This document shows, one piece after another, positions 1-64,000 of a stretch of 64,000 nucleotides of DNA (position 1 is the first letter of the stretch; each line of letters begins with the position of its first letter). The stretch lies in the NCBI GenBank assembly GCA_001029715.1, contig CP011212.1:398936-462935 (forward strand), read 5' to 3'. Position numbers and translations under genes: made by a program. A model generated the notes under the pieces. It saw only the letters and a program-made list of their open reading frames with translations, was not told the DNA's origin and made no database searches. The stretch comes from a candidate division TM6 bacterium GW2011_GWF2_28_16. Its GTDB lineage: Bacteria > Patescibacteriota > Microgenomatia > UBA1400 > PJMF01.

Positions 1-381
1 TTTAACCTTGTATTTAGCCTTATAAATATCATCATTTTTTTGACAAATACGCCAAAATTCCTGAGCCGCTACAATATGTTTTTGATCAGTGGTACGGATA
101 AAGTGGCTAAAAGACAGGTTGAGTAACTTTTCAAGATCTGTAAATTTACTAGCCCACTGATCACAATATTCTTGCACATCCATTTTTTGTTCCAAAGCTT
201 TTTGCCAGATCTTTTGACCATGTTCATCGGTACCAGTATTAAAAACTACCTCGTTGCCAAGAATTTCTTTTTGATAGCGAGCGATGACATCAGCCTCAAT
301 AATTTCCAAAGCAAAGCCAATGTGAGGCGCAGCGTTAACGTAAGGTAAAGTGGTAGTAATATAGAATTTCTTGTATTGCAT
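1..381 (-). CDS. metG: Methionyl-tRNA synthetase, N-terminal part (partial; C-terminal part lies beyond the window start)
   Basis: Minus-strand translation from ATG at 381: MQYKKFYITTTLPYVNAAPHIGFALE...FNTGTDEHGQKI. It carries the class I HIGH-type motif and the MetRS-typical TGTDEHGQKI block. The ORF is open to position 1. Confidence 0.8.
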   Translation of the reverse strand, partial: MQYKKFYITTTLPYVNAAPHIGFALEIIEADVIARYQKEILGNEVVFNTGTDEHGQKIWQKALEQKMDVQEYCDQWASKFTDLEKLLNLSFSHFIRTTDQKHIVAAQEFWRICQKNDDIYKAKYKVK

Positions 382-422
382 CGGGTCTATTATAGAAAAG
401 TCGAGGCAGAAAAGCCAGAGTT

Positions 423-830
423 CTATTTTTTTATTAGTTTTTTAACTTTTTCAAAGAAAGTTAAGCAAACTAAAGCTGAAGTAATTAGAAGAATAGTCAA
501 AAAACTTAGTAGATCAAAACTGATATTAACTATTTTAAAATAGAGCATTAGGTTGATAAAAAAGGCAATAATTAATCCAAGGTTTTTATTAAGCAATAGA
601 AAAGTAAAAAGAAAAAAGTTGGCAATGAAAGTTAGTAAAAAGAAAGGCAAATAACTATTTTTAAATATAAAATTTTGAATTTGACTTGGATAAATTTTAC
701 TAATCAGTAAGTAGAGTAAAAAATAAGCAATTAGGGCGATAAATAGACTCAAAATATAGTGAAGATGTTTCTTAAAAAAAAAATCCTTTTTAGGTTTAAG
801 TCTGGATCGCGCTTGGTTCTTTTCCATCAT
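423..830 (-). CDS. Hypothetical small polytopic membrane protein
   Basis: 135-aa ORF with four hydrophobic segments and a basic N-terminus. Divergent from rmuC. No recognisable motif. Confidence 0.35.
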   Translation of the reverse strand: MMEKNQARSRLKPKKDFFFKKHLHYILSLFIALIAYFLLYLLISKIYPSQIQNFIFKNSYLPFFLLTFIANFFLFTFLLLNKNLGLIIAFFINLMLYFKIVNISFDLLSFLTILLITSALVCLTFFEKVKKLIKK

Positions 831-852
831 TTTAGTATACTAAAATTTATAT

Positions 853-1992
853 ATGAGTAACACTACCCTTCTAATATTATGTTTGTTTTTGATTTCAATT
901 TTAGCGACTTTTTATTTTTTGCTAAAAAAACTTTTGTCAGAAAAAAATTCAGAGCAATCTAGTGAACAACTGGAAGATATGGTTCACAAAGTTTTTGGCA
1001 TGGCTTCTAATGAAATTGCTATTCAAAGTAAAGGTATCCTGCAAGGTGAGAAAGATTTAATCAAGAATGATCTCTCTAATAAACAAGCTGCGATTGAAAA
1101 GATGATAAAAGATTTACGTCAAGAAATGGGTGACCAACAAAGAGAAATTCGTGCTATTGAAAAAGATCAGATTGATAAAATTAGTGGAGTTAAAACAGCT
1201 GTTGAAGAGCATCGCCAATTAACCAAGGAACTAAAAATTTCTACAGAGCAACTGGCCAAAGTTTTATCCAATAATCAGACTCGTGGAGCCTGGGGTGAAC
1301 GCATTATTGAAGATTTGTTGCAGGCCAATGGCTTGCAAGAAGGCATTCATTATCTACGTCAAGCTAAATTGGGCGCTTCAGAAATGAAGCCAGATATTAC
1401 CCTGCTTTTACCAGACCATCGCAACGTGGCAGTTGACGTTAAATTCCCGTATCAAGAAGTTCAAAAGATGTCGATGACTGAGGATCAGAGTGAAAAACAA
1501 AGTCATGTTTTGCAATTTAAAAGAGATCTTAAAATTAAAGTAGACAAAGTAGCTACCTATATTTCTCCAGAAAACGATACTTTAGATTACGCAATTATGT
1601 TTGTGCCAAATGAAGCTCTGTTTTCCTTTATCAATCAAAAGTTCCCAGACGTTATTGATGAGGCTTTAGCTAAAAAAGTAATTATTTGTTCGCCTTTTAG
1701 TTTCTTAATTGTGGCTCGCACAGTGATGGAAAGTTATCGTAACTTTATGGTGGGTAAAAAAATCAAACAAGTTATCAAACACATTGATGCTTTTGCAGGA
1801 GAATGGTTAAAATTTGACGATGAATTTTCTAAGTTTGGACGTAGTATCGAAACTTTGCAAAAAAACTACGAAACTCTTTCAACCACGAGGAAAAGACAGA
1901 TGGAAAAGAAGATTCAAAAGATTGAACAGTATCGCGGTAGTTCAGTAGAATTATTGGAAGATGGTGAAAAAGTTAAACTTCTAGAAGATTAA
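853..1992 (+). CDS. rmuC: DNA recombination protein RmuC family
   Basis: N-terminal TM plus long coiled-coil region. GAWGERIIEDLL (GxWGE motif) and PDITLLLPDHRNVAVDVKFP block typical of the RmuC nuclease-like domain. Confidence 0.7.
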   Translation: MSNTTLLILCLFLISILATFYFLLKKLLSEKNSEQSSEQLEDMVHKVFGMASNEIAIQSKGILQGEKDLIKNDLSNKQAAIEKMIKDLRQEMGDQQREIRAIEKDQIDKISGVKTAVEEHRQLTKELKISTEQLAKVLSNNQTRGAWGERIIEDLLQANGLQEGIHYLRQAKLGASEMKPDITLLLPDHRNVAVDVKFPYQEVQKMSMTEDQSEKQSHVLQFKRDLKIKVDKVATYISPENDTLDYAIMFVPNEALFSFINQKFPDVIDEALAKKVIICSPFSFLIVARTVMESYRNFMVGKKIKQVIKHIDAFAGEWLKFDDEFSKFGRSIETLQKNYETLSTTRKRQMEKKIQKIEQYRGSSVELLEDGEKVKLLED

Positions 1993-3128
1993 TCGTTTAA
2001 ATATTTTTCAAAAAAGCTAAGATCTTTTTGGACAGCTTGATTCCAATTGGGTTGTAAATTGTGATTAGCGCCTGGATATTTGTAGAAGTCAATATTTATT
2101 ACTTCCTTTTTTACTTCTTCCGCACTTTGACTGGCATCTGCGTTTTGAGCGCTAGTTGTAGCTCTCAATTCATTTTCTAAATCTACTTTAGCCAAAAATT
2201 CTTCTGTCCAAGAAATTAAGGCTGAGTCATCAGCAGTGCCATGTTGGATTTGAATCGGTCCATTTAATTTGTCTAAATGTTTGGTCAGCGAAAAATCAAA
2301 AACATCGTAATCATCCTCAAAAAGTGAAACATATTTACGAGTCTCTTTACCCTCATCTCCATATTCGTCACTGAAATAAAGAATTGAATATGGGAAAGGC
2401 ACCAGAACTGGTGCCCAAAGAGTAGTAGGCAGATTGCTACCAAGAACTTCTAGAGTAGAGATTGCAATTTGTCCACCATTACTATGTCCCCAAATGCCGA
2501 TTTGACTTGTATCAACGCTAACTTTTTTAATTGTTAGTTCAGTAATTTGACTAAGATCTATTTCTGGAAATGTTTGAATTGTTTTAATGAGATCAACTGC
2601 ATTGACGACTTTAATAAATCTAGCTTCCCAAGTATCAGTTGGCTCGGGATCACTTTCACCAAAGCCAAGAAAATCTGGAGCTAAAGTGAGGTAGTCGTTT
2701 TCTGCAAAGACAGCAGCAACATTTTTAGTACCTTCTCCAGAGTAATATGTTTCTAGAGGAACATAACCTCTAATCATTATTATGGTTGGTTTTTTTGTGT
2801 TCTCATTATCTATTTTCAAATTAAGTGCACCGGAAATTTTTTTACCCTGACTTTGATAAGTAAAAAGTAGGGCATATGTTTGCGTGTCCAAATCTTTAGA
2901 GATAATTTTTTCAATTCTGATTGGTGATGATACTTTAAATTCTTGTTTGCTTAAATTTTCAAAAGAATATTTAAGCAGTGGCAATGGTTTTTCTGTTTTT
3001 ATTTGTTTAACAATACTTTTTGCCAGAGGAGTTGATTCATTTTTTAAATAAAAATAAGCGATTAAAAAAGAAAGACAGCTACTTATTATCAATAGTAAAC
3101 ATATGAAGATTATTTTTTTTGTTTTCAC
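1989..3128 (-). CDS. Secreted/membrane-anchored alpha/beta-hydrolase (esterase/peptidase S9-like)
   Basis: N-terminal signal/TM. GHSNGG nucleophile elbow (GxSxG), downstream Asp/His candidates. 379 aa. Confidence 0.7.
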   Translation of the reverse strand: MKTKKIIFICLLLIISSCLSFLIAYFYLKNESTPLAKSIVKQIKTEKPLPLLKYSFENLSKQEFKVSSPIRIEKIISKDLDTQTYALLFTYQSQGKKISGALNLKIDNENTKKPTIIMIRGYVPLETYYSGEGTKNVAAVFAENDYLTLAPDFLGFGESDPEPTDTWEARFIKVVNAVDLIKTIQTFPEIDLSQITELTIKKVSVDTSQIGIWGHSNGGQIAISTLEVLGSNLPTTLWAPVLVPFPYSILYFSDEYGDEGKETRKYVSLFEDDYDVFDFSLTKHLDKLNGPIQIQHGTADDSALISWTEEFLAKVDLENELRATTSAQNADASQSAEEVKKEVINIDFYKYPGANHNLQPNWNQAVQKDLSFFEKYLND

Positions 3129-3174
3129 TCAGCAAATTATAGCAGTCTTGCTAACTTTTCTTCAAAATTGATGC

Positions 3175-3203
3175 TTGCTAAAATACCAGATCATATTTAA
3201 AAT
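3175..3203 (+). promoter_or_regulatory. Candidate sigma70-type promoter (TTGCTA-N17-TAAAAT) driving a short transcript
   Basis: TTGCTA at 3175-3180 and TAAAAT at 3198-3203, with a 17-nt spacer, in otherwise non-coding DNA. Confidence 0.35.
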
Positions 3204-3314
3204 CTTTCAACATGTCGTTAATTACAAATTACTCCCATTTTTTCTTGGTCATTTTGCGCAAGAACGTTGCGGGGTAATCTTGTTGCATTAAAACAGATAA
3301 AAAACAAGAACAAG

Positions 3315-3340
3315 CCCCGCCTTAAGAAGCGGGTTTTTTT
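3315..3340 (+). terminator. Rho-independent terminator (CCCCGC-loop-GCGGG followed by T7)
   Basis: GC stem 3315-3320/3329-3333, 8-nt loop, TTTTTTT 3334-3340. Together with the upstream promoter it delimits a ~130-nt transcript. Confidence 0.55.
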
Positions 3341-3476
3341 GTATTTTTGATCTTTAACATTAACTAAGGGCTACTTTAGTCTTCAATTATTTGAAAGTTA
3401 AGGTAACCCTTTGTGGCTAGAGCAAATCAGCGCTCTAGTTTCGAAGGGAAAATTTTTCATGGTGGAGGAGAAAACA

Positions 3477-3590
3477 ATGGCAATAGGCAAGGGTAAGCAA
3501 AAAAAGTCTTCCGAACATTTGCCGAGATGCCCCCTTTGTGGGGGAAAACACAGGGCAAAATATTGTCCAAGAAAGCAAAAACCCTCTTAA
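3477..3590 (+). CDS. Tiny basic zinc-knuckle-like protein (37 aa), hypothetical
   Basis: ATG preceded by GGAGGAG 8 nt upstream. MAIGKGKQKKSSEHLPRCPLCGGKHRAKYCPRKQKPS with C-x2-C-x3-H-x4-C. Followed 6 nt later by a perfect 11-bp hairpin. Confidence 0.35.
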   Translation: MAIGKGKQKKSSEHLPRCPLCGGKHRAKYCPRKQKPS

Positions 3591-3596
3591 CCAAAG

Positions 3597-3622
3597 CCTC
3601 CGGTCCAGTAATGGACCGGAGG
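3597..3622 (+). other. Perfect 11-bp GC-rich hairpin (CCTCCGGTCCA-GTAAT-TGGACCGGAGG)
   Basis: Read directly from sequence. Lies immediately after the 37-aa ORF; the following 16 nt are AT-rich with TTTATTTT. Confidence 0.55.
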
Positions 3623-3754
3623 CAACAACATTTATTTTGACCAGGATCCTTAATTTTTAAATATTTGAAATTTAAGAATCCTCGTTTTTTTTCTAGAGCT
3701 AGCGCAAAGCGCGCCAATCTTTGGAAAGAGGAAATCTTTTTGGGAGGGTCGTCG

Positions 3755-3811
3755 ATGAAGAAAGATAAGAAGAAGAAAAAAGGACATCGTAATAAAAAAG
3801 GCAACAAGTAG
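3755..3811 (+). CDS. Tiny poly-lysine peptide ORF (18 aa), hypothetical leader or micro-protein
   Basis: ATG preceded by GGGAGGG 7 nt upstream. MKKDKKKKKGHRNKKGNK encoded by an AAG/AAA run. Followed by a perfect 9-bp hairpin. Confidence 0.3.
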   Translation: MKKDKKKKKGHRNKKGNK

Positions 3812-3840
3812 TCGCCTTTAGGTGTCCAACCCTCAATCTT

Positions 3841-3866
3841 TGGTGGCGCCATTTATTTGGCGCCAC
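3841..3866 (+). other. Perfect 9-bp GC hairpin (GGTGGCGCC-ATTTATTT-GGCGCCACC)
   Basis: Read directly from sequence. Lies 30 nt downstream of the 18-aa ORF and ~70 nt upstream of the aspS start. Confidence 0.55.
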
Positions 3867-3934
3867 CAAAATCTTTCCCTTCCTATATTATCTAAAACCT
3901 CTTTTTCAAATTTCGGTTATAATAACTCTTACCT

Positions 3935-5356
3935 ATGCAAAGAACTCTCGTTATTGATTCCTTAGAAAAAGTTGGTCAAACTGTTCGCCTCTGTGGTTGG
4001 GTGGATAGCAAGCGTGATCACGGTAAAGTTACTTTCATTGATTTAAGAGATCGTACTGGCAAGATCCAGGCCGTTGGTATTGGTGGCAAATTGAGTGAGT
4101 TAAGCAATGAGTCAGTTGTTGAAATCACTGGACCAATCAATACTCGTGGCGAAAAAATGGTCAACCCAAATTTGCCAACTGGCTCCATAGAGATTTTTGT
4201 TGAAGATTATAAGGTTCTCAATAAGGCAGCTGAGCTACCAATTCTTGTGGAAGGTGATGGTCGTGATGTTAATGAAGAGATGCGTCTTAAGTATCGCTAT
4301 TTAGATTTGCGTCGTGAGAGAATGCAAAAAATTGTGCGCTTGCGCTCTAAATTTTATCAAGCTCTTCGTGAGCAATTAGAGAAAAAAGATTTTACCGAAG
4401 TTGAAACTCCAATGTTGACCAAATCAACTAAGGAAGGAGCTCGTGATTTCATCGTGCCTTCTCGTTTTAATCCTGGTAAATTTTATGCTCTTCCGCAAAG
4501 TCCTCAACAATATAAACAATTATTGATGACGGCTGGTGTTGAGAATTATTATCAATTTGCTCGTTGTATTCGCGATGAAGATTTACGTGCTGATCGCGGT
4601 TTTGAATTTACTCAGCTTGATCTCGAAATGAGTTTTGTGACTCAACAAGAAGTAATGGATAATGTCGAAGAAATTGTCAAAAATGCTGTCAAAAAAGTTG
4701 GCGCCAAACTCAAAGATGAAGTTTTTCCAGTTATTCCTTACAAAGAAGCAATTGAAAAATATGGTGCCGATAAATTTGATTTGCGCAGTGAGGAAGAAAA
4801 AAAAGAAAATGTTTTAGCTTTTGCTTGGGTGGTTAGTTTCCCATTCTTTAAAAAAGTTGATAAAAAAGACATTGCTGAAGTGCGCGATGGTAAGAGTGGT
4901 TGGACTTTCACTCATAATCCTTTTTCGAGTCCAATTCCAGAATCTATGGAAGATCATAAGAATGCTGAAAATATCGAAAATATTATTACCGCTCAGTATG
5001 ACTTGGTCTGTAATGGTTACGAAGCAGGTGGCGGCAGTATTAGAGCTCATGATCCAGAAGTTCTTAAAAAGACCTTTGAAATCATGGGTTATAGTGATCA
5101 GGAGATTGAAGCCAGTGTGGGCCATATGTTGGAAGCTTTTAAATTGGGCACTCCTCCCCATGGTGGAATTGCTTTAGGACTAGATCGCTTAGTAATGCTT
5201 TTGGCAGGAGAGAATTCACTCAAAGAAACCATTGCTTTCCCAATGAGTTCTTCTGGCAAGACCTCTATCATGGACGCACCAAGCGAAGTTTCTGATGAAC
5301 AACTCAAAGAGTTAGGTATTCTAATCGCTCCTAATTTAGCTACAATGAAAAAGTGA
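3935..5356 (+). CDS. aspS: Aspartyl-tRNA synthetase, bacterial-type core but lacking the GAD insertion domain (473 aa)
   Basis: QSPQQYKQLLM block, CIRDEDLRADRGFEFTQLDLEM (motif 2 region) and GLDRLVMLL (motif 3). A TATAAT box sits 12 nt upstream of the ATG, suggesting a leaderless or near-leaderless mRNA. Confidence 0.8.
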   Translation: MQRTLVIDSLEKVGQTVRLCGWVDSKRDHGKVTFIDLRDRTGKIQAVGIGGKLSELSNESVVEITGPINTRGEKMVNPNLPTGSIEIFVEDYKVLNKAAELPILVEGDGRDVNEEMRLKYRYLDLRRERMQKIVRLRSKFYQALREQLEKKDFTEVETPMLTKSTKEGARDFIVPSRFNPGKFYALPQSPQQYKQLLMTAGVENYYQFARCIRDEDLRADRGFEFTQLDLEMSFVTQQEVMDNVEEIVKNAVKKVGAKLKDEVFPVIPYKEAIEKYGADKFDLRSEEEKKENVLAFAWVVSFPFFKKVDKKDIAEVRDGKSGWTFTHNPFSSPIPESMEDHKNAENIENIITAQYDLVCNGYEAGGGSIRAHDPEVLKKTFEIMGYSDQEIEASVGHMLEAFKLGTPPHGGIALGLDRLVMLLAGENSLKETIAFPMSSSGKTSIMDAPSEVSDEQLKELGILIAPNLATMKK

Positions 5357-6252
5357 GAAAATCATCTCTGCTTTTATTGCTACTATTTTTTCTTTCTTTG
5401 CTTAGCTTAGTCTATTTTTATTTTTTTTATCCACAAAAAATAGTTAAAAAAGTTGAATTAGAACTTTTTAGTTTAGAAAATGTACCAGTACTTAGAAATA
5501 AAAGTTTTTTTAATGACGATCTTAATCTAAGTGCTATTTCCGCTTATGCACTAGATTTATCGTCAATGACAGTACTTTATGAAAAAAATAGCCAACAAGT
5601 TCTTTATCCAGCCTCAACGAGTAAAATGATGACCGCTTTGGTTGCTTTAGACACTTTTAATTTAGAAGATGAATTAATGGTTGCTAAAGAGGCCACTGTA
5701 TCTGGCAATAAATTAAGTCTTAAAGAAGGCCAGCTAATTAGGGTTAAAGATTTATTGGCAGCAATGTTGATTTTTTCTGCTAATGATAGCGCTTATGTTT
5801 TAGCGGATAGAGATCCTGAAGGTTTTAGTGGCTTTATAGCTAAAATGAACCAAAAAGCCTCTAGCTTGGGTTTATCAGAAACTCACTTTGTTAATCCAGC
5901 TGGACTTGATGAAGCAGGACAGGATGCTACGGCCAGGGATTTAACAGTCATTGCTCAAGAATTACTCAAAAACAAGCAGCTTAAAGAGCTGGTTGCGATG
6001 CCTTACAAAAAAATAGAAGGAGAAGGTTGGTCTTATGATTTGTATAATAGCAACCAGCTGCTTGGTCAAATTCAAGGCATTTTAGGAGTTAAAACTGGTA
6101 CGACTGAGCTAGCGGGTGAAGTTTTAGTAACGTTAATAGAGAGAGATGGTCATCAAATCTTGATTACTTTAATGAATAGTCAGGATCGTTATCAAGATAC
6201 AAGTAGGTTAATAGCGTGGATACTTAATAATTACGAGTGGAAAAAACTCTAA
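5353..6252 (+). CDS. dacA: D-alanyl-D-alanine carboxypeptidase (peptidase S11, PBP5/6-like)
   Basis: N-terminal TM. SxxK (ASTSKMMT), SxN (FSANDSA) and KTG (KTGTT) motifs in the right order. Confidence 0.8.
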   Translation: MRKSSLLLLLLFFLSLLSLVYFYFFYPQKIVKKVELELFSLENVPVLRNKSFFNDDLNLSAISAYALDLSSMTVLYEKNSQQVLYPASTSKMMTALVALDTFNLEDELMVAKEATVSGNKLSLKEGQLIRVKDLLAAMLIFSANDSAYVLADRDPEGFSGFIAKMNQKASSLGLSETHFVNPAGLDEAGQDATARDLTVIAQELLKNKQLKELVAMPYKKIEGEGWSYDLYNSNQLLGQIQGILGVKTGTTELAGEVLVTLIERDGHQILITLMNSQDRYQDTSRLIAWILNNYEWKKL

Positions 6253-6273
6253 GAAACCAGTTAGAATAAGCTT

Positions 6274-7368
6274 ATGTCTACTTCAAATTCTGGAAGTTCT
6301 GGTCCTAATCTGACTAATATTAATTATGCCGGTCGTTTACTTGTTAAATATGGCATCGCTTTTTTAATTTTTTTAATGGTCGGTCGAGTTTTATTAAATG
6401 CTTTTGTTAATTATTGGAAAGCAACTCATCCAGATCCACCGCCAGCCCCAACAGTTGGCTTTGGAACTTTGCCTAATCCAGCTTTTCCTGTTCAAACAGA
6501 AGAGGATAAGCCACAGTCTTATAGTCTAGAAATGGTTTATGGTGTTCAAGAAATTACCGATAGAAGCAAGGTCTTTCTAGTTACAAAGTCTGTTGCAAGT
6601 TTACTTTCCGACTCTCAGATCAAGTCGATGGCTGCTAACTATGGTTTTATTTTTACGCCAGAAATAATTGATGGAAAGATTTACCGTTTTACCAAAAACA
6701 CACCTCTAGATATGAGTTTAGAAATCAGTTCAGTAGATTTTACTTTTGAAATGAAAAGCAATTTCTTATCAAGGCCAGACTTGTTGAGTAATGAGTCTAA
6801 ATTGCCAGAAGAATTTGAAGCAGTTGCCCGAGTTAAGAAATTTATTGAATCAGCTGACTTAATGGGTAGCGATGTTGCCACTGCTTCTGGTCAAGTAACT
6901 TTTCTTAAATCAATTGGCGGTGAATTAAAAACAGCCTTTTCTCTTTCTGAAGCTGACTTTTTACAAGTTGATATAAATCGTAACCCAATTGACCAGCTTT
7001 ATAATGTTTATACCGATGAGGGTAAAAAAGGAATCATTTCAGCCAAGCTTAGTTCTGCCTTTACCTCCAACAATTCAATTGTAGAAATGGATTATCATTA
7101 TCGACAAGTTGACTATCTTAATTTTGAAACCTATCCATTGAGGACTGCTAAGTCAGCCTGGAATTTAGTTCAGGCAGGCGATGCTTATGTAATTAATGGC
7201 AAGGGTATTAAAGATGTTATTGTTAGAGAGCTTGAATTGGCTTATTACGATAGTTTTGATGAGCAGAAATATTTACAGCCAATCTATGTATTTAAGGGAG
7301 ATAATGATTTTATGGCTTTTGTTCCAGCAGTTAGTGCTAATTATTTAAATAGGTCTCAAACTGAATAA
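6274..7368 (+). CDS. Hypothetical membrane-anchored extracytoplasmic protein
   Basis: 364 aa. One N-terminal TM after a Ser-rich start and a Pro-rich linker. No known motif. Lies directly downstream of dacA. Confidence 0.5.
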   Translation: MSTSNSGSSGPNLTNINYAGRLLVKYGIAFLIFLMVGRVLLNAFVNYWKATHPDPPPAPTVGFGTLPNPAFPVQTEEDKPQSYSLEMVYGVQEITDRSKVFLVTKSVASLLSDSQIKSMAANYGFIFTPEIIDGKIYRFTKNTPLDMSLEISSVDFTFEMKSNFLSRPDLLSNESKLPEEFEAVARVKKFIESADLMGSDVATASGQVTFLKSIGGELKTAFSLSEADFLQVDINRNPIDQLYNVYTDEGKKGIISAKLSSAFTSNNSIVEMDYHYRQVDYLNFETYPLRTAKSAWNLVQAGDAYVINGKGIKDVIVRELELAYYDSFDEQKYLQPIYVFKGDNDFMAFVPAVSANYLNRSQTE

Positions 7369-7397
7369 GAAATTAAAGTGATAGAATAACGATCAAT

Positions 7398-8834
7398 ATG
7401 ACTCAAGTTCGTACCAGAATGGCCCCTAGTCCTACCGGAGAAATGCATGTCGGTAGTATGGCTACTTTACTTAAAAACTACGCTTTTGCTAAAAAGTATG
7501 GTGGACAATTTATTTTACGCATTGAAGATACTGACAAGGTAAGAGAGGTTGAGGGCGGTGTAGCTGCTATTCAAGAAATTATTCACAGATATGGTTTAGA
7601 TTGGGATGAAGGTCCAGGTAAAGGTGGCGAATTTGGTCCTTATATTCAGTCAGAGAGATTGGGTATCTATAAAGAAAAAGTACAAGATTTGTTAGAGAAA
7701 GATAAAGCTTACTACTGTTTTTGTTCTAAAGAACGTTTAGCGAGTGTTAAAGAAGAGCAGATGGCTAATAAACAGGCGCCTCATTACGATCGCCATTGCA
7801 GAAGTCTTTCCAAAGAAGATGCTCAAAAAAGAGTGGCGGCTGGCGAAGAGTACGTGATTCGTTTGAAAGTTCCTGAAGATCAGGAAATTAGTTTTACTGA
7901 CTTATTGCGTGGCGAGATCACTTTCAATTCAAATTTAATTGACGACCAAGTTTTGTTGAAGTCAGATGGTTATCCAACCTATCACTTGGCAGTGGTAATT
8001 GATGATAATTTAATGAAAATTAGCCATATTATGCGCGGTGAAGAATGGATTAGTTCTACCCCAAAGCACGTTTTGCTTTATCAAGCTTTTGGTTGGAGCG
8101 TCCCTGTTTTTGCTCATATTCCATTGTTTTTAAACCCTGATGGTAAAGGCAAAATGAGCAAACGCAAGGGTACAGTTTCTGCAGCTTCTTTTTTGGAGAA
8201 AGGTTATCTCCCAGAAGCAATGTTGAACTTTTTTATGATTCTCGGTTGGGCTAAAAAAGATCAAGAAGAAATTATTAGTCTCGATGAATATATTCAAGAA
8301 TTTGAGCCAAGTGATTTAAGCAGTAATAGTGTTGCTTTTGATCTTAAAAAATTAGATTGGCTCAATGGAGTCTATATTCGTAAATTAAGTTTTGGACAAC
8401 TTAAAGAAAAGATCAAGCCTTTTATAGCTCGAGAATTCCCTGCAGAGAAAATTGATCAAGTTTTACCCTTAATTCAAGAGCGTTTGGTGACTTTGGCAGA
8501 TTTTAATCAGCTAACTAAGTTTTTCTATTCTAAAATTAATTATGAAGCAGATTTGTTGCTTAAAAAGGCTGATTCAAAAGAATTAGTTGTAGAAGAGCTA
8601 AAACAGACGATTGAACTTTTAGAATCTTTATCAATTTGGTCGCTTCACAATTTAGAAGAAGGAATCAGAGGATTGCAAGAAAAAAAAGATTGGCATAGAG
8701 GTCAATTTTTCATGATGTTACGTATTGCTGTAACTGGTGAGAAAGCTACTCCGCCTCTTTTTGAAACAATGATGGTAATAGGTAAAGAATTAGTTATCTT
8801 TCGCTTGAAAGAAGCAATTAATAAGTTAGCTTAA
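7398..8834 (+). CDS. gltX: Glutamyl-tRNA synthetase
   Basis: PSPTGEMHVGS (HIGH-type motif) and KMSKR (KMSKS motif). 478 aa. Confidence 0.9.
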   Translation: MTQVRTRMAPSPTGEMHVGSMATLLKNYAFAKKYGGQFILRIEDTDKVREVEGGVAAIQEIIHRYGLDWDEGPGKGGEFGPYIQSERLGIYKEKVQDLLEKDKAYYCFCSKERLASVKEEQMANKQAPHYDRHCRSLSKEDAQKRVAAGEEYVIRLKVPEDQEISFTDLLRGEITFNSNLIDDQVLLKSDGYPTYHLAVVIDDNLMKISHIMRGEEWISSTPKHVLLYQAFGWSVPVFAHIPLFLNPDGKGKMSKRKGTVSAASFLEKGYLPEAMLNFFMILGWAKKDQEEIISLDEYIQEFEPSDLSSNSVAFDLKKLDWLNGVYIRKLSFGQLKEKIKPFIAREFPAEKIDQVLPLIQERLVTLADFNQLTKFFYSKINYEADLLLKKADSKELVVEELKQTIELLESLSIWSLHNLEEGIRGLQEKKDWHRGQFFMMLRIAVTGEKATPPLFETMMVIGKELVIFRLKEAINKLA

Positions 8835-8838
8835 AGAT

Positions 8839-9651
8839 ATGACTGCCCAAACCAAATCACAGCAAATTCTAGCAAGCTTAGCTATGGCAGGACAGGTTGC
8901 TATGACCAGTCCTGTGCTTAGTGCCAATCAGGACAATCAAGTTTTAGACGAAAAATCTCGTCAAGTAGCTTTAGACATCTCAAAGCAGGAGCATCAAGAA
9001 ATTATTGCCAAACTGAGTTCTTATGTTAATTCTCCAGCTGGTCATTTAGAAAGAGAAACAGAACTTTATCTAGAACAGCAACTCTCAGAAATTTTAGGTT
9101 TTAAGGTAAGAACGGAACTCGATGGCAAAAGACTTAATCATAGCATTGGAATTATGGGTTCAGAACAACACTTATTGCGTTTTCCAGGTGATGAGCTTAA
9201 AGATCATGATGCTTATACTGAAGCGGGAATTGCTCCAAACAGAGGAGCTTTTGGTTGGTTTACAGACAATGGTCAGCTGACCGAAGAATCCATCCAAAGA
9301 GAAAAATATTATTTTGTAGCTCAATTAATGTACATGGAAGATTGGAGCGAAAATTATCAGGAATTAAAGCCGTGGTATAAATTTCGCAAAATGATCGTGA
9401 TTAATCCAGCCGAGCAGATTGCAGTAGTAGGAGTGGTGGCAGATGCTGGTCCAGCCATGTGGGTGAAGAAGCAATTCGGTGGTTCTCCAGAGGTAATTCG
9501 TGAAGGTAAAATTTGGAGCCCCAATAGCAAGGGTAAAGTTATGTTGCTTTTTGTTGATGATGAAGAAAATAAAATTCCCCTTGGTCCAATTTCTTTGGAT
9601 TTCGCTACTGCCTTGGCTCATAATAAGGAAATTTCTCAAAAAACCATATGA
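8839..9651 (+). CDS. Hypothetical protein (possible secreted)
   Basis: 270-aa ORF in an operon between gltX and ybeY. N-terminal hydrophobic stretch. No motif recognised. Confidence 0.5.
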   Translation: MTAQTKSQQILASLAMAGQVAMTSPVLSANQDNQVLDEKSRQVALDISKQEHQEIIAKLSSYVNSPAGHLERETELYLEQQLSEILGFKVRTELDGKRLNHSIGIMGSEQHLLRFPGDELKDHDAYTEAGIAPNRGAFGWFTDNGQLTEESIQREKYYFVAQLMYMEDWSENYQELKPWYKFRKMIVINPAEQIAVVGVVADAGPAMWVKKQFGGSPEVIREGKIWSPNSKGKVMLLFVDDEENKIPLGPISLDFATALAHNKEISQKTI

Positions 9652-10043
9652 TTAAAGTAAATCTTTTTGTTGGTTCTCGCTATCCTGTTAATCGACATAA
9701 AATTAAAGAAACTGTAGAAAAAATTTTGATTGAGCACAACATAAGCAGTGCTCAAGTTGACGTTTCAATTGTAGGAGCCAGAAAAATTACTACTTTAAAT
9801 GAGAAATACTTAAAACATCAGGGTCCAACAGATGTTTTATCTTTTCCACAACACGATAAAGGACAATTGGAAGACGTTCCCATGCCAGAAGGAGAAGTAG
9901 TTCATTTGGGAGATATAGTAATTAGTTTTCCAGAAGCAGTCAGAATGGCCAAAAGATTTGGTAAGATGGTTGACCAGCAAATTTGTTTTTATTTAGAACA
10001 CGCCTTATTACACCTGCTCGGTTACCATCATGACGATCATTAG
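9648..10043 (+). CDS. ybeY: Endoribonuclease YbeY (rRNA maturation factor)
   Basis: TDVLSFP block and C-terminal HALLHLLGYHHDDH (HxxxHxxxxxH zinc motif). Confidence 0.8.
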   Translation: MIKVNLFVGSRYPVNRHKIKETVEKILIEHNISSAQVDVSIVGARKITTLNEKYLKHQGPTDVLSFPQHDKGQLEDVPMPEGEVVHLGDIVISFPEAVRMAKRFGKMVDQQICFYLEHALLHLLGYHHDDH

Positions 10044-10083
10044 AAGTTGATTCAAATTTATTAATTTATGTTAGACTCTAACT

Positions 10084-11604
10084 ATGGCTTGGTATCGTTC
10101 TTATCGTCCTAAAAAAATTCAAGATCTAAACATTAGCTCTGTTAGAGAATCTCTAGAGAGAATGATGGCGGCTGGGAAAATTCCTCAATCTTTGTTATTT
10201 GCCGGCCCAAAGGGCACGGGTAAAACTTCTGCCTCACGTATTTTAGGTGCCATGCTCAATGATCCAGCCAATGCTGATTTAGTTGATTATCTTTTTTTCA
10301 AAAAAGTTGCTCCTAAAAAGTTGGCTTTTGTAGAGCCAAATGAAGAAAGTGAGTTTGCTAAAAGAGTTTATGATGGACACTCTTTTGTTGTTCAGGAATT
10401 AGATGCAGCTTCTAATCGTCGTATTGATGATATTCGTTTGCTTAGAGAAAGAATCAATTTGCCTCCTAGTGATGGCAAAATGATGGTTTATATCTTAGAC
10501 GAAGTTCACATGTTAACCAATGAAGCTTTTAATGCTTTGTTGAAAATTCTTGAGGAACCACCAGCTCACGTGGTTTTTATTCTAGCCACTACAGAATTAC
10601 ATAAAATCCCAGCAACAATTGTTTCTCGTTGCAGTCTAATTAATTTCAGAAAAGCTAGCGGTAAAGAGCTAAAAGAGGCTTTAGAGCGAGTTCTGAAAGC
10701 AGAAAAAATAAAATTTGCTGATGAGGATCTAGAGAAAATCTCTCTCAGAGCTGATGGTAGTTTTAGAGATGGAGTTAAAATTTTAGAGATGGCTTGTAAA
10801 GATGGTAAATTAGATTTAGAAAGTATCAAAGATCTTCTTGCTAGTGATAATGAGTCTCACATTAAAAATTTACTTGAAGCAGTTGTGCAAAAAGATGAGC
10901 AGGAGTTGTTAAAAATTTTTGGGGAATTACGCGATAATAATTGCAACCAACGAGATTTTTACAAAGATCTTTTTGAGTTTTTACATAAAGATTTATTAAT
11001 GAATTTAGGAGTTATTGATGGAGTAGCTCATTATTCTATTAAAATTGATCAATTTTTTCTTAAGGAAGTTTTATCTCTCGATCTAAATCAAGATACACCC
11101 ATTCCTTTCTTAGTTTTAGAATTAAAACTCTTAGACATTATTGAGCGTTCTAAGAAAAATACTCCAAATTTGCCACCTAAAAATCCACCAACTAATTCAG
11201 GCTCAGAAAAAAAAACTGAAAAAATTGAGTTGAAAACCAAAGAGAACAAAAAAGAACCAGCAGACTCCAAAAAAAAAATTCAAAAAACTGATCTAGTTGG
11301 GCAAGATCTTTGGCAAAAATTAATAGAAACCTTTTCTGCAGATAATTTTTCTTTACTCACCCTTCTTAAATCTTGTAAGCTAGACACTATAAGCGAAGAG
11401 CTAGCTAGAATCTTTGTTTATTATCCTTTTCATAAAGAACAACTGGAGCAAATTAAAAATAAAGAATTGTTAAATAAAGCTGCTAGAGAAGTCCTAGGAC
11501 TCGATATGCAGTTTGACTTTGTTTTGCAAAATGAAACAGTGGTAGCCAGCAATCAGATTCAGGATTCAGAATTAATGCTTGCAGCTAAGGATTCTTTGTT
11601 ATAA
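10084..11604 (+). CDS. dnaX: DNA polymerase III subunit gamma/tau
   Basis: AAA+ P-loop GPKGTGKTS. ILDEVHMLT (Walker B), SRC motif (VSRCS), FNALLKILEEPP. Lys/Glu-rich linker. Confidence 0.85.
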   Translation: MAWYRSYRPKKIQDLNISSVRESLERMMAAGKIPQSLLFAGPKGTGKTSASRILGAMLNDPANADLVDYLFFKKVAPKKLAFVEPNEESEFAKRVYDGHSFVVQELDAASNRRIDDIRLLRERINLPPSDGKMMVYILDEVHMLTNEAFNALLKILEEPPAHVVFILATTELHKIPATIVSRCSLINFRKASGKELKEALERVLKAEKIKFADEDLEKISLRADGSFRDGVKILEMACKDGKLDLESIKDLLASDNESHIKNLLEAVVQKDEQELLKIFGELRDNNCNQRDFYKDLFEFLHKDLLMNLGVIDGVAHYSIKIDQFFLKEVLSLDLNQDTPIPFLVLELKLLDIIERSKKNTPNLPPKNPPTNSGSEKKTEKIELKTKENKKEPADSKKKIQKTDLVGQDLWQKLIETFSADNFSLLTLLKSCKLDTISEELARIFVYYPFHKEQLEQIKNKELLNKAAREVLGLDMQFDFVLQNETVVASNQIQDSELMLAAKDSLL

Positions 11605-11740
11605 TCAGGGTTAGTTTTGAGTGCTAACTTTATAAATTAAAAAAGAAAGGAATAATTTAATTTTTGATGCATTACATTACCCGAGTAAACGTCTTTACTC
11701 GAGAGATGCTGAGGAAAAAATTATATTATTACGTAATAGT

Positions 11741-12022
11741 ATGGCAGGAAATTTCATGAACCAATTGGGAGATTTAAATAAATTGCGTAAGCAAGCTAAG
11801 CAAATGCAGCAAGAATTGGCAGCTGAAGAGATCACTGTTGAGCGTGGTGACATCGTAGTTAAAATTACTGGGGGTCAGGAAGTCAAAGACATCTCTGTCC
11901 AAGGTATTCATAGCGATGAATTAGTCAAAACTTTAAATGAAGCAATTAAAAAATCTCAAGAGGTAGCAGCCAAGAAACTTCAAAGTATGACGGGTGGTTT
12001 AGGCTCTCTGATGGGCAAATAA
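11741..12022 (+). CDS. ybaB: Nucleoid-associated protein YbaB/EbfC
   Basis: Conserved position after dnaX. MNQLGDLNKLRKQAKQMQQELA...MTGGLG. The true start is possibly ATG at 11756. Confidence 0.85.
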   Translation: MAGNFMNQLGDLNKLRKQAKQMQQELAAEEITVERGDIVVKITGGQEVKDISVQGIHSDELVKTLNEAIKKSQEVAAKKLQSMTGGLGSLMGK

Positions 12023-12028
12023 GTTTCA

Positions 12029-12667
12029 GTGATGAATATATTTATTGCTAGTGCTAATGACGGCAAAATTAAAGAAATTAAAGCAATTCTTGCTAATAAT
12101 TCTCTCAATTTACTCAGTATTTTAGATACAGAGCAATTAAATAGGTTGGGCTTATCAATCGATCAAGATTTTGATGTTATTGAAGACGGTAAAACTTTCC
12201 AGGATAACGCTCTTCTTAAGGCTAAAGCCTATGCTGATCTAACCAAGATGCCTGTTATTGCTGATGATTCTGGTTTAGAGGTAGAGGTTTTGGATGGATT
12301 TCCTTCAGTTAACTCCAATCGTTGGTTTGATGGTACAGTCGGTGAAAGAAACCTAGCTTTATTAGATTTACTTAAAGATAAAAAGAATCGCCAAGCCAGA
12401 TTTTATAGCGTAATTTGTTATTTTGATCCGGCTAATAACGAAGCAAATTTTTTTGATGGAGAAATTAAAGGGCAAATAGCTCTTGAGCCAAAAGGTAGTA
12501 AGATTGAAGGTTTTGGTTACGATCCGATCTTTATTCCAGAAGGTTTTGACAAAAGTTTTGCAGAACTAGGCGCAGAGTTTAAAAACACCATTTCTCATCG
12601 CAGAAAAGCTTTGGCTAAGCTAAACCGATATGTTCTTCAAGATAAACATCTTGAACAGCCTGAATAA
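12029..12667 (+). CDS. rdgB: Non-canonical purine NTP pyrophosphatase (RdgB/HAM1)
   Basis: IFIASANDGKIKEI at the N-terminus. GFGYDPIF and ISHRRKAL blocks. Confidence 0.85.
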   Translation: MMNIFIASANDGKIKEIKAILANNSLNLLSILDTEQLNRLGLSIDQDFDVIEDGKTFQDNALLKAKAYADLTKMPVIADDSGLEVEVLDGFPSVNSNRWFDGTVGERNLALLDLLKDKKNRQARFYSVICYFDPANNEANFFDGEIKGQIALEPKGSKIEGFGYDPIFIPEGFDKSFAELGAEFKNTISHRRKALAKLNRYVLQDKHLEQPE

Positions 12668-13685
12668 TCTTGATGCCTTCTTCCATTGGTCTTTTAAAAG
12701 CTTTGCGACCCATGATTAATCCAGCTCCACCAGCTCTTTTATTAATCACGGCCGTTTTGACAGCTGCTTTAAGGTCTTTTTCTAAATCTCCATCTTCGCT
12801 ACTTTCACCACCTGAATTAATCAAACTAATTTTACCGGCATAGCAGTTCATAACTTGTAAGCGTACCATGTCGATTGGATTTTCTGTGCTTAGAGCCTCA
12901 TACATTTCTTTGCTTTGTTTACCAAATTTAAATTTGCGAAAACCACCGTCAATATCTGGCATTTTTTGTTTAATGATATCTGCTTCAATAGTTACTCCAA
13001 GACGATTAGCATAAGAAGTGATATCAGCAGCATTTTCGTAATTGCCATCTTTATCTTCCCAAGCTGAATTTCGAGGGTAGCACCAAAGTATAGTAGCTAA
13101 ACCTAATTGATGAGCTTCATAGAAAGCTTTGGAAATTTCTACTATTTGGCGATTGGATTCCTTAGAACCAAAATATATGGTCGCTCCAATCGCCACAGCT
13201 CCCATGTCATAAGCCTGTTTAACTTGGGCAAATAAGACTTGATCCCATTTATTTGGATAAGTTAAGAGTTCATTGTGGTTAATTTTGACGATGAAAGGAA
13301 TTTTGTCAGCATATTTTTTACTGACTAGCCCTAAAGCTCCTAAAGTAGAAGCAACGCCATTACATTCGGCTTCCATGGCAAGTTTAACTACGTTCTCTGG
13401 ATCAAAATAAATAGGGTTTTTATAAAAAGAATAAGAAGCATTGTGCTCAATATCTTGATCAACCGGTAGAATAGATAAATATCCTGTATTAGTTAGACGA
13501 CCATGTCCATAAAGTCGCTCAAGATTGCGAATTACTTTTTCATTACGATCGGAATTAGCAAAAACGTTTTGTACATGATTACTTTTAGGGAATTCAATTA
13601 ATTCCTTTGGCAATAATTGGCACTGATGAGCCATAAGATAGCGTGCTTCACTACCAAGTAAATCAATTATATCTTGATAAATCAT
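12615..13685 (-). CDS. fbaB: Fructose-bisphosphate aldolase class I (DhnA/FbaB type)
   Basis: Near-collinear similarity to E. coli FbaB along the whole length: YLSILPVDQ, IVKQKM, NSGG, VINKRAGG, ILGRKAFK, AVQDVYL. Confidence 0.9.
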   Translation of the reverse strand: MIYQDIIDLLGSEARYLMAHQCQLLPKELIEFPKSNHVQNVFANSDRNEKVIRNLERLYGHGRLTNTGYLSILPVDQDIEHNASYSFYKNPIYFDPENVVKLAMEAECNGVASTLGALGLVSKKYADKIPFIVKINHNELLTYPNKWDQVLFAQVKQAYDMGAVAIGATIYFGSKESNRQIVEISKAFYEAHQLGLATILWCYPRNSAWEDKDGNYENAADITSYANRLGVTIEADIIKQKMPDIDGGFRKFKFGKQSKEMYEALSTENPIDMVRLQVMNCYAGKISLINSGGESSEDGDLEKDLKAAVKTAVINKRAGGAGLIMGRKAFKRPMEEGIKIIQAVQDVYLEEHIGLA

Positions 13686-14203
13686 TTTTTCTTAGCTTTA
13701 CTTTTATTTTTGCTAATTATTTTAGCCACAGCATATTCAGATTTTACTTCATAAAGAACATAGAAGCTTATTAAGAGACTAAACAATAAGCCAAAGAGTC
13801 CGTTTCTAAAGAAGATGACACTAACTAAGTTCATAACCAACTCTAAGATGCTTAGGCAGAATAGAATGTACCAACCTTCAATCTTTCTATTCATAAGTGG
13901 TTTGTAGGCCATCAAAGAAATTGCGCCAGCTAAAATTTGAAGTAGACCTGTTATATAAAAATAAACAGAAGGAACAGTTCTCCACAAATTAAATATACGG
14001 TGAAAATCTTCTGCGCCAAAAATACTACGCAAACCGCCAGTAATCATAAATAAACCGGAAACAAGAACTAGATATGGAGCAATTTTTACTAAAATCTCCG
14101 TGGCTTTTTTAGGTAAATGGGGTACGCCACTGAAGACTTTTTCTAGCTCTCTGTCAAGCTTTTTAACTAATGGATGGGAGAAAAGAGATAAAATTTTCTG
14201 CAT
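13682..14203 (-). CDS. Hypothetical membrane protein (4 TM)
   Basis: 173 aa, hydrophobic, K-rich C-terminus. Start overlaps the fbaB start by 4 nt. Confidence 0.45.
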   Translation of the reverse strand: MQKILSLFSHPLVKKLDRELEKVFSGVPHLPKKATEILVKIAPYLVLVSGLFMITGGLRSIFGAEDFHRIFNLWRTVPSVYFYITGLLQILAGAISLMAYKPLMNRKIEGWYILFCLSILELVMNLVSVIFFRNGLFGLLFSLLISFYVLYEVKSEYAVAKIISKNKSKAKKK

Positions 14204-14240
14204 GATTTCATATTAGCATAAATGTTAAGATGAATGCACG

Positions 14241-16760
14241 ATGAAAGAATCATTTCACAGCCTATCTATCAAAGAAAGCTTAGAAGCTCTAAATACTAAT
14301 CAAGAAGGATTAAGTGAAAATGAAGCTCTTTCCAGATTGGAAAAATATGGCAAGAATCGTCTTAAACAAACGAGCCAGTTTTTGGTTTTCAAAATCATTG
14401 CCAATCAATTTAAAAGTTTGCTGATTTTTATTTTAATTGCAGCAATGATTCTATCTATTCTCTTAAAAGAGAATATTGATGCTTTGGCGATTTTTGTAGT
14501 AATAATTCTAAATGCGATCCTTGGTTTTGTTGAAGAATACAAAGCTGAAAAATCTATTAATGAACTAAGGAAAATGGAGACTTTGAAGGCAGTGGTTTTG
14601 CGTGATGGTGTTGAGAAATATATTAATGCAGACTTTTTGGTTAAAGGTGATGTGATTCTCTTAGGTGAGGGTGAAAAAATTCCAGCAGATTGTAGAATTT
14701 TGGAAAATTTGTCTTTGGAAACAGATGAGTCAATGTTAACTGGAGAGTCAATGCCAGTGCTCAAAGTTTCTAATAAGTTATCTGAGAATCTTAGCATTCA
14801 AGATAGAAAAAACATTCTTTATTCTTCCTGTCTAATTACTAAAGGTAAAGCTAAAGCAGTGGTAATTGAAACAGGGATGAATACACAAATAGGTCAAATT
14901 GCCACACAAATTCAGGATGTGAAGGAAGAGCTAACTCCTCTACAAAAAACCCTTGATGAATTAGGTAAAAAAATTGCTATTTTAGCTATTCTTTTATCCA
15001 TTCCTGTTTTATTAATAGTTTGGTTTAAAGGTGGAGATCTTTTTGAAACTTTAATGATGGGTGTTTCTTTAGCAGTCTCCAGTATTCCTGAGGGTTTGCC
15101 AATTGTAGTTACAGTAGCTTTAGCGCTAGGTGTTAAAAGAATGGCCAAATCAAATGTTTTAACTAAAAAACTGCCTGCCGTTGAATCTTTGGGGGGAATT
15201 GACGTTATTTGTTCTGACAAAACTGGCACAATCACTAAAAATCAAATGGAAGTAATTGATCTTTTCATGTTAGATTTTTCAGCTAGCGATATTGCTCTCG
15301 AAGCAGTTTTATGTAGTGATGCTAAGGCTGACCACGGGGATCCGACGGAGCGGGCTTTGCTTAACTTTTTGAAGAAATATCAAGATCAAAATGAAAGTCT
15401 TGAAACTTATAAAAGAATCGCTGAAGTACCTTTTTCTAGTGAATATAAATATATGGCAGTAGCAGTAGAGAGTGATAGTAAAAGTAAAGAAATAATTAAA
15501 GGCGCACCAGAAATTGTTTTGGAGTTTTGCAATCTCAGCGATGAAGATAAAGAAAAAATTTTAAAAGCTAATGAAGACTTTACTAAAAATGGCTTGAGAG
15601 TTTTAGCTGTGGTTTCAAAATCAGTTACTAAGCAAAAGAATTTGTTTTCTTTAGAGAACTATAATTTTTCTGGTCTTTTAGCACTCCAAGATCCTCCAAG
15701 AGAACAAGTGGCAGCTTCGATTATGAAATGTCAGAAAGCAGGGGTGAGGGTCATTATGATTACAGGAGATCATAAAAATACAGCTATAACCGTGGCAAAG
15801 GAAGTTGGAATAAATGCAGAAATAGCCTACACAGGTTTAGAGCTAGACAAATTAAATCGTCGAGAGTTAATTGAGGTGCTTAAAAAATGTTCTGTTTTTG
15901 CTAGAGTCTCTCCACAAAACAAAGTACAAATTTTAGAAGCTCTACAAGGCCAGGGATTGCAGGTAGCAATGACTGGAGATGGGGTTAATGATGCTCCAGC
16001 TCTTAAAAAAGCCGATGTGGGCATTGCTGTTGGTTCAGGAACTGCTTTAAGTAAGGATGTGGCTGATGTAATTTTACTTAGTGATGATTTTACTAATATT
16101 GTAGATGGCATCGAAGAGGGACGTCATATTTTCTTTAATATCAAGAAATTTGTTAGGTTCTTACTTAGCGCAAACTTTGATGAAATTCTCTGCGTAGGAG
16201 CCTCAATCTTTATGGGTCTTCCATTGCCATTTATCCCAATTCAGATTCTTTGGCTCAATTTAGTAACTGATTCTTTTCCAGCTTTAGCTTTAAGTAATGA
16301 TGTGGGAGATCCATCTTTGATGGATAAAAAGCCTTATGTGGCTAGAAAAGAAGTTCTTCGTGGAGTAATTTCTTATGCATCCATAGCTGGATTTTTTGGC
16401 TTTTTAATTACCTTCTCTACATTCCTATACATGATTTATTTCAGAGAGAGTGGTGAGGTTTATGCTCGCACAATGAGTTTTTCAGCTATGGTTTTCTTTG
16501 AGCTATTTTTAGTTTTTTCTATTAGATCAGAATTGAGTGCTTTTAAGATGGGTATTTTTTCTAATAAATTTTTAATTGTTTCAGTTTTACTGTCTTTTGT
16601 TCTGCAGTTTTTAGCTATTTATAACCCCCTTTTCCAGGGTTTTCTAGGAACCATGAGCATCAGTACAACAGATCTTTTATGGCTCCTAGCTTGGTCCAGT
16701 TTTGGTTTTATTTTTATGGAAATATACAAGAAAATAAAAGTTATTTATTCCAAAAGATAA
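14241..16760 (+). CDS. P-type cation-transporting ATPase (type IIA, Ca2+/Mg2+-like)
   Basis: DKTGTIT phosphorylation motif, PEGLP, MITGDHKNTA, TGDGVNDAPALKKADVGIAVG. ~10 TM. 839 aa. Confidence 0.9.
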   Translation: MKESFHSLSIKESLEALNTNQEGLSENEALSRLEKYGKNRLKQTSQFLVFKIIANQFKSLLIFILIAAMILSILLKENIDALAIFVVIILNAILGFVEEYKAEKSINELRKMETLKAVVLRDGVEKYINADFLVKGDVILLGEGEKIPADCRILENLSLETDESMLTGESMPVLKVSNKLSENLSIQDRKNILYSSCLITKGKAKAVVIETGMNTQIGQIATQIQDVKEELTPLQKTLDELGKKIAILAILLSIPVLLIVWFKGGDLFETLMMGVSLAVSSIPEGLPIVVTVALALGVKRMAKSNVLTKKLPAVESLGGIDVICSDKTGTITKNQMEVIDLFMLDFSASDIALEAVLCSDAKADHGDPTERALLNFLKKYQDQNESLETYKRIAEVPFSSEYKYMAVAVESDSKSKEIIKGAPEIVLEFCNLSDEDKEKILKANEDFTKNGLRVLAVVSKSVTKQKNLFSLENYNFSGLLALQDPPREQVAASIMKCQKAGVRVIMITGDHKNTAITVAKEVGINAEIAYTGLELDKLNRRELIEVLKKCSVFARVSPQNKVQILEALQGQGLQVAMTGDGVNDAPALKKADVGIAVGSGTALSKDVADVILLSDDFTNIVDGIEEGRHIFFNIKKFVRFLLSANFDEILCVGASIFMGLPLPFIPIQILWLNLVTDSFPALALSNDVGDPSLMDKKPYVARKEVLRGVISYASIAGFFGFLITFSTFLYMIYFRESGEVYARTMSFSAMVFFELFLVFSIRSELSAFKMGIFSNKFLIVSVLLSFVLQFLAIYNPLFQGFLGTMSISTTDLLWLLAWSSFGFIFMEIYKKIKVIYSKR

Positions 16761-16767
16761 TCGAGCT

Positions 16768-17640
16768 TTATACTGCAACGGATAATCCGCCTTGGAAGGC
16801 AAGTAATTCTTCTGGGATTTCAGCCTCAGACGAATATTGAGCTCCAGGAATTGCAAGAGATCTGCTTTTTTCGTTTTTACCATCAAGACCAGCTCCTATC
16901 AAAAAATAATTTGCAATTAATAGAAGATAAAAATCTGGACTACTTATTTTTTGATGTTTCTCGTCAACGTCATCTGTGACATTTTTTTCGAGCATATTAA
17001 TAGAGACAAAACTAGTCGCTCCATCCAATAGCGCTCGTTTTTTCATGGCTTCTTGAGTTCGTCCGGTGTCACCAAGATCTTCGAGAGAATAAATTTTTTT
17101 ATCTTTTATTTTAGCTGCGTTCCAAATTTCAAATTTGACCTCTTCACTAAAAGTTGTCTCACCGCTTGAGCTTGTAGCTCTAACTGGCATTGAATTAAGA
17201 CCAGTATCTTCAAGTGAATTTATTTTATCTCCAAATTGTTTTTTTAATAAAATAAGACATTTTTCTTCAAATTTTTCTTTAAACCATTTGGCACCCTCTA
17301 GATTGTAAATAATGAGAGATTGTTCTGCTTTTTGCCTAAACTCTTCAAGAGTTAGATCTTCTTCTCCATCAGATATTTCATTAATAAAGATTTGAATGTA
17401 CCAATTAATTGATTCGTTGAGAATAAATTCTGGAATTAAAGGAGCAAACCATCTGTCTTCGTCAAGAAGTTCTTTAACTTGTTGCTCAATCTTATTTTTT
17501 TCATCATCAGCTAGTTTATGAGGATATTTTCCATTATCTGAAGAATAAGGGGATTTAATTGTTCCCTTCTTTATTTCTAAGTTCAATCTGTTGTTGCTAC
17601 TTTTTTCTTCTTGAGAAGACATAAAGGAATAATATATCAC
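16768..17640 (-). CDS. Hypothetical protein (290 aa), orphan
   Basis: Acidic. No recognisable motifs. Co-oriented with the 738-aa orphan immediately upstream. Confidence 0.5.
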   Translation of the reverse strand: MIYYSFMSSQEEKSSNNRLNLEIKKGTIKSPYSSDNGKYPHKLADDEKNKIEQQVKELLDEDRWFAPLIPEFILNESINWYIQIFINEISDGEEDLTLEEFRQKAEQSLIIYNLEGAKWFKEKFEEKCLILLKKQFGDKINSLEDTGLNSMPVRATSSSGETTFSEEVKFEIWNAAKIKDKKIYSLEDLGDTGRTQEAMKKRALLDGATSFVSINMLEKNVTDDVDEKHQKISSPDFYLLLIANYFLIGAGLDGKNEKSRSLAIPGAQYSSEAEIPEELLAFQGGLSVAV

Positions 17641-17779
17641 AAGAGGTCATTTTTGTCTTGCAATGGAGTTTTTTTGGTGATGGGGAGCAGTTTTGAAGGA
17701 TTTAATGATGCGTTTTTTAGAGTCAGCGTTAGGGATGAAAAAATAAATAAGCTCTTTTTAGAAAAGTTAGAGGAGATTT

Positions 17780-19996
17780 CTAAGAAATTTGATTAAAAAG
17801 TTGATCAGAAACTTCGCTTAATTTAATTTGTAGCGGAGGACCAGATGGATCAATAGGCTCATGTTTAAAACCAATTAAAGCAATGTTTTCTGAGCTGTTA
17901 TCTTTTTCATTCATGGGGTTCACTGTATTATCAATTCCCAGCATAGTTTCTCTAATTTGCGTTTTAATGGTTTTGACTCTGGATTCATCCCAGTTTCCAG
18001 GATTAATCTTGCCTTCAAGTCTTTTGAGAGAAGACAGGATAATACGTTTAAGGGTTTTATCTTCAAGAGTATCCAAATATTTAAGATCTTGCTGAGCTAA
18101 ATAAAAATGTTTGTTAAGTTTTAATAGAGAATAACCAAATTCTTCTTCAACTTCTGAGTTGATACTCGAACTTGGGTTGTCCCAGTCTTTTGGTTGATAT
18201 GAATATGGTAAGACATAAAGATGGGAGCTATTAGTAACTTCTTTTCGTTGATAGTCTTCCATCTGTTCTATTTCTGTTGTTCTATTTTCTGCAATTGGCT
18301 TAGCTGCAATAGTCGAGTTTTGATAAAGATCGCGATTTTTAATTGCTAATAGATATGAAAAAACTACTCTTTCTATCCAAGCTTTTTCAGTAGGAGCTAA
18401 TTTAGATAAGGTTGGAGTTTCCATCTGTTCATTGATTCCAAAAGTAAACACTCTTTTGCCTAGTTGCAAAGAAACTTGTAAATTGTGAGGGCTGACAGTG
18501 CGCTTGAAAGTAAGTTGTTTCAAGCCAACTTGAAACAATAATTTGTCCTGACCCTGAGACTGATCAAGGTTTACACTAATACCTCTTTTGGAAACAGGGA
18601 ACATTCCACCCCTAGCTTGGTCTTTGAGTTCTGTTAGCGGAGTGGTTTCATTTAAATTTAATTCAGGACGAAGAAAAGCTAAAACAGCTGCAACTTCGGT
18701 TACTTCTAATGGTTTGTTAGATAAATTAAGTAAATGAGGAAGATTGGTTCTAAATTCTGCAAGCGAAGATGGATCTAATTCGTCTAAATTATCTAGAGTA
18801 ATATTTCCTCTCCAAGTCAGAAGAATATTTTCTTGATTATTAACAGTTTTTGAGGGGAGTACAAAACCACCAAAATTGCCTTCTTTTTTTATTAGAAGCA
18901 ATTCTTCTTCCATAATGAATTCAATCAGCTTATTTGCCAAGGGATCATGAGTAAAATTGTCAGATTTTTCACAAAATGCTGTCAGATTTTGTTCTGACCC
19001 TGTCATTTTGGCAAAAGAATCTAAACCAGCCGATCTTACGTTTTTGTTAAAAATGCGGTCATCAGCTAAAGAAATAGGAGGACATTCAAAAACTTTTCTT
19101 AAAATTATTTCTTTGGCTTTTGATTTTTTGAGATTAACCCTCATTTGGGCTTGTCTCTCTTTTCTTCTAGAGCTGACATGAGTAATCGTTAATTTTCCGT
19201 TTTCATCATATTTTCCACGACTATCTACTGCTACATAAGCACTCAGGGCGTCAAATGTTTCCAGAACATACTGAGCCTGACAACGCATTTTATAGTCAGG
19301 GTGATGGAGCCGTGTAAAACTAAGAGCGTCGAACAAATTATAGGAGTTTTCTATTTTGTCGTAACCTAAGTCCTCAAATGTTTCTAAAATTATTAATTGT
19401 TTTTCGCGATCTTTACATTTTAAAATTTCTGAAGAAAGCCGATAAAGATTGCTAATAATTTTTTTGAAAGGGAGATCGTCAATTTTTGGAATGGCCTGCT
19501 CCGGAGTTCCCTTCCTTTTTCTTTTTTTATCAGTTTCGTTTTTTGGATCAAATTCTTCTTGATTAATTGATCCTCTAATTCCATTAATTCGAGATTGAGT
19601 AGCAGCATCTTTTAATAAAGGTGAGACAGCATCAGTGCCTTGATTAAAATACTCAATTTTATCTTTATGTTCTTGAAAAAATTTATCTAAAGTGTGGTCG
19701 AAAATTTGGAAATCAGACATGCCCATATTTGTTGCAAGAATCAAAGCTTCTTGGTATTTAGCACTCAACTTAGAGTTTAGACCATTTATTAGAAAAGCAA
19801 ATTCATCATGGCTGCACCAGTGTTGTTCTTTTTGATCAGAGAGAAGTTCTAAAACCTTATCTAAGATTTTTTCTTCAAATTCTTCTAAAAGAAGATAAGA
19901 ACTTTCTTTAATTCCCGCATAAATTGGCAACAGATCGGAAAATTTTTGTGCCCGCTCAATTTGTTGATAATTTTCTAGTGGCTCACTTTCGCTCAT
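17780..19996 (-). CDS. Large hypothetical protein (738 aa), orphan
   Basis: Long uninterrupted ORF with coding-like composition. Basic KRKRKGTPE patch. No P-loop, no catalytic motif recognised. Lies directly beside tRNA-Glu. Confidence 0.55.
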   Translation of the reverse strand: MSESEPLENYQQIERAQKFSDLLPIYAGIKESSYLLLEEFEEKILDKVLELLSDQKEQHWCSHDEFAFLINGLNSKLSAKYQEALILATNMGMSDFQIFDHTLDKFFQEHKDKIEYFNQGTDAVSPLLKDAATQSRINGIRGSINQEEFDPKNETDKKRKRKGTPEQAIPKIDDLPFKKIISNLYRLSSEILKCKDREKQLIILETFEDLGYDKIENSYNLFDALSFTRLHHPDYKMRCQAQYVLETFDALSAYVAVDSRGKYDENGKLTITHVSSRRKERQAQMRVNLKKSKAKEIILRKVFECPPISLADDRIFNKNVRSAGLDSFAKMTGSEQNLTAFCEKSDNFTHDPLANKLIEFIMEEELLLIKKEGNFGGFVLPSKTVNNQENILLTWRGNITLDNLDELDPSSLAEFRTNLPHLLNLSNKPLEVTEVAAVLAFLRPELNLNETTPLTELKDQARGGMFPVSKRGISVNLDQSQGQDKLLFQVGLKQLTFKRTVSPHNLQVSLQLGKRVFTFGINEQMETPTLSKLAPTEKAWIERVVFSYLLAIKNRDLYQNSTIAAKPIAENRTTEIEQMEDYQRKEVTNSSHLYVLPYSYQPKDWDNPSSSINSEVEEEFGYSLLKLNKHFYLAQQDLKYLDTLEDKTLKRIILSSLKRLEGKINPGNWDESRVKTIKTQIRETMLGIDNTVNPMNEKDNSSENIALIGFKHEPIDPSGPPLQIKLSEVSDQLFNQIS

Positions 19997-20032
19997 AATT
20001 TAGATAAAAATTAATTTAAGGATGTTTATTTG

Positions 20033-20104
20033 TGACCCCACGCAGAATCGAACTGCGGTTACAAGGATGAGAACCTTGTGTCCTAACCACTAGACGATGG
20101 GGCC
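20033..20104 (-). tRNA. tRNA-Glu (anticodon CUC)
   Basis: Reverse complement folds as a cloverleaf: acceptor GGCCCCA/TGGGGTC, D-arm GTCT..GGAC, anticodon stem CAAGG/CCTTG with loop TTCTCAT (CUC), T-arm CGCAG-TTCGATT-CTGCG, discriminator A. No encoded CCA. Confidence 0.85.
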
Positions 20105-20183
20105 GATCCAGAGATTATACCAAATTTGCCTTGATTTTGTAAACGCTACACTTCTTGTAATTTGGTTCAGTGATAATAAGTTA

Positions 20184-20927
20184 ATGATAATTATTTTATT
20201 TTTCTTAACTTTATTTTTTTCTGTTAGACAAATTGAGGCACAGAGTTTTTCTTATCAATTTATTTTGGCAAATAATTCAATTGATTTAGATTTTTTAAAA
20301 AAGTTAGAATTAAATTTAGAAGAGCAAAAGCCAAAAAATTTTCTCTCTTTTGAATATAAGTTGGAAAAACAAAATGATTTGCCCTCAGATCTTCCTTTAT
20401 TTATTGTTGCTTTTGATAAAGAAGTGCTTTTTTCAGTCGATTCCAGCTTGGCAGATAGTTTATTTCACCAGGTAGAAATAAATTTAACCAATCGAAATGA
20501 TCGAATACCAGTTTTTTATCAAAGCAATTATTTAGATGGTTTTAAGCTCACATTGGAAAATTTAATTTTTATTGAAGAGCCAATTCTTAATAAGGATAAA
20601 ACTTCAATAATTAAAGACCTAAGCGTCATTAGAGAATTAGATCAATCTCTTAGCATTATTTTTTCTCTAGAAGAAACAGAAAAAAGACAACATTCTTTTC
20701 AGCTGATTTGTCTTGATGAAGGAGGCGAAGTTACAAACTCAAATAAATTATTTAAGAATGACGACTTTCTTTGGTCTGACTTTTTTTTTACAAATTCTTT
20801 TTCTAATAAAAAAAATGAATTTATTTTTCACTTGGATAAGCTCGAATGCTCTGGGCTTGTTTATGTACTTACTGACTTTTCTATTCAGTCAGATAAAACT
20901 TCAATTATCAGAGTGGAGGACTTATGA
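20184..20927 (+). CDS. Hypothetical secreted protein
   Basis: The track ORF begins inside the tRNA. A realistic start at ATG 20184 gives a signal-peptide-like MIIILFFLTLFFSVRQIEAQ. No motif. Confidence 0.45.
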   Translation: MIIILFFLTLFFSVRQIEAQSFSYQFILANNSIDLDFLKKLELNLEEQKPKNFLSFEYKLEKQNDLPSDLPLFIVAFDKEVLFSVDSSLADSLFHQVEINLTNRNDRIPVFYQSNYLDGFKLTLENLIFIEEPILNKDKTSIIKDLSVIRELDQSLSIIFSLEETEKRQHSFQLICLDEGGEVTNSNKLFKNDDFLWSDFFFTNSFSNKKNEFIFHLDKLECSGLVYVLTDFSIQSDKTSIIRVEDL

Positions 20928-21532
20928 AGGAAATTAAATTAAATTGTTTTTCTTCGAATGAATTATGTATAAATTCTTCTTCTCTTGAAAATTTTGTAAT
21001 CAATGATCCAACAGATCAGGAATTTTCTTTGCAAATTGCAAACCATGGCAATAAGGATTGTGAGCTTAATTTATCAACAAAGAATTTCAATGAAGATAGT
21101 TTTTTTGGTCAAGTTGAGCTTTTAATTTCTAGTCAAAATGAATTATTTTTTCGAGATAATTTGGACCAGTTTTTTAAGCAAAAAATAAACCTGAGCTCGA
21201 TTAGGGCTCAATCTTCAAAAACATATTATTTTTATTTAGATTTTCTAAATTTAATAACCAATGAAGAACAATTTTCAGTTAATTTTGACTTGTTGCTTGA
21301 TTTTGTTTGCCATGAGCCAAGTAAATTAGAGGAATTGCCTAATGAAGCTAATGAACTAGAAATAGAAACGCAAGAATTTACTAAGGGAGTGGTTTTATCT
21401 GCTAGTTCTAGTGCGGAGGTGAAACAGAATCTCCCACAAGTTTTTTTGTTTTTCTATTTATTGTCGATCTTGTTTGTCATAGCTTTTTTTGTCATAATTA
21501 AATTCATTAATGGCAAAAATAAGAAAAAGTAA
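20924..21532 (+). CDS. Hypothetical surface protein with C-terminal hydrophobic anchor plus basic tail
   Basis: C-terminus LPQVFLFFYLLSILFVIAFFVIIKFINGKNKKK resembles a cell-wall or membrane sorting signal, but there is no canonical LPxTG. Confidence 0.45.
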   Translation: MKEIKLNCFSSNELCINSSSLENFVINDPTDQEFSLQIANHGNKDCELNLSTKNFNEDSFFGQVELLISSQNELFFRDNLDQFFKQKINLSSIRAQSSKTYYFYLDFLNLITNEEQFSVNFDLLLDFVCHEPSKLEELPNEANELEIETQEFTKGVVLSASSSAEVKQNLPQVFLFFYLLSILFVIAFFVIIKFINGKNKKK

Positions 21533-22430
21533 AAGTAAAAGAAACTTTTGGTTTAAATTGAGTCATTTCTTTAGACCACAAGCTTCGAACAGATATCGTT
21601 CGAAACTCCTTCATCCTCAGTCGATGTTGGTGACATCCTTTATTTTATTGGCATTTTTTGCTCTTTTTAATGCGGTTAGGTTTTTTCCTAATTTAACAGA
21701 TAAAGTTTTAGGTTTTAGCTCAAACATTAGTACTAGTGATTTGCTTGATAAGACCAATCAAGAACGCCAAAGACTAGGCCTATCTAAGCTCGTTTTAAAT
21801 GAAGAGCTCAATCAAGCGGCTTTGGCTAAAGCTCAAGATATGTTCAATGATCAGTATTGGGCTCATGTTGCTCCAGATGGCAAGCAGGCCTGGGATTTTA
21901 TCAAAGAAACAGATTATTCTTATAAATATGCTGGAGAAAACTTAGCCAGAGATTTTAATACTAGCGATGAAGTAGTTGAGGCTTGGATAGCTTCTCCCTC
22001 TCATTATGAAAATTTGACTAATAAAGATTTTACCCAGATGGGTTTAGCGATTGTTAACGGTAATCTTAAGGGTTTCAATACGACTTTGGTTGTGCAATTA
22101 TTTGCTGTGCCCTCATCTGTGGCGATGAAAGATCAGGCCGGTAGTGATTTTTATTTACCAAAGGCTGCTGAAGCAACTTTTCACGAAAATGAGCTAGTGG
22201 CTGGCGAAAAAACTGCCAATAAGGAAATAGTTTTTTCCTCGCTTAATTTTACAAAAACTTTTTTCTTATTAGTAGTTCTTTTGATTATTTTAACCTTAAT
22301 CTATGATGCTTTGATAGCTTCTAGTAGAAAGTATCAGCGTCTAGTTGGACAAAACTTTGCCCATGTTGCTCTTTTTGTTACCGTTGCTTTCTTATTAGTT
22401 TTATTCAAGGGAGGTTCGGTTTTGCCATGA
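21510..22430 (+). CDS. CAP/SCP/PR-1 domain protein, membrane anchored
   Basis: YWAHVAPDGKQAW...YAGENLARDF...WIASPSHYENL blocks match CAP-domain signatures. TM segments at both ends. Confidence 0.65.
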   Translation: MAKIRKSKSKRNFWFKLSHFFRPQASNRYRSKLLHPQSMLVTSFILLAFFALFNAVRFFPNLTDKVLGFSSNISTSDLLDKTNQERQRLGLSKLVLNEELNQAALAKAQDMFNDQYWAHVAPDGKQAWDFIKETDYSYKYAGENLARDFNTSDEVVEAWIASPSHYENLTNKDFTQMGLAIVNGNLKGFNTTLVVQLFAVPSSVAMKDQAGSDFYLPKAAEATFHENELVAGEKTANKEIVFSSLNFTKTFFLLVVLLIILTLIYDALIASSRKYQRLVGQNFAHVALFVTVAFLLVLFKGGSVLP

Positions 22431-22684
22431 AAAGTTTTCTGAAAAAAAATCAAATTGCTTATCTTTTTCTCATGATTTTATTGGTAGCTTTTATTTATTT
22501 ATTTATGAGAGCTTGGCCAAATGGACAAATGCAACGTTATATTGCGATTGCTTTTGGAGTTATTTACTTTTTTTGGGGAGTAATTACTCATACCAAGAGT
22601 AAAAGAATTAATAGCGAAATTGTTTTTGAGTATTTATCAGTTTCTATGCTGGCTATACTTGTAATCGTTTTGATTACTTTATAA
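22427..22684 (+). CDS. Small 2-TM membrane protein
   Basis: 85 aa. Overlaps the upstream stop by 4 nt (ATGA). Confidence 0.4.
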   Translation: MKSFLKKNQIAYLFLMILLVAFIYLFMRAWPNGQMQRYIAIAFGVIYFFWGVITHTKSKRINSEIVFEYLSVSMLAILVIVLITL

Positions 22685-22748
22685 TAATGGCTTGCTTTTG
22701 AAAAAGGCTCGTGTTAGTTTTGACTAGTAAAAAAGAAAGGTTGTTTAT

Positions 22749-23496
22749 TATGGCAAGTAAAGAAATGAAGGGGATTATTTTGGCCGGTGGAGCAGGAACT
22801 CGTCTTTATCCGTTAACCAAAGTAACTAGCAAACAACTATTACCAGTTTATAACAAACCAATGATCCAATATCCGCTTGAGACTTTAATAAGAGCGGGAA
22901 TCAAAGATATTTTGATTATTGTTGCTCCAGATCACGCTGGTGATTTTCTCAAATGTTTGGGCAGTGGAAAAGAATATGGTTGCCATTTCACTTATGAAAT
23001 TCAAGATAAACCAGAGGGAATTGCTCAAGCTTTTTTAATTGGTCAAGATTTTATTGATCACGACAATGTTACTTTGATTTTAGGTGATAATCTCTATGAA
23101 GACGATTTCTCGGAAGCAATCAAAACTTTTAAGAGTGGCGGGCGTATTTTTGCCAAAAAAGTTGTTGACCCACAGCGTTTTGGTGTAGTTGAGTTCAATG
23201 AAAATAATAAAGCAATCTCAATTGAAGAAAAGCCAAAGCATCCAAAATCTGAATATTCAGTAACTGGTCTTTATATTTATGATTCAACTGTAATTGAAAA
23301 AATTAAGAGTCTTTCTTTTTCAGACAGAGGTGAGCTGGAAATTACAGATCTCAATAATCTCTATCTCAAAGAAGATAAGCTCGATGTAGCCTTTGTTAAA
23401 GGCAAGTGGTTTGATACTGGAACTTTTGAATCGATGCATGAGGCTATTACTTTTGCGAGAGATCGCCACCTAGCCAAAGAAGCTCGCTCACTGTAA
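22749..23496 (+). CDS. rmlA: Glucose-1-phosphate thymidylyltransferase (sugar nucleotidyltransferase)
   Basis: MKGIILAGGAGTRLYPLT...SKQLLPVYNKPMI signature of RmlA/RfbA. The start could also be 22765. Confidence 0.85.
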
Positions 23497-23505
23497 AATA
23501 ATTTT

Positions 23506-24342
23506 ATGAAAAGATTGGTCTTTTTTTTCTTGTCTTTTTTTCTATTGCTTTCACCTGCTCGTGCTCAAGAAGTTGGGTCAACTGACAGCTCTAGTCTAAA
23601 GACTGATGGAATTTGGCAAAAAGAACGTCTTGATGAAGAAATTTCTACTTTAAAAGCAAGTTATCAATCTCAATTAGAAAATTATCTCTATCAAGATAAA
23701 CTATATAGAATTGCCTACGATCAACATCAGGAATTACAAACTTTATCTTCTATAGAAGACCTAACCCAAAAAGCCAAAAGCTTAGGAATTTATAGAGATG
23801 AAGTTTTAATTAGTTATTTAAATTTATTGAGGCTAAATTTAATTGCCACTGAGGGGATTGAACTTTCCCTTAAGAATGAATCTTTGGCTAAATTAGAAAC
23901 GACACTTGATTACATAGGTATCCATCAAGAAAATTTAAAGAACATTAATGATAGAGATCAGGTTGTGGCTTCCTTGATGACTTTTACGACTGATCAAAAA
24001 AATCTCAATAATTTAGCAAATGAAGTTCTAGTTTTATTATCAGTTGGCAACTTACAGGTGATTTATGATAAATCAGTGGTTCTTAAGGGAGAAATTGATC
24101 TTTATTTAGAACAAAAAGGCACTTCAACTTTACCATCCATAGATCGAGCTAGTTATGAAACGAATCGTAGTTTAGATTCTGCCAAGTTGAAGCTAGACAC
24201 TTTTTGGACTGATGTTATCGAGCATAGAACTAGCAATTGGTATTTAGCTAAATTTTATGATCAATTACCAAAAACTTTAAATCCTATTTATGTCAATCTT
24301 TCACAGTCAATTTCTTATTTAAGTGAATTACTAAGTATTTAA
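23506..24342 (+). CDS. Hypothetical secreted protein
   Basis: Signal peptide LVFFFLSFFLLLSPARAQE. Largely helical composition. Confidence 0.5.
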   Translation: MKRLVFFFLSFFLLLSPARAQEVGSTDSSSLKTDGIWQKERLDEEISTLKASYQSQLENYLYQDKLYRIAYDQHQELQTLSSIEDLTQKAKSLGIYRDEVLISYLNLLRLNLIATEGIELSLKNESLAKLETTLDYIGIHQENLKNINDRDQVVASLMTFTTDQKNLNNLANEVLVLLSVGNLQVIYDKSVVLKGEIDLYLEQKGTSTLPSIDRASYETNRSLDSAKLKLDTFWTDVIEHRTSNWYLAKFYDQLPKTLNPIYVNLSQSISYLSELLSI

Positions 24343-24346
24343 AAAT

Positions 24347-24706
24347 ATGTTTTCAAGAAAAGAATTTAATCAAACCAGTCAAACTGAATTCGTCGAAGAT
24401 GGAGCTTTCATAGAAAGCTCTGCACATAAAAAATTCAACTTAAGAGACTTAAAGAATAATAAGAATTTGTTACCTTTTTATATCTTAATTGCTGTCCTAT
24501 TCTTCTTCTTTTTATTAATGATTATTAAAATAATTGGCAACAAGCAGACACCAGAGGCAGAAATGATAAAAAAAGTTGAAGAAAAAATTGAATTAGATCC
24601 GCTCAGTTTGCGAGCTAATGAGTTAAGAGCAAATCTCAAAGATCATGATCCAACTAAGCAAACCCTACCATTTCCCCAGGTTGATTTAGAATTTAATATC
24701 AATTAG
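24347..24706 (+). CDS. Hypothetical single-TM protein
   Basis: 119 aa with a central TM. Confidence 0.4.
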   Translation: MFSRKEFNQTSQTEFVEDGAFIESSAHKKFNLRDLKNNKNLLPFYILIAVLFFFFLLMIIKIIGNKQTPEAEMIKKVEEKIELDPLSLRANELRANLKDHDPTKQTLPFPQVDLEFNIN

Positions 24707-24726
24707 AATGCCAAAAAAAGTAAACT

Positions 24727-25281
24727 ATGCCAATACATAAAGACTCATACTTAGAAAAATTTGAAAAAACACTAAACCACGCTCAAGATGGTTTTGCTAC
24801 TTTGCGCACTGGCAGAGCCAGCGCACAGCTTTTAGATAGTATTTTTGTTGAAGCCTATGGATCTAGAATGGCTTTGCATGAAGTAGCTTCCATCTCTGCT
24901 CCAGACACTCAGCTCTTAGTGGTTAAGCCTTGGGATAAAAATCTTTTTCCAGCCATAGAAAAAGCAATTCAGCAAGCTCAATTAAATTTAAATCCAATTA
25001 TTGATGGAGATATTATTAGAATTGCTGTGCCTTCCCTCACTCAGGAAAGAAGACAAGAAATGGTCAAAATTCTTAGTCAAAAAGAAGAAGAGGCTAAAGT
25101 GATGTTCCGTAGTGTGCGAGCTGAAATACGCAAAGATATAGAGAAACAAGAAGGGGAAGCGGGCGTTAGCGAAGATGATATTAAATCTGAAGTTATAGAA
25201 TTGGACGAGACTGTTAAAGAATACATTACTAATCTAGAAGAAATTTCTAAACAAAAAGAAAAAGAGCTTCTAAACATTTAG
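24727..25281 (+). CDS. frr: Ribosome recycling factor
   Basis: FATLRTGRASAQLLDSI, ISAPD, LVVKPWDKN and LNLNP blocks typical of RRF. 184 aa. Confidence 0.9.
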   Translation: MPIHKDSYLEKFEKTLNHAQDGFATLRTGRASAQLLDSIFVEAYGSRMALHEVASISAPDTQLLVVKPWDKNLFPAIEKAIQQAQLNLNPIIDGDIIRIAVPSLTQERRQEMVKILSQKEEEAKVMFRSVRAEIRKDIEKQEGEAGVSEDDIKSEVIELDETVKEYITNLEEISKQKEKELLNI

Positions 25282-25292
25282 CTTAGGTTTTT

Positions 25293-26405
25293 ATGGCAGC
25301 TTTGATTTTTATTCTTATTTTGTCTTTTTTAGTGATCATTCATGAGGCTGGACATTTTCTTTTTGCCAGAAAAAATCATATTAAAGTCAGAGAATTTGGT
25401 TTAGGCTATCCACCCAGAATTTTAAAATTATTTTATTGGAGGGGGACTCTTTTTTCACTTAATTTAATTCCTTTTGGTGGTTTTGTGCAGATGGATGGTG
25501 AAAATGGTCCAGAGGGAGATGAAAATAATTCTGCAGATTCTTTTTATGAGAAATCAATCAGAGCTCGCTTGCAAGTTATTTTAGCAGGAGTGACTGTTAA
25601 CTTTATTTTTGGAATTATAGCTTTTGCCATTGTTTTTTATCGCTTAGGTATTCCTACGGCTTTAGATGGCCAAGCAAGAATTCAGGATATAGCTGACAAT
25701 TCTCCAGCGATGGTGGCTGGTTTAGTGTCAAATACTAATATTTTGGCTTTTAAAACTGTCGATCAGTGGGTAGAAATGAATAGCATTTCTGAAGTTCAAG
25801 ATTTTAGTGCGGCTCATCTGGGCGAAACACTTGAAATTAGAACTTCTTTACTTTGTGACCAGGAATTTTGTACCGATGAATATAGAGAGAGCTCTATTTA
25901 TTTAAGAACAGTTGAGGAAACACCGACTAATGAAGGTGCGATGGGAATTGCTTTTAGCGATACGATTTTCAAAAGTTATCCTTGGTACTTAATGCCTTTC
26001 ATGACTATCTTCCATGCTTTTAAGCAATCAATCGCTTTAGCAGTATTAATATTGCAATCTCTTTGGCAGTTAGTTGTAGATTTATTTGCAGGAAGAGGTG
26101 TTCAGCAAGAAGTAGCTGGTCCAATTGGAATCATTGATCAAGCTAACACTTATGGGTTTTTTGAGGGCGGTTTTTTGAGCATTCTCAATTTTGCAGCATT
26201 ATTGTCTATTAATTTAGGAATTATGAATTTATTGCCAATTCCTGCGCTAGATGGAGGAAGAGCAATTTTGATAATTTTAGAAAAATTTTTCAAGAGAAAA
26301 CACATTGATAAAATTGCGCATTATCTAAATTATTTTGGTTATATTTCCCTACTTGCTCTAATGATCATTGTTTCCTTTAATGATATAAGAAACATTTTTA
26401 AATAA
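25293..26405 (+). CDS. rseP: Site-2 protease RseP family (M50 zinc metalloprotease)
   Basis: HEAGHF (HExxH) in TM1 and NLLPIPALDGG (LDG motif). Confidence 0.85.
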   Translation: MAALIFILILSFLVIIHEAGHFLFARKNHIKVREFGLGYPPRILKLFYWRGTLFSLNLIPFGGFVQMDGENGPEGDENNSADSFYEKSIRARLQVILAGVTVNFIFGIIAFAIVFYRLGIPTALDGQARIQDIADNSPAMVAGLVSNTNILAFKTVDQWVEMNSISEVQDFSAAHLGETLEIRTSLLCDQEFCTDEYRESSIYLRTVEETPTNEGAMGIAFSDTIFKSYPWYLMPFMTIFHAFKQSIALAVLILQSLWQLVVDLFAGRGVQQEVAGPIGIIDQANTYGFFEGGFLSILNFAALLSINLGIMNLLPIPALDGGRAILIILEKFFKRKHIDKIAHYLNYFGYISLLALMIIVSFNDIRNIFK

Positions 26406-26408
26406 ACT

Positions 26409-26657
26409 ATGGCAAAAAAAAGAAGTAAGAAAGATCGTCTTCGTGCTGAGGCACATCGTCTCACAAAAGTTAAATTAAAATCATCTTCTGTTCCTAAAAG
26501 AGAACAAACACCTGAAAAATCTTCCGCAGAGGAGAATTATTTAGAAAAAATTTTTGCCTATGATTCTAGCTTAATTGTTAAAGATTTAAAGAAAACTTTT
26601 ATAGTAGTGATCATTATTTTACTTGTTTTGTTAGCAATTGCTTTGTTATATACTTGA
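26409..26657 (+). CDS. Small basic protein with C-terminal TM
   Basis: 82 aa, K/R-rich N-terminus, one C-terminal TM. Confidence 0.35.
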   Translation: MAKKRSKKDRLRAEAHRLTKVKLKSSSVPKREQTPEKSSAEENYLEKIFAYDSSLIVKDLKKTFIVVIIILLVLLAIALLYT

Positions 26658-26687
26658 GACTTAGTTTAAATTTAAGAAAGGGTTTTA

Positions 26688-27884
26688 ATGCCGAAAAAGA
26701 ATTTAATAGTTGCCTTAGTTTTATATGTAGTCAGTGCAAGTTTATCTTTTGCTGCCTTCTCTTATCTCTCCAAAGATTCCTTGGCTAACTCAGTTGCTAA
26801 TAAGCAAGCTGAGGACCCAAGTCAGACCTTGCTAAGCAGTCTATTAGATATAGATCCAAATGAAGCTAAAGATCAGGTTTGTCCACTAAACGGTGCCTAT
26901 TACACTCAAACTGAAAAAACTGCTTGGGAGCAAAGGCGCCCTCTTTTTGTAATGATTGAAAATACTCCAGATTCTCGTCCTCAGGCTGGTTTAAGTCGTG
27001 CTGATGTGGTTTTTGAAGCTGTTGCGGAGGGCGGGGTAACTCGTTTTGGAGCTTTGTTTTATTGTGCTGCTCAGTATCAAGATCTAACTTTGGCTCCTAT
27101 TCGCAGTGCTAGAACATATTTTGTTGATTGGGCATCTGGTTTTAATTTACCGATGTATGTACACGTAGGTGGAGCTAATGTTTCTGGACCAACTGATGCG
27201 CTTGGACAAATTGGCGATTATGGTTGGGAGGGTGAAAACGACATTAATCAATTCTCAGTGGGTTATCCAACTTTTGTGCGCAACTACAATCGTATTCCTG
27301 GCAAAGAAATTGCTACCGAGCATACCATGGAAACAACCACTGAAGGTCTTTGGGAAGTAGCTGCTGATCGTGATTGGACCAACCTAACTCCAGCCAGAAC
27401 AGTGGCTAAAAAAGCAGTTCCCGCCGCTTCTTGGCAAAGTGCATACAAAAGTTGGACTTTCGAAAGCGATAAGGTTCCTGCTGGTTCAGTTAGCAAAGTT
27501 TCTTACGATTTTTGGACTGGCTATAATGATTATTCGGTCGAATGGAATTATGATAGCGCCACTGATTCTTATAAAAGAGTTAATGCTGGGGAAGCATTCA
27601 CTGACATAAATAACGACGAACAAGTTGCTAGCAAGACCATGATTGTTTTATTAACCACAGAAAAAGGACCAATTAATGAGAAGAAGCATATGCTTTATGG
27701 CACTACTGGTCGCGGTAGCGCTCTCATTTTTAAACATGGTCAGGCTCCAATTGAAGCCAATTGGGTTAAAGCAGATCGCGAGTCAGAGCTAGAATTCGTA
27801 GATGTCAGAGGTAAAGCAGTTGAATTAGCCAGAGGTCAGGTTTGGATTTCTGTCTTAGCGACTGGCTCTGAAGTTGTCTATTAA
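26688..27884 (+). CDS. DUF3048 (YerB-like) extracytoplasmic protein
   Basis: Signal/TM plus PLFVMIENTPDSRPQAGLSRADVVFEAVAEGGVTRF block characteristic of DUF3048. Confidence 0.65.
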   Translation: MPKKNLIVALVLYVVSASLSFAAFSYLSKDSLANSVANKQAEDPSQTLLSSLLDIDPNEAKDQVCPLNGAYYTQTEKTAWEQRRPLFVMIENTPDSRPQAGLSRADVVFEAVAEGGVTRFGALFYCAAQYQDLTLAPIRSARTYFVDWASGFNLPMYVHVGGANVSGPTDALGQIGDYGWEGENDINQFSVGYPTFVRNYNRIPGKEIATEHTMETTTEGLWEVAADRDWTNLTPARTVAKKAVPAASWQSAYKSWTFESDKVPAGSVSKVSYDFWTGYNDYSVEWNYDSATDSYKRVNAGEAFTDINNDEQVASKTMIVLLTTEKGPINEKKHMLYGTTGRGSALIFKHGQAPIEANWVKADRESELEFVDVRGKAVELARGQVWISVLATGSEVVY

Positions 27885-27915
27885 AACTAGTTTGCTTTTT
27901 TGCTATTTTTTGTTA

Positions 27916-27948
27916 ATATTGAAATTGAGTACAAATTGATTTCAATAT
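27916..27948. promoter_or_regulatory. Inverted repeat (ATATTGAAAT-N13-ATTTCAATAT), candidate operator upstream of the wHTH gene
   Basis: 10-bp perfect arms at 27916-27925 and 27939-27948, centred ~28 bp upstream of the ATG at 27960. Confidence 0.4.
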
Positions 27949-27959
27949 AAGGAGTAGCC

Positions 27960-28559
27960 ATGGCAGATCTAAGCGATTTATTAGTTTCAAAAGTTAGAGT
28001 AAAAATGCTTTCACTTTTCTTTGAAAAGCCGAGTGAAATGTATTACGTTAGAGAGATTACTCGTTTAGTTAAAGAAGAGATTAATGCCGTTCGTCGTGAA
28101 TTAGACAGAATGCTAGAGTGTGGTTTGCTGAAAAGCGAGCAACGAGCCAATCGTCTCTATTATTTTCTCAATAAAAAATATTTATATTTCCAAGAATTGC
28201 AGAGAATTGTAATCAAAACAACTGGTCTTGGCAAAAAAATTCGCAAATTTAGACGTAAATTAGGCAACTTGAGTTATGTGGCTTTTACTGGAGCCTTTTT
28301 AAATCAAGAGAAGCTAAATAAAGACGAATTGGATATTTTAATTGTTGGAGAAGTTGTTTTGCCAGAAATAGAAGATTTGATAAAAACTGAGGAAAAAAGT
28401 TTTGGTCGAGAGATCAATTACGCAGTTTTAGAAACTGAAGAATTTGAATTTCGCAAGGCTCGTCGAGATCCTTTCATCATGGAAGTAATGTATGGTGCCA
28501 GAGTAATGATTATTGGAGATGAACTTGAATTTTGTCATCGCGAATTGCCAACAATCTAG
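27960..28559 (+). CDS. Winged-helix regulator fused to a Pol-beta-type nucleotidyltransferase-like domain
   Basis: N-terminal wHTH-like segment (YVREITRLV...AVRRELDRMLECGLL). C-terminal FTGAFLNQEKLNKDELDILIVGE resembles the G[GS]-x9-13-DxD NTase core. Confidence 0.5.
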   Translation: MADLSDLLVSKVRVKMLSLFFEKPSEMYYVREITRLVKEEINAVRRELDRMLECGLLKSEQRANRLYYFLNKKYLYFQELQRIVIKTTGLGKKIRKFRRKLGNLSYVAFTGAFLNQEKLNKDELDILIVGEVVLPEIEDLIKTEEKSFGREINYAVLETEEFEFRKARRDPFIMEVMYGARVMIIGDELEFCHRELPTI

Positions 28560-28610
28560 TTGTCTAATTTATTATTTTTTGCTAGAGTGAGCTGTCACGG
28601 TAAAGTCTTT

Positions 28611-29984
28611 ATGAAAAAGCAATCTTTGGCTAAATCTTTATTTTTAATTTTTTTCCTAACTGTTTTTGCTGCCTTTATTGCTTTACCAGATAAAATTGGT
28701 GATTTTACTAAGCCAAAAATTGACTTTTATATACTAGGTAAGCATGTTTATAAAGATTATCAATTGCGAAAGGGCTTGGATATTCAGGGTGGGATGCAGG
28801 TTACTCTTGAAGCAGAAATGGAGCAAATTTCTGAAGAAGACAGGGCTACTGCCTTGGAGGCGTCTAGGGAAATTATTGCCAAAAGAGTTGATCTTTATGG
28901 TATTAGCGAATCTTCAATTCAGACCTCCAAAGCAGAAGGTAAGAATCGTTTAATCATTGAATTGCCTGGAATTTCTGATCCAGCAGAGGCTTTGGAGTTA
29001 GTTGGTAGAACCGCTTTATTAGAATTTAAATTGCAGAGAGAATTAACAGATGAAGAAATGAATGAGGCAACAGTTTCTCCACAAATTTGGCTCAACTCTT
29101 TTGTTGATACTGGTCTAACTGGTAAGCAGCTCAAAAGATCTCAAGCTCAACTAGACCCGCAAACTTCAAAGCCAGTAATTTCTTTAGAAATGAATGATGA
29201 TGGTAGAGAACTATTTGCCGATATCACAAAAAATAATGTTGATCAGGTTCTAGCCATTTTTATTGATGGCGTGCCAATTATGACACCAGTGATTTCTACA
29301 GCAATTCTTGATGGCAAAGCAATTATTAGTGGTAATTTTACAATTGATGAGGCCAAAAATTTAGCTATTCAGCTTAATGCGGGTGCGCTGCCAGTTAACA
29401 TTAAAGTTTTAGAGCAAAAAACCATAGGAGCTAGTTTGGGCGATGAATCAATTCAAAAAAGTGTCAAAGCAGGCCTGATTGGTTTAGCTATGGTTCTTTT
29501 ATTTATGATTCTTTATTACGGTTGGTTGGGTTTTGTGGCTGATATTTCTCTGATAATTTATGCAATTCTAACCATCGCTCTTTATAAAATTTTTGGAGTA
29601 GTTCTGACATTGCCTGGGATCGCTGGTTTAATTTTAACTATTGGCATGGCTGTTGATTCTAATATTTTAATTTTTGAAAGAATGAAGGAGGAAATAAGAA
29701 TTGGTCATCCTTATGCTCGAGCAATGGAGCTTGGTTTTGGTCGTGCTTGGGACAGTATTAAAGATGCCAATTTAGCCTCTATTTTCACGGCTTTAGTCCT
29801 CATTAATCCACTTAATTTTTCTTTTCTTAATACAAGTGGTTTAGTCAAGGGTTTTGGTCTGACTTTTTTACTCGGTACTTTACTCAGCTTATTTACTGGA
29901 GTTTTAGTTAGTCGTTTGTTGCTTAGGGCTTTTCTGCCTCTTTTTAATCGAGAAAAACGAATAGGCAAGGAATCTAAATCATGA
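28611..29984 (+). CDS. secD: Protein translocase subunit SecD
   Basis: N-terminal TM, large periplasmic domain with GLDIQGGMQV, C-terminal 6-TM bundle. Start taken at ATG 28611 (MKKQSLAKS). Confidence 0.85.
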   Translation: MKKQSLAKSLFLIFFLTVFAAFIALPDKIGDFTKPKIDFYILGKHVYKDYQLRKGLDIQGGMQVTLEAEMEQISEEDRATALEASREIIAKRVDLYGISESSIQTSKAEGKNRLIIELPGISDPAEALELVGRTALLEFKLQRELTDEEMNEATVSPQIWLNSFVDTGLTGKQLKRSQAQLDPQTSKPVISLEMNDDGRELFADITKNNVDQVLAIFIDGVPIMTPVISTAILDGKAIISGNFTIDEAKNLAIQLNAGALPVNIKVLEQKTIGASLGDESIQKSVKAGLIGLAMVLLFMILYYGWLGFVADISLIIYAILTIALYKIFGVVLTLPGIAGLILTIGMAVDSNILIFERMKEEIRIGHPYARAMELGFGRAWDSIKDANLASIFTALVLINPLNFSFLNTSGLVKGFGLTFLLGTLLSLFTGVLVSRLLLRAFLPLFNREKRIGKESKS

Positions 29985-30856
29985 AATTAATGAGGTTTAA
30001 AAAAATATATTTTGCGATTTCTTTATTCTTTTTAATTCCAGGAATGATTTCCTTGTTTTTATTTGGTTTGAAGCCAGCTATTGATTTTACTGGGGGCTCT
30101 TTACTTGAATTGCAATTTTTAGATCAAGGAGAAAACTCCAATTATTCAGAGGCTAATTTCAAAGATAGTATTGCTAGCTTATATGAAGCAAACGTGGTCC
30201 AGAGTTCAGGAGACAATAAGATGATTGTTAAAGGTAAAGAAATTACTAATCAAGAAAAAGATGAAATCGTCAGCCAACTTAATCAGGTATATGGACAAGT
30301 AGAAGTTTTACGCTTTGAAACAGTTGGACCAGTTTTAGGTGCCGAGCTTTTGAAAAAAACTCTGGCAGCTGTTTTCTTAGTTTCTGGGATTATCACTTTT
30401 TATGTTTGGAAGCAATTTGATGAACTCAAATACGGCGTTTGTGCTGTTCTAGCTATGTTGCACGATTCGCTTATTTTAATTGGCGCATTCAGCCTATTAG
30501 GGCATTTTTTCAATGTTGAAGTTGATGTTCTATTTGTAACAGCTTTATTAACAACACTATCCTTTTCTGTTCACGATACAATTGTTGTTTATGACCGGAT
30601 TAGAGAGCTTAAAAGAAAACACACTCGTTTTTCATTTGAAGAAATTACTAGTGCCGCTGTTCTAGAAACTTTGAGTAGATCAATTAATAACTCAATGACG
30701 ATTATTATCATGTTATTAAGCTTGGCAATTTTAGGAGGAGATAGCATTCGTTGGTTTGTAATTGCCTTATTAATTGGTGCAATTACGGGGACCTATTCGA
30801 GTACTTTTACTGCTGTACCTTTACTTTTAGTTGTTGGAAAAAAGAAAATTAAATAA
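29981..30856 (+). CDS. secF: Protein translocase subunit SecF
   Basis: IDFTGGSLLELQF and a 6-TM C-terminal domain. Overlaps secD by 4 nt. Confidence 0.85.
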   Translation: MKLMRFKKIYFAISLFFLIPGMISLFLFGLKPAIDFTGGSLLELQFLDQGENSNYSEANFKDSIASLYEANVVQSSGDNKMIVKGKEITNQEKDEIVSQLNQVYGQVEVLRFETVGPVLGAELLKKTLAAVFLVSGIITFYVWKQFDELKYGVCAVLAMLHDSLILIGAFSLLGHFFNVEVDVLFVTALLTTLSFSVHDTIVVYDRIRELKRKHTRFSFEEITSAAVLETLSRSINNSMTIIIMLLSLAILGGDSIRWFVIALLIGAITGTYSSTFTAVPLLLVVGKKKIK

Positions 30857-32429
30857 GTTTTTTAGCTTCTTTTAATAGTTCTTCTCTTGTATTTAGTTCT
30901 GGATTCTCTAAAATCTTTTCAAGCAATTTATCAAGTATTTCGCCAAGAATTGGTCCTGGTTTAAGAGATAATTCTTTCATCAAATCATTTCCATTAATGG
31001 CAAGATCATCTAAGCCCATGGGTTGATTGAGTTGCTCGATAATTCTGTTTTTCATTTCCTCTAGTCGCCAGCTGGTTTTTTTAGCGCCACTGCCAAGACG
31101 ATCGCCTTCTCGCAAATCGAGAATGTCATCAATGTTTTCAAAACCAACTCGACGAATGAAACGACGAATAGAGGAATCAGAATGATGTTCTTGATAATGA
31201 AACATGTGATATCTAACAAGAATAAAAACTCTTTGAGCATCTTTCTTTGACATTCTTAGTCTCAAAGCAATTTTGCTAGCTATGCGAGAACCTAAAATAT
31301 CATGATTATAAAAGGTAATTTCTTCATTTTCTTCTCTATAAGAAGGTGGTTTACCTATATCATGAAGAAGGGCAGCTAATCTAACAATTGGATCTTTGGA
31401 AGGGCAGTGTCTTAAGCTATCAATGCTATGTGTCCAGACATCGGTGGTGTGGTGCCCGCGTTGCTGCATGTTTATTCCTTGGTAAAGTTCTGGAATAATT
31501 TGCTCTAAAAGTCCAGATTCATCAAGCATTTCTATGCCTTTAGCTGGATTATCACTGGCCAAGATTTTTAAAAACTCATCTCTAATTCTTTCAAAACTAA
31601 TAAATTTTAATAAATCTTTATGAAATCTGATGGCGTAATAAGTTTCAGTATCTATGTCCATGTTGAGTTGCACTGCTAAGCGAATGGCGCGTAGCATACG
31701 CAAGGCGTCCTCAATAAATCTTTGATCCGCTTTGCCAACAGTGCGAATAATTCTTTTACTGATATCAGTTTTGCCATCATGCAAATCTATTAAGTCAAAA
31801 TCAGCTAACTCAAGTTCATAGGAAGTTTTAATTTCTTTCTGAGTAAAGATATTTTTTAGATACTTTTCGTTAACGCTAATAGCAAGAGCGTTGATGGTAA
31901 AATCTCTTCTTTCCAAATCTTCTTCAATGCTTTTACCGAAATCCACGCTTTCTGGTCGACGATGATCTAAATATTCTCCATCACTACGAAAAGTAGTCAT
32001 CTCGAAAGGAGGAACAGTTTTGATTTCTCTTTCTGGTTCTTGATCAGCGGAGGAGGCTTTATCTTTTAATGAGGCATGAATTTTCTTGGCTTTTTTGAGA
32101 TCAATAATTCTATTGGTTTTAACTTCTTCTTTTTGAATCATTGCGATCAAATTTTTGTCTGGGAGTTGATATTTCTTGCTCATTTCAACAATTAGATTTT
32201 CATGAGTTACGCTGACCGTGCCAAATTTATTTTCATAAAAATTTTCCGCAAAGATTTTTTGGATTTCTTCTGGAACGGCATTACTGGTAAAATCATAGTC
32301 CTTAATAGAATCAGGTTTAAAGTTCATAATTAGATCACGAACAGCTCCGCCTACCAAGAAACTTGAAAAACCTGCTTCATTAAAACGATGGAGTATATAC
32401 AAAACTTCAAATGGTAAATTTAAGCGCAT
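30849..32429 (-). CDS. cca: CCA-adding enzyme / poly(A) polymerase family with HD domain
   Basis: FLVGGAVRDL...DYDF nucleotidyltransferase head and HDIGK HD motif. Confidence 0.8.
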   Translation of the reverse strand: MRLNLPFEVLYILHRFNEAGFSSFLVGGAVRDLIMNFKPDSIKDYDFTSNAVPEEIQKIFAENFYENKFGTVSVTHENLIVEMSKKYQLPDKNLIAMIQKEEVKTNRIIDLKKAKKIHASLKDKASSADQEPEREIKTVPPFEMTTFRSDGEYLDHRRPESVDFGKSIEEDLERRDFTINALAISVNEKYLKNIFTQKEIKTSYELELADFDLIDLHDGKTDISKRIIRTVGKADQRFIEDALRMLRAIRLAVQLNMDIDTETYYAIRFHKDLLKFISFERIRDEFLKILASDNPAKGIEMLDESGLLEQIIPELYQGINMQQRGHHTTDVWTHSIDSLRHCPSKDPIVRLAALLHDIGKPPSYREENEEITFYNHDILGSRIASKIALRLRMSKKDAQRVFILVRYHMFHYQEHHSDSSIRRFIRRVGFENIDDILDLREGDRLGSGAKKTSWRLEEMKNRIIEQLNQPMGLDDLAINGNDLMKELSLKPGPILGEILDKLLEKILENPELNTREELLKEAKKLI

Positions 32430-32453
32430 GGCTTTATTATAATTCTAAACACA

Positions 32454-34100
32454 ATGAAATGGCATATTCAATCAGCGATCATTCCTAAAGACCTTGAAGA
32501 ACTAGGTAAAATTCTCCTTGCCAATAGAGAGATAGAAGATGAAAAAACATTTTTTAAGGGGATCTCTCCATTTAAGATTAGTCTTGAAGATCTAGGAATT
32601 GAACGTAGCGAGTTGGATAAAATTAAGCATCGCCTTAAAAAAGCCAAGGCCAAACAAGAGAAAATCATCATTTTTGGGGATTATGATGCCGATGGAATTA
32701 GCGCCAGTGCAGTGCTTTGGCAGGTTCTTCATGCAGAGAAATATAATGTTTTACCATTTATTCCCAATCGCCTTAAACATGGCTACGGTTTATCTGTTAG
32801 AGCCCTTGATGACTTGTTAAAAGATCAAGCTGACACTGCATTAATCATTACTGTCGACAATGGCATCGTGGCTCATCCTGCTCTTAAGTTACTTAAAGAG
32901 AAAAAAATTGACGTTATTATCAGTGATCATCATCAGCGAGATGAAGAAAAACTAGATGCTTTAGCAGTTTTTCATTCAACTAAGGTTTGTGGTTGTGCAG
33001 TAGCTTGGTTTTTAGCTAGAGAGTTGAGTACTAATTCTGATCGAAAGCTTTTAACTAATTTATTAGCTTTGGTGGCAATTGCTACTGTCACAGATCTGAT
33101 GCCTTTGCTTTCATATAACCGTTATTTATTGATGTACGGCTTGGCAGTTCTTAGAGCTAATAATAATCTTGGTTTGGAACAGCTTTTGCTTAAAGCTAAG
33201 ATCGATCCAGAAAATATTGATGCTTATACCCTGGGTTTTCAGATAGGTCCACGCATTAACGCCATGGGGCGTTTGGCTGAGGGTATGGATGCTCTGCGTT
33301 TGCTTTGTACTAAGGATAAGAAAAAAGCAGTTGCTCTCAGTAATCTTCTTTATAGTACCAATGAAGATCGACAAAATTTAACTTTAGATTTAACCAAACA
33401 AGCAGAAGAAATAGTCACCAAAGAAAAAGATGAAAAAATCATCATTTTGAGTTCTGCTGATTATCATGAAGGTATTATTGGTTTAATTGCTGGCAGAATG
33501 ACTGAGAAATTTTCTAAGCCAAGTATTGTCATTAGTGCTGGTTTAGACGTGGCCAAGGCGTCAGCCCGTTCTTTACCTGGTTTTAATATTACTGAATTTA
33601 TTCGCTTATTTAAAAAGGATTTATTAGAAGTTGGCGGTCATCCTTTAGCAGCTGGCTTTGCTTTAAAAACTTCGAAGATTGAAGAAGTCAAAAAAGCCAT
33701 GCAAGCTAAAGCAAAAGAGCTTTTGGCAGATACGAATTTAGAGAAAACTTTAGAATTGGAAGCAATTATGCCAGTGAACCTTTTGAATACCGAGACAGTA
33801 GGGTTAGTTAATAGCTTTGCTCCTTTTGGTTTGGCTAATACCAAGCCAGTTTTTCTTATAAAAAACGTTTTACTTAAAAACTATAAATTACTCGGTAAAG
33901 AACAGCAGCATTTAAAATTATCGATTTCAATCGGAGAAGATAACTCAGAGTACGATGTTTTAGCCTGGGGAAGAGCAAGCTTGCTTAATACCCTCAAATT
34001 GGAAGAACGATTTGATTTAGCTGTTTCTTTAGAAATTAATAGTTTCAGAGGGAGAGACAAATTGCAATTTGCTCTTAGAGATCTTCAAAAAGTTAGTTAA
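32454..34100 (+). CDS. recJ: Single-stranded-DNA-specific exonuclease RecJ
   Basis: DHH family motifs IIIFGDYDADGISA, ITVDNGI and ISDHHQ. Confidence 0.85.
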   Translation: MKWHIQSAIIPKDLEELGKILLANREIEDEKTFFKGISPFKISLEDLGIERSELDKIKHRLKKAKAKQEKIIIFGDYDADGISASAVLWQVLHAEKYNVLPFIPNRLKHGYGLSVRALDDLLKDQADTALIITVDNGIVAHPALKLLKEKKIDVIISDHHQRDEEKLDALAVFHSTKVCGCAVAWFLARELSTNSDRKLLTNLLALVAIATVTDLMPLLSYNRYLLMYGLAVLRANNNLGLEQLLLKAKIDPENIDAYTLGFQIGPRINAMGRLAEGMDALRLLCTKDKKKAVALSNLLYSTNEDRQNLTLDLTKQAEEIVTKEKDEKIIILSSADYHEGIIGLIAGRMTEKFSKPSIVISAGLDVAKASARSLPGFNITEFIRLFKKDLLEVGGHPLAAGFALKTSKIEEVKKAMQAKAKELLADTNLEKTLELEAIMPVNLLNTETVGLVNSFAPFGLANTKPVFLIKNVLLKNYKLLGKEQQHLKLSISIGEDNSEYDVLAWGRASLLNTLKLEERFDLAVSLEINSFRGRDKLQFALRDLQKVS

Positions 34101-34107
34101 AAATAAA

Positions 34108-34144
34108 AAACCGCAAACTTTGCAGCCTGCGGTTTCTATTTTTT
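34108..34144. terminator. Bidirectional rho-independent terminator between recJ and the convergent dsbA-like gene
   Basis: AAACCGCA-loop-TGCGGTTT stem flanked by A-run upstream and T-run downstream; it works on both strands. Confidence 0.6.
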
Positions 34145-34159
34145 AAATTAATTTATAAA

Positions 34160-34981
34160 TTAAAGATGTTTTTCCAATAATGCTTCTACCTGTTCAATTG
34201 GCAGAGCACCAGGAATTAGCTCAAAACCACCCTTTTTACTAACGATGACTGTTCCTGGAGTACCAGTAATGCCAGCTTTTGAGCCACCAACTTGGTCATC
34301 TTTGACGCTTTGTGCCATTTCGTTACTATCAATACAAGCTTTAACTTTATTAGTATCGGCACCTGCAGCAGTAGCTAGAGAGAGAATCATTTCTTCACTA
34401 ACTATTTTATTAGTAGCATCAGTACCAAAGATTGAGCCATCAGCCATTTTTTCGTAAACGCTGTCAGAGAATTTCCAGAAAGCATCTTCGCTACCGTAAG
34501 TAGCTACACATTCACTTGCTTCAGCAAGAGGCTGAGCATTTGGATGGAAAGAAAGTGGGAAATGTCTGTAAACCCAAGCAATTTGGTCGCCATATTTATC
34601 CATTAAGCTGGTCATAGTTGGGTGAAATTTATTACAGTAAGGACACTCGTAATCTGAATATTCGACCAAAACGACTTTAGCATTCTTATTGCCACGAATA
34701 TGATCAGTTTTTGCATCAAAAGCTGGTAAACTTTCTAATTTTTTTTGGGCAGCGGCTTCAGCGACAGTCGTGTCAGCAACTGCGGTTCCACCAGCGCCAA
34801 TTCCGCTTTTGAGTATTTTATTTTCTCTCCATAGAGAACCAGTTAAAAATCCCAAAAGGAATGCCATAATTAATAAAATAATGATAGAAAAATTAGCGTT
34901 TACAAAATCGCTAAAAGCTTTTAAAGAAAATTTGCTTACCACAAGCTGTGGAGCTTCTTTTTGTTGAATTTTTTTTGCCAT
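34160..34981 (-). CDS. Membrane-anchored thiol:disulfide oxidoreductase (DsbA/BdbD-like thioredoxin fold)
   Basis: N-terminal TM. CPYC active site (YSDYECPYCNKFH). Confidence 0.75.
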   Translation of the reverse strand: MAKKIQQKEAPQLVVSKFSLKAFSDFVNANFSIIILLIMAFLLGFLTGSLWRENKILKSGIGAGGTAVADTTVAEAAAQKKLESLPAFDAKTDHIRGNKNAKVVLVEYSDYECPYCNKFHPTMTSLMDKYGDQIAWVYRHFPLSFHPNAQPLAEASECVATYGSEDAFWKFSDSVYEKMADGSIFGTDATNKIVSEEMILSLATAAGADTNKVKACIDSNEMAQSVKDDQVGGSKAGITGTPGTVIVSKKGGFELIPGALPIEQVEALLEKHL

Positions 34982-35057
34982 AAGGCCTTTCCTAAAAAAT
35001 ATAATAAAAGTAGATTACAATATGCCTTATTAGAAAGAATTTTACAAGCAGAATATT

Positions 35058-35834
35058 ATGACTAAATCAAGACAGCTTAGTATTTACGAAAAAAATCAAT
35101 TGCTTAGATATGGTTTAAAGGAAGATGATCTTTTAGCTAGAGCTGAAATGCCTGTCGAATATTTGACTGGCTTTGTAAACTTCAAAAATTTAGAAATAAA
35201 AGTTAATCAAAATGTTTTAATTCCTAGGGTAGAAACTGAAGAATTAATTGATTTAATAACTAATTTTATTGATTCTATTAGAGCGCCACTTTCTTGTTTA
35301 GAAGTAGGTACGGGAAGCGGAGCAATCAGTCTTGCTCTTTTTGATTTTTTATCAAGACAAAAAAATTTACTTTTGGAAAAATTTATTTTAACTGATCTTT
35401 CTACAGCTGCCTTAAAAATAGCTAAAGAAAATTTTTCTAGATTATTTGGAACAGGATCTCTTTCAAAAATTCAATTTTTAGAAAATGATTTGTTGAGTGG
35501 ATTTTCAGAGCAAAAGTTTAATTTAATTGTTGCTAATCTCCCATATGTTCCTTCTGGCAAAATGGCAAATTTAGACTTAAGCGTCAAAGATTATGAACCA
35601 ATTTTAGCTCTTAATGGAGGAGAGAGCGGTTTTGAATTGATTAACAAAATGCTAGAACAAGTTTTAGATAAAGAATTATTGAGTGAAAAAGGTCAAATTT
35701 TTTTAGAGGTCTATGAAAATCACAACATTCAATTTATTAAAGAGAAGTTCCCTAAAATCTTTCAAAATTTTTCAATTAGAGAATCCAAAGATCAATTTAA
35801 TAGACAGCGTTTTTTAATTCTTCAGAAGATTTAG
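35058..35834 (+). CDS. prmC: HemK/PrmC-family protein-(glutamine-N5) methyltransferase
   Basis: VGTGSGAISLAL (SAM motif I) and IVANLPYVPS (NPPY-type motif, here NLPY). Confidence 0.6.
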   Translation: MTKSRQLSIYEKNQLLRYGLKEDDLLARAEMPVEYLTGFVNFKNLEIKVNQNVLIPRVETEELIDLITNFIDSIRAPLSCLEVGTGSGAISLALFDFLSRQKNLLLEKFILTDLSTAALKIAKENFSRLFGTGSLSKIQFLENDLLSGFSEQKFNLIVANLPYVPSGKMANLDLSVKDYEPILALNGGESGFELINKMLEQVLDKELLSEKGQIFLEVYENHNIQFIKEKFPKIFQNFSIRESKDQFNRQRFLILQKI

Positions 35835-36947
35835 GTATTGCTCTGCGACTTTTTCTATTTGATATTTTTTTATAAAGTTTTGTTGGGCATTCTTAGCTAG
35901 TTTTTTTTGTAAATTTTTATCTTTAAGTAATTCAATGATTTTATTTGATAAATCAATGTAATCTTTATTTTTAGCTAATAAAGAATTTTTTTCGTTGCTG
36001 AGGATTTCGTTTCCAGGGGCACGATCAAAGGCAACAATTGGTTTAGCAAAGGCCATGGCTTCAATAATGGTTAAACCAAAACCCTCTAGAGACCAAACTG
36101 AGGGGCAGACAATCAGCTCACTCTCTTCGATAGCTTTTTGTTTATTTTTAACATATTGAAGAAATTTAATTTGTTGATCATTTTTAGCCATCAATTTAAG
36201 TTCTTTTTCAAAATTTCCTTGACCGATAATTAGGAGCTCGGCATCTTTAAATTCTTTTTTGACTAAGGCAAAAGCTTTAATTGCTAAATCTTGTCCTTTA
36301 CCTTTTTCAAGTCTAGAGATAACAGTAATAGTTCGTTTTTTAATTGTTTTTTGTCTTTTTAATGAGGGAATAAAACTTCCACAAGGAATAATAATCATTT
36401 TTTCTTTGGCAAAGACTTTTTTGAGGGCAAATTAAGTGTTATTTGATGGAACAATAATTTTAGAAGCAATATTTTTAGTTAGGAAATAAAGGAATTTTGG
36501 AATTCCTCTGAGTTTTACAAAAAGTGGTTCCAGTGGACCATACTCTATGAAAAAAGTGGGCAAATTAAACAACTTAGATAAAGGTCCGGGAATAATTTTT
36601 TCTGAAAAACCAGAGTAAATAACAACTTGTTTTGAAGATCTTTTTTTAATCTCTGAGAAGACTTTGAAATAATAAATTATGGCAAAAGGGCTTAGTAAAA
36701 TACTTTTTAGTAAACCTCTCCGATTGCTGGCAAAATCTAAATAAAGAGGAGTTTTTTTAACTTGTAGATTTTTTTTGTTAGTTAAGTTTTTTAATAGAAA
36801 GTCATTGCTGGTGTAAAGATATACAAAATTGCCCTTTTTAGCCAATTCAAGCAATAAATCTTTGGCGAATTGTTCTGCTCCGCCGAAATCTTTACTTTGA
36901 AGGAAAAAGTTAATAGTTATTTTTTTCGGTTTGAACGATGATTCCAT
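35814..36947 (-). pseudogene. GT4-family glycosyltransferase interrupted by a single in-frame TAA (codon at 36432-36434)
   Basis: The N-terminal GT4 half (36432-36947) and the C-terminal half (35814-36398, EX7E-like region, LLIIGQG...) are in the same reading frame. They are separated only by the stop; read-through gives ...VPSNNT*FALKKVFAKEKMIIIPCG... Confidence 0.6.
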
Positions 36948-37164
36948 TTAGATTTTCTGGCAACATATCTGATATTTTTTCAAAAAATGGTCTAAAAATA
37001 GGAATTAAAATATTGACTAAAACTAATAGGACAATGATGTTAAAAAACCAAGCTCCTGCGCTACGAGCCATTCCAGCCAAAAAATTTTTCCTCATAACCA
37101 TCCAATTACTGACATCATAAATAGTGTCGTGTTTTTCTAAGTTGAGTTTATGGTCTTTTGTCAT
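36910..37164 (-). CDS. Small membrane protein, hypothetical
   Basis: 84 aa with one TM. Overlaps the GT4 start by 38 nt. Confidence 0.3.
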   Translation of the reverse strand: MTKDHKLNLEKHDTIYDVSNWMVMRKNFLAGMARSAGAWFFNIIVLLVLVNILIPIFRPFFEKISDMLPENLNGIIVQTEKNNY

Positions 37165-37270
37165 TTTTATATTCTAGCTTTTCTTTTTAACTAACTCAAG
37201 CAAAAGAATTTTGTTGATGTTATACTTGACGCATTCAAAATCAAAAAATTTAAAAATAGAAAGGTTTTTA

Positions 37271-39487
37271 ATGTCTTTTAGATCTGGTAAGTGGCAAGAA
37301 GAAATTAACACTAGGGATTTTATTTTAAATAATTTTACTCCCTACGATGGCGATAATTCTTTTCTAAAAGGTCCCACCGAAGCGACCAAAGAACTTTGGC
37401 AAAAATCTAGCGAACTTTTACAAAAAGAGATGAAAAATGGTGGTATTTTAGATATTGATACCAAAACCATCTCTTCAATAACCAGCCATAAACCTGGATA
37501 TTTAGATAAGAAAATTGAAAAGATTGTTGGTTTTCAAACAGACGCTCCACTAAAAAGAGCCATGAAGCCTTATGGAGGTATTAGAGTGGTTGAGGCTGCT
37601 TGTGAAGAAAATGGCTACAAAGTTGATCCGGCAGTTTCTGAAATTTTTAATAAATATCGTAAATCTCATAATGATGGTGTTTTTGATGTTTATACTAAAA
37701 CTATGCGTCAACTACGTTCAACTGGTATTTTGACTGGTTTACCAGACAATTATGCTCGTGGCAGAATTATTGGTGATTATCGTCGTGTGGCTTTATATGG
37801 TATCGATCGTTTAGTTGAGGCCAAAAAAGCAGATAAAGAGACTTTGGATGGCGTAATGACTGATGATTTAATCAGACTCCGTGAAGAAATCAGTGAACAA
37901 ATTAAAGCTTTAGGAGAAATGAAGGAAATGGCTCTTAGCTATGGCTTTGATATTTCTAAACCAGCCAAAAATGCTCAAGAAGCCATTCAATGGACTTGGT
38001 TTGGTTTCTTAGCCGCTCTAAAGGAACAAGATGGTGCAGCCATGAGTTTGGGCAATGTCAGTACTTTTTTTGATGTTTATATCGAAAGAGATCTAAAAAA
38101 TGGCAATTTAACTGAAGTTGAGGCTCAAGAATTAGTTGATCATTTCATCATGAAATGTCGTCTCATTCGTCATTTGCGCATGGATGCTTATAATGAGCTT
38201 TTTGCTGGAGATCCAACCTGGATTACGGAAGCAATTGGTGGCTTTTTCTCTAATGGTCAACACAAAATTACCAAGACTAGTTTTAGATTTTTACAAAGTT
38301 TATATAATATTGGTCCAGCTCCAGAGCCAAACTTAACTATTTTATGGTCAGATAAGCTTCCAAAGGGTTTCAAGAAGTTTGCTGCTCAGGTTTCGATTGA
38401 CACTTCTTCACTGCAATATGAAAATGACAGCCTGATGCGTGAGGCAGGCAATTGTGATGATTATTGTATTGCTTGTTGTGTTTCGATGATGGAAACCGGC
38501 AAAGAAATGCAATTTTTTGGAGCACGCTGCAATTTAGCTAAAGCTTTGCTAATGGCTCTTAATGAGGGTCGTGATGAAATCAGTGGTGAGCTAGTGGTGA
38601 CTGGAATTGAAAAAATGCCAGCTGGCCCAATTAAATATGAAGAATTTATTAAGAGATTTAAGCAAACTGTAGCTTATTTAGCTAAAGCTTACGTTAATAC
38701 CATGGACGTCATTCATTATATGCATGACAAATATTATTATGAAAAAGCTCAAATGGCCTTGATGGATACCGAGGTTAAAAGAAATATGGCTTTTGGTATG
38801 GCAGGATTAAGCGTAGTGGCAGATTCTATTTCAGCGATTAAATTTGCCAAAGTTACACCAATTCGCAATGAAGAAGGTTTGACGACTGGTTTTGAGACAG
38901 AAGGTGAATTCCCAATGTATGGCAATGATGATGATCGCGTTGATACAATCGCTCAGAGCTTGGTTAGCGATTTTAATAAAGAATTGGCTAAGCAACACAT
39001 TTATCGTGATGCAACTCCAACTTTGTCGATTTTAACCATCACTTCTAACGTTGTTTATGGCAAGAAAACTGGTTCTACCCCAGACGGACGTAAAAAAGGT
39101 GAACCTTTTGCTCCAGGAGCGAATCCAATGCATGGTCGTGATCATTCAGGTGCAATTGCCTCACTAAATTCAGTGGCCAAGATTGATTATCATGATGCTA
39201 GAGATGGTGTTTCTAACACTTTTTCAATCGTGCCAAAAACCTTAGGTGAAAATAAGGAAACTCAGGTCAACAATCTTTTGGCAATGCTTGATGGTTACTT
39301 TAACAAAAACGCTCATCACCTAAACGTTAATGTTTTGAATCGTGAAACTTTGGAAGATGCTATGAAGCATCCAGAGAAATATCCACAATTAACCATTCGT
39401 GTTTCTGGATATGCGGTTAACTTTGTCAGACTGAGTGAGGCTCATCAACGAGAAGTCATTGCTAGAACCTTTCATGAAAGCATGTAA
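37271..39487 (+). CDS. pflB: Formate C-acetyltransferase (pyruvate formate-lyase)
   Basis: Catalytic CC (IACCVSM) and glycyl-radical motif RVSGYAV near the C-terminus. Start set at ATG 37271 with a GAAAGG SD. Confidence 0.9.
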
Positions 39488-40220
39488 TCTGAAAATCCAT
39501 TCGATTGAAACCTTTGGGACTCATGATGGTCCAGGTATTCGTTTGGTAATTTTTGCACAGGGCTGTCTTTTTCGCTGTCTTTATTGTCACAACCCAGACA
39601 CACAAGCTTTGGAAACTGATAAAACCAAAACGATTAAAATTAAAGAAATTCTTGAACTTTTAGAAAAGCAAAGAACCTATTTTGGCAAAACTGGTGGCTT
39701 AACGATTTCTGGTGGTGAGCCAACACTACAAGCCACTGGGTTAATTGAACTTTTCAAAGAATGCAAAAAAAGAGCTTTTAATACCTGTCTCGATACTTGT
39801 GGAGCAATTTATAGCCGAGAAGTGCAAGAGCTTTATGATTTAGCTGATTTAGTCATGCTTGATGTTAAACACATTGATGATGGCTGGCACCAAAAATTAA
39901 CTGGGATGAGCAATGCTAATACTCTTAAAAACGCTGCTTATCGAGAAAAAACAGGCAAAGAATTGTGGTTGCGCTATGTTTTGGTGCCCGGTTGGACCGA
40001 TCAAGAAGAACATCTGGAAACATGGGCTAAGTATTTTGCAAATTATAAAACTCTTAAAAGAGTAGAATTAATTCCTTATCATAAATTAGGAGTTTTTAAG
40101 TATGAGGCTTTGGGTCGTAAATATGAACTCGATGGAGTTGAGCCCCCGACAAAAACTGAGATTGCTAAAGCAGCAGAAATTTTTATAAAGTATTTAGGTA
40201 ATAAAGTTGTGGTGGTTTAA
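39474..40220 (+). CDS. pflA: Pyruvate formate-lyase activating enzyme (radical SAM)
   Basis: [25 protein letters not shown] (CxxxCxxC). Collinear with the E. coli PflA N-terminus. Overlaps pflB by 14 nt. Confidence 0.9.
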
Positions 40221-40247
40221 GTCATCTCAATGAATAGAAAGTAAATT

Positions 40248-42335
40248 ATGAATTTTGAAGCCCTTTTTTATCCAAAGTCGATCGCTATTGTTGGTGCATC
40301 TAGTAGAGAGAAAACAGTTGGTAATGACGTGGTTAAAAACCTTGTTAGACAGGGCTATGAGGGTAAAATTTATCCAATTAATCCGAAAATTAATAGGCTC
40401 TATGATTTGAAGGTTTATGAGAGTATTGAAAAAATTGCAGATAAAATTGATTTATTAGTGGTGGCTATTCCAGCTAAATTTGTGGCCGAAGAAATTCGTA
40501 AGTCTGCCGAAAAAGGCACTAAGGCTGTGATTGTTATTTCAGCTGGCTTCAAAGAAGCTGGCAATCTAGAACTAGAAAAAGAACTGGCTGAAACTTGCAA
40601 TGAGCTTGAAATTACCTTAATCGGCCCAAATTGTTTGGGTGCAATTAATGCTGAGCATAGCATGAATGCTTCTTTCGCTGCCATCATGCCACCAGTCGGA
40701 GATGTAGCTTTCTTCTCTCAAAGTGGTGCTCTATGCACTGCAGTTTTGGATTATGCCAAAGATATGGGCATTGGTTTCTCTAAGTTTGTGAGTATTGGCA
40801 ATAAAGCTGCTTTAGATGAGCTAGATTTAATTAAATATTTGCATGAAGATCCAAAAACCAAAGTCATTTGTCTTTATGCCGAATCTCTTGAAAATGCTCC
40901 AGAATTTATCAAGGTTTTACGTGAACTGAATAGAGGGGAAAATCCTAAACCAATTATTGTGCTTAAATCTGGTAAGACTAGTGCTGGTGCTGGAGCAATT
41001 GCTTCACATACTGGTTCTTTAAGCAGTGGAGATAGTGCTTACGAAGCTCTTTTTGCTCAGGCAGGGATTATTCGTGCCAATAGCATCAGCGAACTTTTTG
41101 ATTTAGCTCAGGTTTTTTCGATGAATGAGCTCCAAAAAGTTAAAAAAGTAACTATCATCACTAATGCTGGCGGTCCAGGTGTTTTGACTACTGATGCAGT
41201 TGTAGAGAGTGGTTTGGAAATGGCTGAATTAGATCCTAAGACAGTTGCTAAATTGCATTCTTTTTTACCTGCTGCTGCTAGCACTCACAATCCAGTTGAT
41301 GTTTTGGGTGATGCAGTAGGAGAGGTCTATGAAAAGACAATTAGTGTTTTAGCTAAAGATCCAGGCACCGATGCCATTATTCTTCTTTTGACACCTCAAT
41401 CAATGACTGAGCCAGTTAAAACTGCTGAAGCAGTGGTAAAAATGCGTAAAACTAGCAAAAAACCAGTGGTAGTGAGTTTAATGGGCCGAGCTTTGGTAGC
41501 TGAAGGGGTAGAAGTTTTAAAAGAAAATAAAATTGCTTCAACTACTTTTCCAGAGCCAGCCGCAACAGCTTTGGCCAAATTTGCTAAATTTAGTGAATGG
41601 AGTAAAGAAAAGAATGAGTTAGCTTTAAGTTATGATGATGTTGATAAAGCTAAGGTGGCTACAATTTTCACGGAGGCCAAGAGTAAGGGGCAAACTTCTT
41701 TTCCAGAAGCAGAGGCAATGGAGATCATGAGGGCTTATAAATTTCCGCTAATGAAATCTGCTGTAGTTAAAAATGCCAAAGAAGCTTTAAGAATGATGCA
41801 AGAATTTAATTGCGAAGTGGCAATGAAAATTGTTTCTCCAGATATTTTGCACAAAAGCGATGTTGGCGGAGTTAGTTTGGGGGTTACTGCAGAGACTGTA
41901 GTTACTGAATATCAAGCAATGATAAAAAGAGTTGCGCAAAATAAACCTGAAGCAAAATTAGAGGGTGTTTTATTATTACAAATGGCAAAAAAAGGCACAG
42001 AGTTAATTTTGGGTATTAATAAAAATTCTTTAGGCACAATGCTAATGTTTGGTTTGGGTGGTATTTATGTAGAGATATTTAAAGATGTGAAATTTGCTTT
42101 TGCTCCGCTAACCAGAGCTGATGCTTTAAGTATGATAAATGGTTTACATTGTAGTAAATTATTAGAAGGAGCCAGAGGCGAAAAGGCAGTTGATAAAGAA
42201 AAAATTATTGAAGCTATTGGTCGCTTGTCTCAATTGGTAAATGATTTTCCAGAAATTGTTGAATTAGACATCAACCCTTTATTGGTTAATGCTGAAGGCA
42301 CTAAAGTTTTAGATGCAAGAGTGGTGATTGAATAA
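40248..42335 (+). CDS. Acetate--CoA ligase (ADP-forming), fused alpha/beta subunits
   Basis: N-terminal CoA-binding domain (SIAIVGASSREKTVGN), succinyl-CoA-synthetase-like ligase domain, C-terminal ATP-grasp. 695 aa. Confidence 0.85.
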   Translation: MNFEALFYPKSIAIVGASSREKTVGNDVVKNLVRQGYEGKIYPINPKINRLYDLKVYESIEKIADKIDLLVVAIPAKFVAEEIRKSAEKGTKAVIVISAGFKEAGNLELEKELAETCNELEITLIGPNCLGAINAEHSMNASFAAIMPPVGDVAFFSQSGALCTAVLDYAKDMGIGFSKFVSIGNKAALDELDLIKYLHEDPKTKVICLYAESLENAPEFIKVLRELNRGENPKPIIVLKSGKTSAGAGAIASHTGSLSSGDSAYEALFAQAGIIRANSISELFDLAQVFSMNELQKVKKVTIITNAGGPGVLTTDAVVESGLEMAELDPKTVAKLHSFLPAAASTHNPVDVLGDAVGEVYEKTISVLAKDPGTDAIILLLTPQSMTEPVKTAEAVVKMRKTSKKPVVVSLMGRALVAEGVEVLKENKIASTTFPEPAATALAKFAKFSEWSKEKNELALSYDDVDKAKVATIFTEAKSKGQTSFPEAEAMEIMRAYKFPLMKSAVVKNAKEALRMMQEFNCEVAMKIVSPDILHKSDVGGVSLGVTAETVVTEYQAMIKRVAQNKPEAKLEGVLLLQMAKKGTELILGINKNSLGTMLMFGLGGIYVEIFKDVKFAFAPLTRADALSMINGLHCSKLLEGARGEKAVDKEKIIEAIGRLSQLVNDFPEIVELDINPLLVNAEGTKVLDARVVIE

Positions 42336-42368
42336 GCTAAAGCCATCTGGTGTTATAATATTCTTTAA

Positions 42369-43499
42369 ATGAAATCAGCTATTTATGCTTTTTCTGGCGA
42401 TCCAATTACCTTCGGTCATCTTGATGTTATTCAGCGTGCAGCAGCAGTTTTTGATCGCTTGGTGGTAGCGATTGGTCTTAATCCTGCTAAAAAATATCTT
42501 TTTTCTCAAGAAAAACGCACTGAAATGGCGCGTAGATCCCTTTTGACTCTTAAAAATGTAGAAGTGAAATCTTTTCAAGGAATGTTGGTGGATTTTGCTT
42601 ATGAAAATAATATTGATGTGATTGTCAAAGGAGTTAGAAGTGCTCAGGATTTTGAGTATGAGCAAAGCTTACACAGCTTAGGTGAAAGCCAGAAACTTGG
42701 AATAGATACTTTTATTCTTTTTGCTAAACCGTCATTGGCACATATTAGTTCAAGCGCGGTCAAAGAAATTCAGCAAGAACAAGGCTTAATTCAAGATTAT
42801 GTGCCAAGCTATGTTAAACAATGCGTCGAAGCCAAGTTGAGTGAGCAATTCATTGTTGGTCTAACTGGTGAGATTGGAGTTGGGAAATCTTATCTTGGGC
42901 AAAAAATGGTAGCTTTGGCTCAAAAAATGGGTTTAGAAGCACATAACATTGAGTTAGATCATTTGTCTTGGCAAATTCAGTCAGATCTTAAAGAAGAAAA
43001 ATATGAAGTAGTCAGAAAAAAAATTATTGATACTTTTGGTGCAGAAATTGCCAATAATGATGGCAGTATTAACCGTAAGATTTTGGGTGAAATTGTTTTT
43101 GCCAATCAAAAAAAATTAGATAAACTCAATGAAATTATGGAGACTCCAATTTTAGTGCGTTTACGTAGAGAGCTAAAAAATAAGAAAGGTTTAATTTTTC
43201 TTAACGCAGCTTTACTAGTTGAGGCACAAATGAGCCAGCTTTCTAATTACAACACGATTTTGCTCGGTGTGGATGAAAAAACTCAGCAAGAGCGACTTCT
43301 AGAAAGAGGATTAAACAAAGAGCAAATTAAAAGAAGATTAAAAAGTCAGTATGATTTTGCTAATAAGAAAAAGAATTTGCAAAAAGAAATTGAGATGAGC
43401 AAGCAAGGTAAACTTTGGACTTTGAATAAGAAAAATGTTACTGGTGAAGAAATGAAAAAACTATTAAATGAGCTTTTGCTTTATTTTGGCATCAATTAG
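42369..43499 (+). CDS. coaDE: Bifunctional phosphopantetheine adenylyltransferase / dephospho-CoA kinase (CoaD-CoaE fusion)
   Basis: N-terminus aligns to PPAT (FSGDPITFGHLD, DFEYE, ISSSAVKE). C-terminus has the DPCK P-loop IVGLTGEIGVGKSY. Confidence 0.8.
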   Translation: MKSAIYAFSGDPITFGHLDVIQRAAAVFDRLVVAIGLNPAKKYLFSQEKRTEMARRSLLTLKNVEVKSFQGMLVDFAYENNIDVIVKGVRSAQDFEYEQSLHSLGESQKLGIDTFILFAKPSLAHISSSAVKEIQQEQGLIQDYVPSYVKQCVEAKLSEQFIVGLTGEIGVGKSYLGQKMVALAQKMGLEAHNIELDHLSWQIQSDLKEEKYEVVRKKIIDTFGAEIANNDGSINRKILGEIVFANQKKLDKLNEIMETPILVRLRRELKNKKGLIFLNAALLVEAQMSQLSNYNTILLGVDEKTQQERLLERGLNKEQIKRRLKSQYDFANKKKNLQKEIEMSKQGKLWTLNKKNVTGEEMKKLLNELLLYFGIN

Positions 43500-44069
43500 A
43501 ACACCTAGCTTGAATCTCACTAAAGAATAAATCGTTACACAGATAAGAAAAATATAAACGGGGAATCCCCAATGAGCAAAAGTCCAAGATTTAATTGTCA
43601 AGAGAGTTATTCCGGCATTAATCATGCCAAAAAGAAAAATTTTGTAGCTTTCTGATTCTGGTTGACGGTAAGATTTAACAACAGTTGGAATAGAAGCAAA
43701 ACCATCAGCCAAAATAGCAAAGAAGATGGCTAAATTCCCTTCACCAGTTAACTGCCAAATAAGAATTGCAAAAAGAGAAATAGAGCCATAGACGTAGTCC
43801 ATTTTATTTAATTTCCAGTATGATTTTTTGTTAACAAAAGAAGCAATGATAATTAAAAGAGGATTAAAGCCAGTCATAAAAGTCATTAATGAAGTTAATC
43901 CAACTCCTTTGTCTATTTCAGCAGCAAAAGCAATCATTGGGGCTAAGGTCCACAAAAACCAACTAACTCGATTAGGCTTAGTTTTGCCTTTGATGGTATC
44001 AATGAGATAAGTAAGACCACCGTAAAAAGATATTAAAGCTCCCAAAATAATAAATTTTTCATCTAGCAT
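43464..44069 (-). CDS. Hypothetical polytopic membrane protein
   Basis: 201 aa with 5-6 TM. Confidence 0.45.
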   Translation of the reverse strand: MLDEKFIILGALISFYGGLTYLIDTIKGKTKPNRVSWFLWTLAPMIAFAAEIDKGVGLTSLMTFMTGFNPLLIIIASFVNKKSYWKLNKMDYVYGSISLFAILIWQLTGEGNLAIFFAILADGFASIPTVVKSYRQPESESYKIFLFGMINAGITLLTIKSWTFAHWGFPVYIFLICVTIYSLVRFKLGVLIDAKIKQKLI

Positions 44070-44084
44070 GCTTGCATTTTAGCA

Positions 44085-44849
44085 CTAGCTTAGTTCTATA
44101 GAAATGGGGCAGTGGTCTGAACCAAGAATATCTTGATGAATTTCTGCTTTTTTAAGTTTTTTACGTAAATTTGGACTAATAAAGAAATAATCGATTCTCC
44201 AGCCAACGTTGCGTTGTCTAGCTCCAGATCGTTGGCTCCACCAAGAATATTGATCTTTTAGATCAGGATGGAGAGCGCGGAAACTATCTATAAATCCAAT
44301 GCCTAGTAATTTATCTATCCAAGCTCTTTCTTCTTTGAGAAAGCCAGAAATCTGGCTATTTTCCTTTGGTCTAGCTAGATCGATTTCTCGATGAGCAGTG
44401 TTAACATCACCGCAAATGACAATGTTTTTTTCGGTTTTAAGTAATTCCTTTAGATAATCTAGTAAGAAATCATAATAAGCCATTTTGTAGGCGAGGCGCT
44501 CAGAAGAGGCTTTGCCATTGGGAAAATAAATATTGAAGAGAATAAAATTTTCAAATTTAGTAATTAAGGTTCGACCTTCGCGGTCAAATTTTTCATTGTT
44601 GAGACCAATTTTGACTTCGTAGGGTTCTTTTTTACTGTAAGTTATTACTCCACTGTAACCTTTTCTTTCTGCCCAAGCGAAATGACTATGAAAGTTTTCT
44701 AATTCAGTCAATTCAAAACCTAGCTGATCAGGAGAAGCCTTGCTTTCTTGCAAACAAACGATGTCAGCTTGATTGCTTTTCATCCAAGCAAAAAAGCCTT
44801 TTTTAGCAATTGCTCTAATGCCATTCACATTCCAAGAATAAATCTTCAT
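44085..44849 (-). CDS. xth: Exodeoxyribonuclease III
   Basis: MKIYSWNVNGIRA start. QESK, DVNTAHREIDL and SDHCPISIEL motifs of the ExoIII/APE1 family. Confidence 0.85.
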   Translation of the reverse strand: MKIYSWNVNGIRAIAKKGFFAWMKSNQADIVCLQESKASPDQLGFELTELENFHSHFAWAERKGYSGVITYSKKEPYEVKIGLNNEKFDREGRTLITKFENFILFNIYFPNGKASSERLAYKMAYYDFLLDYLKELLKTEKNIVICGDVNTAHREIDLARPKENSQISGFLKEERAWIDKLLGIGFIDSFRALHPDLKDQYSWWSQRSGARQRNVGWRIDYFFISPNLRKKLKKAEIHQDILGSDHCPISIELS

Positions 44850-44885
44850 AATATCGAAATTATAGCGTATATTTGAGCCTGTGTT

Positions 44886-45755
44886 ATGAATCAATTTGAT
44901 CACTTAGTTTTATTAACTCTTACTTACAGCAGTTGTTTCAACTTTGCTTTAAGTGAGAATGAGGTGGCAAGACGCTTAGTGAAAGGCGAAAAAAAATTGT
45001 TCTTTTCTAGAAATAAAATAAAGGTATCTTTAAAAAAATTGCTAGAGCAATCTTTAATTCAAAGTGATGGCCAATATTTTTATTTAGAAGCAAATAATTT
45101 GTTAAATAGAAAAAGTAAAGCTAAATTTGTAGAAAGTAAAAAAGCTGACGCTAAAGAATTTGTTAAACTAGCTCAAAGGGTTCCTTTTGTCAAAGCAATT
45201 GTTTTGACCGGTTCAACAGCTGTTGGCAATGCAGGCAAGAACGATGATTTAGATTTTATGATTATTTGTCAAAATAATACTTTATGGATTACAAGATTTT
45301 TATTAGTTATTTTAACCAAATTAAAAAACAAAAGACCTGGTATTCAGGAAAGCAGTTCTTGGTGCCTCAATCTTTGGTTAGATGAAAATGATTTGGCGAT
45401 GGGAAAACAGAGAAGAAGTCTTTATGAAGCTTATGAAATTTTACAAATGAAATTTATTTTTGATCGCGGTTCTTACGAGCAACTTTTCCTCAATGCCAAT
45501 CAATGGTTAAAAAAACATCTCTTTTTTTATGATAATTTTAAGTTTGGCAGATATAAAAGAGGAATGTCTTTTTCGCTATTCAATCGATTTATGTTTATAA
45601 TCCAAAAACTTTATCGCCAGATTATTTTTGGTAAAGAAAACTTTTCCCTCAGCCCTACCCAAGCATTTTTTAATGAAATTTCATTTAAGGAAAAGCTGTT
45701 TGGAAGGTTGGAGAAGAAATTAGATGAAATTGGCAAACAAACTATCAGTTTTTGA
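44886..45755 (+). CDS. Pol-beta superfamily nucleotidyltransferase domain protein
   Basis: LTGSTAVGNAGKNDDLDFMII matches the G[GS]-x9-13-D-x-D NTase core. ~90-aa N-terminal extension. 3' end overlaps the next gene by 32 nt. Confidence 0.5.
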   Translation: MNQFDHLVLLTLTYSSCFNFALSENEVARRLVKGEKKLFFSRNKIKVSLKKLLEQSLIQSDGQYFYLEANNLLNRKSKAKFVESKKADAKEFVKLAQRVPFVKAIVLTGSTAVGNAGKNDDLDFMIICQNNTLWITRFLLVILTKLKNKRPGIQESSSWCLNLWLDENDLAMGKQRRSLYEAYEILQMKFIFDRGSYEQLFLNANQWLKKHLFFYDNFKFGRYKRGMSFSLFNRFMFIIQKLYRQIIFGKENFSLSPTQAFFNEISFKEKLFGRLEKKLDEIGKQTISF

Positions 45756-46560
45756 GAATACTTGTTTAAAAGATAAAAAAAGAAATAGTTATCTCCTTAA
45801 TTTCATTAAATTGACAGTTGAAAGAAGAACAAATGAACTCAGGTTATTGCAATTAAAAAAATTAACTAAAATAGCTCCATTGATAGATTTGGGAAAATTA
45901 ACTGCTGGACTAGTGCATGATATTAGACAGCCATTGTCAGTATTGAGTCTAATTTTGCAAGACGCTAAAAGAAATAAAAACATAATTTCTAACTTGGACC
46001 AGGCCTTTTTAGCAATTGATAAGATTGATGATCTTTCAAAAATGAGTGCCTGCATACTTTTTAACGAATCAGAACTTGAAGTTTTCAATTTAAACTTAGA
46101 AATTAATAAGCTAATCAGTTTATTTGAATACAAATCTAGAACGAAAAAAGTAAAGATTATTTTCAAGCCCAGTAGAGATTATGAGCTTTATGCAGATAGA
46201 AAAAAATTAAATCAAGTTTTGGCTAATTTAATTTTAAATGCATTGGAATCTTATGAAAATTTAGAAAAAAGTGATAAAGACATATTTATTAAATTAATTA
46301 GAAAACCAAGAAATTTACTTATTAAAATTAAAGACTATGGCGTTGGAATAAAAAAAGAAAATTTATCTTTAATATTTGAGCCAAATTTTTCTTCTAAAAT
46401 TAAAGAAGAGGCACTTGGTTTTGGGCTTTATGTTGGTCAAGAAGCAATGGCAAAAGGATATGGCACAAAGATTAAAGTTGAGAGTAAAGATAAATTTGGC
46501 TCAACTTTCACCTTGTTTATTAAAAGTAAATTTGTCTTAGATGAAAATAAAGCTAAGTAA
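45724..46560 (+). CDS. Soluble histidine kinase (HisKA + HATPase_c, no sensor/TM domain)
   Basis: H-box LVHDIRQPLS, N-box LILNALESY, G-boxes GVGI and GFGLYV. No hydrophobic segment. Confidence 0.7.
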   Translation: MKLANKLSVFENTCLKDKKRNSYLLNFIKLTVERRTNELRLLQLKKLTKIAPLIDLGKLTAGLVHDIRQPLSVLSLILQDAKRNKNIISNLDQAFLAIDKIDDLSKMSACILFNESELEVFNLNLEINKLISLFEYKSRTKKVKIIFKPSRDYELYADRKKLNQVLANLILNALESYENLEKSDKDIFIKLIRKPRNLLIKIKDYGVGIKKENLSLIFEPNFSSKIKEEALGFGLYVGQEAMAKGYGTKIKVESKDKFGSTFTLFIKSKFVLDENKAK

Positions 46561-46770
46561 AATATTTTTATAAAATTACCGCTTGCGCTGATTCTCAATT
46601 CTTGCTACTTTAATTATTGCTGTGGAACATAGTGAAAATCTATGACTGTGCCGCAACGGTAATTCCTTTTTAAGGATTAGTCCGATCTTCAGCAAAAGAG
46701 AAATCTTGACGAGCATCGAGGCTGTATATTTTACTGTCGATGCTCCCTAAAGGGGAGCTTTTTTGTTCAA
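46561..46770 (+). promoter_or_regulatory. Structured leader with alternative hairpins ending in an intrinsic terminator (attenuator/riboswitch-like)
   Basis: Hairpin A is GAGCATCGA (46711-46719) / TCGATGCTC (46736-46744). Its 3' arm overlaps the 5' arm of the terminator GCTCCC(46742-46747)-TAAA-GGGAGC + T6. A further long-range stem lies upstream. Confidence 0.4.
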
Positions 46771-46840
46771 AGAACCACGGCTATTAATATTATTAATAGT
46801 TATCTTCGTGGTTAATTTCTGCGAAGTAAGAAAGGTTTTT

Positions 46841-47542
46841 ATGAACACAAAAGCTATCGAAATGGCAGGCAGTATTGGAATTGAGCTAAGCCAAATAAAT
46901 TCAGAATGGACTTCTCTTCAAAGCATTGATTCTTCTTCAATATTAGAGAATGCAGGTAAGGAAGCAGGCATAGAAGATCGTCAGTGGCAAAAATTGCTTT
47001 CTCAAGCTGGTTCTTGGGTGATTGATGGTTTGGATAAAAAGATATTTGAAATACAAAATAAAGTAATTGAGCAAACAACTGCCATTGAGTTAAGAAAAAT
47101 GTTTGGTGTTCCACTTTCATTGCTAGCAATGCCTGTTTTTGTAGAGTTGGCAGGAATGGAATTGGCAGCGAAAATTGATTTGAAAAAAGAAGCCATGATG
47201 ACCTCTCAAATTTGGGAACAAATTAATAACAGAGTTTTATATATGGTTCAACTTTTCTTAGCAGAGCAAATCAATTTGGTCGAAGATGAAGAAAAAGCTC
47301 ATCAGAGTGCTTTGAGTGAATCAAAGAAAGAAGCCGACGGAGTCTCTGGTTTATCAGAAACGGTGGGAGCTGTGGAGAATCAATTTGCTTCAAAGCTGGA
47401 AAAACTAAAAGATAAGAAAGAATCTTTAATAAGTGTTTTCAAAAAGATTGGTGGAGATTTAGTTAATACTGTTGAGAGAGCTTTTGAGACTACTGTTTTT
47501 AGTGCGAGTAGGCAAAGTACTGCTGTTACGGTGATTCAATAA
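46841..47542 (+). CDS. Hypothetical all-alpha protein
   Basis: Start chosen at ATG 46841 with AAGAAAGG SD (MNTKAIEMAGS...); the track TTG start at 46763 lies inside the terminator. Confidence 0.5.
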   Translation: MNTKAIEMAGSIGIELSQINSEWTSLQSIDSSSILENAGKEAGIEDRQWQKLLSQAGSWVIDGLDKKIFEIQNKVIEQTTAIELRKMFGVPLSLLAMPVFVELAGMELAAKIDLKKEAMMTSQIWEQINNRVLYMVQLFLAEQINLVEDEEKAHQSALSESKKEADGVSGLSETVGAVENQFASKLEKLKDKKESLISVFKKIGGDLVNTVERAFETTVFSASRQSTAVTVIQ

Positions 47543-47547
47543 ACTTG

Positions 47548-47618
47548 ATCCCGGGCCAGGATTTGAACCTAGAATAATTGATTCAGAGTCAATTGTGATG
47601 CCATTTCACTACCCGGGA
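47548..47618 (-). tRNA. tRNA-Gln (anticodon CUG)
   Basis: Reverse complement: acceptor TCCCGGG/CCCGGGA, D-arm GTGA..TCAC, anticodon stem ATTGA/TCAAT with loop CTCTGAA (CUG), T-arm CTAGG-TTCAAAT-CCTGG. Confidence 0.85.
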
Positions 47619-47690
47619 GGGTAAATTTTAAGATTTTTTTATTCTCTGATTATATAACAAAAGCAGTTTTTTGTTCTACAGAGGATAAAT

Positions 47691-48356
47691 ATGAAAAAAA
47701 TATTAATTTTAGAAAATGACTGGACTCTTTTATCTTCTTTAAGCGATTTTTTAAAAAAGAAGGGACATTTATCTTATTGTTCTCAATCTATAAAAAGAGC
47801 TGAAGAATTACTCAAAAAAAAGACCTTTGATTTATTTTTATGCGAAAGGGTTTTGCCAGATGGAGATACTTTAGATTTATTAGAAAAAATGAAAGAAAGA
47901 AAGCTTTTTACGAGAGTTTTAGTTTTTAGTTCTAAAAAATCTTTAGTAGATCGGATTGCTACATTAAAATTAGCAGATGATTTTATAGCCAAACCATTTA
48001 ATTTTACGGAATTAACTTTAAAAATAAAGAATATCTTATGTTTAGAAAAAATAAGAGATCAAGATTTTTTTGAAAATTCATTTCTCTCGCTTAAAGAAGA
48101 TAGTTTTTTTACTGATAAAGTAAATCATTTTCGTCCTCAAGAATTAAAAATTTTAGAATGTTTCTCTAAGCATAGAAATTTTGTTATTTCGTATGAAACC
48201 ATATCCTCTTATGTTTGGGGCTATAAAGAAACAATTCCTCTTAAAAAAACAATTAGTGTTTATATTAGAAGAATAAGAATAAAGCTTCCAAATAATTTTA
48301 AGATAGAAACAATTAAAAATAGAGGATATAGATTTATTAATTTAAAGGAAAAATAA
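47691..48356 (+). CDS. OmpR/PhoB-type response regulator with degenerate (pseudo-)receiver domain
   Basis: Receiver-like N-terminus with conserved Ser/Thr (VFSSKK) and Lys (FIAKPF), but Cys/Glu (FDLFLCERVLP) at the expected phospho-acceptor Asp position. C-terminal winged helix (RIRIKL...IETIKNRGYRF). Confidence 0.65.
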   Translation: MKKILILENDWTLLSSLSDFLKKKGHLSYCSQSIKRAEELLKKKTFDLFLCERVLPDGDTLDLLEKMKERKLFTRVLVFSSKKSLVDRIATLKLADDFIAKPFNFTELTLKIKNILCLEKIRDQDFFENSFLSLKEDSFFTDKVNHFRPQELKILECFSKHRNFVISYETISSYVWGYKETIPLKKTISVYIRRIRIKLPNNFKIETIKNRGYRFINLKEK

Positions 48357-48786
48357 TTCTAAAAGTGGCACCTTTATTTTTTTTAGAAATAATTTCTAAT
48401 TTAGCTTTAAATTCCTTTTCTAAAATTTCATTAATTTGGAACATATTTGAATTGGAGTTTTTTTCTCTAAATAAAAACCCTTTTTGTTTGACTAGTGCTT
48501 TTTCTAAAAAAGACAGGCCAATTCCTCCACCCGTTATACTTATTGAAAGTTTTTTTGAACTTTCGATATTGCTAGTAATTAGAATTACTTTATTTTCTGA
48601 ATTGCTATTTGGATAAGCTTGTTCTGCATTCTTTATTAGTTTGTTTAGTAATTCTTCAAAAATATATTTTTTGCCAGGAATTCTAATTTCATTAGGAAGA
48701 TCAATTTTCAAAATGTAAACAAACTTCTTTTGCTTGATACGTAAAATGTTGGTGGTTTTTATAATTATTTCTCCAACATTTTTCAT
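48337..48786 (-). CDS. Stand-alone GHKL ATPase domain protein (HATPase_c only; RsbW/SpoIIAB-like or split kinase)
   Basis: N-box LIKNAEQAY and G-box TGGGIGLS in 149 aa. No DHp/H-box. Confidence 0.5.
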   Translation of the reverse strand: MKNVGEIIIKTTNILRIKQKKFVYILKIDLPNEIRIPGKKYIFEELLNKLIKNAEQAYPNSNSENKVILITSNIESSKKLSISITGGGIGLSFLEKALVKQKGFLFREKNSNSNMFQINEILEKEFKAKLEIISKKNKGATFRIIFPLN

Positions 48787-48818
48787 GATGGAGAAATTTT
48801 AAAACTTCAACTTAAAAT

Positions 48819-50321
48819 TTATTTAAAATTCTCTTCTTTTATCTCCCAAATCTCTAAACAAGGTGCTCCGTTTGGTCGGCAGAAGCTCTTGAGGAGGTCT
48901 GCTTCGGGGAGTTTCATTTCTAGGCGATGAGAATTAACTATTAATAATTTGTTGTCAAAATCTCTGGCTTTTTGCCAAAACTCAGCGGGAATTTCTCTAA
49001 CTGGTTGACCGATGCCTTCGACGTAAATATTTTCAACGTTTTGATTATGGAGATTGAGCAAGATACCATCTGGGAGAGTGCCAAAATAGCCCTCGGTGGC
49101 GACGGCTACCCTTTGTGTTTCGGCTAGCTCTTGGATATAGGAGACCGATTCTTTGATGCCATGTCCTGAAGCCCAGCTTTCGAGAAACTGTTCTCGATCG
49201 ACTCTGCTTAGTTGTAGCTGATCGACTTTGAAGTAAGATGTGGAGATAAATAAAATCGATGGTAAGATAATTAAAAGCAAAAATAGATACTTGAAGATTT
49301 TCTTGTTGAAATTTTGTAGAGAAATAGTTGCTGAAGCAATAAAAAATAAACTACTGGGTAGGATGTAGCGAGGGTAAATAATTCTTCCGAGCAAAGCCAA
49401 AGGGAAAATAAAAATTAAACCAGATAAAAACAGAACCACTTGTTTACGTCTGGTTTTAGCTGAAAGCGGCAAGGCTAAGAGCAAAATCACTGGTCCCAGA
49501 TAATAAATGAGTTGTTCGTAGAAGAACTGACTGTTTTGCCAAAAAATCGTAAAAATTTCAGTGGACAAAATCACAGAGCGAGGTTGCAAAAAATTCCCTC
49601 CAACAGCAAATAATTGACTGAAAAGCGGTATTATTCTAAAGCTATAAAAAGCCAATCCAGCCAAAAGCAAGCCTACACTAATTTTAATGCTTTTATTAAT
49701 GATTAATTTTAAATTCAATTTTTCTTCAAAAAAAATCGCTAAGTAAAAGACTGGCATGAAGAGAAGAGCTGGGGTTTTACTCATAATGCTTAGTAAGAAA
49801 AAGAAAGCAAAAGGCAAAATTGGCCAGATCTTTTTATTTCTAATTATTAAGAGAGCAAAATAATAAGAAATAATCAGATTGGCAAATAAGAGCCCATCAG
49901 TTAAAGCCATGCGATTATAGAAAAAAGTAAAAGGACTAATAATTGCTAAGAACATGGCCAGATGAGCAGCCTTCTTTTCCTTGATTTTTCTCATGATTAA
50001 GAAAATCATTGAAACACTTACTCCTCCGACTAAAACCGCTAATAACCTAGCCGCGAAAAGCTGGTCAGTAATTAATTTCAAAAAAGGCAACATCAGCCAC
50101 ATCAGTAGAGGGGTTTTACCATCATTCATTGGATAAAAAAGATAGCGATTAAAATCATCAATAATCAGTTGTGACCAGCGAATATAGATTGATTCATCAG
50201 CAAAAACTGGTAAAGAAGTTAAATGAAAAAGATGCAAGGCAAAGTATAAAACAAGCAAAGCTAAAAAGAAAAAAAGAGTTTTATTTTTCACTTCTTCTAT
50301 TAAATAGGAAAAAGGTAGCAC
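48819..50321 (-). CDS. GT-C fold membrane glycosyltransferase (ArnT/PMT-like, GT39/83-like)
   Basis: ~11 TM. First extracytoplasmic loop carries FADESIYIRW (DE motif typical of polyprenol-P-sugar-dependent GT-C enzymes). Confidence 0.65.
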   Translation of the reverse strand: MLPFSYLIEEVKNKTLFFFLALLVLYFALHLFHLTSLPVFADESIYIRWSQLIIDDFNRYLFYPMNDGKTPLLMWLMLPFLKLITDQLFAARLLAVLVGGVSVSMIFLIMRKIKEKKAAHLAMFLAIISPFTFFYNRMALTDGLLFANLIISYYFALLIIRNKKIWPILPFAFFFLLSIMSKTPALLFMPVFYLAIFFEEKLNLKLIINKSIKISVGLLLAGLAFYSFRIIPLFSQLFAVGGNFLQPRSVILSTEIFTIFWQNSQFFYEQLIYYLGPVILLLALPLSAKTRRKQVVLFLSGLIFIFPLALLGRIIYPRYILPSSLFFIASATISLQNFNKKIFKYLFLLLIILPSILFISTSYFKVDQLQLSRVDREQFLESWASGHGIKESVSYIQELAETQRVAVATEGYFGTLPDGILLNLHNQNVENIYVEGIGQPVREIPAEFWQKARDFDNKLLIVNSHRLEMKLPEADLLKSFCRPNGAPCLEIWEIKEENFK

Positions 50322-51471
50322 TAAGCAAGAGGTAGAAGCTAGGGATTAGCCAAGTAATGGCTTTTTGCAGGCTTTCCAAACTACTTGAATCCAAGTGAAA
50401 ACTCATCCAAGGCAGATAGTACATCCAAGGTAAATAGCGTAGCAATGAAGAAAAGGAAAAAACGATTAATAAATTTCTGAGAAATTTATTTTTGATTAAA
50501 GGTAAAAAGATTAGAGACCAAAGTAAATACCAAGGTAAAAACTGTTTGGATCTTTCAGTTAGCAATGGAGCGAACATTGCTAAAGCCATTAAATCGTAGG
50601 TAGGGAATTTGCCTAGTCTTCCTAGCCTATTTTTGAGTGCTAAATAAATTATTAGAGGTAACAAAACAATTGTGGCAAATTTAATAGAAATTGATACAGT
50701 AAGCAAAACAGCAATTAAGATAATCTTGAAAATTTTTTTCTTTTGTAAATTAGTCGCTAGATAAACAGCTAATAAAGCTGGAGCCAGCATCCATAGATCA
50801 TTATGAGCACTGCTGAGAATTTCAATTAAAAGTAATGGATTTAAAAAGAATAAAGCTAATTTAAAATAGTTAGCTTTCTTGAAAAACTTTTCACTAATCA
50901 GCAGAGCTAGAATTAAGGAAAGAAAAGCAAATAGTTTAAAAACGATAAAGGTGGAAAGAAATTTCCCCAGTCCAGCTAGATATGGCAACAGTGACAAAGT
51001 AGTCCAACCATAACCATATGGAGCCGGGGTGTGAATGTTGTTCATGAAACGCAACATCGGATCATTAGGAAAATTAATGGCAGTTTGAACATGTGGATTA
51101 GCCCCATACTCGATGATCATTTTTGCATTAAAAATATAATTAAAAAGATCGTGAGAGAGGGCGTTGTAAGAAAAAATTAGGGGCAAACTGACAATGATTA
51201 GAAACTTCCAAAAATTTTGGCGAACATCAAGTTTTAAGCCATGCCAATTTTTAAGGATAAGCAAATAATTAATGAAGATCAAAGTGATTAGAACGCCATA
51301 GAAAATAGTTCTAAAATTTTGTAATGGTAAAACATGTTGCCAAAGATAAGTTTGAAGAGAAACAAAAAAATTAAGATTCAGCAAAGTCAGATTAGGATCG
51401 GTCAAAACAAAAGAAAAAATCGCAAAAACAACAAATAAAAAAAAATAACTTTTAAGTAAAAAACTTTTCAT
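50281..51471 (-). CDS. Polytopic membrane protein (possible GT-C/mannosyltransferase-like)
   Basis: 396 aa with >=10 TM. Lies within the glycan locus. Confidence 0.45.
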   Translation of the reverse strand: MKSFLLKSYFFLFVVFAIFSFVLTDPNLTLLNLNFFVSLQTYLWQHVLPLQNFRTIFYGVLITLIFINYLLILKNWHGLKLDVRQNFWKFLIIVSLPLIFSYNALSHDLFNYIFNAKMIIEYGANPHVQTAINFPNDPMLRFMNNIHTPAPYGYGWTTLSLLPYLAGLGKFLSTFIVFKLFAFLSLILALLISEKFFKKANYFKLALFFLNPLLLIEILSSAHNDLWMLAPALLAVYLATNLQKKKIFKIILIAVLLTVSISIKFATIVLLPLIIYLALKNRLGRLGKFPTYDLMALAMFAPLLTERSKQFLPWYLLWSLIFLPLIKNKFLRNLLIVFSFSSLLRYLPWMYYLPWMSFHLDSSSLESLQKAITWLIPSFYLLLSATFFLFNRRSEK

Positions 51472-52223
51472 TTTTTTGGATACTTGCCATTTAATTCAGC
51501 CATTCTGATTCGCAAAATATCAGCAAACATCAAAATGGAATCTCTCACCGGACTAACTCTATTACTTTGGAAGTGTTTCCATAAAATTGGTACCTCCTTC
51601 ATTGCAAACCCATATTTTTTAGCTAAATAGAGTAGCTCTACATCAAAGGCACCAGTAAAAGCATCTTGGCGTTCATTTTTACCAGAGTAAATGTATAGAT
51701 TATTAAACAGTTTTTCAGTAGTTCTCTCTGAAAAAAGCTTAAAGCCACACTGACTATCTTGAATGCCGGAAAGAGCCAATAGCTGAACGAGATAGTTAAA
51801 GCCTCTGCCCATCAGATGGCGATAAAAAGGCTCTTTTTCTCTTTTGGCGCCAATTATTTCTCTAGAGCCAAAAATGACTTCATATTCGCTATTATATTTA
51901 AGCAATTTACGAACTTCTCGAAGCGGAGTTGATTGATCAAAATCAGAGAATAAGCGCCAAGCACCATTGGCTTTGAGCATACCAGACTTAACAGTTGGAC
52001 CTTTACCTTTGTGTTGATTCAAAATTAGTTTAATACGCTCATCTTTTCGACTAAATTCTTCTAGAGCTCTGATGGTTCCATCAGTACTACCATCATCAGT
52101 CAGAATTAGCTCCCAAGATTTTTGATAGTCCCTCAGAAATTGGTAAACTTCTTCAAGAATACCACGTCTAATATTTTTCATTTCATTGTAGGAGGGGAGT
52201 ACAACCGACAAATATGGTTTCAT
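51468..52223 (-). CDS. GT2 polyprenol-phosphate sugar synthase-like glycosyltransferase (DPM1/ArnC-like)
   Basis: VVLPSYNE and LILTDDGSTDGT (GT2 DxD region). Confidence 0.8.
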   Translation of the reverse strand: MKPYLSVVLPSYNEMKNIRRGILEEVYQFLRDYQKSWELILTDDGSTDGTIRALEEFSRKDERIKLILNQHKGKGPTVKSGMLKANGAWRLFSDFDQSTPLREVRKLLKYNSEYEVIFGSREIIGAKREKEPFYRHLMGRGFNYLVQLLALSGIQDSQCGFKLFSERTTEKLFNNLYIYSGKNERQDAFTGAFDVELLYLAKKYGFAMKEVPILWKHFQSNRVSPVRDSILMFADILRIRMAELNGKYPKK

Positions 52224-52228
52224 AAAAT

Positions 52229-53773
52229 TTATTTATTATAACTAGTTAAAACACTAATTTCTGGACCATTTTCCATTTGAAAAACTTCGTCAATAGTTCT
52301 ACTTGGAAAAACAACTACTTCATAGAGAGATGTATCGAAAATATCATTTCTAACTTCTTTTTCATCATTAATAATAAAAAGTTTAGTGGCTAATTGATGA
52401 TCTTCAAGTTTGACTATTTTGTTTTCTTTAGTACTTAGAAAATATCGATAACTCATGCCATAAGAATCTTTAGATGGGGAAAAGAGAACAATATTATATT
52501 TTTCATCTTTATTAACTCTTCTATAAATCTCATCGCTAGTTTTACTCATGTCTCCTGGTTTCCAGCCAGCGTCTTTAATTGAATATCTACTTATATTACT
52601 TGAAATAAAAAATGCTAAAAATGGCAAAATAATTGCCAACATTAACCATTTATTTTTAAATTTAGCAAAGAAAAGGCCGTAAAGAATATAAACAAAAGGA
52701 AATAGATAGGCGATGTAGTGTTCATAAACCTCATGCTGGTAAAGACTAATGCCAATTATGCCAGGTAACAAATAAGCTAATAATACGATCTCGCTATCTT
52801 TGATTTTATTTTTATTTTTAACTAAATAAAATACGCTTGAAAGCAAAAGAAGATATAAAAGTGGATAATTTATTTTGTTAGCTGCAAAGCTTGGTTCAAA
52901 AAGAATTTGTGAAGCGCGATTTTTCAGATCGATTGTTACAAATTTAGTAATTGCGCCAAAACCTTCTCGACCCTTTTTTCTTTGTAAGTCAAAGCTCTCT
53001 TCCTTAACTAAAATCTTTGTGAAAGATTTGGCATTTGTGAAGTCATGCTTGTAATCAAAAAGCATGAGGGGAGTTAGAGAAATTATGAAAATAAGAACTG
53101 CTAGCGCAACATGTTTAAAAAACCTTTTTTCTTCGACAAAGAAATGTTTTTTGTTATTTTTAATTTTAGCAATGAGTTGGATTAAGAATACAATTCCTGC
53201 TCCTGATAAAGAGAGCAGAGTTACATAGTGCAATTGAATTAACAGGCTAAAACAAAGTGAAACCAAAAGCCAATATTTTGTATTTTTTTTCCAAGCTAAA
53301 AAAGTGAAATAAAACATCAATAAACTAAAAAATGGGGCGATGTTTGGGTTCCAACTAAAACGGGCAAGATTAACCACGCCGGCCGACAAAGTGAAAAAAA
53401 TTGTCGATATATAAGCAGTTTTTTTGTTAAAAAGTTTTTTAGTAATTTTGAAGAGCAAAAAAACTGTTAGAACACTTAAGCCAGCCACGGCATAAACTGG
53501 CCCAATTGGATTTGGGTAAGACAAGAACAAAAATGGCAACATAAAATAATAATAAAAAGGTCCTAAATACATGTTGCCAATACTAGTTACTGGACCAATA
53601 AAAACAGGATCTTTTTCTTTAAAAATTTGTGAAACTACTAAAGCATCTCTTCCCTGATCTCCTTGAAACATAAAAGTGTTTTTGAGATTAAAGAAACGTA
53701 AGAATATGGCTAAAGCTAAGATAAAAAATAAAAATAAGTATTCTTTTTTTATTTTTCTAATAGAGTCAAACAT
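52229..53773 (-). CDS. GT-C fold membrane glycosyltransferase (ArnT-like), paralog of the partial gene at the window end
   Basis: ~12 TM. QGDQGRDALVVSQIFKEKDPVFIGPVTSIGNMYLGPFYYYFMLPF block is shared with the CDS at 63591+. Start set at MFDSIRK. Confidence 0.6.
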   Translation of the reverse strand: MFDSIRKIKKEYLFLFFILALAIFLRFFNLKNTFMFQGDQGRDALVVSQIFKEKDPVFIGPVTSIGNMYLGPFYYYFMLPFLFLSYPNPIGPVYAVAGLSVLTVFLLFKITKKLFNKKTAYISTIFFTLSAGVVNLARFSWNPNIAPFFSLLMFYFTFLAWKKNTKYWLLVSLCFSLLIQLHYVTLLSLSGAGIVFLIQLIAKIKNNKKHFFVEEKRFFKHVALAVLIFIISLTPLMLFDYKHDFTNAKSFTKILVKEESFDLQRKKGREGFGAITKFVTIDLKNRASQILFEPSFAANKINYPLLYLLLLSSVFYLVKNKNKIKDSEIVLLAYLLPGIIGISLYQHEVYEHYIAYLFPFVYILYGLFFAKFKNKWLMLAIILPFLAFFISSNISRYSIKDAGWKPGDMSKTSDEIYRRVNKDEKYNIVLFSPSKDSYGMSYRYFLSTKENKIVKLEDHQLATKLFIINDEKEVRNDIFDTSLYEVVVFPSRTIDEVFQMENGPEISVLTSYNK

Positions 53774-53777
53774 GGTT

Positions 53778-54950
53778 TTATTTCTTCTTTTTCCAAACAA
53801 AAGTGCTGTAAGCGAAAAAATTCCAGAACATACCAACTAGAATACCCACCACTGCAGATATAACGCCCGTATCAATTATGTAGTTAACAATTGGTAGAGT
53901 AAATACAGGTTTAAGACCAATGGTAGCAGAAGTAAAGTAAGCAATGGCACTCTGAATTAAGATTGAGCCACCAGAAGATAAATTAAAAGTGAGAAAACTC
54001 ATTGGAATCTGACTGGCTTTTAACTTACGATCCTTAAAAGTCCAAAGATTGCTCCAAATAAAATTCGAGACGATAGCTGTTTCAATGGATAAAAAATTAG
54101 CAATCACGAAGCTTTTTTCTGATGAAAATGGTATTCTCCATAAAGATAAGGCGATTAGTTGAACCAAGGCTCCAAACCCTCCAACAATGGCAAATTTCAC
54201 CACTCTCATCTCTAAAATTTCTTTTATTCTAACCTTCATAAGATATAACAAAGTATTTTTGATATACTCTGGCCCTATTTTACTATTACCTACTACTCGA
54301 TCTTTAAATTCAAAAGGCACTTCTGCAATTTTGAAATTTTTACGCAAGGTTTTATGTAAAAAACCTATCTGAAAAGTATAACCTGAAAAACGATCATCAT
54401 GCAATTCATCTTCTATAGATAGGTATACTTCCTTTTTGATTGCTCGAAAGCCTGTCGTCCAATCTCTGATTGAGAAGTCCAGCATCAAAAAATTAATAAA
54501 AGCGTTTCCGACTATGCTTAAAAATTTACGATGTATGCCCCAGTTTTTAGGAATAGAGCCACCCTTAATGTATCTAGATCCTAAAACAAGGTCGTAGCCC
54601 TGATCAATCTTTTTTAAAAAAGCAGGAATTTTTTTAGGATCATGAGAGAGATCGGCATCAAACTCAAAAACTAAGTCTGCTTTTAATTTAGCAAAAGCAT
54701 GATTCATGCCAATCAAATAAGCCCCACCTAAGCCAGATTTTTTTTTATTGATTAATAATTCAAGAAATCTAAACTTTTTTTGTAAACTTTTCACGAGGAT
54801 TGCTGTGCCATCTGGAGAACTATCGTCAACTACTAAGATTTGCATTTGCCAATTTTTAATGCTTTTAAAAATTTCAGCAAGAGACTGGATGGTCTCTGCA
54901 ATATTACCTTTTTCATTATAAGTGGGAATAATGACAACGGCTTTTTTCAT
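53778..54950 (-). CDS. GT2 polyprenol-phosphate sugar synthase fused to a C-terminal GtrA-like 4-TM domain
   Basis: VVIIPTYNE and ILVVDDSSPDGT (GT2). C-terminal KFAIVGGFGALVQL... GtrA-like segment. Confidence 0.75.
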   Translation of the reverse strand: MKKAVVIIPTYNEKGNIAETIQSLAEIFKSIKNWQMQILVVDDSSPDGTAILVKSLQKKFRFLELLINKKKSGLGGAYLIGMNHAFAKLKADLVFEFDADLSHDPKKIPAFLKKIDQGYDLVLGSRYIKGGSIPKNWGIHRKFLSIVGNAFINFLMLDFSIRDWTTGFRAIKKEVYLSIEDELHDDRFSGYTFQIGFLHKTLRKNFKIAEVPFEFKDRVVGNSKIGPEYIKNTLLYLMKVRIKEILEMRVVKFAIVGGFGALVQLIALSLWRIPFSSEKSFVIANFLSIETAIVSNFIWSNLWTFKDRKLKASQIPMSFLTFNLSSGGSILIQSAIAYFTSATIGLKPVFTLPIVNYIIDTGVISAVVGILVGMFWNFFAYSTFVWKKKK

Positions 54951-54951
54951 C

Positions 54952-55929
54952 TTAGTTAGGATTTTTACTTTCAAATTCTATATCTTGCGTCACCATCAAA
55001 GTAACCAATTCTTCAAAACTAACTGAAGGCTCCCACTTAAGAATCTTTTTAGCTTTTTCTGGATTGCCAATTAATAAATCAACTTCGGCTGGACGATCAT
55101 ATTTTTTATTATGTTTAACGTATTTTTGATAATCTCCTAGACCTGCAACTCTGAAAGCAATTTCCAAGAATTCTCTGACACTATGAGTTTCACCAGTAGC
55201 AATCACAAAATCATCGGCTTTATCTTGCTGTAACATTAACCACATGGCTTTGACGTAATCTTTGGCATAGCCCCAATCTCTCTTTGCATCTAAATTGCCC
55301 AACTCAATAAAGTCTTGTTTACCTAGTTTAATGCGAGCCACAGCATTACTAATCTTACGTGTTACGAATTCTAGTCCGCGACGAGGCGATTCATGATTGA
55401 AAAGAATACCAGAAACAGCAAACATATCGTATGATTCTCGATAGTTAACCGTAATCCAATGTCCATAGACTTTGGCTACGCCATAAGGTGAGCGGGGGTA
55501 AAAGGGAGTATTCTCATTTTGAGGAACTTCTCTAACTTTGCCAAACATTTCACTTGAGCTAGCTTGATAGAATTTAGCTTTTGGACAAGCCAATCTCATA
55601 GCATCTAAAACTCTGGTTACGCCAATAGCGGTAAATTCTCCAGTTAAAACCGGCTGCTCCCAAGAAGCTTTAACAAAAGACTGAGCAGCTAAATTATAAA
55701 TTTCATCTGGCTGGATATCTTGCAAAGCAAAAGTTAAAGAATGTTGATCAATTAAATCTCCAGAAATAAGTTCAAGGTTTGGATTGTGAATAATAGATTT
55801 AATGCGATCGAAATTTTGAGTACTAGTGCGACGGGTTAGGCCATAAACTTTATAACCTTTTTCAAGCAAAAGCTCGGCTAAATAAGAACCGTCTTGTCCA
55901 GTAATGCCCGTGATAAAAGCTTTTTTCAT
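54952..55929 (-). CDS. gmd: GDP-mannose 4,6-dehydratase
   Basis: [26 protein letters not shown] plus the Y-x3-K region ([10 protein letters not shown]). The track start is extended; the real start is at MKKAF. Confidence 0.9.
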
Positions 55930-56870
55930 ATGTTTTCTCTCCAATAATTTAAAATTCTTTCTAAAGTTTCTTTTAATTGGTGATTTTGTTGCCAACCTAA
56001 ATTTACAATCTTTTCATTGTCGCAAACAAGGCTATGAAGGTCAACTGGGCGAATTTTATTTGGATCTATTTCAACCTTAATTTCTGCCTTAGCTAAGTTA
56101 ATCAATAAATCTAGAACTTCTCGGATGCTGTGCCCTTGACCAGAACCAATATTATAAACTTCATTGTTTTGACCCTTTTCCATAATTAAGATGTAGGCAT
56201 TAACGACATCTTTAACATCGGAAAAATCTCTAATACTATCAAGATTGCCAACTTTGACGGAATCTGCTTCACCTTTTTCGACTTTAACCACCGCGGCTGC
56301 AAGATCAGCAACGACAAAACCAAGGGTCTGTCTTTCGCCAATATGATTAAAAGGTCTTACTCTAACAATATTAAGTCCTTCGCTTTTGACAAAAGAATAA
56401 GCCATCATATCTTGAATCAATTTAGATAAAGCGTATGGATTATCTGGACCAAGAGTAGCTTTTTCATCAATGGCTTGATCATTGTCATTAGCAGCATAAA
56501 CAAGAGCAGTGCTAACATGAAGTAGTTTGGCTTGTGGAGCGTGAGCCTTAATGGCTTCAAGCAGATTTAGTTGAAGATTGGTGTTCATTTCCAAAATGAA
56601 CTTACGTTTTTCGAAACTATCTCCAACACTTGCTAGTGAGGCTAAATGATAGATTTCATCTGGTTTCACTGCTGCAATTAAATCTTGAGTGGCTTGATAG
56701 TCAGTTAAATTAATTTGGTAAATATTTTTTTCATCGACGAATTGTTTGACAAACTCACCCTCATCTCGATAAGAAGTTAAATGAATGTTTCTTTCACCTC
56801 TTTTATAAAGCTCTTCAACTAAATGCGAGGCTACAAAGCCAGTGCCGCCAGTGATTAAAATAGTTTTCAT
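55926..56870 (-). CDS. NAD-dependent epimerase/dehydratase, probable GDP-4-keto-6-deoxy-D-mannose reductase (Rmd-like) or GDP-fucose synthase
   Basis: [14 protein letters not shown] Rossmann fold and YALSK (Y-x3-K). Adjacent to gmd. Confidence 0.6.
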
Positions 56871-56887
56871 ATTGAATCCATTTTCCT

Positions 56888-58168
56888 TTATCTTTTACCA
56901 ATGCCCAAATATTGATATTGCCAATTTTTAACTCTTTCTGGATTAAATTGATTACGACAGTCAATGAAAGTTTGTTTTTTGTTATTTTTAACTTTAGAAA
57001 AATCAAAACTAATAATCTCTGGCCATTCAACTACTGCCATAATGATGTCAGCATTTTCACAAGCTTCTTCAATCGAGGAAAATTGTTGATGATTGTCGGT
57101 TGCTAGAGGATTATATTTAGCCATTGGATCGTAGCTTCTGACTTTAGCTTTTTTATCGCTTAAAAATGGAATAATTTTTGTCGACGGAGCTTCTCTCATA
57201 TCGTCAGTGTTAGGTTTAAAAGATAAACCCAAGATGGCAATAGTTTTGTCTTTGAAGCCACCCGACTCTTCAGCAAATTTCTTTAGAAGTCTGAAGATGC
57301 GATCTTTATTGATTTCATCAACGCGATTGAGTAAATTACCACTTTCCCCAACAGTGCGTGAATAAGCGGCCAATTCCTTAACATCTTTAGGGAAGCAAGA
57401 ACCCCCATAGCCTAAACCTGGATACCAGTAGTGTTGGCCAATTCTTTTATCGTAACCAATAGCCTTAATGACTTCTTCAATATCAGCGCCATTTTTTTCA
57501 CAAAGATTAGCAACTTCATTAATAAAAGTAATACGAGTAGCCAAATAAGAGTTGGCAGTGTATTTGGCCATTTGTGCCGAAGCGACTTTACAATGAACAA
57601 CTGGAGCTTTAAGCGTTTTGTGCAATTCTTCTAATTTTGTAAAGACGAAGTCATCTTCAGCACCAATGACAATTCTGTCAGGATTAAGAGTGTCAAAAAC
57701 AGCTGAGCCTTCTCTTAAGAATTCTGGTAAAGAAGCACCATAGAATTTAGTTGATATTTTTTCCTTGATGACAGAGATCACTTTTTCTAAAGTTCCTGGA
57801 GGAACAGTTGATTTAATGACTACAATGGCATTTTCTTTAAGATAGGGAGCAAGCGATTCTGCACTAGCTAAGACGTATTTTAAGTCAGCTGTGCCGTCTG
57901 AAGCCGATGGAGTTCCAACAGCGATAATGATGATTTCTGCCTCATTGATGGCTTCTTGATAAGAAGTGGTAAAACGTAATTTTCCTTTAGCTTGCTGTTC
58001 TAGCAATAATTCCTGCAAATCTGGTTCATAGAAAGGCACTTGGCCTTTTTCTAAGAGTTTAATTTTATTTTCATCAATATCTAAACCAATGACTTGGTTT
58101 CCGAAAGAGGCGTAGACTGCAGCTGAGACAACCCCTACGAAACCAGTGCCAATAACTGTTACTTTCAT
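56888..58168 (-). CDS. ugd: UDP-glucose 6-dehydrogenase
   Basis: MKVTVIGTGFVGVVSAA and catalytic GGSCFPKD. Confidence 0.9.
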   Translation of the reverse strand: MKVTVIGTGFVGVVSAAVYASFGNQVIGLDIDENKIKLLEKGQVPFYEPDLQELLLEQQAKGKLRFTTSYQEAINEAEIIIIAVGTPSASDGTADLKYVLASAESLAPYLKENAIVVIKSTVPPGTLEKVISVIKEKISTKFYGASLPEFLREGSAVFDTLNPDRIVIGAEDDFVFTKLEELHKTLKAPVVHCKVASAQMAKYTANSYLATRITFINEVANLCEKNGADIEEVIKAIGYDKRIGQHYWYPGLGYGGSCFPKDVKELAAYSRTVGESGNLLNRVDEINKDRIFRLLKKFAEESGGFKDKTIAILGLSFKPNTDDMREAPSTKIIPFLSDKKAKVRSYDPMAKYNPLATDNHQQFSSIEEACENADIIMAVVEWPEIISFDFSKVKNNKKQTFIDCRNQFNPERVKNWQYQYLGIGKR

Positions 58169-58234
58169 AAATTAACTTTCTATTTTGTTTATCTTGTATA
58201 ATAGCAGAGAACATATCTAATTTATCACGATTTT

Positions 58235-58873
58235 ATGAAAATTAATATTTTAACTATTTTTCCAGATTTCTTTAAGACTCCTCTTGAAACTTCGATCTTA
58301 AAGCGTGCTTTGGCTAAAGAAGCGATTGAGTTTAAGATTATAAATTTGCGTGATTTTGCGGAGGGTAAACATCAAACTACCGATCAGCGACCTTTTGGTG
58401 GTGGTCCAGGCATGGTCATGATGATTGAGCCTATTGATAAGGCTTTGCAGTCTTTAGGTCTTAGTAAGGGTCAAAAAAATAAAAGAATTCTTTTAACTTC
58501 TGCCAAAGGTAATTTATTTACTCAAGAAGTAGCCAGAGATTTTTCTTCTTTAGATGAATTAACCTTAATTTGTGGTCATTATGAAGGAGTTGATGAAAGA
58601 GTTGCTTTGTACTTAATAGATGCAGAAATCAGGATTGGTGACTATGTTTTAACCGGTGGTGAAACAGCTTCTTTAGTTATTGCTGACGCCGTAACAAGGC
58701 TAATTCCAGGTGTTTTAGGCAACGAGCTAAGTAATCAAGACGAATCACATAGCCAGCCTGGTAAAATGGCTCATCCACAGTTTACCAAACCAGTTGAATA
58801 CAAGGGTTGGAATGTGCCAGAAGTTTTACTTTCTGGAAATCATCAAAAAATTAAAGATTGGCGCACTCACTAA
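58235..58873 (+). CDS. trmD: tRNA (guanine37-N1)-methyltransferase
   Basis: MKINILTIFPDFF start. GGGPGMVMM and LTGGE blocks of the SPOUT TrmD family. Confidence 0.85.
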   Translation: MKINILTIFPDFFKTPLETSILKRALAKEAIEFKIINLRDFAEGKHQTTDQRPFGGGPGMVMMIEPIDKALQSLGLSKGQKNKRILLTSAKGNLFTQEVARDFSSLDELTLICGHYEGVDERVALYLIDAEIRIGDYVLTGGETASLVIADAVTRLIPGVLGNELSNQDESHSQPGKMAHPQFTKPVEYKGWNVPEVLLSGNHQKIKDWRTH

Positions 58874-59735
58874 TTACTTCTTTGATAGTTTTTTGCTTAA
58901 AATCTAAAATATTTTTGATTTTATCAATATTTAAAGCAGTATTTTTTTGATAAGGACGGTTGCTTGTCTCTAAATATTTAGCCAAAGAACCTGCTTTAAG
59001 ATCAAAATTAAGAGCAAACTTTTCATTAATAAGCTTGGCAAACTCAAAGTCTGTCCAGGATTCACCAGATGTAGCGTGATAAATTCCGGTCATTTTTTTA
59101 TTAATTACAAAGTCGATAATTTTAACGAAATCATTAATATAAGTTGGTCCGAAGTAATGATCACTAAACTGTGGATAAAGTTTGTTATTTTTCATGCCGT
59201 CTATAATTCTGTGCAAGGTGTCAACTTTTTCAAAAGCATCACTTCTGAAAGGTTGGTCGATACGCAAAATTGTCCAATCAATATTACTATTGGTAATGGC
59301 TTCCTCAGCCAAAGCTTTAGTTTTGCCATACCATTCAATTGGGTTAGTTTTGTCAGTTTCGACATACATTTCTTTTTTTTCACCGTCAAAAACATAAGCA
59401 GTGGAAAGGTGAATCAGATGTTTGCCTGTTTCTGCACAAGCTTTAACTAAGTTTTCCGTACCTCTCACGTTAACCGCATAACAAACTCCATTTACATCTC
59501 CAGTTTGTTGCCAAGCTCCGGTGACATCAGTGTAAGCTGCCATATGAACTACGAATTTAGAATCTGAAGTAGATAAAACAGACATGACTTGTTTTTCGTT
59601 GGTAATGTCAATTGGTCTAGATTCGTTGCGTAGATCTAAATTATCAAATTCATATTTATCTGCAAAATCTTTGACAAATCTAGAGCCAACTAGTCCGTTT
59701 AAACCAGTACCGAGAAGAGGAATTTTATTATCCAT
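58851..59735 (-). CDS. rmlD: dTDP-4-dehydrorhamnose reductase (RmlD-like)
   Basis: LLGTGLNGLVGSRF Rossmann motif. Y-x3-K (YGKTK). 294 aa. Adjacent to rmlB. Confidence 0.7.
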   Translation of the reverse strand: MDNKIPLLGTGLNGLVGSRFVKDFADKYEFDNLDLRNESRPIDITNEKQVMSVLSTSDSKFVVHMAAYTDVTGAWQQTGDVNGVCYAVNVRGTENLVKACAETGKHLIHLSTAYVFDGEKKEMYVETDKTNPIEWYGKTKALAEEAITNSNIDWTILRIDQPFRSDAFEKVDTLHRIIDGMKNNKLYPQFSDHYFGPTYINDFVKIIDFVINKKMTGIYHATSGESWTDFEFAKLINEKFALNFDLKAGSLAKYLETSNRPYQKNTALNIDKIKNILDFKQKTIKEVISECANL

Positions 59736-59748
59736 GATGAAACCTTTC

Positions 59749-60765
59749 TTATGTGTCGTATTGTTTATTAAAATAAGCTTGATTGTTTGTTTTGAGTGGT
59801 CTCCACCAATTTTGATTATTTTGATACCAAGCCACAGTTTTTTTTAAGCCTTCTTCCAAACTCACGCTAGGTTGCCAACCCAAAGCTTCTTGGGTTTTTG
59901 TAAAATCAACACTATAACGACGATCGTGACCAGGACGATCTTTGATATACTCGATGGCATTTTCGTCTTTACCCATAATCTTAATAATCATTTTGATCAG
60001 ATCAAGATTATTAACATCTTTATAAAGTCCACCGAAAAGATAAGTTTTGGCATTTTCGCCATTTTGTAAGATTAGATCGATGCCTTTACAGTGATCTTGA
60101 ACATAAAGCCAGTCCCGCACATAAAGTCCATCACCATAAATAGGGACTTTTTTATCATCAATTAAATTGGTGATGGCTAGGGGAATCATTTTTTCTGGGA
60201 AATGATATTCGCCATAATTATTAGAGCAGTTGCTTAAAGTAAATGGTAGACCATAGGTGTCGCCATAAGCGCGCACCAGATGATCAGAAGCGGCTTTTGA
60301 GGCAGAATAAGGACTATGAGGATTATAAGCTGTTTCTTCATTGAATTTTTCATTAGAGCCAAGTTCTAAAGCTCCAAAAACTTCATCAGTCGAAATATGA
60401 TGAAAACGTTTGACTTTGTGTTTGAGAGCGGCGTCTAGTAAAACCTGTGTGCCGAGAATATTAGTTTCAAGGAAAATAGCAGGTTCCATGATGGAACGAT
60501 CGACGTGAGATTCGGCAGCAAAATGAACAACCACGTCTACGTCTTCCATAATTTTATTGACGAGCTGACCATCTCTAATGTCACCTTGAATAAATTTATA
60601 TTGAGGATTGTTTTCAATATCCTTTAAAGTGCTGAGGTTGCCGGCATAGGTCAATAAATCTAGATTAATAATTTTATCTTCAGGATGATTCTGGAGATAA
60701 TAATGAACGAAGTTGGAACCGATAAAACCAGCACCACCAGTGATGAGTAAAGTTTGACTTTGCAT
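59749..60765 (-). CDS. rmlB: dTDP-glucose 4,6-dehydratase
   Basis: LITGGAGFIGSNFV and YSASKAASDHLVRAY. Confidence 0.9.
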   Translation of the reverse strand: MQSQTLLITGGAGFIGSNFVHYYLQNHPEDKIINLDLLTYAGNLSTLKDIENNPQYKFIQGDIRDGQLVNKIMEDVDVVVHFAAESHVDRSIMEPAIFLETNILGTQVLLDAALKHKVKRFHHISTDEVFGALELGSNEKFNEETAYNPHSPYSASKAASDHLVRAYGDTYGLPFTLSNCSNNYGEYHFPEKMIPLAITNLIDDKKVPIYGDGLYVRDWLYVQDHCKGIDLILQNGENAKTYLFGGLYKDVNNLDLIKMIIKIMGKDENAIEYIKDRPGHDRRYSVDFTKTQEALGWQPSVSLEEGLKKTVAWYQNNQNWWRPLKTNNQAYFNKQYDT

Positions 60766-60767
60766 AA

Positions 60768-60938
60768 TTAAAAATCCATTTCTTCTATTTTAGTTTCTAG
60801 TTTTTCTAGCTTGTTTTCTAAAAGTTTGTATTTTTTCTTTTCCACACTCAGAGAAGACTGATAAAAACCTGCCATAAAAGCTAAGACGATAATTGCAACC
60901 AGCATCAGACGAATAAGATTTTTAGTTGAAGATGGCAT
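60768..60938 (-). CDS. Small TM plus coiled-coil protein (56 aa), hypothetical
   Basis: MPSSTKNLIRLMLVAIIVLAFMAGFYQ... fills the gap between the LCP gene and rmlB. Start overlaps the LCP 3' end by 17 nt. Confidence 0.3.
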   Translation of the reverse strand: MPSSTKNLIRLMLVAIIVLAFMAGFYQSSLSVEKKKYKLLENKLEKLETKIEEMDF

Positions 60939-62031
60939 TGATACTTTCTGTAAATTTAATTTGATCTTTTATTTGATAGATCCATTGTTGTTTACTCTGC
61001 CAGAGCGGAGGATTGAAGATGACTCCGTTTTCATCATCTGGATAAATGCTTAATTGATGCTTTTCAAAAGAAATCTCTGTAGAAGTATTTTTACTTATAT
61101 AATCAATAAAAACAGTTCCAATTTGGATAATTTCTTCAGTACTAATATTTTTAGCGAAACGATCTAGATAAAAACGATAGAGCTGCCCAAATACTTCTGG
61201 GTTTCTAGTTTTTAAGATTTTATCAAAAATAGCTTCTAAAACTAATTGCTGTCTTTGAGCTCTTGCTTCATCAGTGCCCTCATCTCCCTCGCTGTGGCGA
61301 CTACGCATGTATTTCAAAGCCAGACTGCTATCCATTTCTTGAAAGCCAGTCTTAAAACTAACCTCTTCATAAAGTAATTTAGGATCAGTAATTTCACTAA
61401 CATCTACATCTTGAATTGGGAAAAGAGGATCGGTAAAAGCAATTGGCACGTCAATTTCTACTCCACCAAGGATATCAATCATTTTTTCTAAATCTTCAAT
61501 GCCCATGACAATGGTGTGATCTGCCTTAAAATTGCTAATTTCAGCAATGACTTCTTCTGGGAATTTCTCTGGAGTTTCTGGATATCTATCTTTGCCATAA
61601 AAATATAAAGCGTTAATTTTAGTCTGATAATTTTCTACGTATAAATCTCTTGGCAAGGAAAGAGTTTTGATTTTGCCATTTTTAAAGTCTGCTTGTAAAA
61701 GCATGACTGTGTCAGTTAGTTCTGGATCTCCATCTCTGCCACTGAGCTTATCGGTTCCTAGGATTAAAAAATTATATTTTTGAGCTAATTCCGAGACATT
61801 ATTTAAATTATCTTGAAATTGATTTAGAGAAATCGAAGCGGTATCAAGAACTTCTTCTTTGCTAAGTTCAGCTGCCTTGGCGAAGTCTTTAATGATTTTG
61901 TTAGTTTTGATGCTAAAGTAGATAAAAAGTGAAATAAAACTTAAAAATAAGAGTCCAAAGAACCAAAGTATCAATTTAAAAATAAGACTTGGCTTCTTAT
62001 ACTCGAGAGTAACAGTTAAATCTTGTTTCAT
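60922..62031 (-). CDS. LytR-CpsA-Psr (LCP) family glycopolymer transferase
   Basis: N-terminal TM. FLILGTD...RDGDPELTDTVMLL...LSLPRDLYV block typical of the LCP catalytic domain. Confidence 0.8.
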   Translation of the reverse strand: MKQDLTVTLEYKKPSLIFKLILWFFGLLFLSFISLFIYFSIKTNKIIKDFAKAAELSKEEVLDTASISLNQFQDNLNNVSELAQKYNFLILGTDKLSGRDGDPELTDTVMLLQADFKNGKIKTLSLPRDLYVENYQTKINALYFYGKDRYPETPEKFPEEVIAEISNFKADHTIVMGIEDLEKMIDILGGVEIDVPIAFTDPLFPIQDVDVSEITDPKLLYEEVSFKTGFQEMDSSLALKYMRSRHSEGDEGTDEARAQRQQLVLEAIFDKILKTRNPEVFGQLYRFYLDRFAKNISTEEIIQIGTVFIDYISKNTSTEISFEKHQLSIYPDDENGVIFNPPLWQSKQQWIYQIKDQIKFTESINAIFN

Positions 62032-62088
62032 TAAACTTGAGTATATTGGAAAAGTCGCTTATTTTCAAAGAGAAAAAAGTCGAATAGA

Positions 62089-63594
62089 ATGAAAGTTAAT
62101 ATGGATGAACACGAAATTTTACCAACTGATGACCTGACAAGTGAGTTGAGTGGTGAGGAAATTGCAGAAATTAAGAAAAAATCCGTCAAGGGTGTTGTCT
62201 CTTTTTTCGCACGAACCATAATTTTGCAAGGAGTTGGTTTGGTTTCAGCCTTCATATTAAGTGCTTTTCTATCTCCAGAAGATTTTGGTATTTTTGGGAT
62301 TGTTACGCAAATTATTGCTTTGCTTGTTTTCTTTTCTGACATCGGATTAGCAGCAGCTCTAATTCAAAAAAAAGCTGAGCCTACGGAAGATGACTATAAA
62401 ACGGCTTTCACAGTGCAATTAATTTTGGCTTGGACAATTTTCTTTATTGTTCTGGCAATTATTAAATTAGGTTTTTTAAATGTAAAAATTGGCAACGAAG
62501 GAATTCTAGTACTTTTAGCCTTGGCAATTTCTTTTCCTTTGGCAACTTTCAAAACCATTCCTTCAATTATTCTTGAGAGAAAATTAGACTTTAATAAATT
62601 AGTTTTGCCACAAATTTTTGAGCAAGTGGTTTTTCATTCAATTTTAATAGTTATGGCCTGGAAAGGTTATGGCGTAGCTTCTTATTTTTATGCTATTTTA
62701 TTTCGTAGCGTCATTGGTTTAATAGTGATTCAAATTTTGCAACCTTGGTTTCCAAAAATTAAAATTGATAGGCAGTCACTCAAAGGTTTACTTAGTTTTG
62801 GTTTCAAATTTCAACTCAATGATTTTTTAGCCCGCATCAAAGATCAGCTTTATTTCTTGGTTCTAGGAGCATTCTTGCCACTTAAAGATTTTGGCTACAT
62901 GCAGTGGTCAAAAAATTGGTCTATGTATCCATATAATTTAACTGTGCAGAATGTCATGTCAATTACTTTTCCAACTTTTTCGAGATTACAAAATCATAAA
63001 GATTTACTTAAAAAAGCCATTGAGAAATCACTTTATTTTATTTCTTTATTTATTTTTCCAATCTTAATTGGCATGTCTATCTTTATTTATCCTTTAACTG
63101 AGCTGGTGGATAAATACACTAAATGGCAGCCAGCGATCTTTTCTTTTGTTTTATTCTCACTTAGTGTGGCTTGGTCGGCAATTTCAACTCCACTTATTAA
63201 TAGTCTAAATGCGATTGGCAAGATTAACCAAACTTTGAAATTAATGACCATGTGGACTGTTTTAACTTGGGTTTTAACTCCAGTCTTAGTTTGGAAATTT
63301 GGTTTTAATGGCGTAGCTATTGCTGCTTTTTTAATATCTTTTACTTCTATTTTTTCAGTATTCATGACCAAAAAATATGTAGCTATAGAAGTGATGAGAA
63401 ATATTTGGCCACAATTAGTAGCAAGTCTTTTTATGGCTGTTTTTGGATTTTTAGGAATCAAATATTGGGGCTTAAGTTATCGTAATTTCTTTTTTGGTGG
63501 TTTTGCTTCATTTTTACTTTATGCTGTGGTGTTTTTTGTCTTATCTAAGAATAGGTTTTTAGAGGAAATTAAAAGTTTAAGAAAAAATTTATGA
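62089..63594 (+). CDS. wzx: Polysaccharide/oligosaccharide flippase (Wzx, MOP superfamily)
   Basis: 501 aa, ~12-14 TM. Polysaccharide biosynthesis protein family composition. Confidence 0.7.
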   Translation: MKVNMDEHEILPTDDLTSELSGEEIAEIKKKSVKGVVSFFARTIILQGVGLVSAFILSAFLSPEDFGIFGIVTQIIALLVFFSDIGLAAALIQKKAEPTEDDYKTAFTVQLILAWTIFFIVLAIIKLGFLNVKIGNEGILVLLALAISFPLATFKTIPSIILERKLDFNKLVLPQIFEQVVFHSILIVMAWKGYGVASYFYAILFRSVIGLIVIQILQPWFPKIKIDRQSLKGLLSFGFKFQLNDFLARIKDQLYFLVLGAFLPLKDFGYMQWSKNWSMYPYNLTVQNVMSITFPTFSRLQNHKDLLKKAIEKSLYFISLFIFPILIGMSIFIYPLTELVDKYTKWQPAIFSFVLFSLSVAWSAISTPLINSLNAIGKINQTLKLMTMWTVLTWVLTPVLVWKFGFNGVAIAAFLISFTSIFSVFMTKKYVAIEVMRNIWPQLVASLFMAVFGFLGIKYWGLSYRNFFFGGFASFLLYAVVFFVLSKNRFLEEIKSLRKNL

Positions 63595-64000
63595 AGAAGA
63601 ATTTTTTGCTTTATTTAATTTTTTTTCTTGTCTTGTTTAGTCATTTTTTTCTTTTAAAAGATGGGGTTATTCCTTTTCAATTTGATCATGGTAAAGATTC
63701 TCTAGCAGTCATGGACATGTGGTTAAATAAAAACCCCAAATTAATCGGTCCGTGGACGAGTATTCCTGGTTTGTATTTTGGTCCAGCTTGGTATTATTTA
63801 CTCTTGCCAGCTTTTCTAATTGGGGCTTGGAATCCAGTCTCTGCAGTTTGGTTGATGGTTTTATTACTTTTGGTACAAATTTATTTAGCCTATCGTTATT
63901 TAGGTAAAGAAGAAGCCTTTATTATGGCGACTGCACCAATGTGGTTAATGATTTCTACTAGTGCTTGGAACCCATTCCCAATGACTTTTGTTTCACTTAT
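63591..64000 (+). CDS. GT-C fold membrane glycosyltransferase (ArnT-like), partial; paralog of 52229-53773
   Basis: ATG overlaps the wzx stop (ATGA). FDHGKDSLAVMDMWLNKNPKLIGPWTSIPGLYFGPAWYYLLLP parallels the paralog. Open to the window end. Confidence 0.55.
   Translation, partial: MKKNFLLYLIFFLVLFSHFFLLKDGVIPFQFDHGKDSLAVMDMWLNKNPKLIGPWTSIPGLYFGPAWYYLLLPAFLIGAWNPVSAVWLMVLLLLVQIYLAYRYLGKEEAFIMATAPMWLMISTSAWNPFPMTFVSL

What the first reader, a model, noticed from the sequence alone, without database searches (positions are those of the whole stretch)
3175..3340. Candidate ~130-nt small RNA with its own promoter and terminator in the 800-bp gap upstream of aspS
A near-consensus promoter (TTGCTA-N17-TAAAAT, 3175-3203) is followed ~110 nt later by a clean intrinsic terminator (3315-3340). 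The only ORF inside is 22 codons with no SD. In a genome where most junctions are under 40 bp or overlapping, an 800-bp non-coding gap with a self-contained transcription unit stands out. I could not match it to tmRNA, RNase P RNA, SRP RNA or 6S by eye.
Basis: seen in the sequence. Interest (0 to 1): 0.55.

Follow-up and report, generated by a model that had tools for sequence, protein, structure and literature searches.

The report
Leaderless leader-peptide transcription attenuator, Patescibacteria
The "small RNA" is real as a roughly 130-nt transcription unit, but it is best read as a ribosome-sensing on/off switch: a tiny reading frame at the very 5' end, then a terminator with a competing antiterminator. 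It belongs to a previously undescribed family found next to aspS in many candidate-phyla-radiation bacteria.

Summary
They are conserved in about 35 Patescibacteria loci. Rfam has no family for the element.

- Its ATG lies 6-12 nt after the -10 box in nearly all members, which suggests a leaderless mRNA.
- The frame stays open up to a G-rich "region 2" in 26 of 27 non-redundant members. The other two frames stay open in 9 and 6.
- The stop codon falls within or just after region 2.

Region 2 can pair with a G-free region 1 inside the ORF, or with the 5' arm of the terminator. Both pairings co-vary between members (0 of 20,000 permutations did as well). The antiterminator duplex is much stronger than at 81 control terminators (-16.6 vs -9.2 kcal/mol, p = 1e-12).

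In many relatives the downstream gene starts directly after the U-tract, so the element acts in cis. This is a trp/erm-type ribosome-mediated attenuator. In the window it most likely gates a structured leader and a 37-aa zinc-knuckle mini-protein.

The signal it senses is unknown, because no codon run is present. Transcription and read-through are inferred, not shown.

The parts
3136..3165 (-). Back-to-back divergent promoter of the S9-peptidase/hydrolase gene: TTGAAG, 18 nt, TG-TATAAT. GTG 3128 lies 7 nt after the -10 box, so this gene also looks leaderless.
   Evidence: Promoter scan, 10/12 match with an extended -10; sequence; Pfam of the gene.
3175..3203 (+). Promoter of the element: -35 TTGCTA (3175-3180), 17-nt spacer, -10 TAAAAT (3198-3203).
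   Evidence: The hexamers are conserved in 12 homologs while the spacer diverges. TTGACA/TAnnnT-type boxes are present in the distant members.
3212..3277 (+). Leaderless (0-3 nt 5' UTR, inferred) leader ORF MSLITNYSHFFLVILRKNVAG, with stop TAA at 3275-3277.
   Evidence: The ATG lies 8 nt after the -10 box, with no SD. Homologous ORFs of 20-33 codons occur in all members. Frame-specific absence of stop codons.
3228..3237 (+). Region 1 (AUUACUCCCA, codons 6-9), the 5' strand of helix P1, which acts as the anti-antiterminator.
   Evidence: MFE fold. RNAalifold covariation, UA7/CG4 and CG5/UG4/UA3. Swap test for the 1:2 pairing.
3242..3264 (+). Inner hairpin P1b (UUCUUGGU ... GC.CAAGAA). It encodes the F-L-V-I-L-R-K core of the peptide.
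   Evidence: Folds. Arms differ between members by eye: UCCUU/AAGGA, UUCUU/AAGAA, CCAC/GUGG, CCUC/GAGG (sequences).
3268..3284 (+). Region 2 (G-rich: GCGGGGU at 3269-3275 plus UCUUGUU at 3278-3284). It pairs with either region 1 or region 3, and it contains the stop codon.
3303..3320 (+). Region 3 (AACAAGA at 3303-3309 plus GCCCCGC at 3314-3320), the 3' strand of the antiterminator. It overlaps the 5' arm of the terminator.
   Evidence: Constrained folds in all 12 close homologs. The helix is 90% paired, against 44-56% when slid. -18.6 kcal/mol.
3316..3340 (+). Intrinsic terminator: CCCGC (3316-3320), 8-nt loop, GCGGG (3329-3333), U7 (3334-3340).
   Evidence: Terminator scan; hairpin -7.9 kcal/mol; invariant in homologs.
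3368..3448 (+). Module B, a conserved structured leader between the attenuator and the mini-protein ORF. GGGCUAC (3368-3374)/GUAACCC (3403-3409) competes with CCCUUUG (3407-3413)/CGAAGGG (3442-3448). The latter encloses the co-varying hairpin CUAGAGC (3417-3423)/GCUCUAG (3432-3438).
   Evidence: Alignment A4; also conserved in L021, L006, L008 and L010; no Rfam hit.
3464..3590 (+). Putative regulated gene: SD GGAGGAG (3464-3470) and a 37-aa basic zinc-knuckle-like mini-protein (ATG 3477; CPLCGGKHRAKYCP).
   Evidence: Homologous C-x2-C-G-x2-H-x4-C-P ORFs lie downstream of the element in L001, L004, L084, L021, L008, L007 and L006. Only sub-threshold Pfam hits.
3596..3623 (+). 12-bp G+C-rich hairpin (GCCTCCGGTCCA ... 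TGGACCGGAGGC) that closes the mini-protein unit.
   Evidence: Sequence. The terminator scan calls this site on the minus strand only; the palindromic stem is read here as ending the plus-strand unit.

Best explanation
The element is a ribosome-mediated (leader-peptide) transcription attenuator whose leader ORF is translated from a leaderless or near-leaderless mRNA.

Proposed sequence of events (inferred):
1. RNA polymerase starts about 7 nt after TAAAAT, so the transcript begins at or 1-3 nt before AUG 3212. A 70S ribosome loads on the 5'-terminal AUG.
2. If the leader is not translated, region 1 (3228-3237) pairs with region 2 (3268-3278). The terminator (3316-3333 plus U7) then forms and transcription stops at about 3340, releasing an RNA of about 130 nt.
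3. If the ribosome runs to the stop codon at 3275-3277, it sits on region 2. The terminator forms again.
4. Only a ribosome held up within roughly codons 5-14 keeps region 1 occupied while leaving region 2 free. Region 2 then pairs with region 3 (3303-3320, -18.6 kcal/mol) and sequesters the terminator's 5' arm. Polymerase reads through into module B and the 37-aa zinc-knuckle gene.

In many distant members the terminator's G-rich 3' arm (GGAGG or GGCGGG) lies 6-8 nt before the next gene's AUG. The same switch would then also unmask that gene's Shine-Dalgarno sequence.

Shown here: the sequence anatomy, its conservation, frame preservation, co-variation of both alternative helices, and the geometry of the stop codon. 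Inferred: the transcription start, translation of the ORF, read-through and the stall logic. The inducing signal is unknown. There is no run of codons for one amino acid, so I favour a general sensor of elongation slowdown on the leader (aminoacyl-tRNA supply, or a drug- or peptide-dependent arrest).
For: Conservation as a unit:
- 12 close homologs at 76-87% identity.
- 4 of these came from an independent metagenome pattern scan.
- About 25 distant members were found with covariance model R1, nearly all within 400 nt of aspS.

Leader ORF:
- The ATG lies 6-12 nt after the -10 box in nearly all members, with no SD.
- Stop codons between the ATG and region 2 number 1, 42 and 42 in frames 0, +1 and +2 across 34 members.
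- The frame is open in 26/27 non-redundant members, against 9 and 6 in the other frames. The expectation from shuffled composition is 0.30.
- The stop codon lies 3-34 nt after the start of region 2 in all but one member, and 23-60 nt before the terminator stem.

P1 (region 1 with region 2):
- RNAalifold and pair counts show two pairs changed on both sides: UA7/CG4 and CG5/UG4/UA3.
- Swap test: cognate -14.05 vs non-cognate -11.86 kcal/mol, matched by 0 of 20,000 permutations.

Antiterminator (region 2 with region 3):
- It forms in all 12 close homologs when the terminator's 3' arm is absent and the first 42 nt are masked.
- The helix is 90% paired, against 44-56% when slid.
- Duplex energy is -16.6 kcal/mol, against -9.2 for 81 other terminators in the same DNA. 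Mann-Whitney p = 1.2e-12. The AdoCbl riboswitch terminator ranks among the top controls, which serves as a positive control.
- Swap test: -17.3 vs -12.2 kcal/mol, matched by 0 of 20,000 permutations.

Cis action:
- In L061 (two copies), L044, L052, L055, L074, L075, L047 and L026 the downstream ATG or GTG follows the U-tract within 0-12 nt. In several others the next ORF starts within about 35 nt.
- No promoter-like site was called on the + strand between 3340 and 3477.

Plausibility in this lineage:
- Only 8 of 54 crude gene calls in the window have an SD. 25 of 54 have a -10 box 5-12 nt before the ATG, including aspS and the hydrolase gene.
- L042 carries the same design with five consecutive Asn codons, 13 nt upstream of tRNA-Asn.

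Other:
- The best, sub-threshold, Rfam matches are the Phe and Trp leaders.
- Leaderless sORF attenuators are an established mechanism in mycobacteria (bioRxiv 10.1101/834739).
Against: - No transcript, start-site, ribosome or read-through data exist for any member.
- There is no run of regulatory codons and no single enriched amino acid in the stall window, so the signal is undefined.
- Much of the peptide "conservation" can be explained by RNA constraints: a G-free region 1, the pyrimidine-rich and purine-rich arms of P1b, and a G-rich region 2.
- In the window the next ORF is 137 nt away, has its own SD and its own conserved structured leader. A weak -10-like TAACAT (3356-3361) just before module B cannot be excluded as an independent promoter (sequence).
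- The element is inverted relative to its flanks in L003 and in most distant members, so it behaves as a movable unit. The genes downstream are heterogeneous, with no Pfam or PADLOC hits.
- The ATGs of about 11 distant members were chosen by requiring an ORF of at least 15 codons, which adds some selection bias.
- Covariation in the close clade rests on two or three lineages.
Confidence: 0.7

Rival explanations
1. It is a stand-alone trans-acting small RNA, or a dual-function sRNA. The ~130-nt terminated transcript is the functional product and base-pairs with targets elsewhere. The ORF and the alternative pairings are secondary.
For: - It has its own conserved promoter and a strong terminator.
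- It moves or inverts as a unit between the same flanking genes.
- Termination is the predicted default state.
- Attenuator-derived RNAs can act in trans, for example rnTrpL of Sinorhizobium (PMC6614838, listed).
- In the window the downstream gene is 137 nt away and has its own SD.
Against: - A pure sRNA does not explain the frame-specific lack of stop codons, the fixed spacing between the -10 box and the ATG, or the stop codon locked to region 2.
- It does not explain why the segment that complements the terminator's 5' arm co-varies with it.
- In many members the next gene starts directly after the U-tract, so read-through is needed to express it.
- No conserved single-stranded seed is evident across the family.
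Confidence: 0.12
2. It is an ordinary small-protein gene. A leaderless mRNA encodes a functional 21-26 aa peptide (core motif hydrophobic-hydrophobic-I/L-K/R-K/R) and has its own terminator, like the neighbouring mini-protein genes.
For: - The ORF is preserved in all members.
- Synonymous third-position changes occur within the close clade: TAC/TAT, CAT/CAC, TTT/TTC, CGC/CGT, AAG/AAA and TAA/TAG.
- The gap holds other mini-protein genes, each with its own hairpin.
Against: - The peptide sequence is poorly conserved across the family.
- Its length varies, and a 1-nt indel shifts the C-terminal frame between sub-clades while the nucleotides stay conserved.
- Residue composition follows the RNA arms.
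- Protein function does not explain the co-varying 2:3 pairing with the terminator arm.
- The hydrophobic stretch is too short for a membrane helix.
Confidence: 0.1
3. It is a ligand- or protein-controlled terminator/antiterminator switch (riboswitch-like or RNA-binding-protein attenuator) in which the ORF plays no role.
For: - Alternative terminator and antiterminator structures are present.
- The 12-mer AUUUUGCGCAAG, which contains the palindrome UUGCGCAA, is nearly invariant in the close clade.
Against: - No conserved aptamer-like core is shared across the family. Only helices and a short hairpin are kept.
- The invariant 12-mer is clade-specific.
- ORF preservation and stop-codon placement are left unexplained.
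- There is no Rfam riboswitch hit.
Confidence: 0.05

Closest known systems
Classical ribosome-mediated attenuators of amino-acid operons (trpL, pheL, hisL, thrL, leuL; Rfam RF00513, RF01859 and others)
   Same: - A promoter-proximal ORF of about 14-30 codons.
- Four segments forming 1:2, 2:3 (antiterminator) and 3:4 (intrinsic terminator).
- A stop codon placed so that a terminating ribosome masks segment 2.
- A terminated leader RNA as the default product.
- The best, sub-threshold, Rfam hits are Phe_leader and Trp_leader.
   Different: - No Shine-Dalgarno sequence: the AUG sits at the 5' end and is inferred to be leaderless.
- No run of codons for one amino acid.
- The downstream genes are not biosynthetic; they are heterogeneous genes of unknown function.
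- Scores are far below the Rfam gathering thresholds (24.3 vs 55; 20.8 vs 41).
- The host is Patescibacteria.
Mycobacterial polycysteine leaderless short-ORF attenuators (the "Cys ribulon"; Canestrari et al., bioRxiv 10.1101/834739)
   Same: - A leaderless short ORF is the first cistron.
- Ribosome pausing on it remodels an mRNA structure that otherwise blocks expression of the downstream gene.
- There are multiple copies per genome, forming a ribosome-directed regulon.
- In distant members of the present family the blocking hairpin also covers the SD of the next gene.
   Different: - The mycobacterial elements sense Cys through poly-Cys tracts. According to the abstract, they act by sequestering the ribosome-binding site.
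- The element here has an intrinsic terminator with a U-tract and no codon tract.
- There is no sequence relationship.
Drug-inducible leader-peptide attenuators (ermC/ermK, cat, mef/mel-msr(D), and the vmlR/bmrCD type)
   Same: - A short leader ORF with no amino-acid codon run.
- Induction by ribosome stalling within the leader.
- Control is either translational (SD unmasking, ermC-type) or transcriptional (terminator/antiterminator, as for mef/mel; PMC4335068 listed).
- The leader peptides are rich in hydrophobic residues followed by basic ones.
   Different: - The downstream genes are not recognisable resistance determinants (no Pfam hits).
- No known arrest motif was tested.
- Translation starts leaderless.
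- The element has a conserved chromosomal position next to aspS rather than sitting on a mobile resistance element.

Membership tests
Ribosome-mediated (leader-peptide) transcription attenuator | A short ORF starting close to the transcription start and lying upstream of the regulated gene | tested here: met
   21-codon ORF at 3212-3277. ORFs of 20-33 codons occur at the same place in about 35 members. The frame is open in 26/27 non-redundant members, against 9 and 6 in the other frames.
Ribosome-mediated (leader-peptide) transcription attenuator | An intrinsic terminator (G+C hairpin plus U-tract) between the leader ORF and the downstream gene | tested here: met
   3316-3340, -7.9 kcal/mol plus U7. 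Present in 34 of 35 members under my hairpin criteria.
Ribosome-mediated (leader-peptide) transcription attenuator | An antiterminator (2:3) that is mutually exclusive with the terminator and supported by covariation | tested here: met
   3269-3284 pairs with 3303-3320, -18.6 kcal/mol. Stronger than 81 control terminators, p = 1e-12. Cognate beats non-cognate, matched by 0 of 20,000 permutations. 90% paired, against about 50% when slid.
Ribosome-mediated (leader-peptide) transcription attenuator | An anti-antiterminator (1:2) whose 5' strand lies inside the ORF | tested here: met
   3228-3237 pairs with 3268-3278. Two pairs changed on both sides. Swap test matched by 0 of 20,000 permutations.
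Ribosome-mediated (leader-peptide) transcription attenuator | A stop codon positioned so that a terminating ribosome covers segment 2 | tested here: met
   The stop lies 3-34 nt after the start of region 2 in 26/27 representatives.
Ribosome-mediated (leader-peptide) transcription attenuator | A tandem run of regulatory codons for a cognate amino acid in segment 1 | tested here: not met
   No run and no dominant residue in the stall window. This defines the amino-acid subclass, not the mechanism. The unrelated L042 element does have five Asn codons.
Ribosome-mediated (leader-peptide) transcription attenuator | The downstream gene depends on read-through (same transcription unit) | tested here: inconclusive
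   Met by geometry in L061, L044, L052, L055, L074, L075, L047 and L026, where the start codon lies 0-12 nt after the U-tract. In the window the next ORF is 137 nt away. No promoter was called in between, but one cannot be excluded.
Ribosome-mediated (leader-peptide) transcription attenuator | Translation of the leader and stall-dependent read-through demonstrated | not testable with these tools
   This needs 5'/3'-end mapping, ribosome profiling or coupled in vitro assays.
Rfam Phe_leader (RF01859) / Trp_leader (RF00513) | Covariance-model score at or above the gathering threshold | tested here: not met
   24.3 bits against 55, and 20.8 bits against 41. The alignments are carried mainly by the terminator.
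Leaderless short-ORF attenuators (mycobacterial Cys ribulon type) | The transcript starts at the initiation codon of the sORF | tested here: inconclusive
   The spacing from the -10 box to the ATG, 6-12 nt (mostly 7-9), and the lack of an SD are consistent with this. No start-site data exist.
Leaderless short-ORF attenuators (mycobacterial Cys ribulon type) | A polycysteine tract as the sensor | tested here: not met
   Cys is present in the stall window of only 2 of 26 leaders.
Stand-alone trans-acting sRNA gene | Own promoter and terminator, no selected reading frame, and function independent of the gene downstream | tested here: not met
   The promoter and terminator are present. However, the reading frame is under selection, and in many members the next gene abuts the terminator.
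Type I toxin (small hydrophobic peptide with an antisense RNA) | A membrane-spanning hydrophobic peptide and an overlapping antisense RNA gene | tested here: not met
   The hydrophobic run is about 7 residues long (FFLVIL). Only a weak 9/12 promoter-like site lies on the opposite strand (3218-3190), and it has no conserved partner.

The most novel reading that the evidence does not exclude
These elements may form a Patescibacteria-wide "ribulon": many leaderless leader-ORF attenuators, often several per genome. Under this reading they respond to a common translational cue, such as host-derived translation inhibitors, tRNA-charging status, or a nascent-peptide arrest through the recurrent hydrophobic-I/L-K/R-K/R core. 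They would switch on lineage-specific genes of unknown function (zinc-knuckle mini-proteins, the MSPAQ proteins, unknowns of 135-750 aa) held in a variable slot next to aspS. This would be the first gene-regulatory circuit defined for this enormous, mostly uncultured radiation. It would also give a handle on its "dark" genes.
Probability: 0.2. Interest if true: 0.75.

Novelty: new variant of a known kind. Interest (0 to 1): 0.58.

Why it matters
Patescibacteria (CPR) have tiny genomes, few recognisable regulators and almost no experimentally defined regulation.

- A conserved, computable cis-regulatory family would be an entry point for metatranscriptomics, Term-seq or cell-free assays. It has a leaderless leader ORF and a terminator/antiterminator switch, with clear mutational predictions.
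- It suggests that leaderless initiation is a major mode in at least this lineage.
- It flags a set of co-regulated genes of unknown function, including tiny zinc-knuckle proteins that gene callers miss.
- For annotation, it shows that "orphan sRNA" units in long CPR intergenic gaps can be attenuators with an unannotated micro-ORF.
- Rfam currently has no model for this element.

Tried and rejected
- **Rfam.** Gathering thresholds over the whole window gave only two tRNAs and an AdoCbl riboswitch. The permissive search gave only sub-threshold leader-like and chance hits.
- **Single-sequence fold significance.** It is weak on both strands, z = -1.45 and -1.63, so structure could not be argued from the window alone.
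- **Metagenome pattern scan.** 9 of the 13 hits were chance terminators.
- **L018 and L006 in the first alignment.** Both looked unrelated there. L006 stayed unconvincing. L018 was later recovered by the covariance model and kept as a member.
- **Column-wise covariation on distant members.** The model-based alignment (A5) is out of register. I replaced it with per-sequence duplex energies, control terminators and swap/permutation tests.
- **Amino-acid-specific sensing (Asn, Asp, His, Tyr, or queuosine-dependent codons).** Rejected. The N/Y/H/Q richness follows from region 1 being G-free, and no residue dominates. The rare codons simply track G+C in the paired segments.
- **Regulation of aspS itself.** Unlikely. 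Each mini-gene in the gap ends in its own hairpin, aspS has its own -10 box (3918-3923), and the element is divergent from aspS in most relatives.
- **Downstream genes as known defence or resistance genes.** No Pfam or PADLOC hits.
- **T-box, 6S, SRP, tmRNA.** No support.
- **Further copies in the window.** None. The only other terminator with a strong upstream complement is the AdoCbl riboswitch.
Full report
**Observation.** The window comes from a low-G+C (about 34%) Patescibacteria/CPR genome of the Microgenomates/Pacebacteria type. Its AspRS is 84-90% identical to those of such MAGs. The 806-nt gap at 3129-3934 lies between a divergently transcribed S9-peptidase/alpha-beta-hydrolase gene (1989-3128, minus strand) and aspS (3935-5356). 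The gene before the hydrolase is RmuC, not metG.
- TTGCTA (3175-3180), 17 nt, TAAAAT (3198-3203).
- A 21-codon ORF, ATG 3212 to TAA 3275-3277, with no SD.
- CCCGC-N8-GCGGG (3316-3333) followed by U7 (3334-3340).

A 9/12 promoter match is not significant by itself: 6 sites were found against 2.8 +/- 2.0 in shuffles. Neither is the single-sequence fold, with z = -1.45. Rfam has no family for the element. The best sub-threshold matches are Phe_leader (24.3 bits, threshold 55) and Trp_leader (20.8, threshold 41).

**Conservation.**
- I fetched 80 aspS loci from GTDB genomes. The first ~330 nt of the gap are conserved at 76-87% identity in L004, L011, L002 and L001. The core at 3240-3357 is also kept in L010, L008 and L007, and in inverted orientation in L003.
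- A metagenome pattern scan added L083, L084, L086 and L090.
- In all 12 distinct sequences the -35 and -10 hexamers are kept while the spacer diverges. An ATG follows the -10 box by 7-9 nt, an ORF of 21-26 codons follows, and the terminator is nearly invariant.
- A covariance model built on these (R1) found about 25 further members in more distant Patescibacteria. Nearly all lie within 400 nt upstream of aspS but on the opposite strand. L061 has two tandem copies.
- Several "control" terminators turned out to be further members at other places: L024, L077, L079 and a second copy in L022.
- The window has only one copy.

**The ORF is selected.**
- Every member has a TTGACA/TAnnnT-like promoter with an ATG 6-12 nt after the -10 box and no SD.
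- Between the ATG and region 2 there is 1 stop codon in frame 0, against 42 and 42 in the other two frames, across 34 members.
- Among 27 non-redundant members the frame is open in 26, against 9 and 6 in the other frames. Shuffled composition predicts 0.30.
- The stop codon lies 3-34 nt after the start of region 2 in 26 of 27, and 23-60 nt (median about 30) before the terminator stem.
- Caveat: for about 11 distant members the ATG was chosen by requiring an ORF of at least 15 codons. In the other 16 the ATG is the one aligned by the model.
- Leaderless initiation is plausible in this genome. Only 8 of 54 crude gene calls in the window have a GGAG-type SD. In 25 of 54 a -10 box ends 5-12 nt before the ATG, including aspS (TATAAT 3918-3923) and the hydrolase gene (TATAAT 3141-3136, GTG 3128).

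**The RNA has three competing helices.** The window coordinates are:

| Helix | Strands | Energy |
|---|---|---|
| P1 (1:2) | 3228-3237 with 3268-3278, enclosing hairpin P1b 3242-3249/3256-3264 | -15.0 kcal/mol (domain) |
| Antiterminator (2:3) | 3269-3275 with 3314-3320, plus 3278-3284 with 3303-3309 | -18.6 kcal/mol |
| Terminator (3:4) | 3316-3320 with 3329-3333 | -7.9 kcal/mol |

- P1 shows pairs changed on both sides, UA7/CG4 and CG5/UG4/UA3.
- With the terminator's 3' arm removed and the first 42 nt masked, all 12 close homologs fold into the extended 2:3 helix. Its lower stem is 90% paired, against 44-56% for slid registers.
- Across the family region 2 differs in sequence but always complements the 4-8 nt before the terminator plus its 5' arm. 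Examples: GGGGUGGUU/AACCACCCC, GGGGUAGUAA/UUACUACCCC, GGGGUUGUG/CACAACCCC, GCGAGGUA/UACCUCGC, AAGGAGGU/ACCUCCUU.
- Against controls, the best duplex between that segment and the upstream 80 nt averages -16.6 kcal/mol. For 81 other terminators in the same DNA it averages -9.2 (Mann-Whitney p = 1.2e-12). The AdoCbl riboswitch terminator appears among the strongest controls, as expected for a true expression platform.
- Swapping partners between 27 non-redundant members weakens 2:3 from -17.3 to -12.2 kcal/mol and 1:2 from -14.05 to -11.86. No permutation out of 20,000 reached the observed values.

**Cis or trans.**
- In L061 (both copies), L044, L052, L055, L074, L075, L047 and L026 the next gene's start codon follows the U-tract within 0-12 nt. 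In several other members the next ORF starts within about 35 nt. The terminator's G-rich 3' arm (GGAGG or GGCGGG) then sits at Shine-Dalgarno distance.
- Those genes can only be expressed by read-through, and the hairpin would also hide their ribosome-binding site. This argues that the family is cis-regulatory.
- In the window clade the element is followed by a conserved, co-varying structured segment (module B, 3368-3448). Then comes a 37-aa basic zinc-knuckle-like ORF with a strong SD (3464-3590) and a 12-bp hairpin (3596-3623).
- No promoter-like site was called between 3340 and 3477, although a weak -10-like TAACAT (3356-3361) cannot be excluded.
- The downstream genes across the family are heterogeneous and have no Pfam or PADLOC matches.
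- In L003, L018, L025, L034 and L038 the element precedes a small ORF and the hydrolase homolog. The window clade therefore appears to carry a local inversion of the whole unit.

**Mechanism (inferred).** The geometry is that of trp/erm-type ribosome-mediated attenuation.
- An untranslated leader folds 1:2 and then 3:4, which terminates transcription.
- A ribosome that reaches the stop codon masks region 2, which also terminates.
- A ribosome delayed over region 1 frees region 2 to pair with region 3, which allows read-through.

The signal is unknown. There is no codon run and no dominant residue in the stall window. Most of the peptide's apparent conservation follows from RNA constraints: a G-free region 1, the pyrimidine and purine arms of P1b giving hydrophobic-then-K/R residues, and a G-rich region 2 giving G/V.

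An independent example shows that the design is in use in this phylum. In L042 a leaderless ORF, MKVQLNNNNNLLR, with the same 1:2/2:3/3:4 layout and terminator, lies 13 nt upstream of tRNA-Asn(GTT).

**Comparison with known systems.** The closest are:
- The classical amino-acid leaders. The architecture is the same, but those have an SD, a codon run and biosynthetic cargo, and the Rfam thresholds are not met here.
- The mycobacterial leaderless poly-Cys sORF attenuators (bioRxiv 10.1101/834739).
- The drug-inducible erm/mef-type leaders.

Full-text searches found nothing on attenuators, leader peptides or leaderless translation in CPR/Patescibacteria.

**Verdict.** The better-supported reading is a new family of leaderless leader-ORF transcription attenuators. 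I put confidence at about 0.7. The rivals are a trans-acting or dual-function sRNA (0.12), a plain micro-protein gene (0.10) and a ribosome-independent switch (0.05). All expression-level steps remain untested.

Noticed in passing
L042:10110-10306 (+): A leaderless-looking ORF, MKVQLNNNNNLLR, with five consecutive Asn codons. The -10 box TAAAAT lies 7 nt before its ATG. It has the same 1:2/2:3/3:4 layout and the terminator CTCCC-AAAA-GGGAG-T7, 13 nt upstream of a tRNA-Asn(GTT) gene. This looks like an Asn-sensing leader-peptide attenuator controlling a tRNA gene. It was the only such case among the loci held.
   Followed up: partly
window 3368-3448 (+): Module B, a conserved structured RNA between the attenuator and the mini-protein ORF. 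The hairpin CUAGAGC/GCUCUAG co-varies (CUGGGGC/GCCUCAG, CUAAAGC/GCUUUAG, CUGGGGU/ACCUCAG). It is enclosed by the invariant pair CCCUUUG/CGAAGGG, and an upstream GGGCUAC/GUAACCC stem competes for the same CCC. There is no Rfam hit. It is also present in L021, L006, L008 and L010 upstream of zinc-knuckle ORFs. It may be a second regulatory element or a protein-binding site.
   Followed up: partly
window 3477-3590 (+), SD 3464-3470: An unannotated 37-aa, very basic mini-protein, MAIGKGKQKKSSEHLPRCPLCGGKHRAKYCPRKQKPS, with the motif C-x2-C-G-x2-H-x4-C-P. Homologs sit at the same place in L001, L004, L084, L021, L008, L007 and L006. Only sub-threshold Pfam hits were found, recurrently to the eIF3g zinc-knuckle region. 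It is followed by a 12-bp hairpin at 3596-3623.
   Followed up: partly
window 3637-3869 (+): A third mini-unit: a promoter-like site TTGACC-17-AATATT (3637-3665), SD GGGAGGG, an 18-aa Lys-rich ORF MKKDKKKKKGHRNKKGNK (3755-3811) and the hairpin TTGGTGGCGCC...GGCGCCACCAA (3840-3869). This stretch is partly conserved in L011 and L002.
   Followed up: no
whole window (e.g. 3918-3937, 3128-3141, 42340-42371, 44850-44870): Leaderless initiation seems common. Only 8 of 54 crude gene calls have a GGAG/GAGG/AGGA SD. In 25 of 54 a TAnnnT box, often near-consensus TATAAT with TG, ends 5-12 nt before the ATG. These include aspS and the hydrolase gene (GTG start). Some other genes use an AGAAAGG-type site.
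   Followed up: partly
L061:5210-5356 and 5779-5914 (-); L022:685-818 and 303-421 (-); L077 ~9903 (-); L079 ~9838 (-); L024 ~5730 (-): There are tandem and additional copies of the same attenuator design, each in front of a different hypothetical gene. Some are not next to aspS. The downstream genes include a recurrent "MSPAQ..." family of 55-67 aa (L025, L034, L036, L022) and proteins of about 172 aa with a DGHxR motif (L017, L061).
   Followed up: partly
L003:4773-4910 (-) compared with window 3175-3340 (+): The whole promoter-ORF-terminator unit is inverted between the same flanking genes. In L003 it points towards a 58-aa acidic ORF and the hydrolase gene, and a methyltransferase-like gene is inserted before aspS. 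This suggests a local inversion in the window clade.
   Followed up: partly
window 46597-46756 (+): An AdoCbl riboswitch (Rfam RF01482, 55.6 bits). Its terminator at about 46742 also has a strong upstream complement, and it served as a positive control for the antiterminator test.
   Followed up: no

What the first reader, a model, noticed from the sequence alone, without database searches (positions are those of the whole stretch)
3477..3622. 37-aa zinc-knuckle-like micro-protein with strong SD followed by a perfect 11-bp hairpin
The ORF has a GGAGGAG SD at ideal spacing. It encodes a very basic peptide with C-x2-C-x3-H-x4-C (CPLCGGKHRAKYC), reminiscent of zinc knuckles or tiny zinc-ribbon ribosomal proteins such as bL36. 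It is locally GC-rich in an AT-rich genome. It is followed immediately by the perfect hairpin CCTCCGGTCCA/TGGACCGGAGG. Such micro-proteins are usually unannotated.
Basis: seen in the sequence. Interest (0 to 1): 0.55.

Follow-up and report, generated by a model that had tools for sequence, protein, structure and literature searches.

The report
Unannotated zinc-knuckle micro-protein gene cassette
This is a real, conserved but unannotated gene for a 37-residue, very basic zinc-knuckle protein in a candidate-phyla-radiation bacterium; it sits in a structured mini-transcript that public gene calls hide under a spurious opposite-strand gene, and its function is still unknown.

Summary
The SD GGAGGAG (3464-3470), the ATG at 3477, the 37-aa ORF ending at 3590 and a perfect 12-bp hairpin (3596-3623) are all present.

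The ORF is coding. Nine homologues sit at the same place upstream of aspS in related Patescibacteria. All keep C-x2-C-G-x2-H-x4-C-P, and each invariant residue uses two or more synonymous codons while the tails diverge.

No Pfam, NCBIfam or PHROG family claims it, and 1.84 billion protein representatives give no true homologue. The nearest sequence is the eIF3g zinc knuckle, which has the same spacing but scores below threshold.

Public assemblies call a non-conserved 131-aa antisense ORF over the region instead.

The gene is one cassette of a lineage-specific module:
- a leaderless 21-aa ORF with an attenuator-like terminator;
- a covarying two-hairpin leader that is absent from Rfam;
- the knuckle ORF and its hairpin;
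- a second cassette encoding an 18-aa polylysine peptide.

In some relatives the same leader precedes other basic or zinc-binding micro-ORFs.

Most likely the product is a zinc-stabilised polycationic nucleic-acid binder made from a tightly controlled small mRNA. That function is inferred, not shown.

The parts
3175..3203 (+). Sigma-70-like promoter (TTGCTA, 17 nt, TAAAAT) for the leaderless upstream ORF. It is the likely source of read-through transcripts into the cassettes.
   Evidence: Promoter scan. The same promoter architecture is conserved in 11 related loci, with the ATG 8-10 nt after the -10 box.
3212..3277 (+). Leaderless 21-aa ORF MSLITNYSHFFLVILRKNVAG. It is a candidate attenuator leader peptide.
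   Evidence: Conserved in 11 loci as M..x.NYxHFFLVILRK(N/D)VxG, with synonymous changes in the Y, H, F, L, V, R and K codons. There is no SD upstream.
3227..3279 (+). Attenuator helix 1:2. AAUUACUCC (codons 6-8, 3227-3235) pairs with GGGGUAAUC (3271-3279, the last codon plus the stop).
   Evidence: RNAalifold consensus. 93.9% of cells are paired, 3 pairs covary, and pairing falls to 51% or less when the partners are slid.
3315..3340 (+). Intrinsic terminator CCCCGCC-TTAAGAA-GCGGG followed by T7. Its 5' arm can instead pair with GCGGGG at 3269-3274 to form an antiterminator.
   Evidence: Terminator scan. It is invariant in 11 loci. The antiterminator pairing is part of the MFE fold. It can form in 92% of cells, but the sequence is invariant, so there is no covariation evidence.
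3364..3453 (+). Structured 5' leader A. H1 is an AT-loop hairpin (~3364-3404). H2 is a 16-bp hairpin (3407-3448) with a conserved U.U mismatch and tandem G.U pairs (UGUGGCU / AGUUUCGA).
   Evidence: 25 pairs, 95.9% of cells paired, 13 pairs with compensatory changes, and 0 of 500 shuffles as good. The covariance model R1 scores it 92.4 bits. There is no Rfam match.
3464..3470 (+). Shine-Dalgarno sequence GGAGGAG, 6 nt before the ATG.
   Evidence: A GGAGG/GAGG lies just upstream of the start (spacer about 4-8 nt) in all nine homologues.
3477..3590 (+). 37-aa CCHC micro-protein ORF, stop codon included.
   Evidence: L011 versus L083 shows 7 synonymous and 4 non-synonymous codon changes, with 8 of 14 nucleotide differences at third positions.
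3528..3569 (+). Zinc-knuckle core C-P-L-C-G-G-K-H-R-A-K-Y-C-P.
   Evidence: C, C, G, H, C and P are invariant in the eight sequences aligned and in all nine in the codon table, each encoded by 2-4 synonymous codons. AF2 pLDDT is 88 over residues 21-30. The best PDB match is the eIF3g knuckle CRLCGNDHMTMNCP, E = 0.008.
3582..3593 (+). CU-rich anti-SD-like stretch (CCCUCUUAACC) spanning the stop codon. It is predicted to pair with the SD region.
   Evidence: The MFE fold pairs the SD with this stretch in the window. It pairs the SD with an equivalent stretch at or just after the stop in all nine homologues. Controls are significant for L004, L011, L083 and L007 but not for the window copy.
3596..3623 (+). 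Perfect 12-bp GC-rich hairpin, acting as terminator and/or 3' stabiliser of the micro-ORF transcript.
   Evidence: Every homologue has a perfect GC-rich stem of different sequence at this position. In the relatives it is followed by AAUCUUU-like tracts.
3638..3733 (+). Leader B, a diverged copy of leader A. It overlaps a promoter-like site (TTGACC, 17 nt, AATATT, 3637-3665).
   Evidence: The covariance model R1 scores it 27.6 bits, E = 3e-4. Equivalent hits occur in L002, L011, L082, L083 and L084. Promoter scan.
3755..3811 (+). Second micro-ORF, MKKDKKKKKGHRNKKGNK (18 aa), with SD GGGAGGG at 3742-3748.
   Evidence: Conserved in L002, L011, L083 and L084. Window versus L083 has 6 differences, all third-position and all synonymous.
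3839..3870 (+). Perfect 13-bp hairpin after the second micro-ORF.
   Evidence: Conserved in L002, L011 and L084.

Best explanation
Window 3477-3590 is a genuine, translated gene for a 37-residue polycationic protein. Its core, C-x2-C-G-x2-H-x4-C-P, is a single zinc knuckle flanked by lysine- and arginine-rich tails.

The gene is one self-contained cassette made of a structured 5' leader, a strong SD, the micro-ORF and a long perfect hairpin. It belongs to a lineage-specific module lying between a hydrolase gene and aspS in one clade of Patescibacteria (Microgenomates/'Pacebacteria'-like).

Proposed working, step by step:
1. Shown by comparative sequence. The ORF is under protein-level purifying selection on the four metal ligands plus Gly and Pro.
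2. Shown. It is preceded by a covarying two-hairpin leader and followed by a structure-conserved hairpin. The transcript is therefore a small, heavily structured, probably stable mRNA.
3. Inferred. Transcription enters from the promoter of a leaderless 21-aa ORF. That ORF's 1:2 / 2:3 / 3:4 alternative pairings form an attenuator, so read-through into the cassette would rise when a ribosome stalls on the conserved NY-HFFL codons.
4. Suggestive. The SD pairs with a CU-rich stretch at the stop codon, which would limit translation of the finished mRNA.
5. Inferred from composition, architecture and the nearest sequence matches. The product folds around Zn2+ and binds a polyanion. RNA or the ribosome is the most likely target, in the manner of a one-knuckle nucleocapsid-like chaperone.

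My confidence is about 0.9 that it is a real coding gene, about 0.8 that it binds a metal through CCHC, and about 0.45 that its target is nucleic acid or the ribosome.
For: Coding:
- Nine homologues at the syntenic site have an open frame of 30-50 codons, a GGAGG SD and a start codon.
- C, C, G, H, C and P are invariant, each with 2-4 synonymous codons, while the intervening and flanking residues vary.
- L011 versus L083 shows 7 synonymous against 4 non-synonymous codon changes.

Specificity:
- Such ORFs occur in 10 of 12 close relatives and 0 of 63 distant ones.
- The sequence is identical in four independent assemblies.

Fold and function:
- AF2 pLDDT is 88 over the knuckle.
- The best PDB profile hits are RNA- or ribosome-associated knuckles: eIF3g with identical spacing (E = 0.008), TUT7 CCHC (0.014) and uS14 type Z (0.03).
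- eIF3g is the most recurrent sub-threshold Pfam hit, matched by 4 of 8 members.

Transcript architecture:
- The leader has 25 pairs, 13 of them compensatory, and 0 of 500 shuffles are as good.
- The only two strong perfect hairpins in 64 kb follow the two micro-ORFs.
- The whole transcript folds with z = -6.15.

Upstream attenuator and cargo:
- A conserved leaderless ORF has a covarying 1:2 helix and an invariant terminator.
- The same leader precedes polylysine and CxxC...CxxC micro-ORFs in L002, L008, L010, L084 and L085. The shared property of the cargo is therefore small size, strong positive charge and, often, zinc ligands.
Against: - There is no expression, proteomic or biochemical evidence; everything is comparative sequence analysis.
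- There is no significant homology to any characterised protein. All family hits are below curated thresholds.
- Fold searches return nothing for so small a model.
- The aromatic residue that canonical knuckles use to stack on guanine is not conserved here.
- Some homologues carry hydrophobic or amphipathic tails instead of basic ones (L006, L007, L008, L021). That fits membrane association at least as well as RNA binding.
- In L002, L084 and L085 the knuckle ORF is replaced by a cysteine-free or cysteine-poor lysine-rich ORF, so the knuckle is dispensable at this locus.
- The SD/anti-SD pairing is not better than composition-matched shuffles for the window copy itself (105 of 500; 8 of 100).
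- The antiterminator 2:3 helix has no covariation support.
- L006 and L021 have the cassette without the upstream attenuator.
Confidence: 0.7

Rival explanations
1. This is a type-I-toxin-like cassette. The micro-ORF would encode a self-toxic or membrane-active cationic peptide. Its mRNA would be kept translationally silent by a 5'-3' fold-back (SD paired with the ORF end) and perhaps by an antisense RNA. Tandem, fast-diverging copies in an intergenic region are typical of such loci (comparison from my own knowledge of hok, tisB, ibs and aapA).
For: - The SD pairs with a stretch at or just after the stop codon in the MFE folds of all nine homologues, and significantly so in L004, L011, L083 and L007.
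- The 5' UTR is long and structured and the 3' hairpin is very strong.
- The cassettes are tandemly duplicated.
- The cargo turns over rapidly between relatives.
- L006, L007, L008 and L021 carry hydrophobic or amphipathic segments.
Against: - The window protein has no hydrophobic stretch at all (11 K+R, pI 10.3), unlike nearly all type I toxins.
- The consensus scan finds no promoter-like site on the minus strand inside the cassettes.
- The fold-back is not significant for the window copy.
- The invariant CCHC ligands indicate a folded metal site rather than a membrane helix.
Confidence: 0.12
2. It is a lineage-specific ribosomal or ribosome-associated micro-protein. Comparable cases are the zinc-binding bL36, bL32 and uS14-Z, and the tiny polybasic bS22, bL37 and Thx. 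The second cassette's polylysine peptide would be a second such factor.
For: - Size, charge and a single zinc site resemble small ribosomal proteins.
- Sub-threshold profile hits go to uS14 type Z and bL32 and to the NCBIfam type Z S14 model (E = 0.079).
- The polylysine ORF B is under strict purifying selection (6 synonymous, 0 non-synonymous).
- The locus is adjacent to translation genes (aspS, gltX).
Against: - The motif differs from every zinc ribosomal protein, and no family threshold is reached.
- The tails evolve fast, and the knuckle ORF is replaced in L002, L084 and L085. That is unusual for a stoichiometric ribosome component.
- It is restricted to one narrow clade.
- An attenuator and a possible SD occlusion suggest conditional rather than constitutive high expression.
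Confidence: 0.12
3. The region is a non-coding structured RNA (an sRNA or cis element), and the ORF is incidental.
For: - The transcript is unusually structured (z = -6.15).
- The CP.CG codons themselves form small hairpins.
- The alternative cargo in L002 and L084 contains hairpins with compensatory changes.
Against: - The six invariant residues are kept through synonymous codon changes, while the nucleotide sequence of the ORF is poorly conserved.
- The SD and start codon are retained in all nine homologues.
- Differences are enriched at third positions.
- The frame stays open over 30-50 codons in a 34% GC genome.
- There is no Rfam match.
Confidence: 0.04
4. The real gene is the 131-aa ORF on the minus strand (3457-3852), as called in public assemblies.
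For: Gene callers predict it in four assemblies of the same species.
Against: - It has no Pfam hit.
- The frame is not maintained in relatives with the same two-cassette architecture. The longest minus-strand ORF is 66 aa in L011 and 65 aa in L002.
- It runs antisense across two SD-led, terminator-flanked ORFs that do show coding-type conservation.
Confidence: 0.02

Closest known systems
eIF3g / Tif35 zinc knuckle (PDB 2mjc, 4u1e, 6zu9; Pfam PF12353, C-terminal part)
   Same: The ligand spacing and flanking residues are identical: C-x2-C-G-x2-H-x4-C-P (yeast CRLCGNDHMTMNCP against CPLCGGKHRAKYCP). It is the best PDB profile hit (E = 0.008) and the most recurrent sub-threshold Pfam hit. It belongs to an RNA- and ribosome-binding translation factor.
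   Different: The similarity covers about 20 residues and scores below Pfam's threshold (15 against 24.4 bits). eIF3g is a eukaryotic multi-domain protein with an eIF3i-binding region and an RRM, whereas this is a stand-alone 37-aa bacterial protein. The likeness may be convergent.
Canonical CCHC zinc knuckle (Pfam zf-CCHC PF00098; retroviral nucleocapsid, Lin28, CNBP)
   Same: It has the CCHC ligand set, Gly after the second Cys, Pro after the last Cys and basic flanks. A one-knuckle peptide with basic tails resembles a minimal nucleocapsid-type nucleic-acid chaperone (own knowledge).
   Different: The spacing is x3, not x4, between Cys2 and His. CX2CX3HX4C is described as a deviation from the typical CX2CX4HX4C (PMC12787238). 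PF00098 gives no hit even at E <= 10. The guanine-stacking aromatic residue is not conserved.
Haloarchaeal C(P)XCG zinc-finger micro-proteins (e.g. HVO_0758, Brz)
   Same: These are stand-alone prokaryotic proteins under 70 aa built around CPxCG-type zinc ligands. They are often missed by annotation and are implicated in stress adaptation and regulation (abstracts of PMC11241148, PMC10716476, PMC6562870 and PMC2253796).
   Different: Those proteins have two C(P)XCG motifs (four Cys). This one has a single CPxCG plus H-x4-C. There is no significant sequence match (NCBIfam HVO_0416 E = 0.54). The domain of life is different.
Small zinc-binding or polybasic bacterial ribosomal proteins (bL36, bL32, uS14 type Z; bS22, bL37, Thx)
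   Same: Length, charge and a single zinc site are similar. There are weak profile hits to uS14-Z and bL32.
   Different: The ligand pattern differs (bL36 is C-x2-C-x12-C-x4-H, from own knowledge). No threshold is reached. The family is narrow in distribution, evolves fast and is replaceable.
Leader-peptide transcription attenuators (trp, phe, his leaders) and fold-back-inhibited small mRNAs (type I toxin mRNAs; the icaR 3'UTR anti-SD)
   Same: The upstream element has a short ORF, mutually exclusive 1:2 / 2:3 / 3:4 pairings and a U-tract terminator. Rfam's weak best hits there are the Phe, Trp and Leu leaders. The SD pairs with a downstream CU-rich stretch.
   Different: The leader ORF is leaderless and has no run of one regulatory codon. 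Its amino-acid sequence is conserved instead, which points to nascent-peptide or general translation sensing. It matches no Rfam family above threshold. The fold-back is statistically weak in the window copy.

Membership tests
zf-CCHC zinc knuckle (Pfam PF00098) | C-x2-C-x4-H-x4-C ligand spacing | tested here: not met
   The spacing is C-x2-C-x3-H-x4-C in all nine homologues. This is described as a deviation from the typical motif (PMC12787238).
zf-CCHC zinc knuckle (Pfam PF00098) | Match to the family HMM at the gathering threshold | tested here: not met
   PF00098 gives no hit even at E <= 10 for the window protein. It is not among the families matched at E <= 1 by the eight aligned members.
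zf-CCHC zinc knuckle (Pfam PF00098) | Gly after the second Cys and Pro after the last Cys | tested here: met
   G and P are invariant in the eight sequences aligned and in all nine in the codon table.
zf-CCHC zinc knuckle (Pfam PF00098) | Tetrahedral Zn2+ coordination by three Cys and one His | not testable with these tools
   Only indirect evidence is available: the ligands are invariant, and AF2 pLDDT is 88 over residues 21-30.
eIF3g zinc-binding knuckle (Pfam PF12353, C-terminal part) | C-x2-C-G-x2-H-x4-C-P motif | tested here: met
   Residue-by-residue alignment to yeast Tif35 CRLCGNDHMTMNCP.
eIF3g zinc-binding knuckle (Pfam PF12353, C-terminal part) | Family HMM score at or above the gathering threshold (24.4 bits), and the eIF3g domain context | tested here: not met
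   The score is 15.1-15.6 bits. The protein is only 37 aa and has no other domain.
Haloarchaeal C(P)XCG zinc-finger micro-proteins | [quoted passage not shown] | tested here: not met
   The length criterion is met, but there is only one CPxCG (CPLCG). The second half-site is H-x4-C. NCBIfam HVO_0416 gives E = 0.54. The definition is taken from the abstract of PMC11241148.
Ribosomal protein bL36 | C-x2-C-x12-C-x4-H motif and a match to the family model | tested here: not met
   The motif is absent. There is no bL36 hit in Pfam, NCBIfam or the PDB profile search. The motif definition is from my own knowledge.
Type I toxin-antitoxin | Small hydrophobic, membrane-inserting peptide | tested here: not met
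   The window protein has no hydrophobic stretch and 11 K+R. Some relatives do have hydrophobic or amphipathic tails.
Type I toxin-antitoxin | Translation blocked by a long-range fold-back that occludes the SD | tested here: inconclusive
   The SD is paired in the MFE folds of all nine homologues. Against shuffles this is significant in four homologues but not in the window copy.
Type I toxin-antitoxin | Cis- or trans-encoded antisense RNA antitoxin | not testable with these tools
   The consensus scan finds no minus-strand promoter-like site inside the cassettes. Strand-specific RNA-seq would be needed.
Rho-independent (intrinsic) terminator | GC-rich stem-loop | tested here: met
   A perfect 12-bp stem, 68% GC, with a 4-nt loop. 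The structure, not the sequence, is conserved in the homologues.
Rho-independent (intrinsic) terminator | U-tract directly after the stem | tested here: inconclusive
   On the plus strand the stem is followed by AACAACAUUUAUUUU. Relatives have UAAAUCUUUU. The scan scored the site only on the minus strand.
Leader-peptide transcription attenuator (upstream element 3175-3340) | Short translated ORF overlapping mutually exclusive helices, ending in a U-tract terminator | tested here: met
   The ORF is conserved with synonymous changes. Helix 1:2 is 94% paired with 3 covarying pairs, and terminator 3:4 is invariant. Helix 2:3 is part of the MFE fold.
Leader-peptide transcription attenuator (upstream element 3175-3340) | Covariation support for the antiterminator, and a run of regulatory codons | tested here: not met
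   Helix 2:3 can form in 92% of cells but is invariant, so it shows no covariation. There is no run of one codon; a conserved NYxHFFLVILRK peptide is found instead.
Any Rfam family (for leader A) | Covariance-model match at the gathering score | tested here: not met
   There is no hit at gathering thresholds over the window. Over 3150-3950 at E <= 10 only chance-level hits appear.

The most novel reading that the evidence does not exclude
A clade of CPR bacteria may have invented a 'micro-protein operon'. In this reading, a leaderless arrest-type leader peptide senses the state of translation and gates read-through into tandem cassettes. Each cassette carries the same new structured RNA leader and encodes an interchangeable polycationic micro-protein: an eIF3g-like CCHC zinc knuckle, a CCCC mini zinc ribbon or an 18-aa polylysine peptide. 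These would act on RNA or the ribosome as stress-induced chaperones or hibernation-like factors. That would make them a bacterial counterpart of nucleocapsid-type zinc-knuckle chaperones.
Probability: 0.2. Interest if true: 0.75.

Novelty: new variant of a known kind. Interest (0 to 1): 0.55.

Why it matters
- CPR/Patescibacteria have tiny genomes in which every conserved element is likely to matter, yet this 800-nt 'intergenic' stretch holds three conserved micro-ORFs and two RNA structures that no database records.
- It is a clean, testable case of a stand-alone bacterial CCHC zinc-knuckle protein. That fold class is regarded as overwhelmingly eukaryotic and retroviral.
- It shows concretely how automated calling of a spurious antisense ORF (131 aa) can erase real micro-genes from protein databases.
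- It supplies a new covarying leader motif and a leaderless leader-peptide attenuator that could be used to find further hidden micro-protein genes in uncultured bacteria.
- If the products bind RNA or ribosomes, they would add to the short list of lineage-specific translation-associated micro-proteins.

Tried and rejected
1. Exact-sequence look-up, and word-indexed searches with the single protein and with an 8-member alignment, found nothing. A first attempt failed because 37 aa is below the tool's minimum.
2. phmmer against 1.84 billion representatives gave three hits. All are repeat or low-complexity artefacts in large unrelated proteins.
4. Rfam found nothing, at gathering thresholds or permissively.
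5. I considered a riboswitch-like switch in which CCCUU pairs either with an upstream AAGGG (extending H1) or with the downstream AAGGG (base of H2). That pairing exists in the window, L001, L002 and L004. L011 and L021 lack the upstream partner, so I dropped it as a conserved mechanism.
6. I tested SD occlusion by the ORF end as a firm claim. Shuffle controls support it only in some homologues, so I keep it as suggestive.
7. Looking for more copies of the leader: there are none elsewhere in the 64 kb window or in 68 more distant aspS loci. A metagenome scan gave four true relatives and one random hit. A viral-contig scan gave eight hits, none confirmed by the covariance model.
9. The minus-strand 131-aa ORF was rejected as a gene.
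10. Two calls were wasted on pattern syntax.
Full report
**Observation.**
The window is 34% GC. At 3464-3470 lies GGAGGAG, followed by six bases and then ATG at 3477. The frame runs to TAA at 3588-3590 and encodes MAIGKGKQKKSSEHLPRCPLCGGKHRAKYCPRKQKPS. The protein is 37 aa, has 11 K+R against one acidic residue, and has pI 10.3. The motif is C-x2-C-x3-H-x4-C, as reported. In the whole 64 kb only two perfect stems of at least 8 bp have at least 50% GC. They are this one and the one at 3839-3870 behind a neighbouring micro-ORF.

**Organism and relatives.**
The flanking genes are rmuC, an alpha/beta hydrolase (minus strand), aspS (3935-5356), a D-Ala-D-Ala carboxypeptidase and gltX. A genome scan with AspRS returned 80 loci, all from Patescibacteria/CPR MAGs. 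Twelve of them have 79-90% AspRS identity and are labelled Pacebacteria, Microgenomatus or Parcubacteria group. Four public assemblies of the same species are 100% identical over 3129-3934, so the sequence is not an assembly artefact.

**Is it a gene?**
- A six-frame search for the motif found an ORF with C-x2-C-G-x2-H-x4-C-P immediately upstream of aspS in L001, L004, L006, L007, L008, L011 and L021. It is also present in the metagenome loci L082 and L083.
- The looser pattern C..C...H....C has only two unrelated hits in the other ~730 kb of loci.
- All nine homologues have GGAGG or GAGG just upstream of an ATG or GTG (spacer about 4-8 nt), an open frame of 30-50 codons, and a perfect GC-rich hairpin of different sequence shortly after the stop.
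- The six invariant residues are each written with several synonymous codons: Cys TGC/TGT, Gly GGG/GGA/GGC, His CAC/CAT, and Pro CCA/CCC/CCG/CCT. Every other position varies.
- Between the two closest homologues, L011 and L083, 8 of 14 differences are at third positions, and 7 codon changes are synonymous against 4 non-synonymous.
The refuting outcome, a conserved hairpin with a broken ORF, is not seen.
- The start at 3477 is preferred over the in-frame ATG at 3459 and TTG at 3411. The SD lies between those codons and 3477, and the orthologues start directly after their SD.

**Why it is unannotated.**
- The exact sequence is not on record.
- Word-indexed searches with the protein and with an alignment of eight family members found nothing.
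- A full phmmer pass over 1.84 billion representatives gave three repeat-driven artefacts.
- Gene calls on the public contigs of this species place a 131-aa ORF on the minus strand (window 3457-3852) across both micro-ORFs.
- That antisense frame has no Pfam hit and is not kept in relatives with the same architecture, where the longest minus-strand ORF is 65-66 aa in L002 and L011. It is spurious.

**What kind of protein?**
- No Pfam, NCBIfam or PHROG model reaches its threshold.
- The canonical zf-CCHC model does not hit at all, consistent with the x3 rather than x4 spacing. A recent review calls this spacing a deviation from the typical CX2CX4HX4C (PMC12787238).
- The most recurrent weak hit is the zinc knuckle at the end of the eIF3g N-terminal domain (4 of 8 members, 15 bits against a 24.4-bit cut-off).
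- A family profile searched against PDB sequences puts yeast eIF3g first (CRLCGNDHMTMNCP, E = 0.008). The TUT7 CCHC knuckle (0.014) and uS14 type Z (0.03) follow.
- The product is therefore best described as a stand-alone single zinc knuckle with eIF3g-type spacing and polybasic tails, belonging to no described family.
- The tails differ between sub-lineages. They are basic on both sides in the window, L001, L004, L011 and L083. They are hydrophobic at the N-terminus in L006 and L007. They are amphipathic at the C-terminus in L008 and L021.

**The surroundings: a conserved module.**
The 800 nt between the hydrolase gene and aspS contain much more than the reported ORF.

(i) Leaderless upstream ORF.
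- A promoter (TTGCTA, 17 nt, TAAAAT, 3175-3203) sits 8 nt before an ATG with no SD.
- That ATG opens a 21-aa ORF, 3212-3277 (MSLITNYSHFFLVILRKNVAG).
- The ORF is conserved in 11 loci, with synonymous changes in several codons.

(ii) Attenuator-like pairings.
- Codons 6-8 (AAUUACUCC) pair with GGGGUAAUC at the stop: 94% of cells are paired and 3 pairs covary.
- The same G-run can instead pair with CCCCGC, the 5' arm of the terminator at 3315-3340. This pairing is in the MFE fold and can form in 92% of cells, but it is invariant and so untested by covariation.
- This is the 1:2 / 2:3 / 3:4 logic of a leader-peptide attenuator. Rfam's weak best hits there are the Phe, Trp and Leu leaders.
- A ribosome stalled on the conserved NY-HFFL codons would free segment 2 and favour read-through. 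A ribosome that reaches the stop would favour termination. This step is inferred.

(iii) Leader A (3364-3453).
- It consists of two hairpins. The second (3407-3448) has 16 base pairs around a conserved U.U mismatch next to tandem G.U pairs.
- Across 12 copies, 95.9% of cells pair, 13 of 25 pairs show compensatory changes, no shuffle out of 500 does as well, and sliding the partners drops pairing to 61% or less.
- A covariance model built from these copies finds them. It also finds weaker 'type B' leaders, and nothing else in the window or in 68 more distant aspS loci.

(iv) The knuckle ORF and its hairpin.

(v) Second cassette.
- Leader B spans 3638-3733 (27.6 bits, E = 3e-4) and overlaps a promoter-like site.
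- SD GGGAGGG is followed by an 18-aa ORF at 3755-3811 (MKKDKKKKKGHRNKKGNK) and a 13-bp hairpin at 3839-3870.
- ORF B differs from its L083 orthologue at six positions, all third-codon and all synonymous.

(vi) aspS. It has its own TATAAT (3918-3923) 11 nt before the ATG and no SD.

**Cargo varies; the chassis does not.**
- After the same leader A, L002, L084 and L085 carry a lysine-rich ORF (MARKKKPSGEKK...) instead of the knuckle.
- L010 carries a Cys-rich mini zinc-ribbon-like ORF (MKCQNCGRKVPDDCNICPYC...). L008 and L010 also carry a second cassette with a C-x2-C-x10-C-x2-C ORF (MARAWCRKCQRVTVFKNGQCQRCCRGK and its L010 counterpart).
- SD-led small ORFs that are at least 35% K+R or carry zinc ligands occur within 900 nt upstream of aspS in 10 of 12 close relatives. 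They occur in none of 63 relatives with AspRS identity of 73% or less.
- The module is therefore a recent, clade-restricted invention. Its common denominator is a tiny, strongly cationic, often zinc-binding product.

**mRNA-level control.**
- The transcript from leader to hairpin folds far better than shuffles (z = -6.15).
- In the MFE folds of all nine homologues the SD pairs with a CU-rich stretch at or just after the stop codon.
- Controls temper this. Duplex energies beat 500 shuffles in L004, L011 and L083, and are marginal in L007 and L008. They do not stand out in the window copy (105 of 500). I treat SD occlusion as suggestive.
- A riboswitch-like alternative pairing around CCCUU was considered and dropped, because L011 and L021 lack one partner.

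**Most likely mechanism.**
- Shown: a translated CCHC micro-protein gene with a covarying structured leader and a structure-conserved 3' hairpin.
- Inferred: expression depends at least partly on read-through of a translation-sensing attenuator, and perhaps on opening of an SD/anti-SD fold-back.
- Inferred: the product folds on Zn2+ and uses its basic tails to bind a polyanion, most plausibly RNA or the ribosome. This rests on its nucleocapsid-like layout and on its nearest sequence neighbours being RNA- or ribosome-associated knuckles.
- Rivals: a type-I-toxin-like or membrane-active peptide fits the mRNA architecture, the tandem copies and the hydrophobic tails in some relatives, but not the wholly hydrophilic window protein. 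A lineage-specific ribosomal protein fits the size and charge, but not the rapid turnover. A non-coding RNA and the antisense ORF are both contradicted by the codon-level evidence.

**Novelty and verdict.**
- Zinc knuckles, zinc-finger micro-proteins (well studied in haloarchaea; abstracts), attenuators and structured leaders are all known kinds.
- This protein family, its leader motif and the leaderless attenuator match no described family. Literature searches found no report of such proteins in CPR bacteria.
- I classify it as a new variant of a known kind.
- Interest is moderate (0.55). The finding is solid and specific, and it exposes a systematic annotation error, but the function remains inferred.

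Noticed in passing
window 3175-3340: A leaderless 21-aa ORF (MSLITNYSHFFLVILRKNVAG, 3212-3277) is conserved in 11 related loci. It is followed by an attenuator-like set of mutually exclusive helices and a T7 terminator. The peptide sequence, rather than a run of codons, is what is conserved (NYxHFFLVILRK). It matches no Rfam family.
   Followed up: partly
window 3638-3870: A second cassette holds a diverged copy of the leader, the SD GGGAGGG, an 18-aa polylysine ORF (MKKDKKKKKGHRNKKGNK) and a perfect 13-bp hairpin. Against L083 the ORF shows 6 synonymous and 0 non-synonymous differences.
   Followed up: partly
window 3457-3852 (minus strand): A 131-aa antisense ORF is called as a gene in public assemblies of this species and masks both micro-ORFs. 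It has no Pfam hit and is not conserved in relatives, so it is spurious.
   Followed up: yes
L002 3276-3344; L084 ~6170-6245; L085 ~3215-3295: After the same leader A these relatives carry a different lysine-rich ORF (MARKKKPSGEKK...). It contains two internal hairpins with compensatory changes. L002 and L085 differ by one A in a homopolymer (A8 against A9), which changes the C-terminal frame.
   Followed up: partly
L008 3334-3432 and 3667-3750; L010 ~3380-3481 and 3712-3804: These two relatives have two tandem cassettes whose cargo is a CCHC knuckle or a Cys-rich mini zinc ribbon, plus a C-x2-C-x10-C-x2-C micro-ORF. The zinc-binding topology therefore changes while the leader stays.
   Followed up: partly
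window 3918-3937: aspS has a perfect TATAAT (3918-3923) 11 nt upstream of its ATG (3935) and no SD, so it is nearly leaderless. This box is conserved in the relatives (GGTTATAATA).
   Followed up: no
window 3596-3623 and 3839-3870; related loci: In the relatives the hairpins behind the micro-ORFs are followed by a conserved (A)AAUCUUU tract rather than an immediate U-run. The window's first hairpin has AACAACAUUUAUUUU instead. The 5' arms of several of these hairpins begin with the anti-SD-like CCUCCG.
   Followed up: no
window 46597-46756: An AdoCbl (cobalamin) riboswitch lies on the plus strand (55.6 bits; gathering score 50).
   Followed up: no
L005, L006, L007, L021 (~300-600 nt upstream of the cassette): A conserved ORF ending ...TPTRTAVEKFT.E.G....W..C.LK.Q.PHDSSR.ER... 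lies upstream of the cassette in relatives that lack the leaderless ORF and attenuator. L021 has a perfect TTGACA-17-TATAAT promoter between this ORF and the leader.
   Followed up: no
L005 2925-3011: A lysine-rich 28-aa ORF (MASKKKKSRNEKNGKTKGGKNAPNQKGR) lies upstream of aspS behind a different hairpin leader and a TATAAT promoter. It may be an independent or highly diverged cassette.
   Followed up: no

Follow-up and report, generated by a model that had tools for sequence, protein, structure and literature searches.

A putative poly-lysine micro-gene, one of two cassettes sharing an RNA leader upstream of aspS in a clade of Patescibacteria

The window, i.e. the whole stretch of 64,000 nucleotides that was analysed, contains an intergenic region of 806 nt (3129-3934) in which a very short, lysine-rich ORF (the poly-Lys ORF) is located. 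Two homologous units are present in this region, each composed of a two-hairpin RNA leader, a Shine-Dalgarno sequence (SD), a tiny ORF and a terminator-like hairpin. The poly-Lys cassette is the second of them (unit 2). The features of the locus are as follows.

1989-3128, minus strand: Peptidase_S9-like gene for a membrane-anchored hydrolase, divergently transcribed, on the other flank of the intergenic region
3345..3458, plus strand: unit-1 5' leader RNA, with P0/P0ext at ~3366-3411 and P1/P2 at 3407-3448 (96.8 bits with the covariance model R1; fold z = -3.5)
3464..3470, plus strand: unit-1 SD, GGAGGAG in the sequence (AGGAGG conserved in relatives)
3477..3590, plus strand: unit-1 zinc-knuckle ORF of 37 aa, MAIGKGKQKKSSEHLPRCPLCGGKHRAKYCPRKQKPS, of the CPxCG/CCHC type, the cargo of the paralogous cassette
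3596..3623, plus strand: unit-1 closing hairpin, 12 bp (fold z = -7.35)
3628..3737, plus strand: unit-2 5' leader RNA, with P0/P0ext at ~3644-3660 paired with 3665-3681 and P1/P2 at ~3682-3731
3742..3748, plus strand: SD of the poly-Lys ORF, GGGAGGG in the sequence, 6 nt 5' of the ATG
3755..3811, plus strand: poly-Lys ORF, 18 codons and a TAG stop, encoding MKKDKKKKKGHRNKKGNK
3839..3870, plus strand: terminator-like hairpin with a 13-bp stem (3839-3851 with 3858-3870) and a 6-nt loop, followed by AUCUUUCCC
3918..3923, plus strand: -10 box of aspS, TATAAT, 11 nt 5' of the aspS ATG (3935); no SD
3935..5356, plus strand: aspS, aspartyl-tRNA synthetase of 473 aa (Pfam tRNA_anti-codon and tRNA-synt_2), the downstream neighbour, outside the cassette

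The protein encoded by aspS matches, at 100% identity, the Aspartyl-tRNA synthetase of Candidatus Pacebacteria bacterium GW2011_GWF2_38_9. The neighbouring genes comprise metG, a class-I Glu/Gln-tRNA synthetase gene, ybeY and a gene for a DNA polymerase III subunit; metG, the class-I synthetase gene, ybeY and aspS itself are the translation-related genes around the cassettes. The synteny is kept in the Pacebacteria/Microgenomates clade, where the cassettes lie between the peptidase gene and aspS, and all related loci come from Patescibacteria MAGs.

The poly-Lys ORF extends from the ATG at 3755 to the TAG at 3809-3811; its zinc-knuckle paralogue lies 165 nt 5' of it, and aspS, also on the plus strand, 123 nt 3' of it. 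Lysine accounts for 10 of the 18 residues of MKKDKKKKKGHRNKKGNK, giving a computed pI of ~10.9 and a charge of ~+9.6, and the peptide has neither hydrophobic residues nor Cys. An 18-aa ORF with ten Lys codons, a GGGAGGG SD and a downstream hairpin had been pointed out in the preliminary description of this DNA, and all three are indeed present in the sequence, the SD (3742-3748) falling just outside the interval that was assigned to them. At the equivalent position the SD is GGAGGGG or GGAGGGGG in L005, L014, L087 and L088. Since the longest ORF was taken to define each start, only a rough count of initiation signals is available for the window: an SD-like motif precedes 7 of the 54 large ORFs. 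Against this background the SDs of the two mini-ORFs, poly-Lys and zinc-knuckle, are unusually strong. The anti-SD motif has been reported as less often detected only in a Parcubacteria subgroup, and as retained elsewhere (PMC9297842).

In the window the ORF could be extended at its N-terminus from in-frame TTG starts, and this extension is not conserved in relatives, because an in-frame stop lies 7 codons 5' of the poly-Lys start in three of them (L014, L087 and L088). A search for a -10 element upstream of the cassette gave only weak TATTTT and TAACAT hexamers just 5' of the first hairpin. Programmed frameshifting or ribosome sliding on the A-runs was considered and set aside: no A-run is longer than 6 nt in the window, or than 8 nt in relatives, the Lys codons AAA and AAG replace one another freely, and no slippery site appears to be under selection.

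The hairpin that follows the ORF begins 28 nt 3' of the stop codon. Its core, GGTGGCGCC (3842-3850) paired with GGCGCCACC (3859-3867), is the perfect 9-bp pairing noticed earlier, which turned out to be part of the longer, 13-bp stem. The fold of 3800-3900 has a free energy of -32.7 kcal/mol (z = -6.3), which none of 200 shuffled sequences equalled, and no competing antiterminator helix appears in the MFE or centroid folds of this segment. In L005, L014, L087 and L088 the stem is identical, the loop is variable and the tail reads AUCUUUU; in the window the stem is followed by AUCUUUCCC, and a terminator consensus scan did not call the hairpin. The invariant stem, the variable loop and the AUCUUUU tail in relatives fit a transcription terminator. 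Hairpins of the CCTCCG...CGGAGG type, equivalent to the one closing unit 1, are found in L004, L007, L014, L086 and L087.

Downstream of this hairpin, aspS possesses what appears to be its own promoter. In the close clade the arrangement TATAAT-N11-ATG (N9 in L011) is kept, with no SD and with a conserved purine at -4, and a -10 box followed by ATG precedes aspS also in many relatives that are more distant and have another upstream context. The TATAAT promoter is retained in L004, L007 and L086, which carry the zinc-knuckle cassette only and hence no poly-Lys ORF, and a -10-like box near the aspS ATG, again without SD, is found in L006, L012, L090 and L093, which have no cassette and no sORF. 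Since the promoter is kept in relatives without the ORF, aspS is probably independent of it. Two conclusions are thus supported by the sequence comparisons, namely that aspS is near-leaderless (with a leader that is absent or of ~4 nt) and that it would be transcribed from its own promoter, apart from the cassette. The TATAAT close to the aspS start had been recognised before, although the spacing is 11 and not 12 nt; the proposed leaderlessness of aspS was borne out, and such starts look common in the genome, as a -10-like hexamer lies 5-13 nt 5' of the start in 14 of the 54 large ORFs of the window by the same rough count.

The position of the poly-Lys ORF 123 nt 5' of aspS on the same strand, the strong hairpin behind it and the recurrence of tiny basic sORFs directly upstream of aspS across the clade could be read as signs of a regulatory leader peptide (uORF), acting on aspS through hairpin attenuation or, as had been suggested earlier, through translation coupling. 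The trp, his and pheA leaders are well-known leader-peptide transcription attenuators, and the poly-Lys ORF resembles them in its shortness, in its bias to a single amino acid, in the GC-rich hairpin and in the aminoacyl-tRNA-related gene downstream. It differs from them in that the amino acid does not match the gene: there are ten Lys codons against one Asp and two Asn codons, and Lys starvation would be an unexpected signal for aspS. Moreover, no antiterminator competing with the hairpin, which lies 28 nt past the stop, is evident in the fold, and the terminator-like hairpin and the conserved -10 box both intervene between the ORF and aspS. The peptide is also conserved beyond the Lys run, in G, H, R and N residues that a pure codon-run sensor would not need. 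With the same aspS promoter present where the ORF is missing, regulation of aspS by the poly-Lys ORF is very unlikely, and the earlier proposal of a translation-coupled aspS leader was not upheld. The locus reveals no new mechanism of aspS regulation.

The 5' leaders of both units belong to one RNA motif. This conserved structured leader, the second homologous cassette and the zinc-knuckle paralogue had gone unnoticed in the preliminary description. The covariance model R1 recognised the unit-2 leader with 71.8 bits (E = 5e-15). It found exactly two copies in the 64-kb window and, in the window together with 13 related loci, 21 plus-strand copies, all at the intergenic position upstream of aspS; two further copies were present in L092. 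Downstream of each of these leaders lie an SD and a small ORF. In the alignment of 19 leaders, 91% of the cells of P1/P2 form standard pairs, double-sided changes occur in 12 of the 16 pairs, and none of 500 shuffles matched this result; when the 3' partner was slid along the alignment as a control, pairing dropped to 30-63%. For P0 with its extension, 85% of the cells in the same 19 leaders are paired and 13 of the 21 pairs show double-sided changes. Read on the other strand, the conserved G-U pairs would turn into C-A mismatches, so that the structure resides in the plus-strand RNA and is not a DNA palindrome. In the window the P2 helix of unit 2 has two mismatches, and on its own this hairpin folds no more stably than shuffled sequences (z = -0.4).

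A cmscan of 3000-4100 against Rfam 15 at E <= 10 yielded only chance-level matches far under the gathering scores, and at the gathering thresholds the whole window contained two tRNAs and an AdoCbl riboswitch only, the leader remaining unmatched. The two-hairpin leader is therefore a covarying RNA motif absent from Rfam that defines a lineage-specific set of leader-sharing mini-genes. It brings together as one putative regulatory group mini-proteins that are otherwise unrelated: poly-Lys peptides, CPxCG knuckles and C4 ribbons. Ribosomal-protein and cold-shock-protein mRNAs are known to carry structured 5' UTRs that exert autogenous or conformational control. The cassette leader is like these in being a covarying 5' UTR of ~90-110 nt ahead of an SD and of the coding sequence of a small basic protein, and unlike them in serving several unrelated cargoes and in having no Rfam match. 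The predicted accessibility of the SD varied from 0.06 to 1.0 across the 21 units, and no consistent helix between the SD and the CCUC arm of the leader was found among them. A leaderless ORF of 21 aa further upstream was also considered as an attenuator of the cassettes and rejected as the main model: the putative antiterminator has 93% of its cells paired with no double-sided covariation, and in L091, L006 and L090 the element points the other way.

The unit-1 ORF carries a C-x2-C-G-x2-H-x4-C-P pattern that is invariant in 8 lineages, and it shows weak, sub-threshold similarity only to the zinc knuckles of eIF3g and of retroviruses. In L005 and L088 the unit-1 ORF itself is devoid of the knuckle. 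A profile of the zinc-knuckle family retrieved nothing from 5.8 billion proteins, and an exhaustive search of 1.84 billion representatives gave three large repeat proteins only; the mini-genes are therefore simply missing from protein databases. A comparable protein is Brz, a small CPxCG zinc-finger protein of haloarchaea encoded upstream of a larger gene in the same orientation (PMC2253796). The 37-aa unit-1 protein shares with Brz the CPxCG motif and the location of its gene directly 5' of a larger gene in the same orientation, and differs from it in the bacterial host and in the spacing and number of its motifs (C-x2-C-x3-H-x4-C, with one CPxCG instead of two). The poly-Lys peptide, by contrast with CPxCG/CCHC proteins, has no Cys and would be unable to bind zinc in this manner, the ligands being confined to the paralogous ORF of unit 1.

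In public databases this region is represented by a different gene. Three public assemblies of the organism annotate as a gene an ORF of 131 aa on the minus strand (3457-3852), and if it were the real gene, the small plus-strand ORFs would be artefacts. However, none of the four relatives that share the region keeps the antisense frame open, the longest stop-free stretch there being 64-86 aa, and it could not be encoded at all by relatives with one cassette. The ORF has no Pfam or NCBIfam match, and it spans two strong hairpins and two SD sequences. By these sequence criteria it is almost certainly not the real gene; the 131-aa antisense ORF is spurious, an apparent artefact of the two Lys-rich ORFs on the plus strand. 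Standard gene callers thus miss the mini-genes and annotate a false antisense protein instead.

Chance alone could yield a short ORF with an SD within an intergenic region of 806 nt. The poly-Lys ORF stands above chance because a coding-type substitution pattern is conserved in four other lineages, as seen in the comparative alignment of the aspS upstream region that had been recommended in the preliminary description. To collect homologues, the regions upstream of aspS from 80 relatives were scanned for Lys/Arg-rich sORFs with ATG, GTG or TTG starts allowed (with ATG only, the scan returned nothing except assemblies of the same organism), and extra loci fetched via aspS homologues added two further cases of the poly-Lys ORF. 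A metagenome scan with the unit-2 leader pattern gave one locus only, L084, a near-duplicate of L014.

Five distinct versions of the ORF in two subtypes were obtained, from the window and four other species-level relatives, all of them close (aspS 87-90% identical). The 18-residue subtype comprises the window version with its ATG start, MKKDKKKKKGHRNKKGNK, the L014 version with a GTG start, MKKEKKKKKGHRNKKGNK (near-identical in L084), and the L087 version, which starts with ATG and encodes the same peptide as the window. The other subtype has 15 aa, GTG starts and the consensus MKK[DE]KKKKRGHKKKH, and is represented by MKKDKKKKRGHKKKH in L005 and MKKEKKKKRGHKKKH in L088.

Among the three 18-residue versions ten sites are variable; nine of them fall on third codon positions, the remaining one being the ATG/GTG start. 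The probability of at least 9 of 10 sites falling at position 3 is 3.6e-4, a value to which A/G toggling in the AAR tract contributes, since Lys codons vary only at this position. The third-position changes include His, Arg, Asn and Asp codons as well as the stop (TAG or TAA). Of all possible single substitutions in codons 2-18 only 15% are synonymous; the observed changes comprise 8-9 synonymous ones and a single replacement, D -> E. A comparison of the window with L087 shows 100% identity for the peptide, 89.5% for the ORF and 66.9% for the leader. The near-synonymous change, the preserved stop, the interchange of ATG and GTG and the identity of the L087 peptide in spite of the diverged leader argue for a coding gene under purifying selection. 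The poly-Lys ORF is thus probably a translated micro-gene, selected for its peptide, carried as the cargo of a cassette and expressed independently of aspS. If it is translated, few protein-coding genes for which purifying selection has been shown are shorter. On the suggestion that the ORF encodes a charged, bS22-like micro-protein, the conserved ORF and its near-synonymous change favour the micro-protein, and the bS22 label found no support in the sequence.

Two other explanations have to be weighed against this pattern of substitutions. The unit-2 leader is homologous to that of unit 1, so the whole cassette might be a decaying relic, a duplicated zinc-knuckle cassette that lost its Cys/His core and is drifting to loss. 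Such decay would agree with the absence of the cassette from about half of the lineages of the clade, with the two mismatches in the P2 helix of the window and with the loss of the knuckle from the unit-1 ORF of L005 and L088. Drift would, however, bring frameshifts and replacements, and what is found in five lineages is near-synonymous divergence, a kept stop, exchangeable ATG and GTG starts and a strong SD at the correct spacing, with the L087 peptide identical despite 33% divergence of the leader. The idea of a relic, raised before, is contradicted by this purifying-selection pattern and seems highly improbable. The RNA itself might also be the functional product, as a small RNA or a cis element, with the ORF being incidental or secondary in a dual-function RNA. 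The transcript would be only ~200-250 nt long, covariation in the leader is clear, and in some pairs of loci the leader is conserved as well as the ORF or better. Selection at the RNA level would nevertheless leave unexplained the codon-position pattern and the fixed boundaries of the ORF, and it does not account for an SD and a small ORF after every copy of the leader, which makes an RNA product unlikely.

The distribution of the poly-Lys cassette is patchy. Of the approximately ten lineages that make up the subclade with the 473-aa aspS, five carry it; it is absent from L004, L007, L085, L086 and L089. On a neighbour-joining tree of AspRS, which is not robust at such depth, the carriers are interleaved with non-carriers. 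The cassette is accessory, either ancestral with repeated loss or moved between lineages. Since it is patchy within the clade, it must be dispensable, and this speaks against a core role in the ribosome.

On the preferred reading, that of a translated micro-gene, unit 2 would be a tandem duplicate of the zinc-knuckle cassette next to it, and the cassette would be self-contained, with its leader RNA, strong SD, ORF and terminator-like hairpin. The strong SD in a genome with few SDs suggests that the peptide would be abundant. Because of the charge of about +10 and the lack of hydrophobic residues, binding to polyanions is the expected activity, and RNA is the likeliest partner by analogy with bL37 and bS22 and with the zinc-knuckle paralogue. 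Like other ultra-short basic proteins, the peptide would act as an RNA binder, with rRNA or the ribosome as the most plausible target. Through their shared leader the mini-genes would come under common post-transcriptional control or gain mRNA stability, maybe with feedback by the basic peptides.

Thx of Thermus is one of the ultra-short basic ribosomal proteins. Others are bL37 (24 aa, pI 12.0) and bS22 (33 aa, pI 12.75), both of Actinobacteria, and eL41 (PMC10081302); proteins of this kind are located in rRNA crevices and are non-essential. With 18 aa and a pI of 10.9, the poly-Lys peptide is very short and highly basic, as are bS22 and bL37 (24-33 aa, pI ~12). It resembles bS22, bL37 and eL41 also in being extremely rich in Lys/Arg and unstructured, in being encoded by a stand-alone gene of a kind that often goes unannotated, and plausibly in stoichiometric synthesis. 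It is unlike bS22 and bL37 in showing no detectable sequence similarity to them, in its length of 18 or 15 aa, in being dominated by Lys and not of mixed Arg/Lys composition, and in its patchy occurrence even among species-level relatives, its association with the ribosome being suggested by the analogy. A Pfam scan with the peptide as a tandem dimer (used because of the length limit), a test that is weak for a short query of low complexity, gave no family at E <= 10, including bS22/DUF1713 (PF08213). A phmmer search with the N-extended 23-aa form against PDB chains of at least 20 residues, likewise weak for a low-complexity peptide, gave 0 matches at E <= 10. By analogy, MKKDKKKKKGHRNKKGNK may be a polycationic RNA- or ribosome-binding peptide.

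Eukaryotic class IIb synthetases bear Lys-rich N-terminal extensions that bind tRNA. A broader and more speculative proposal is that the leader is a hitherto undescribed, Patescibacteria-specific and portable module for the expression and regulation of changing ultra-small basic or zinc-binding proteins, and that its poly-Lys cargo represents a novel polycation associated with ribosomes or tRNA, either a bS22/eL41-like filler of rRNA for reduced ribosomes or an in-trans counterpart of the class IIb extensions. The latter role, if true, would explain the persistent position of the peptide beside aspS. Taken as a whole, this proposal is tentative and rather doubtful.

The strongly cationic character of the peptide, the diversity of the cargo peptides found behind one leader and the conserved synteny with a membrane-anchored Peptidase_S9-like hydrolase might instead point to an exported or host-directed cationic (antimicrobial-like) peptide or to the precursor of a modified peptide, in the production of which the S9-family peptidase might take part. 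Such a product is distinctly unlikely, as neither a signal or leader peptide nor a hydrophobic face is present, the neighbourhood contains no transporter or modification enzyme, and the zinc-knuckle and zinc-ribbon paralogues resemble intracellular nucleic-acid binders.

The host belongs to the CPR/Patescibacteria, a lineage with reduced ribosomes and proteomes that has barely been studied experimentally. The cassettes offer a concrete, testable starting point for studying small proteins and post-transcriptional control in organisms whose mRNAs, for the most part, seem to have no SD. The mini-genes form an unannotated, leader-sharing family in a clade of Patescibacteria, and the same leader is followed elsewhere by CPxCG zinc-knuckle ORFs, C4 zinc-ribbon ORFs and other tiny ORFs. 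R1 copies outside the training set precede the mini-ORFs MARAWCRKCQRVTVFKNGQCQRCCRGK in L011 and MKCQNCGRKVPDDCNICPYCKHKPSFVLVIRRS in L013. Lys/Arg-rich, Cys-free ORFs lie just 5' of aspS also in L008 (MASKKKKSRNEKNGKTKGGKNAPNQKGR) and L091 (MKKSKKIQNRRRRKGRPGVKKNN), in both cases with no leader copy found by R1, and in L085 (MAKRRKKSRNERHGKKKGGKAS), where a leader of the unit-1 type is located ahead of the ORF.

The two tiny genes that precede aspS are each headed by a copy of the same structured RNA, supported by strong covariation. This leader and the other elements discussed here are placed as follows:

3345-3458 and 3628-3737, + strand: two-hairpin RNA leader motif, two copies
3477-3590, + strand: unannotated gene for a 37-aa CPxCG/CCHC zinc-knuckle protein with Lys-rich tails
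3457-3852, - strand: 131-aa hypothetical protein annotated in public assemblies, antisense to both mini-genes
3198-3340, + strand: third conserved micro-gene (-10 box 3198-3203, ORF 3212-3277, terminator 3313-3340)
46597-46756, + strand: AdoCbl (cobalamin) riboswitch, 55.6 bits, exceeding the Rfam gathering score
L008 2824-2910, L085 1354-1422 and L091 ~1822-1890 (related Patescibacteria loci): Cys-free Lys/Arg-rich sORFs directly upstream of aspS

Further copies of the leader motif were found in the related loci L004, L005, L007, L009, L010, L011, L013, L014, L024, L085-L088 and L092, and no counterpart was present in Rfam 15. The tiny ORFs that follow the leader are unrelated to one another and encode a CCHC knuckle, C4 ribbons, a poly-Lys peptide or, in L085, a Lys/Arg-rich peptide. 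Since the extension of helix P0 draws on the same bases as the 5' arm of helix P1, it is possible that the leader acts as a conformational switch.

The 37-aa zinc-knuckle gene behind the first leader copy is kept in at least eight lineages; homologues of its product were found neither in an index of 5.8 billion proteins nor among 1.84 billion representatives. The 131-aa antisense ORF was rejected as a real gene and is a mis-annotation, since its frame is disrupted in all relatives and it has no family match.

The Lys/Arg-rich sORFs found 5' of aspS in other lineages encode 22-28 residues and combine a TTG start with the conserved GGAGGTGA SD. In L091 the gene caller had picked an overlapping 35-aa frame in place of the sORF. 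In the window, an insertion of ~22-27 nt (CCCTTCCTATATTATCTAAAACCTC...) lies within 3871-3917 (+), between the hairpin tail of the poly-Lys unit and the aspS promoter; it is missing from all four relatives that carry the poly-Lys ORF and is a partial repeat of the promoter-proximal AAATCTTT...TTTC.

The third micro-gene encodes a 21-aa product, MSLITNYSHFFLVILRKNVAG, whose NYxHFFL[VI]ILRKNVxG motif is conserved in 11 lineages. Its -10 box (TAAAAT or TATAAT) is placed 7-8 nt 5' of the ATG and there is no SD, so that, judged from the sequence, the ORF would be truly leaderless. It is followed by a terminator consisting of a GC stem and a T7 run, and the GCGGGG at the 3' end of the ORF is able to pair with the terminator 5' arm in an attenuator-like geometry; no double-sided covariation was detected in this pairing. 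The element is inverted in L091, L006 and L090 and is therefore most probably a small gene in its own right.

The whole window contains 54 ORFs that are 150 aa or longer. Counted with uncurated start codons, only 7 of these have an SD-like motif, and 14 lack an SD but have a -10-like hexamer 5-13 nt 5' of the start codon. Most genes of this organism may be translated from leaderless or near-leaderless mRNAs. Elsewhere in the window, the AdoCbl riboswitch is located immediately 5' of a 259-aa ORF (46763-47542).
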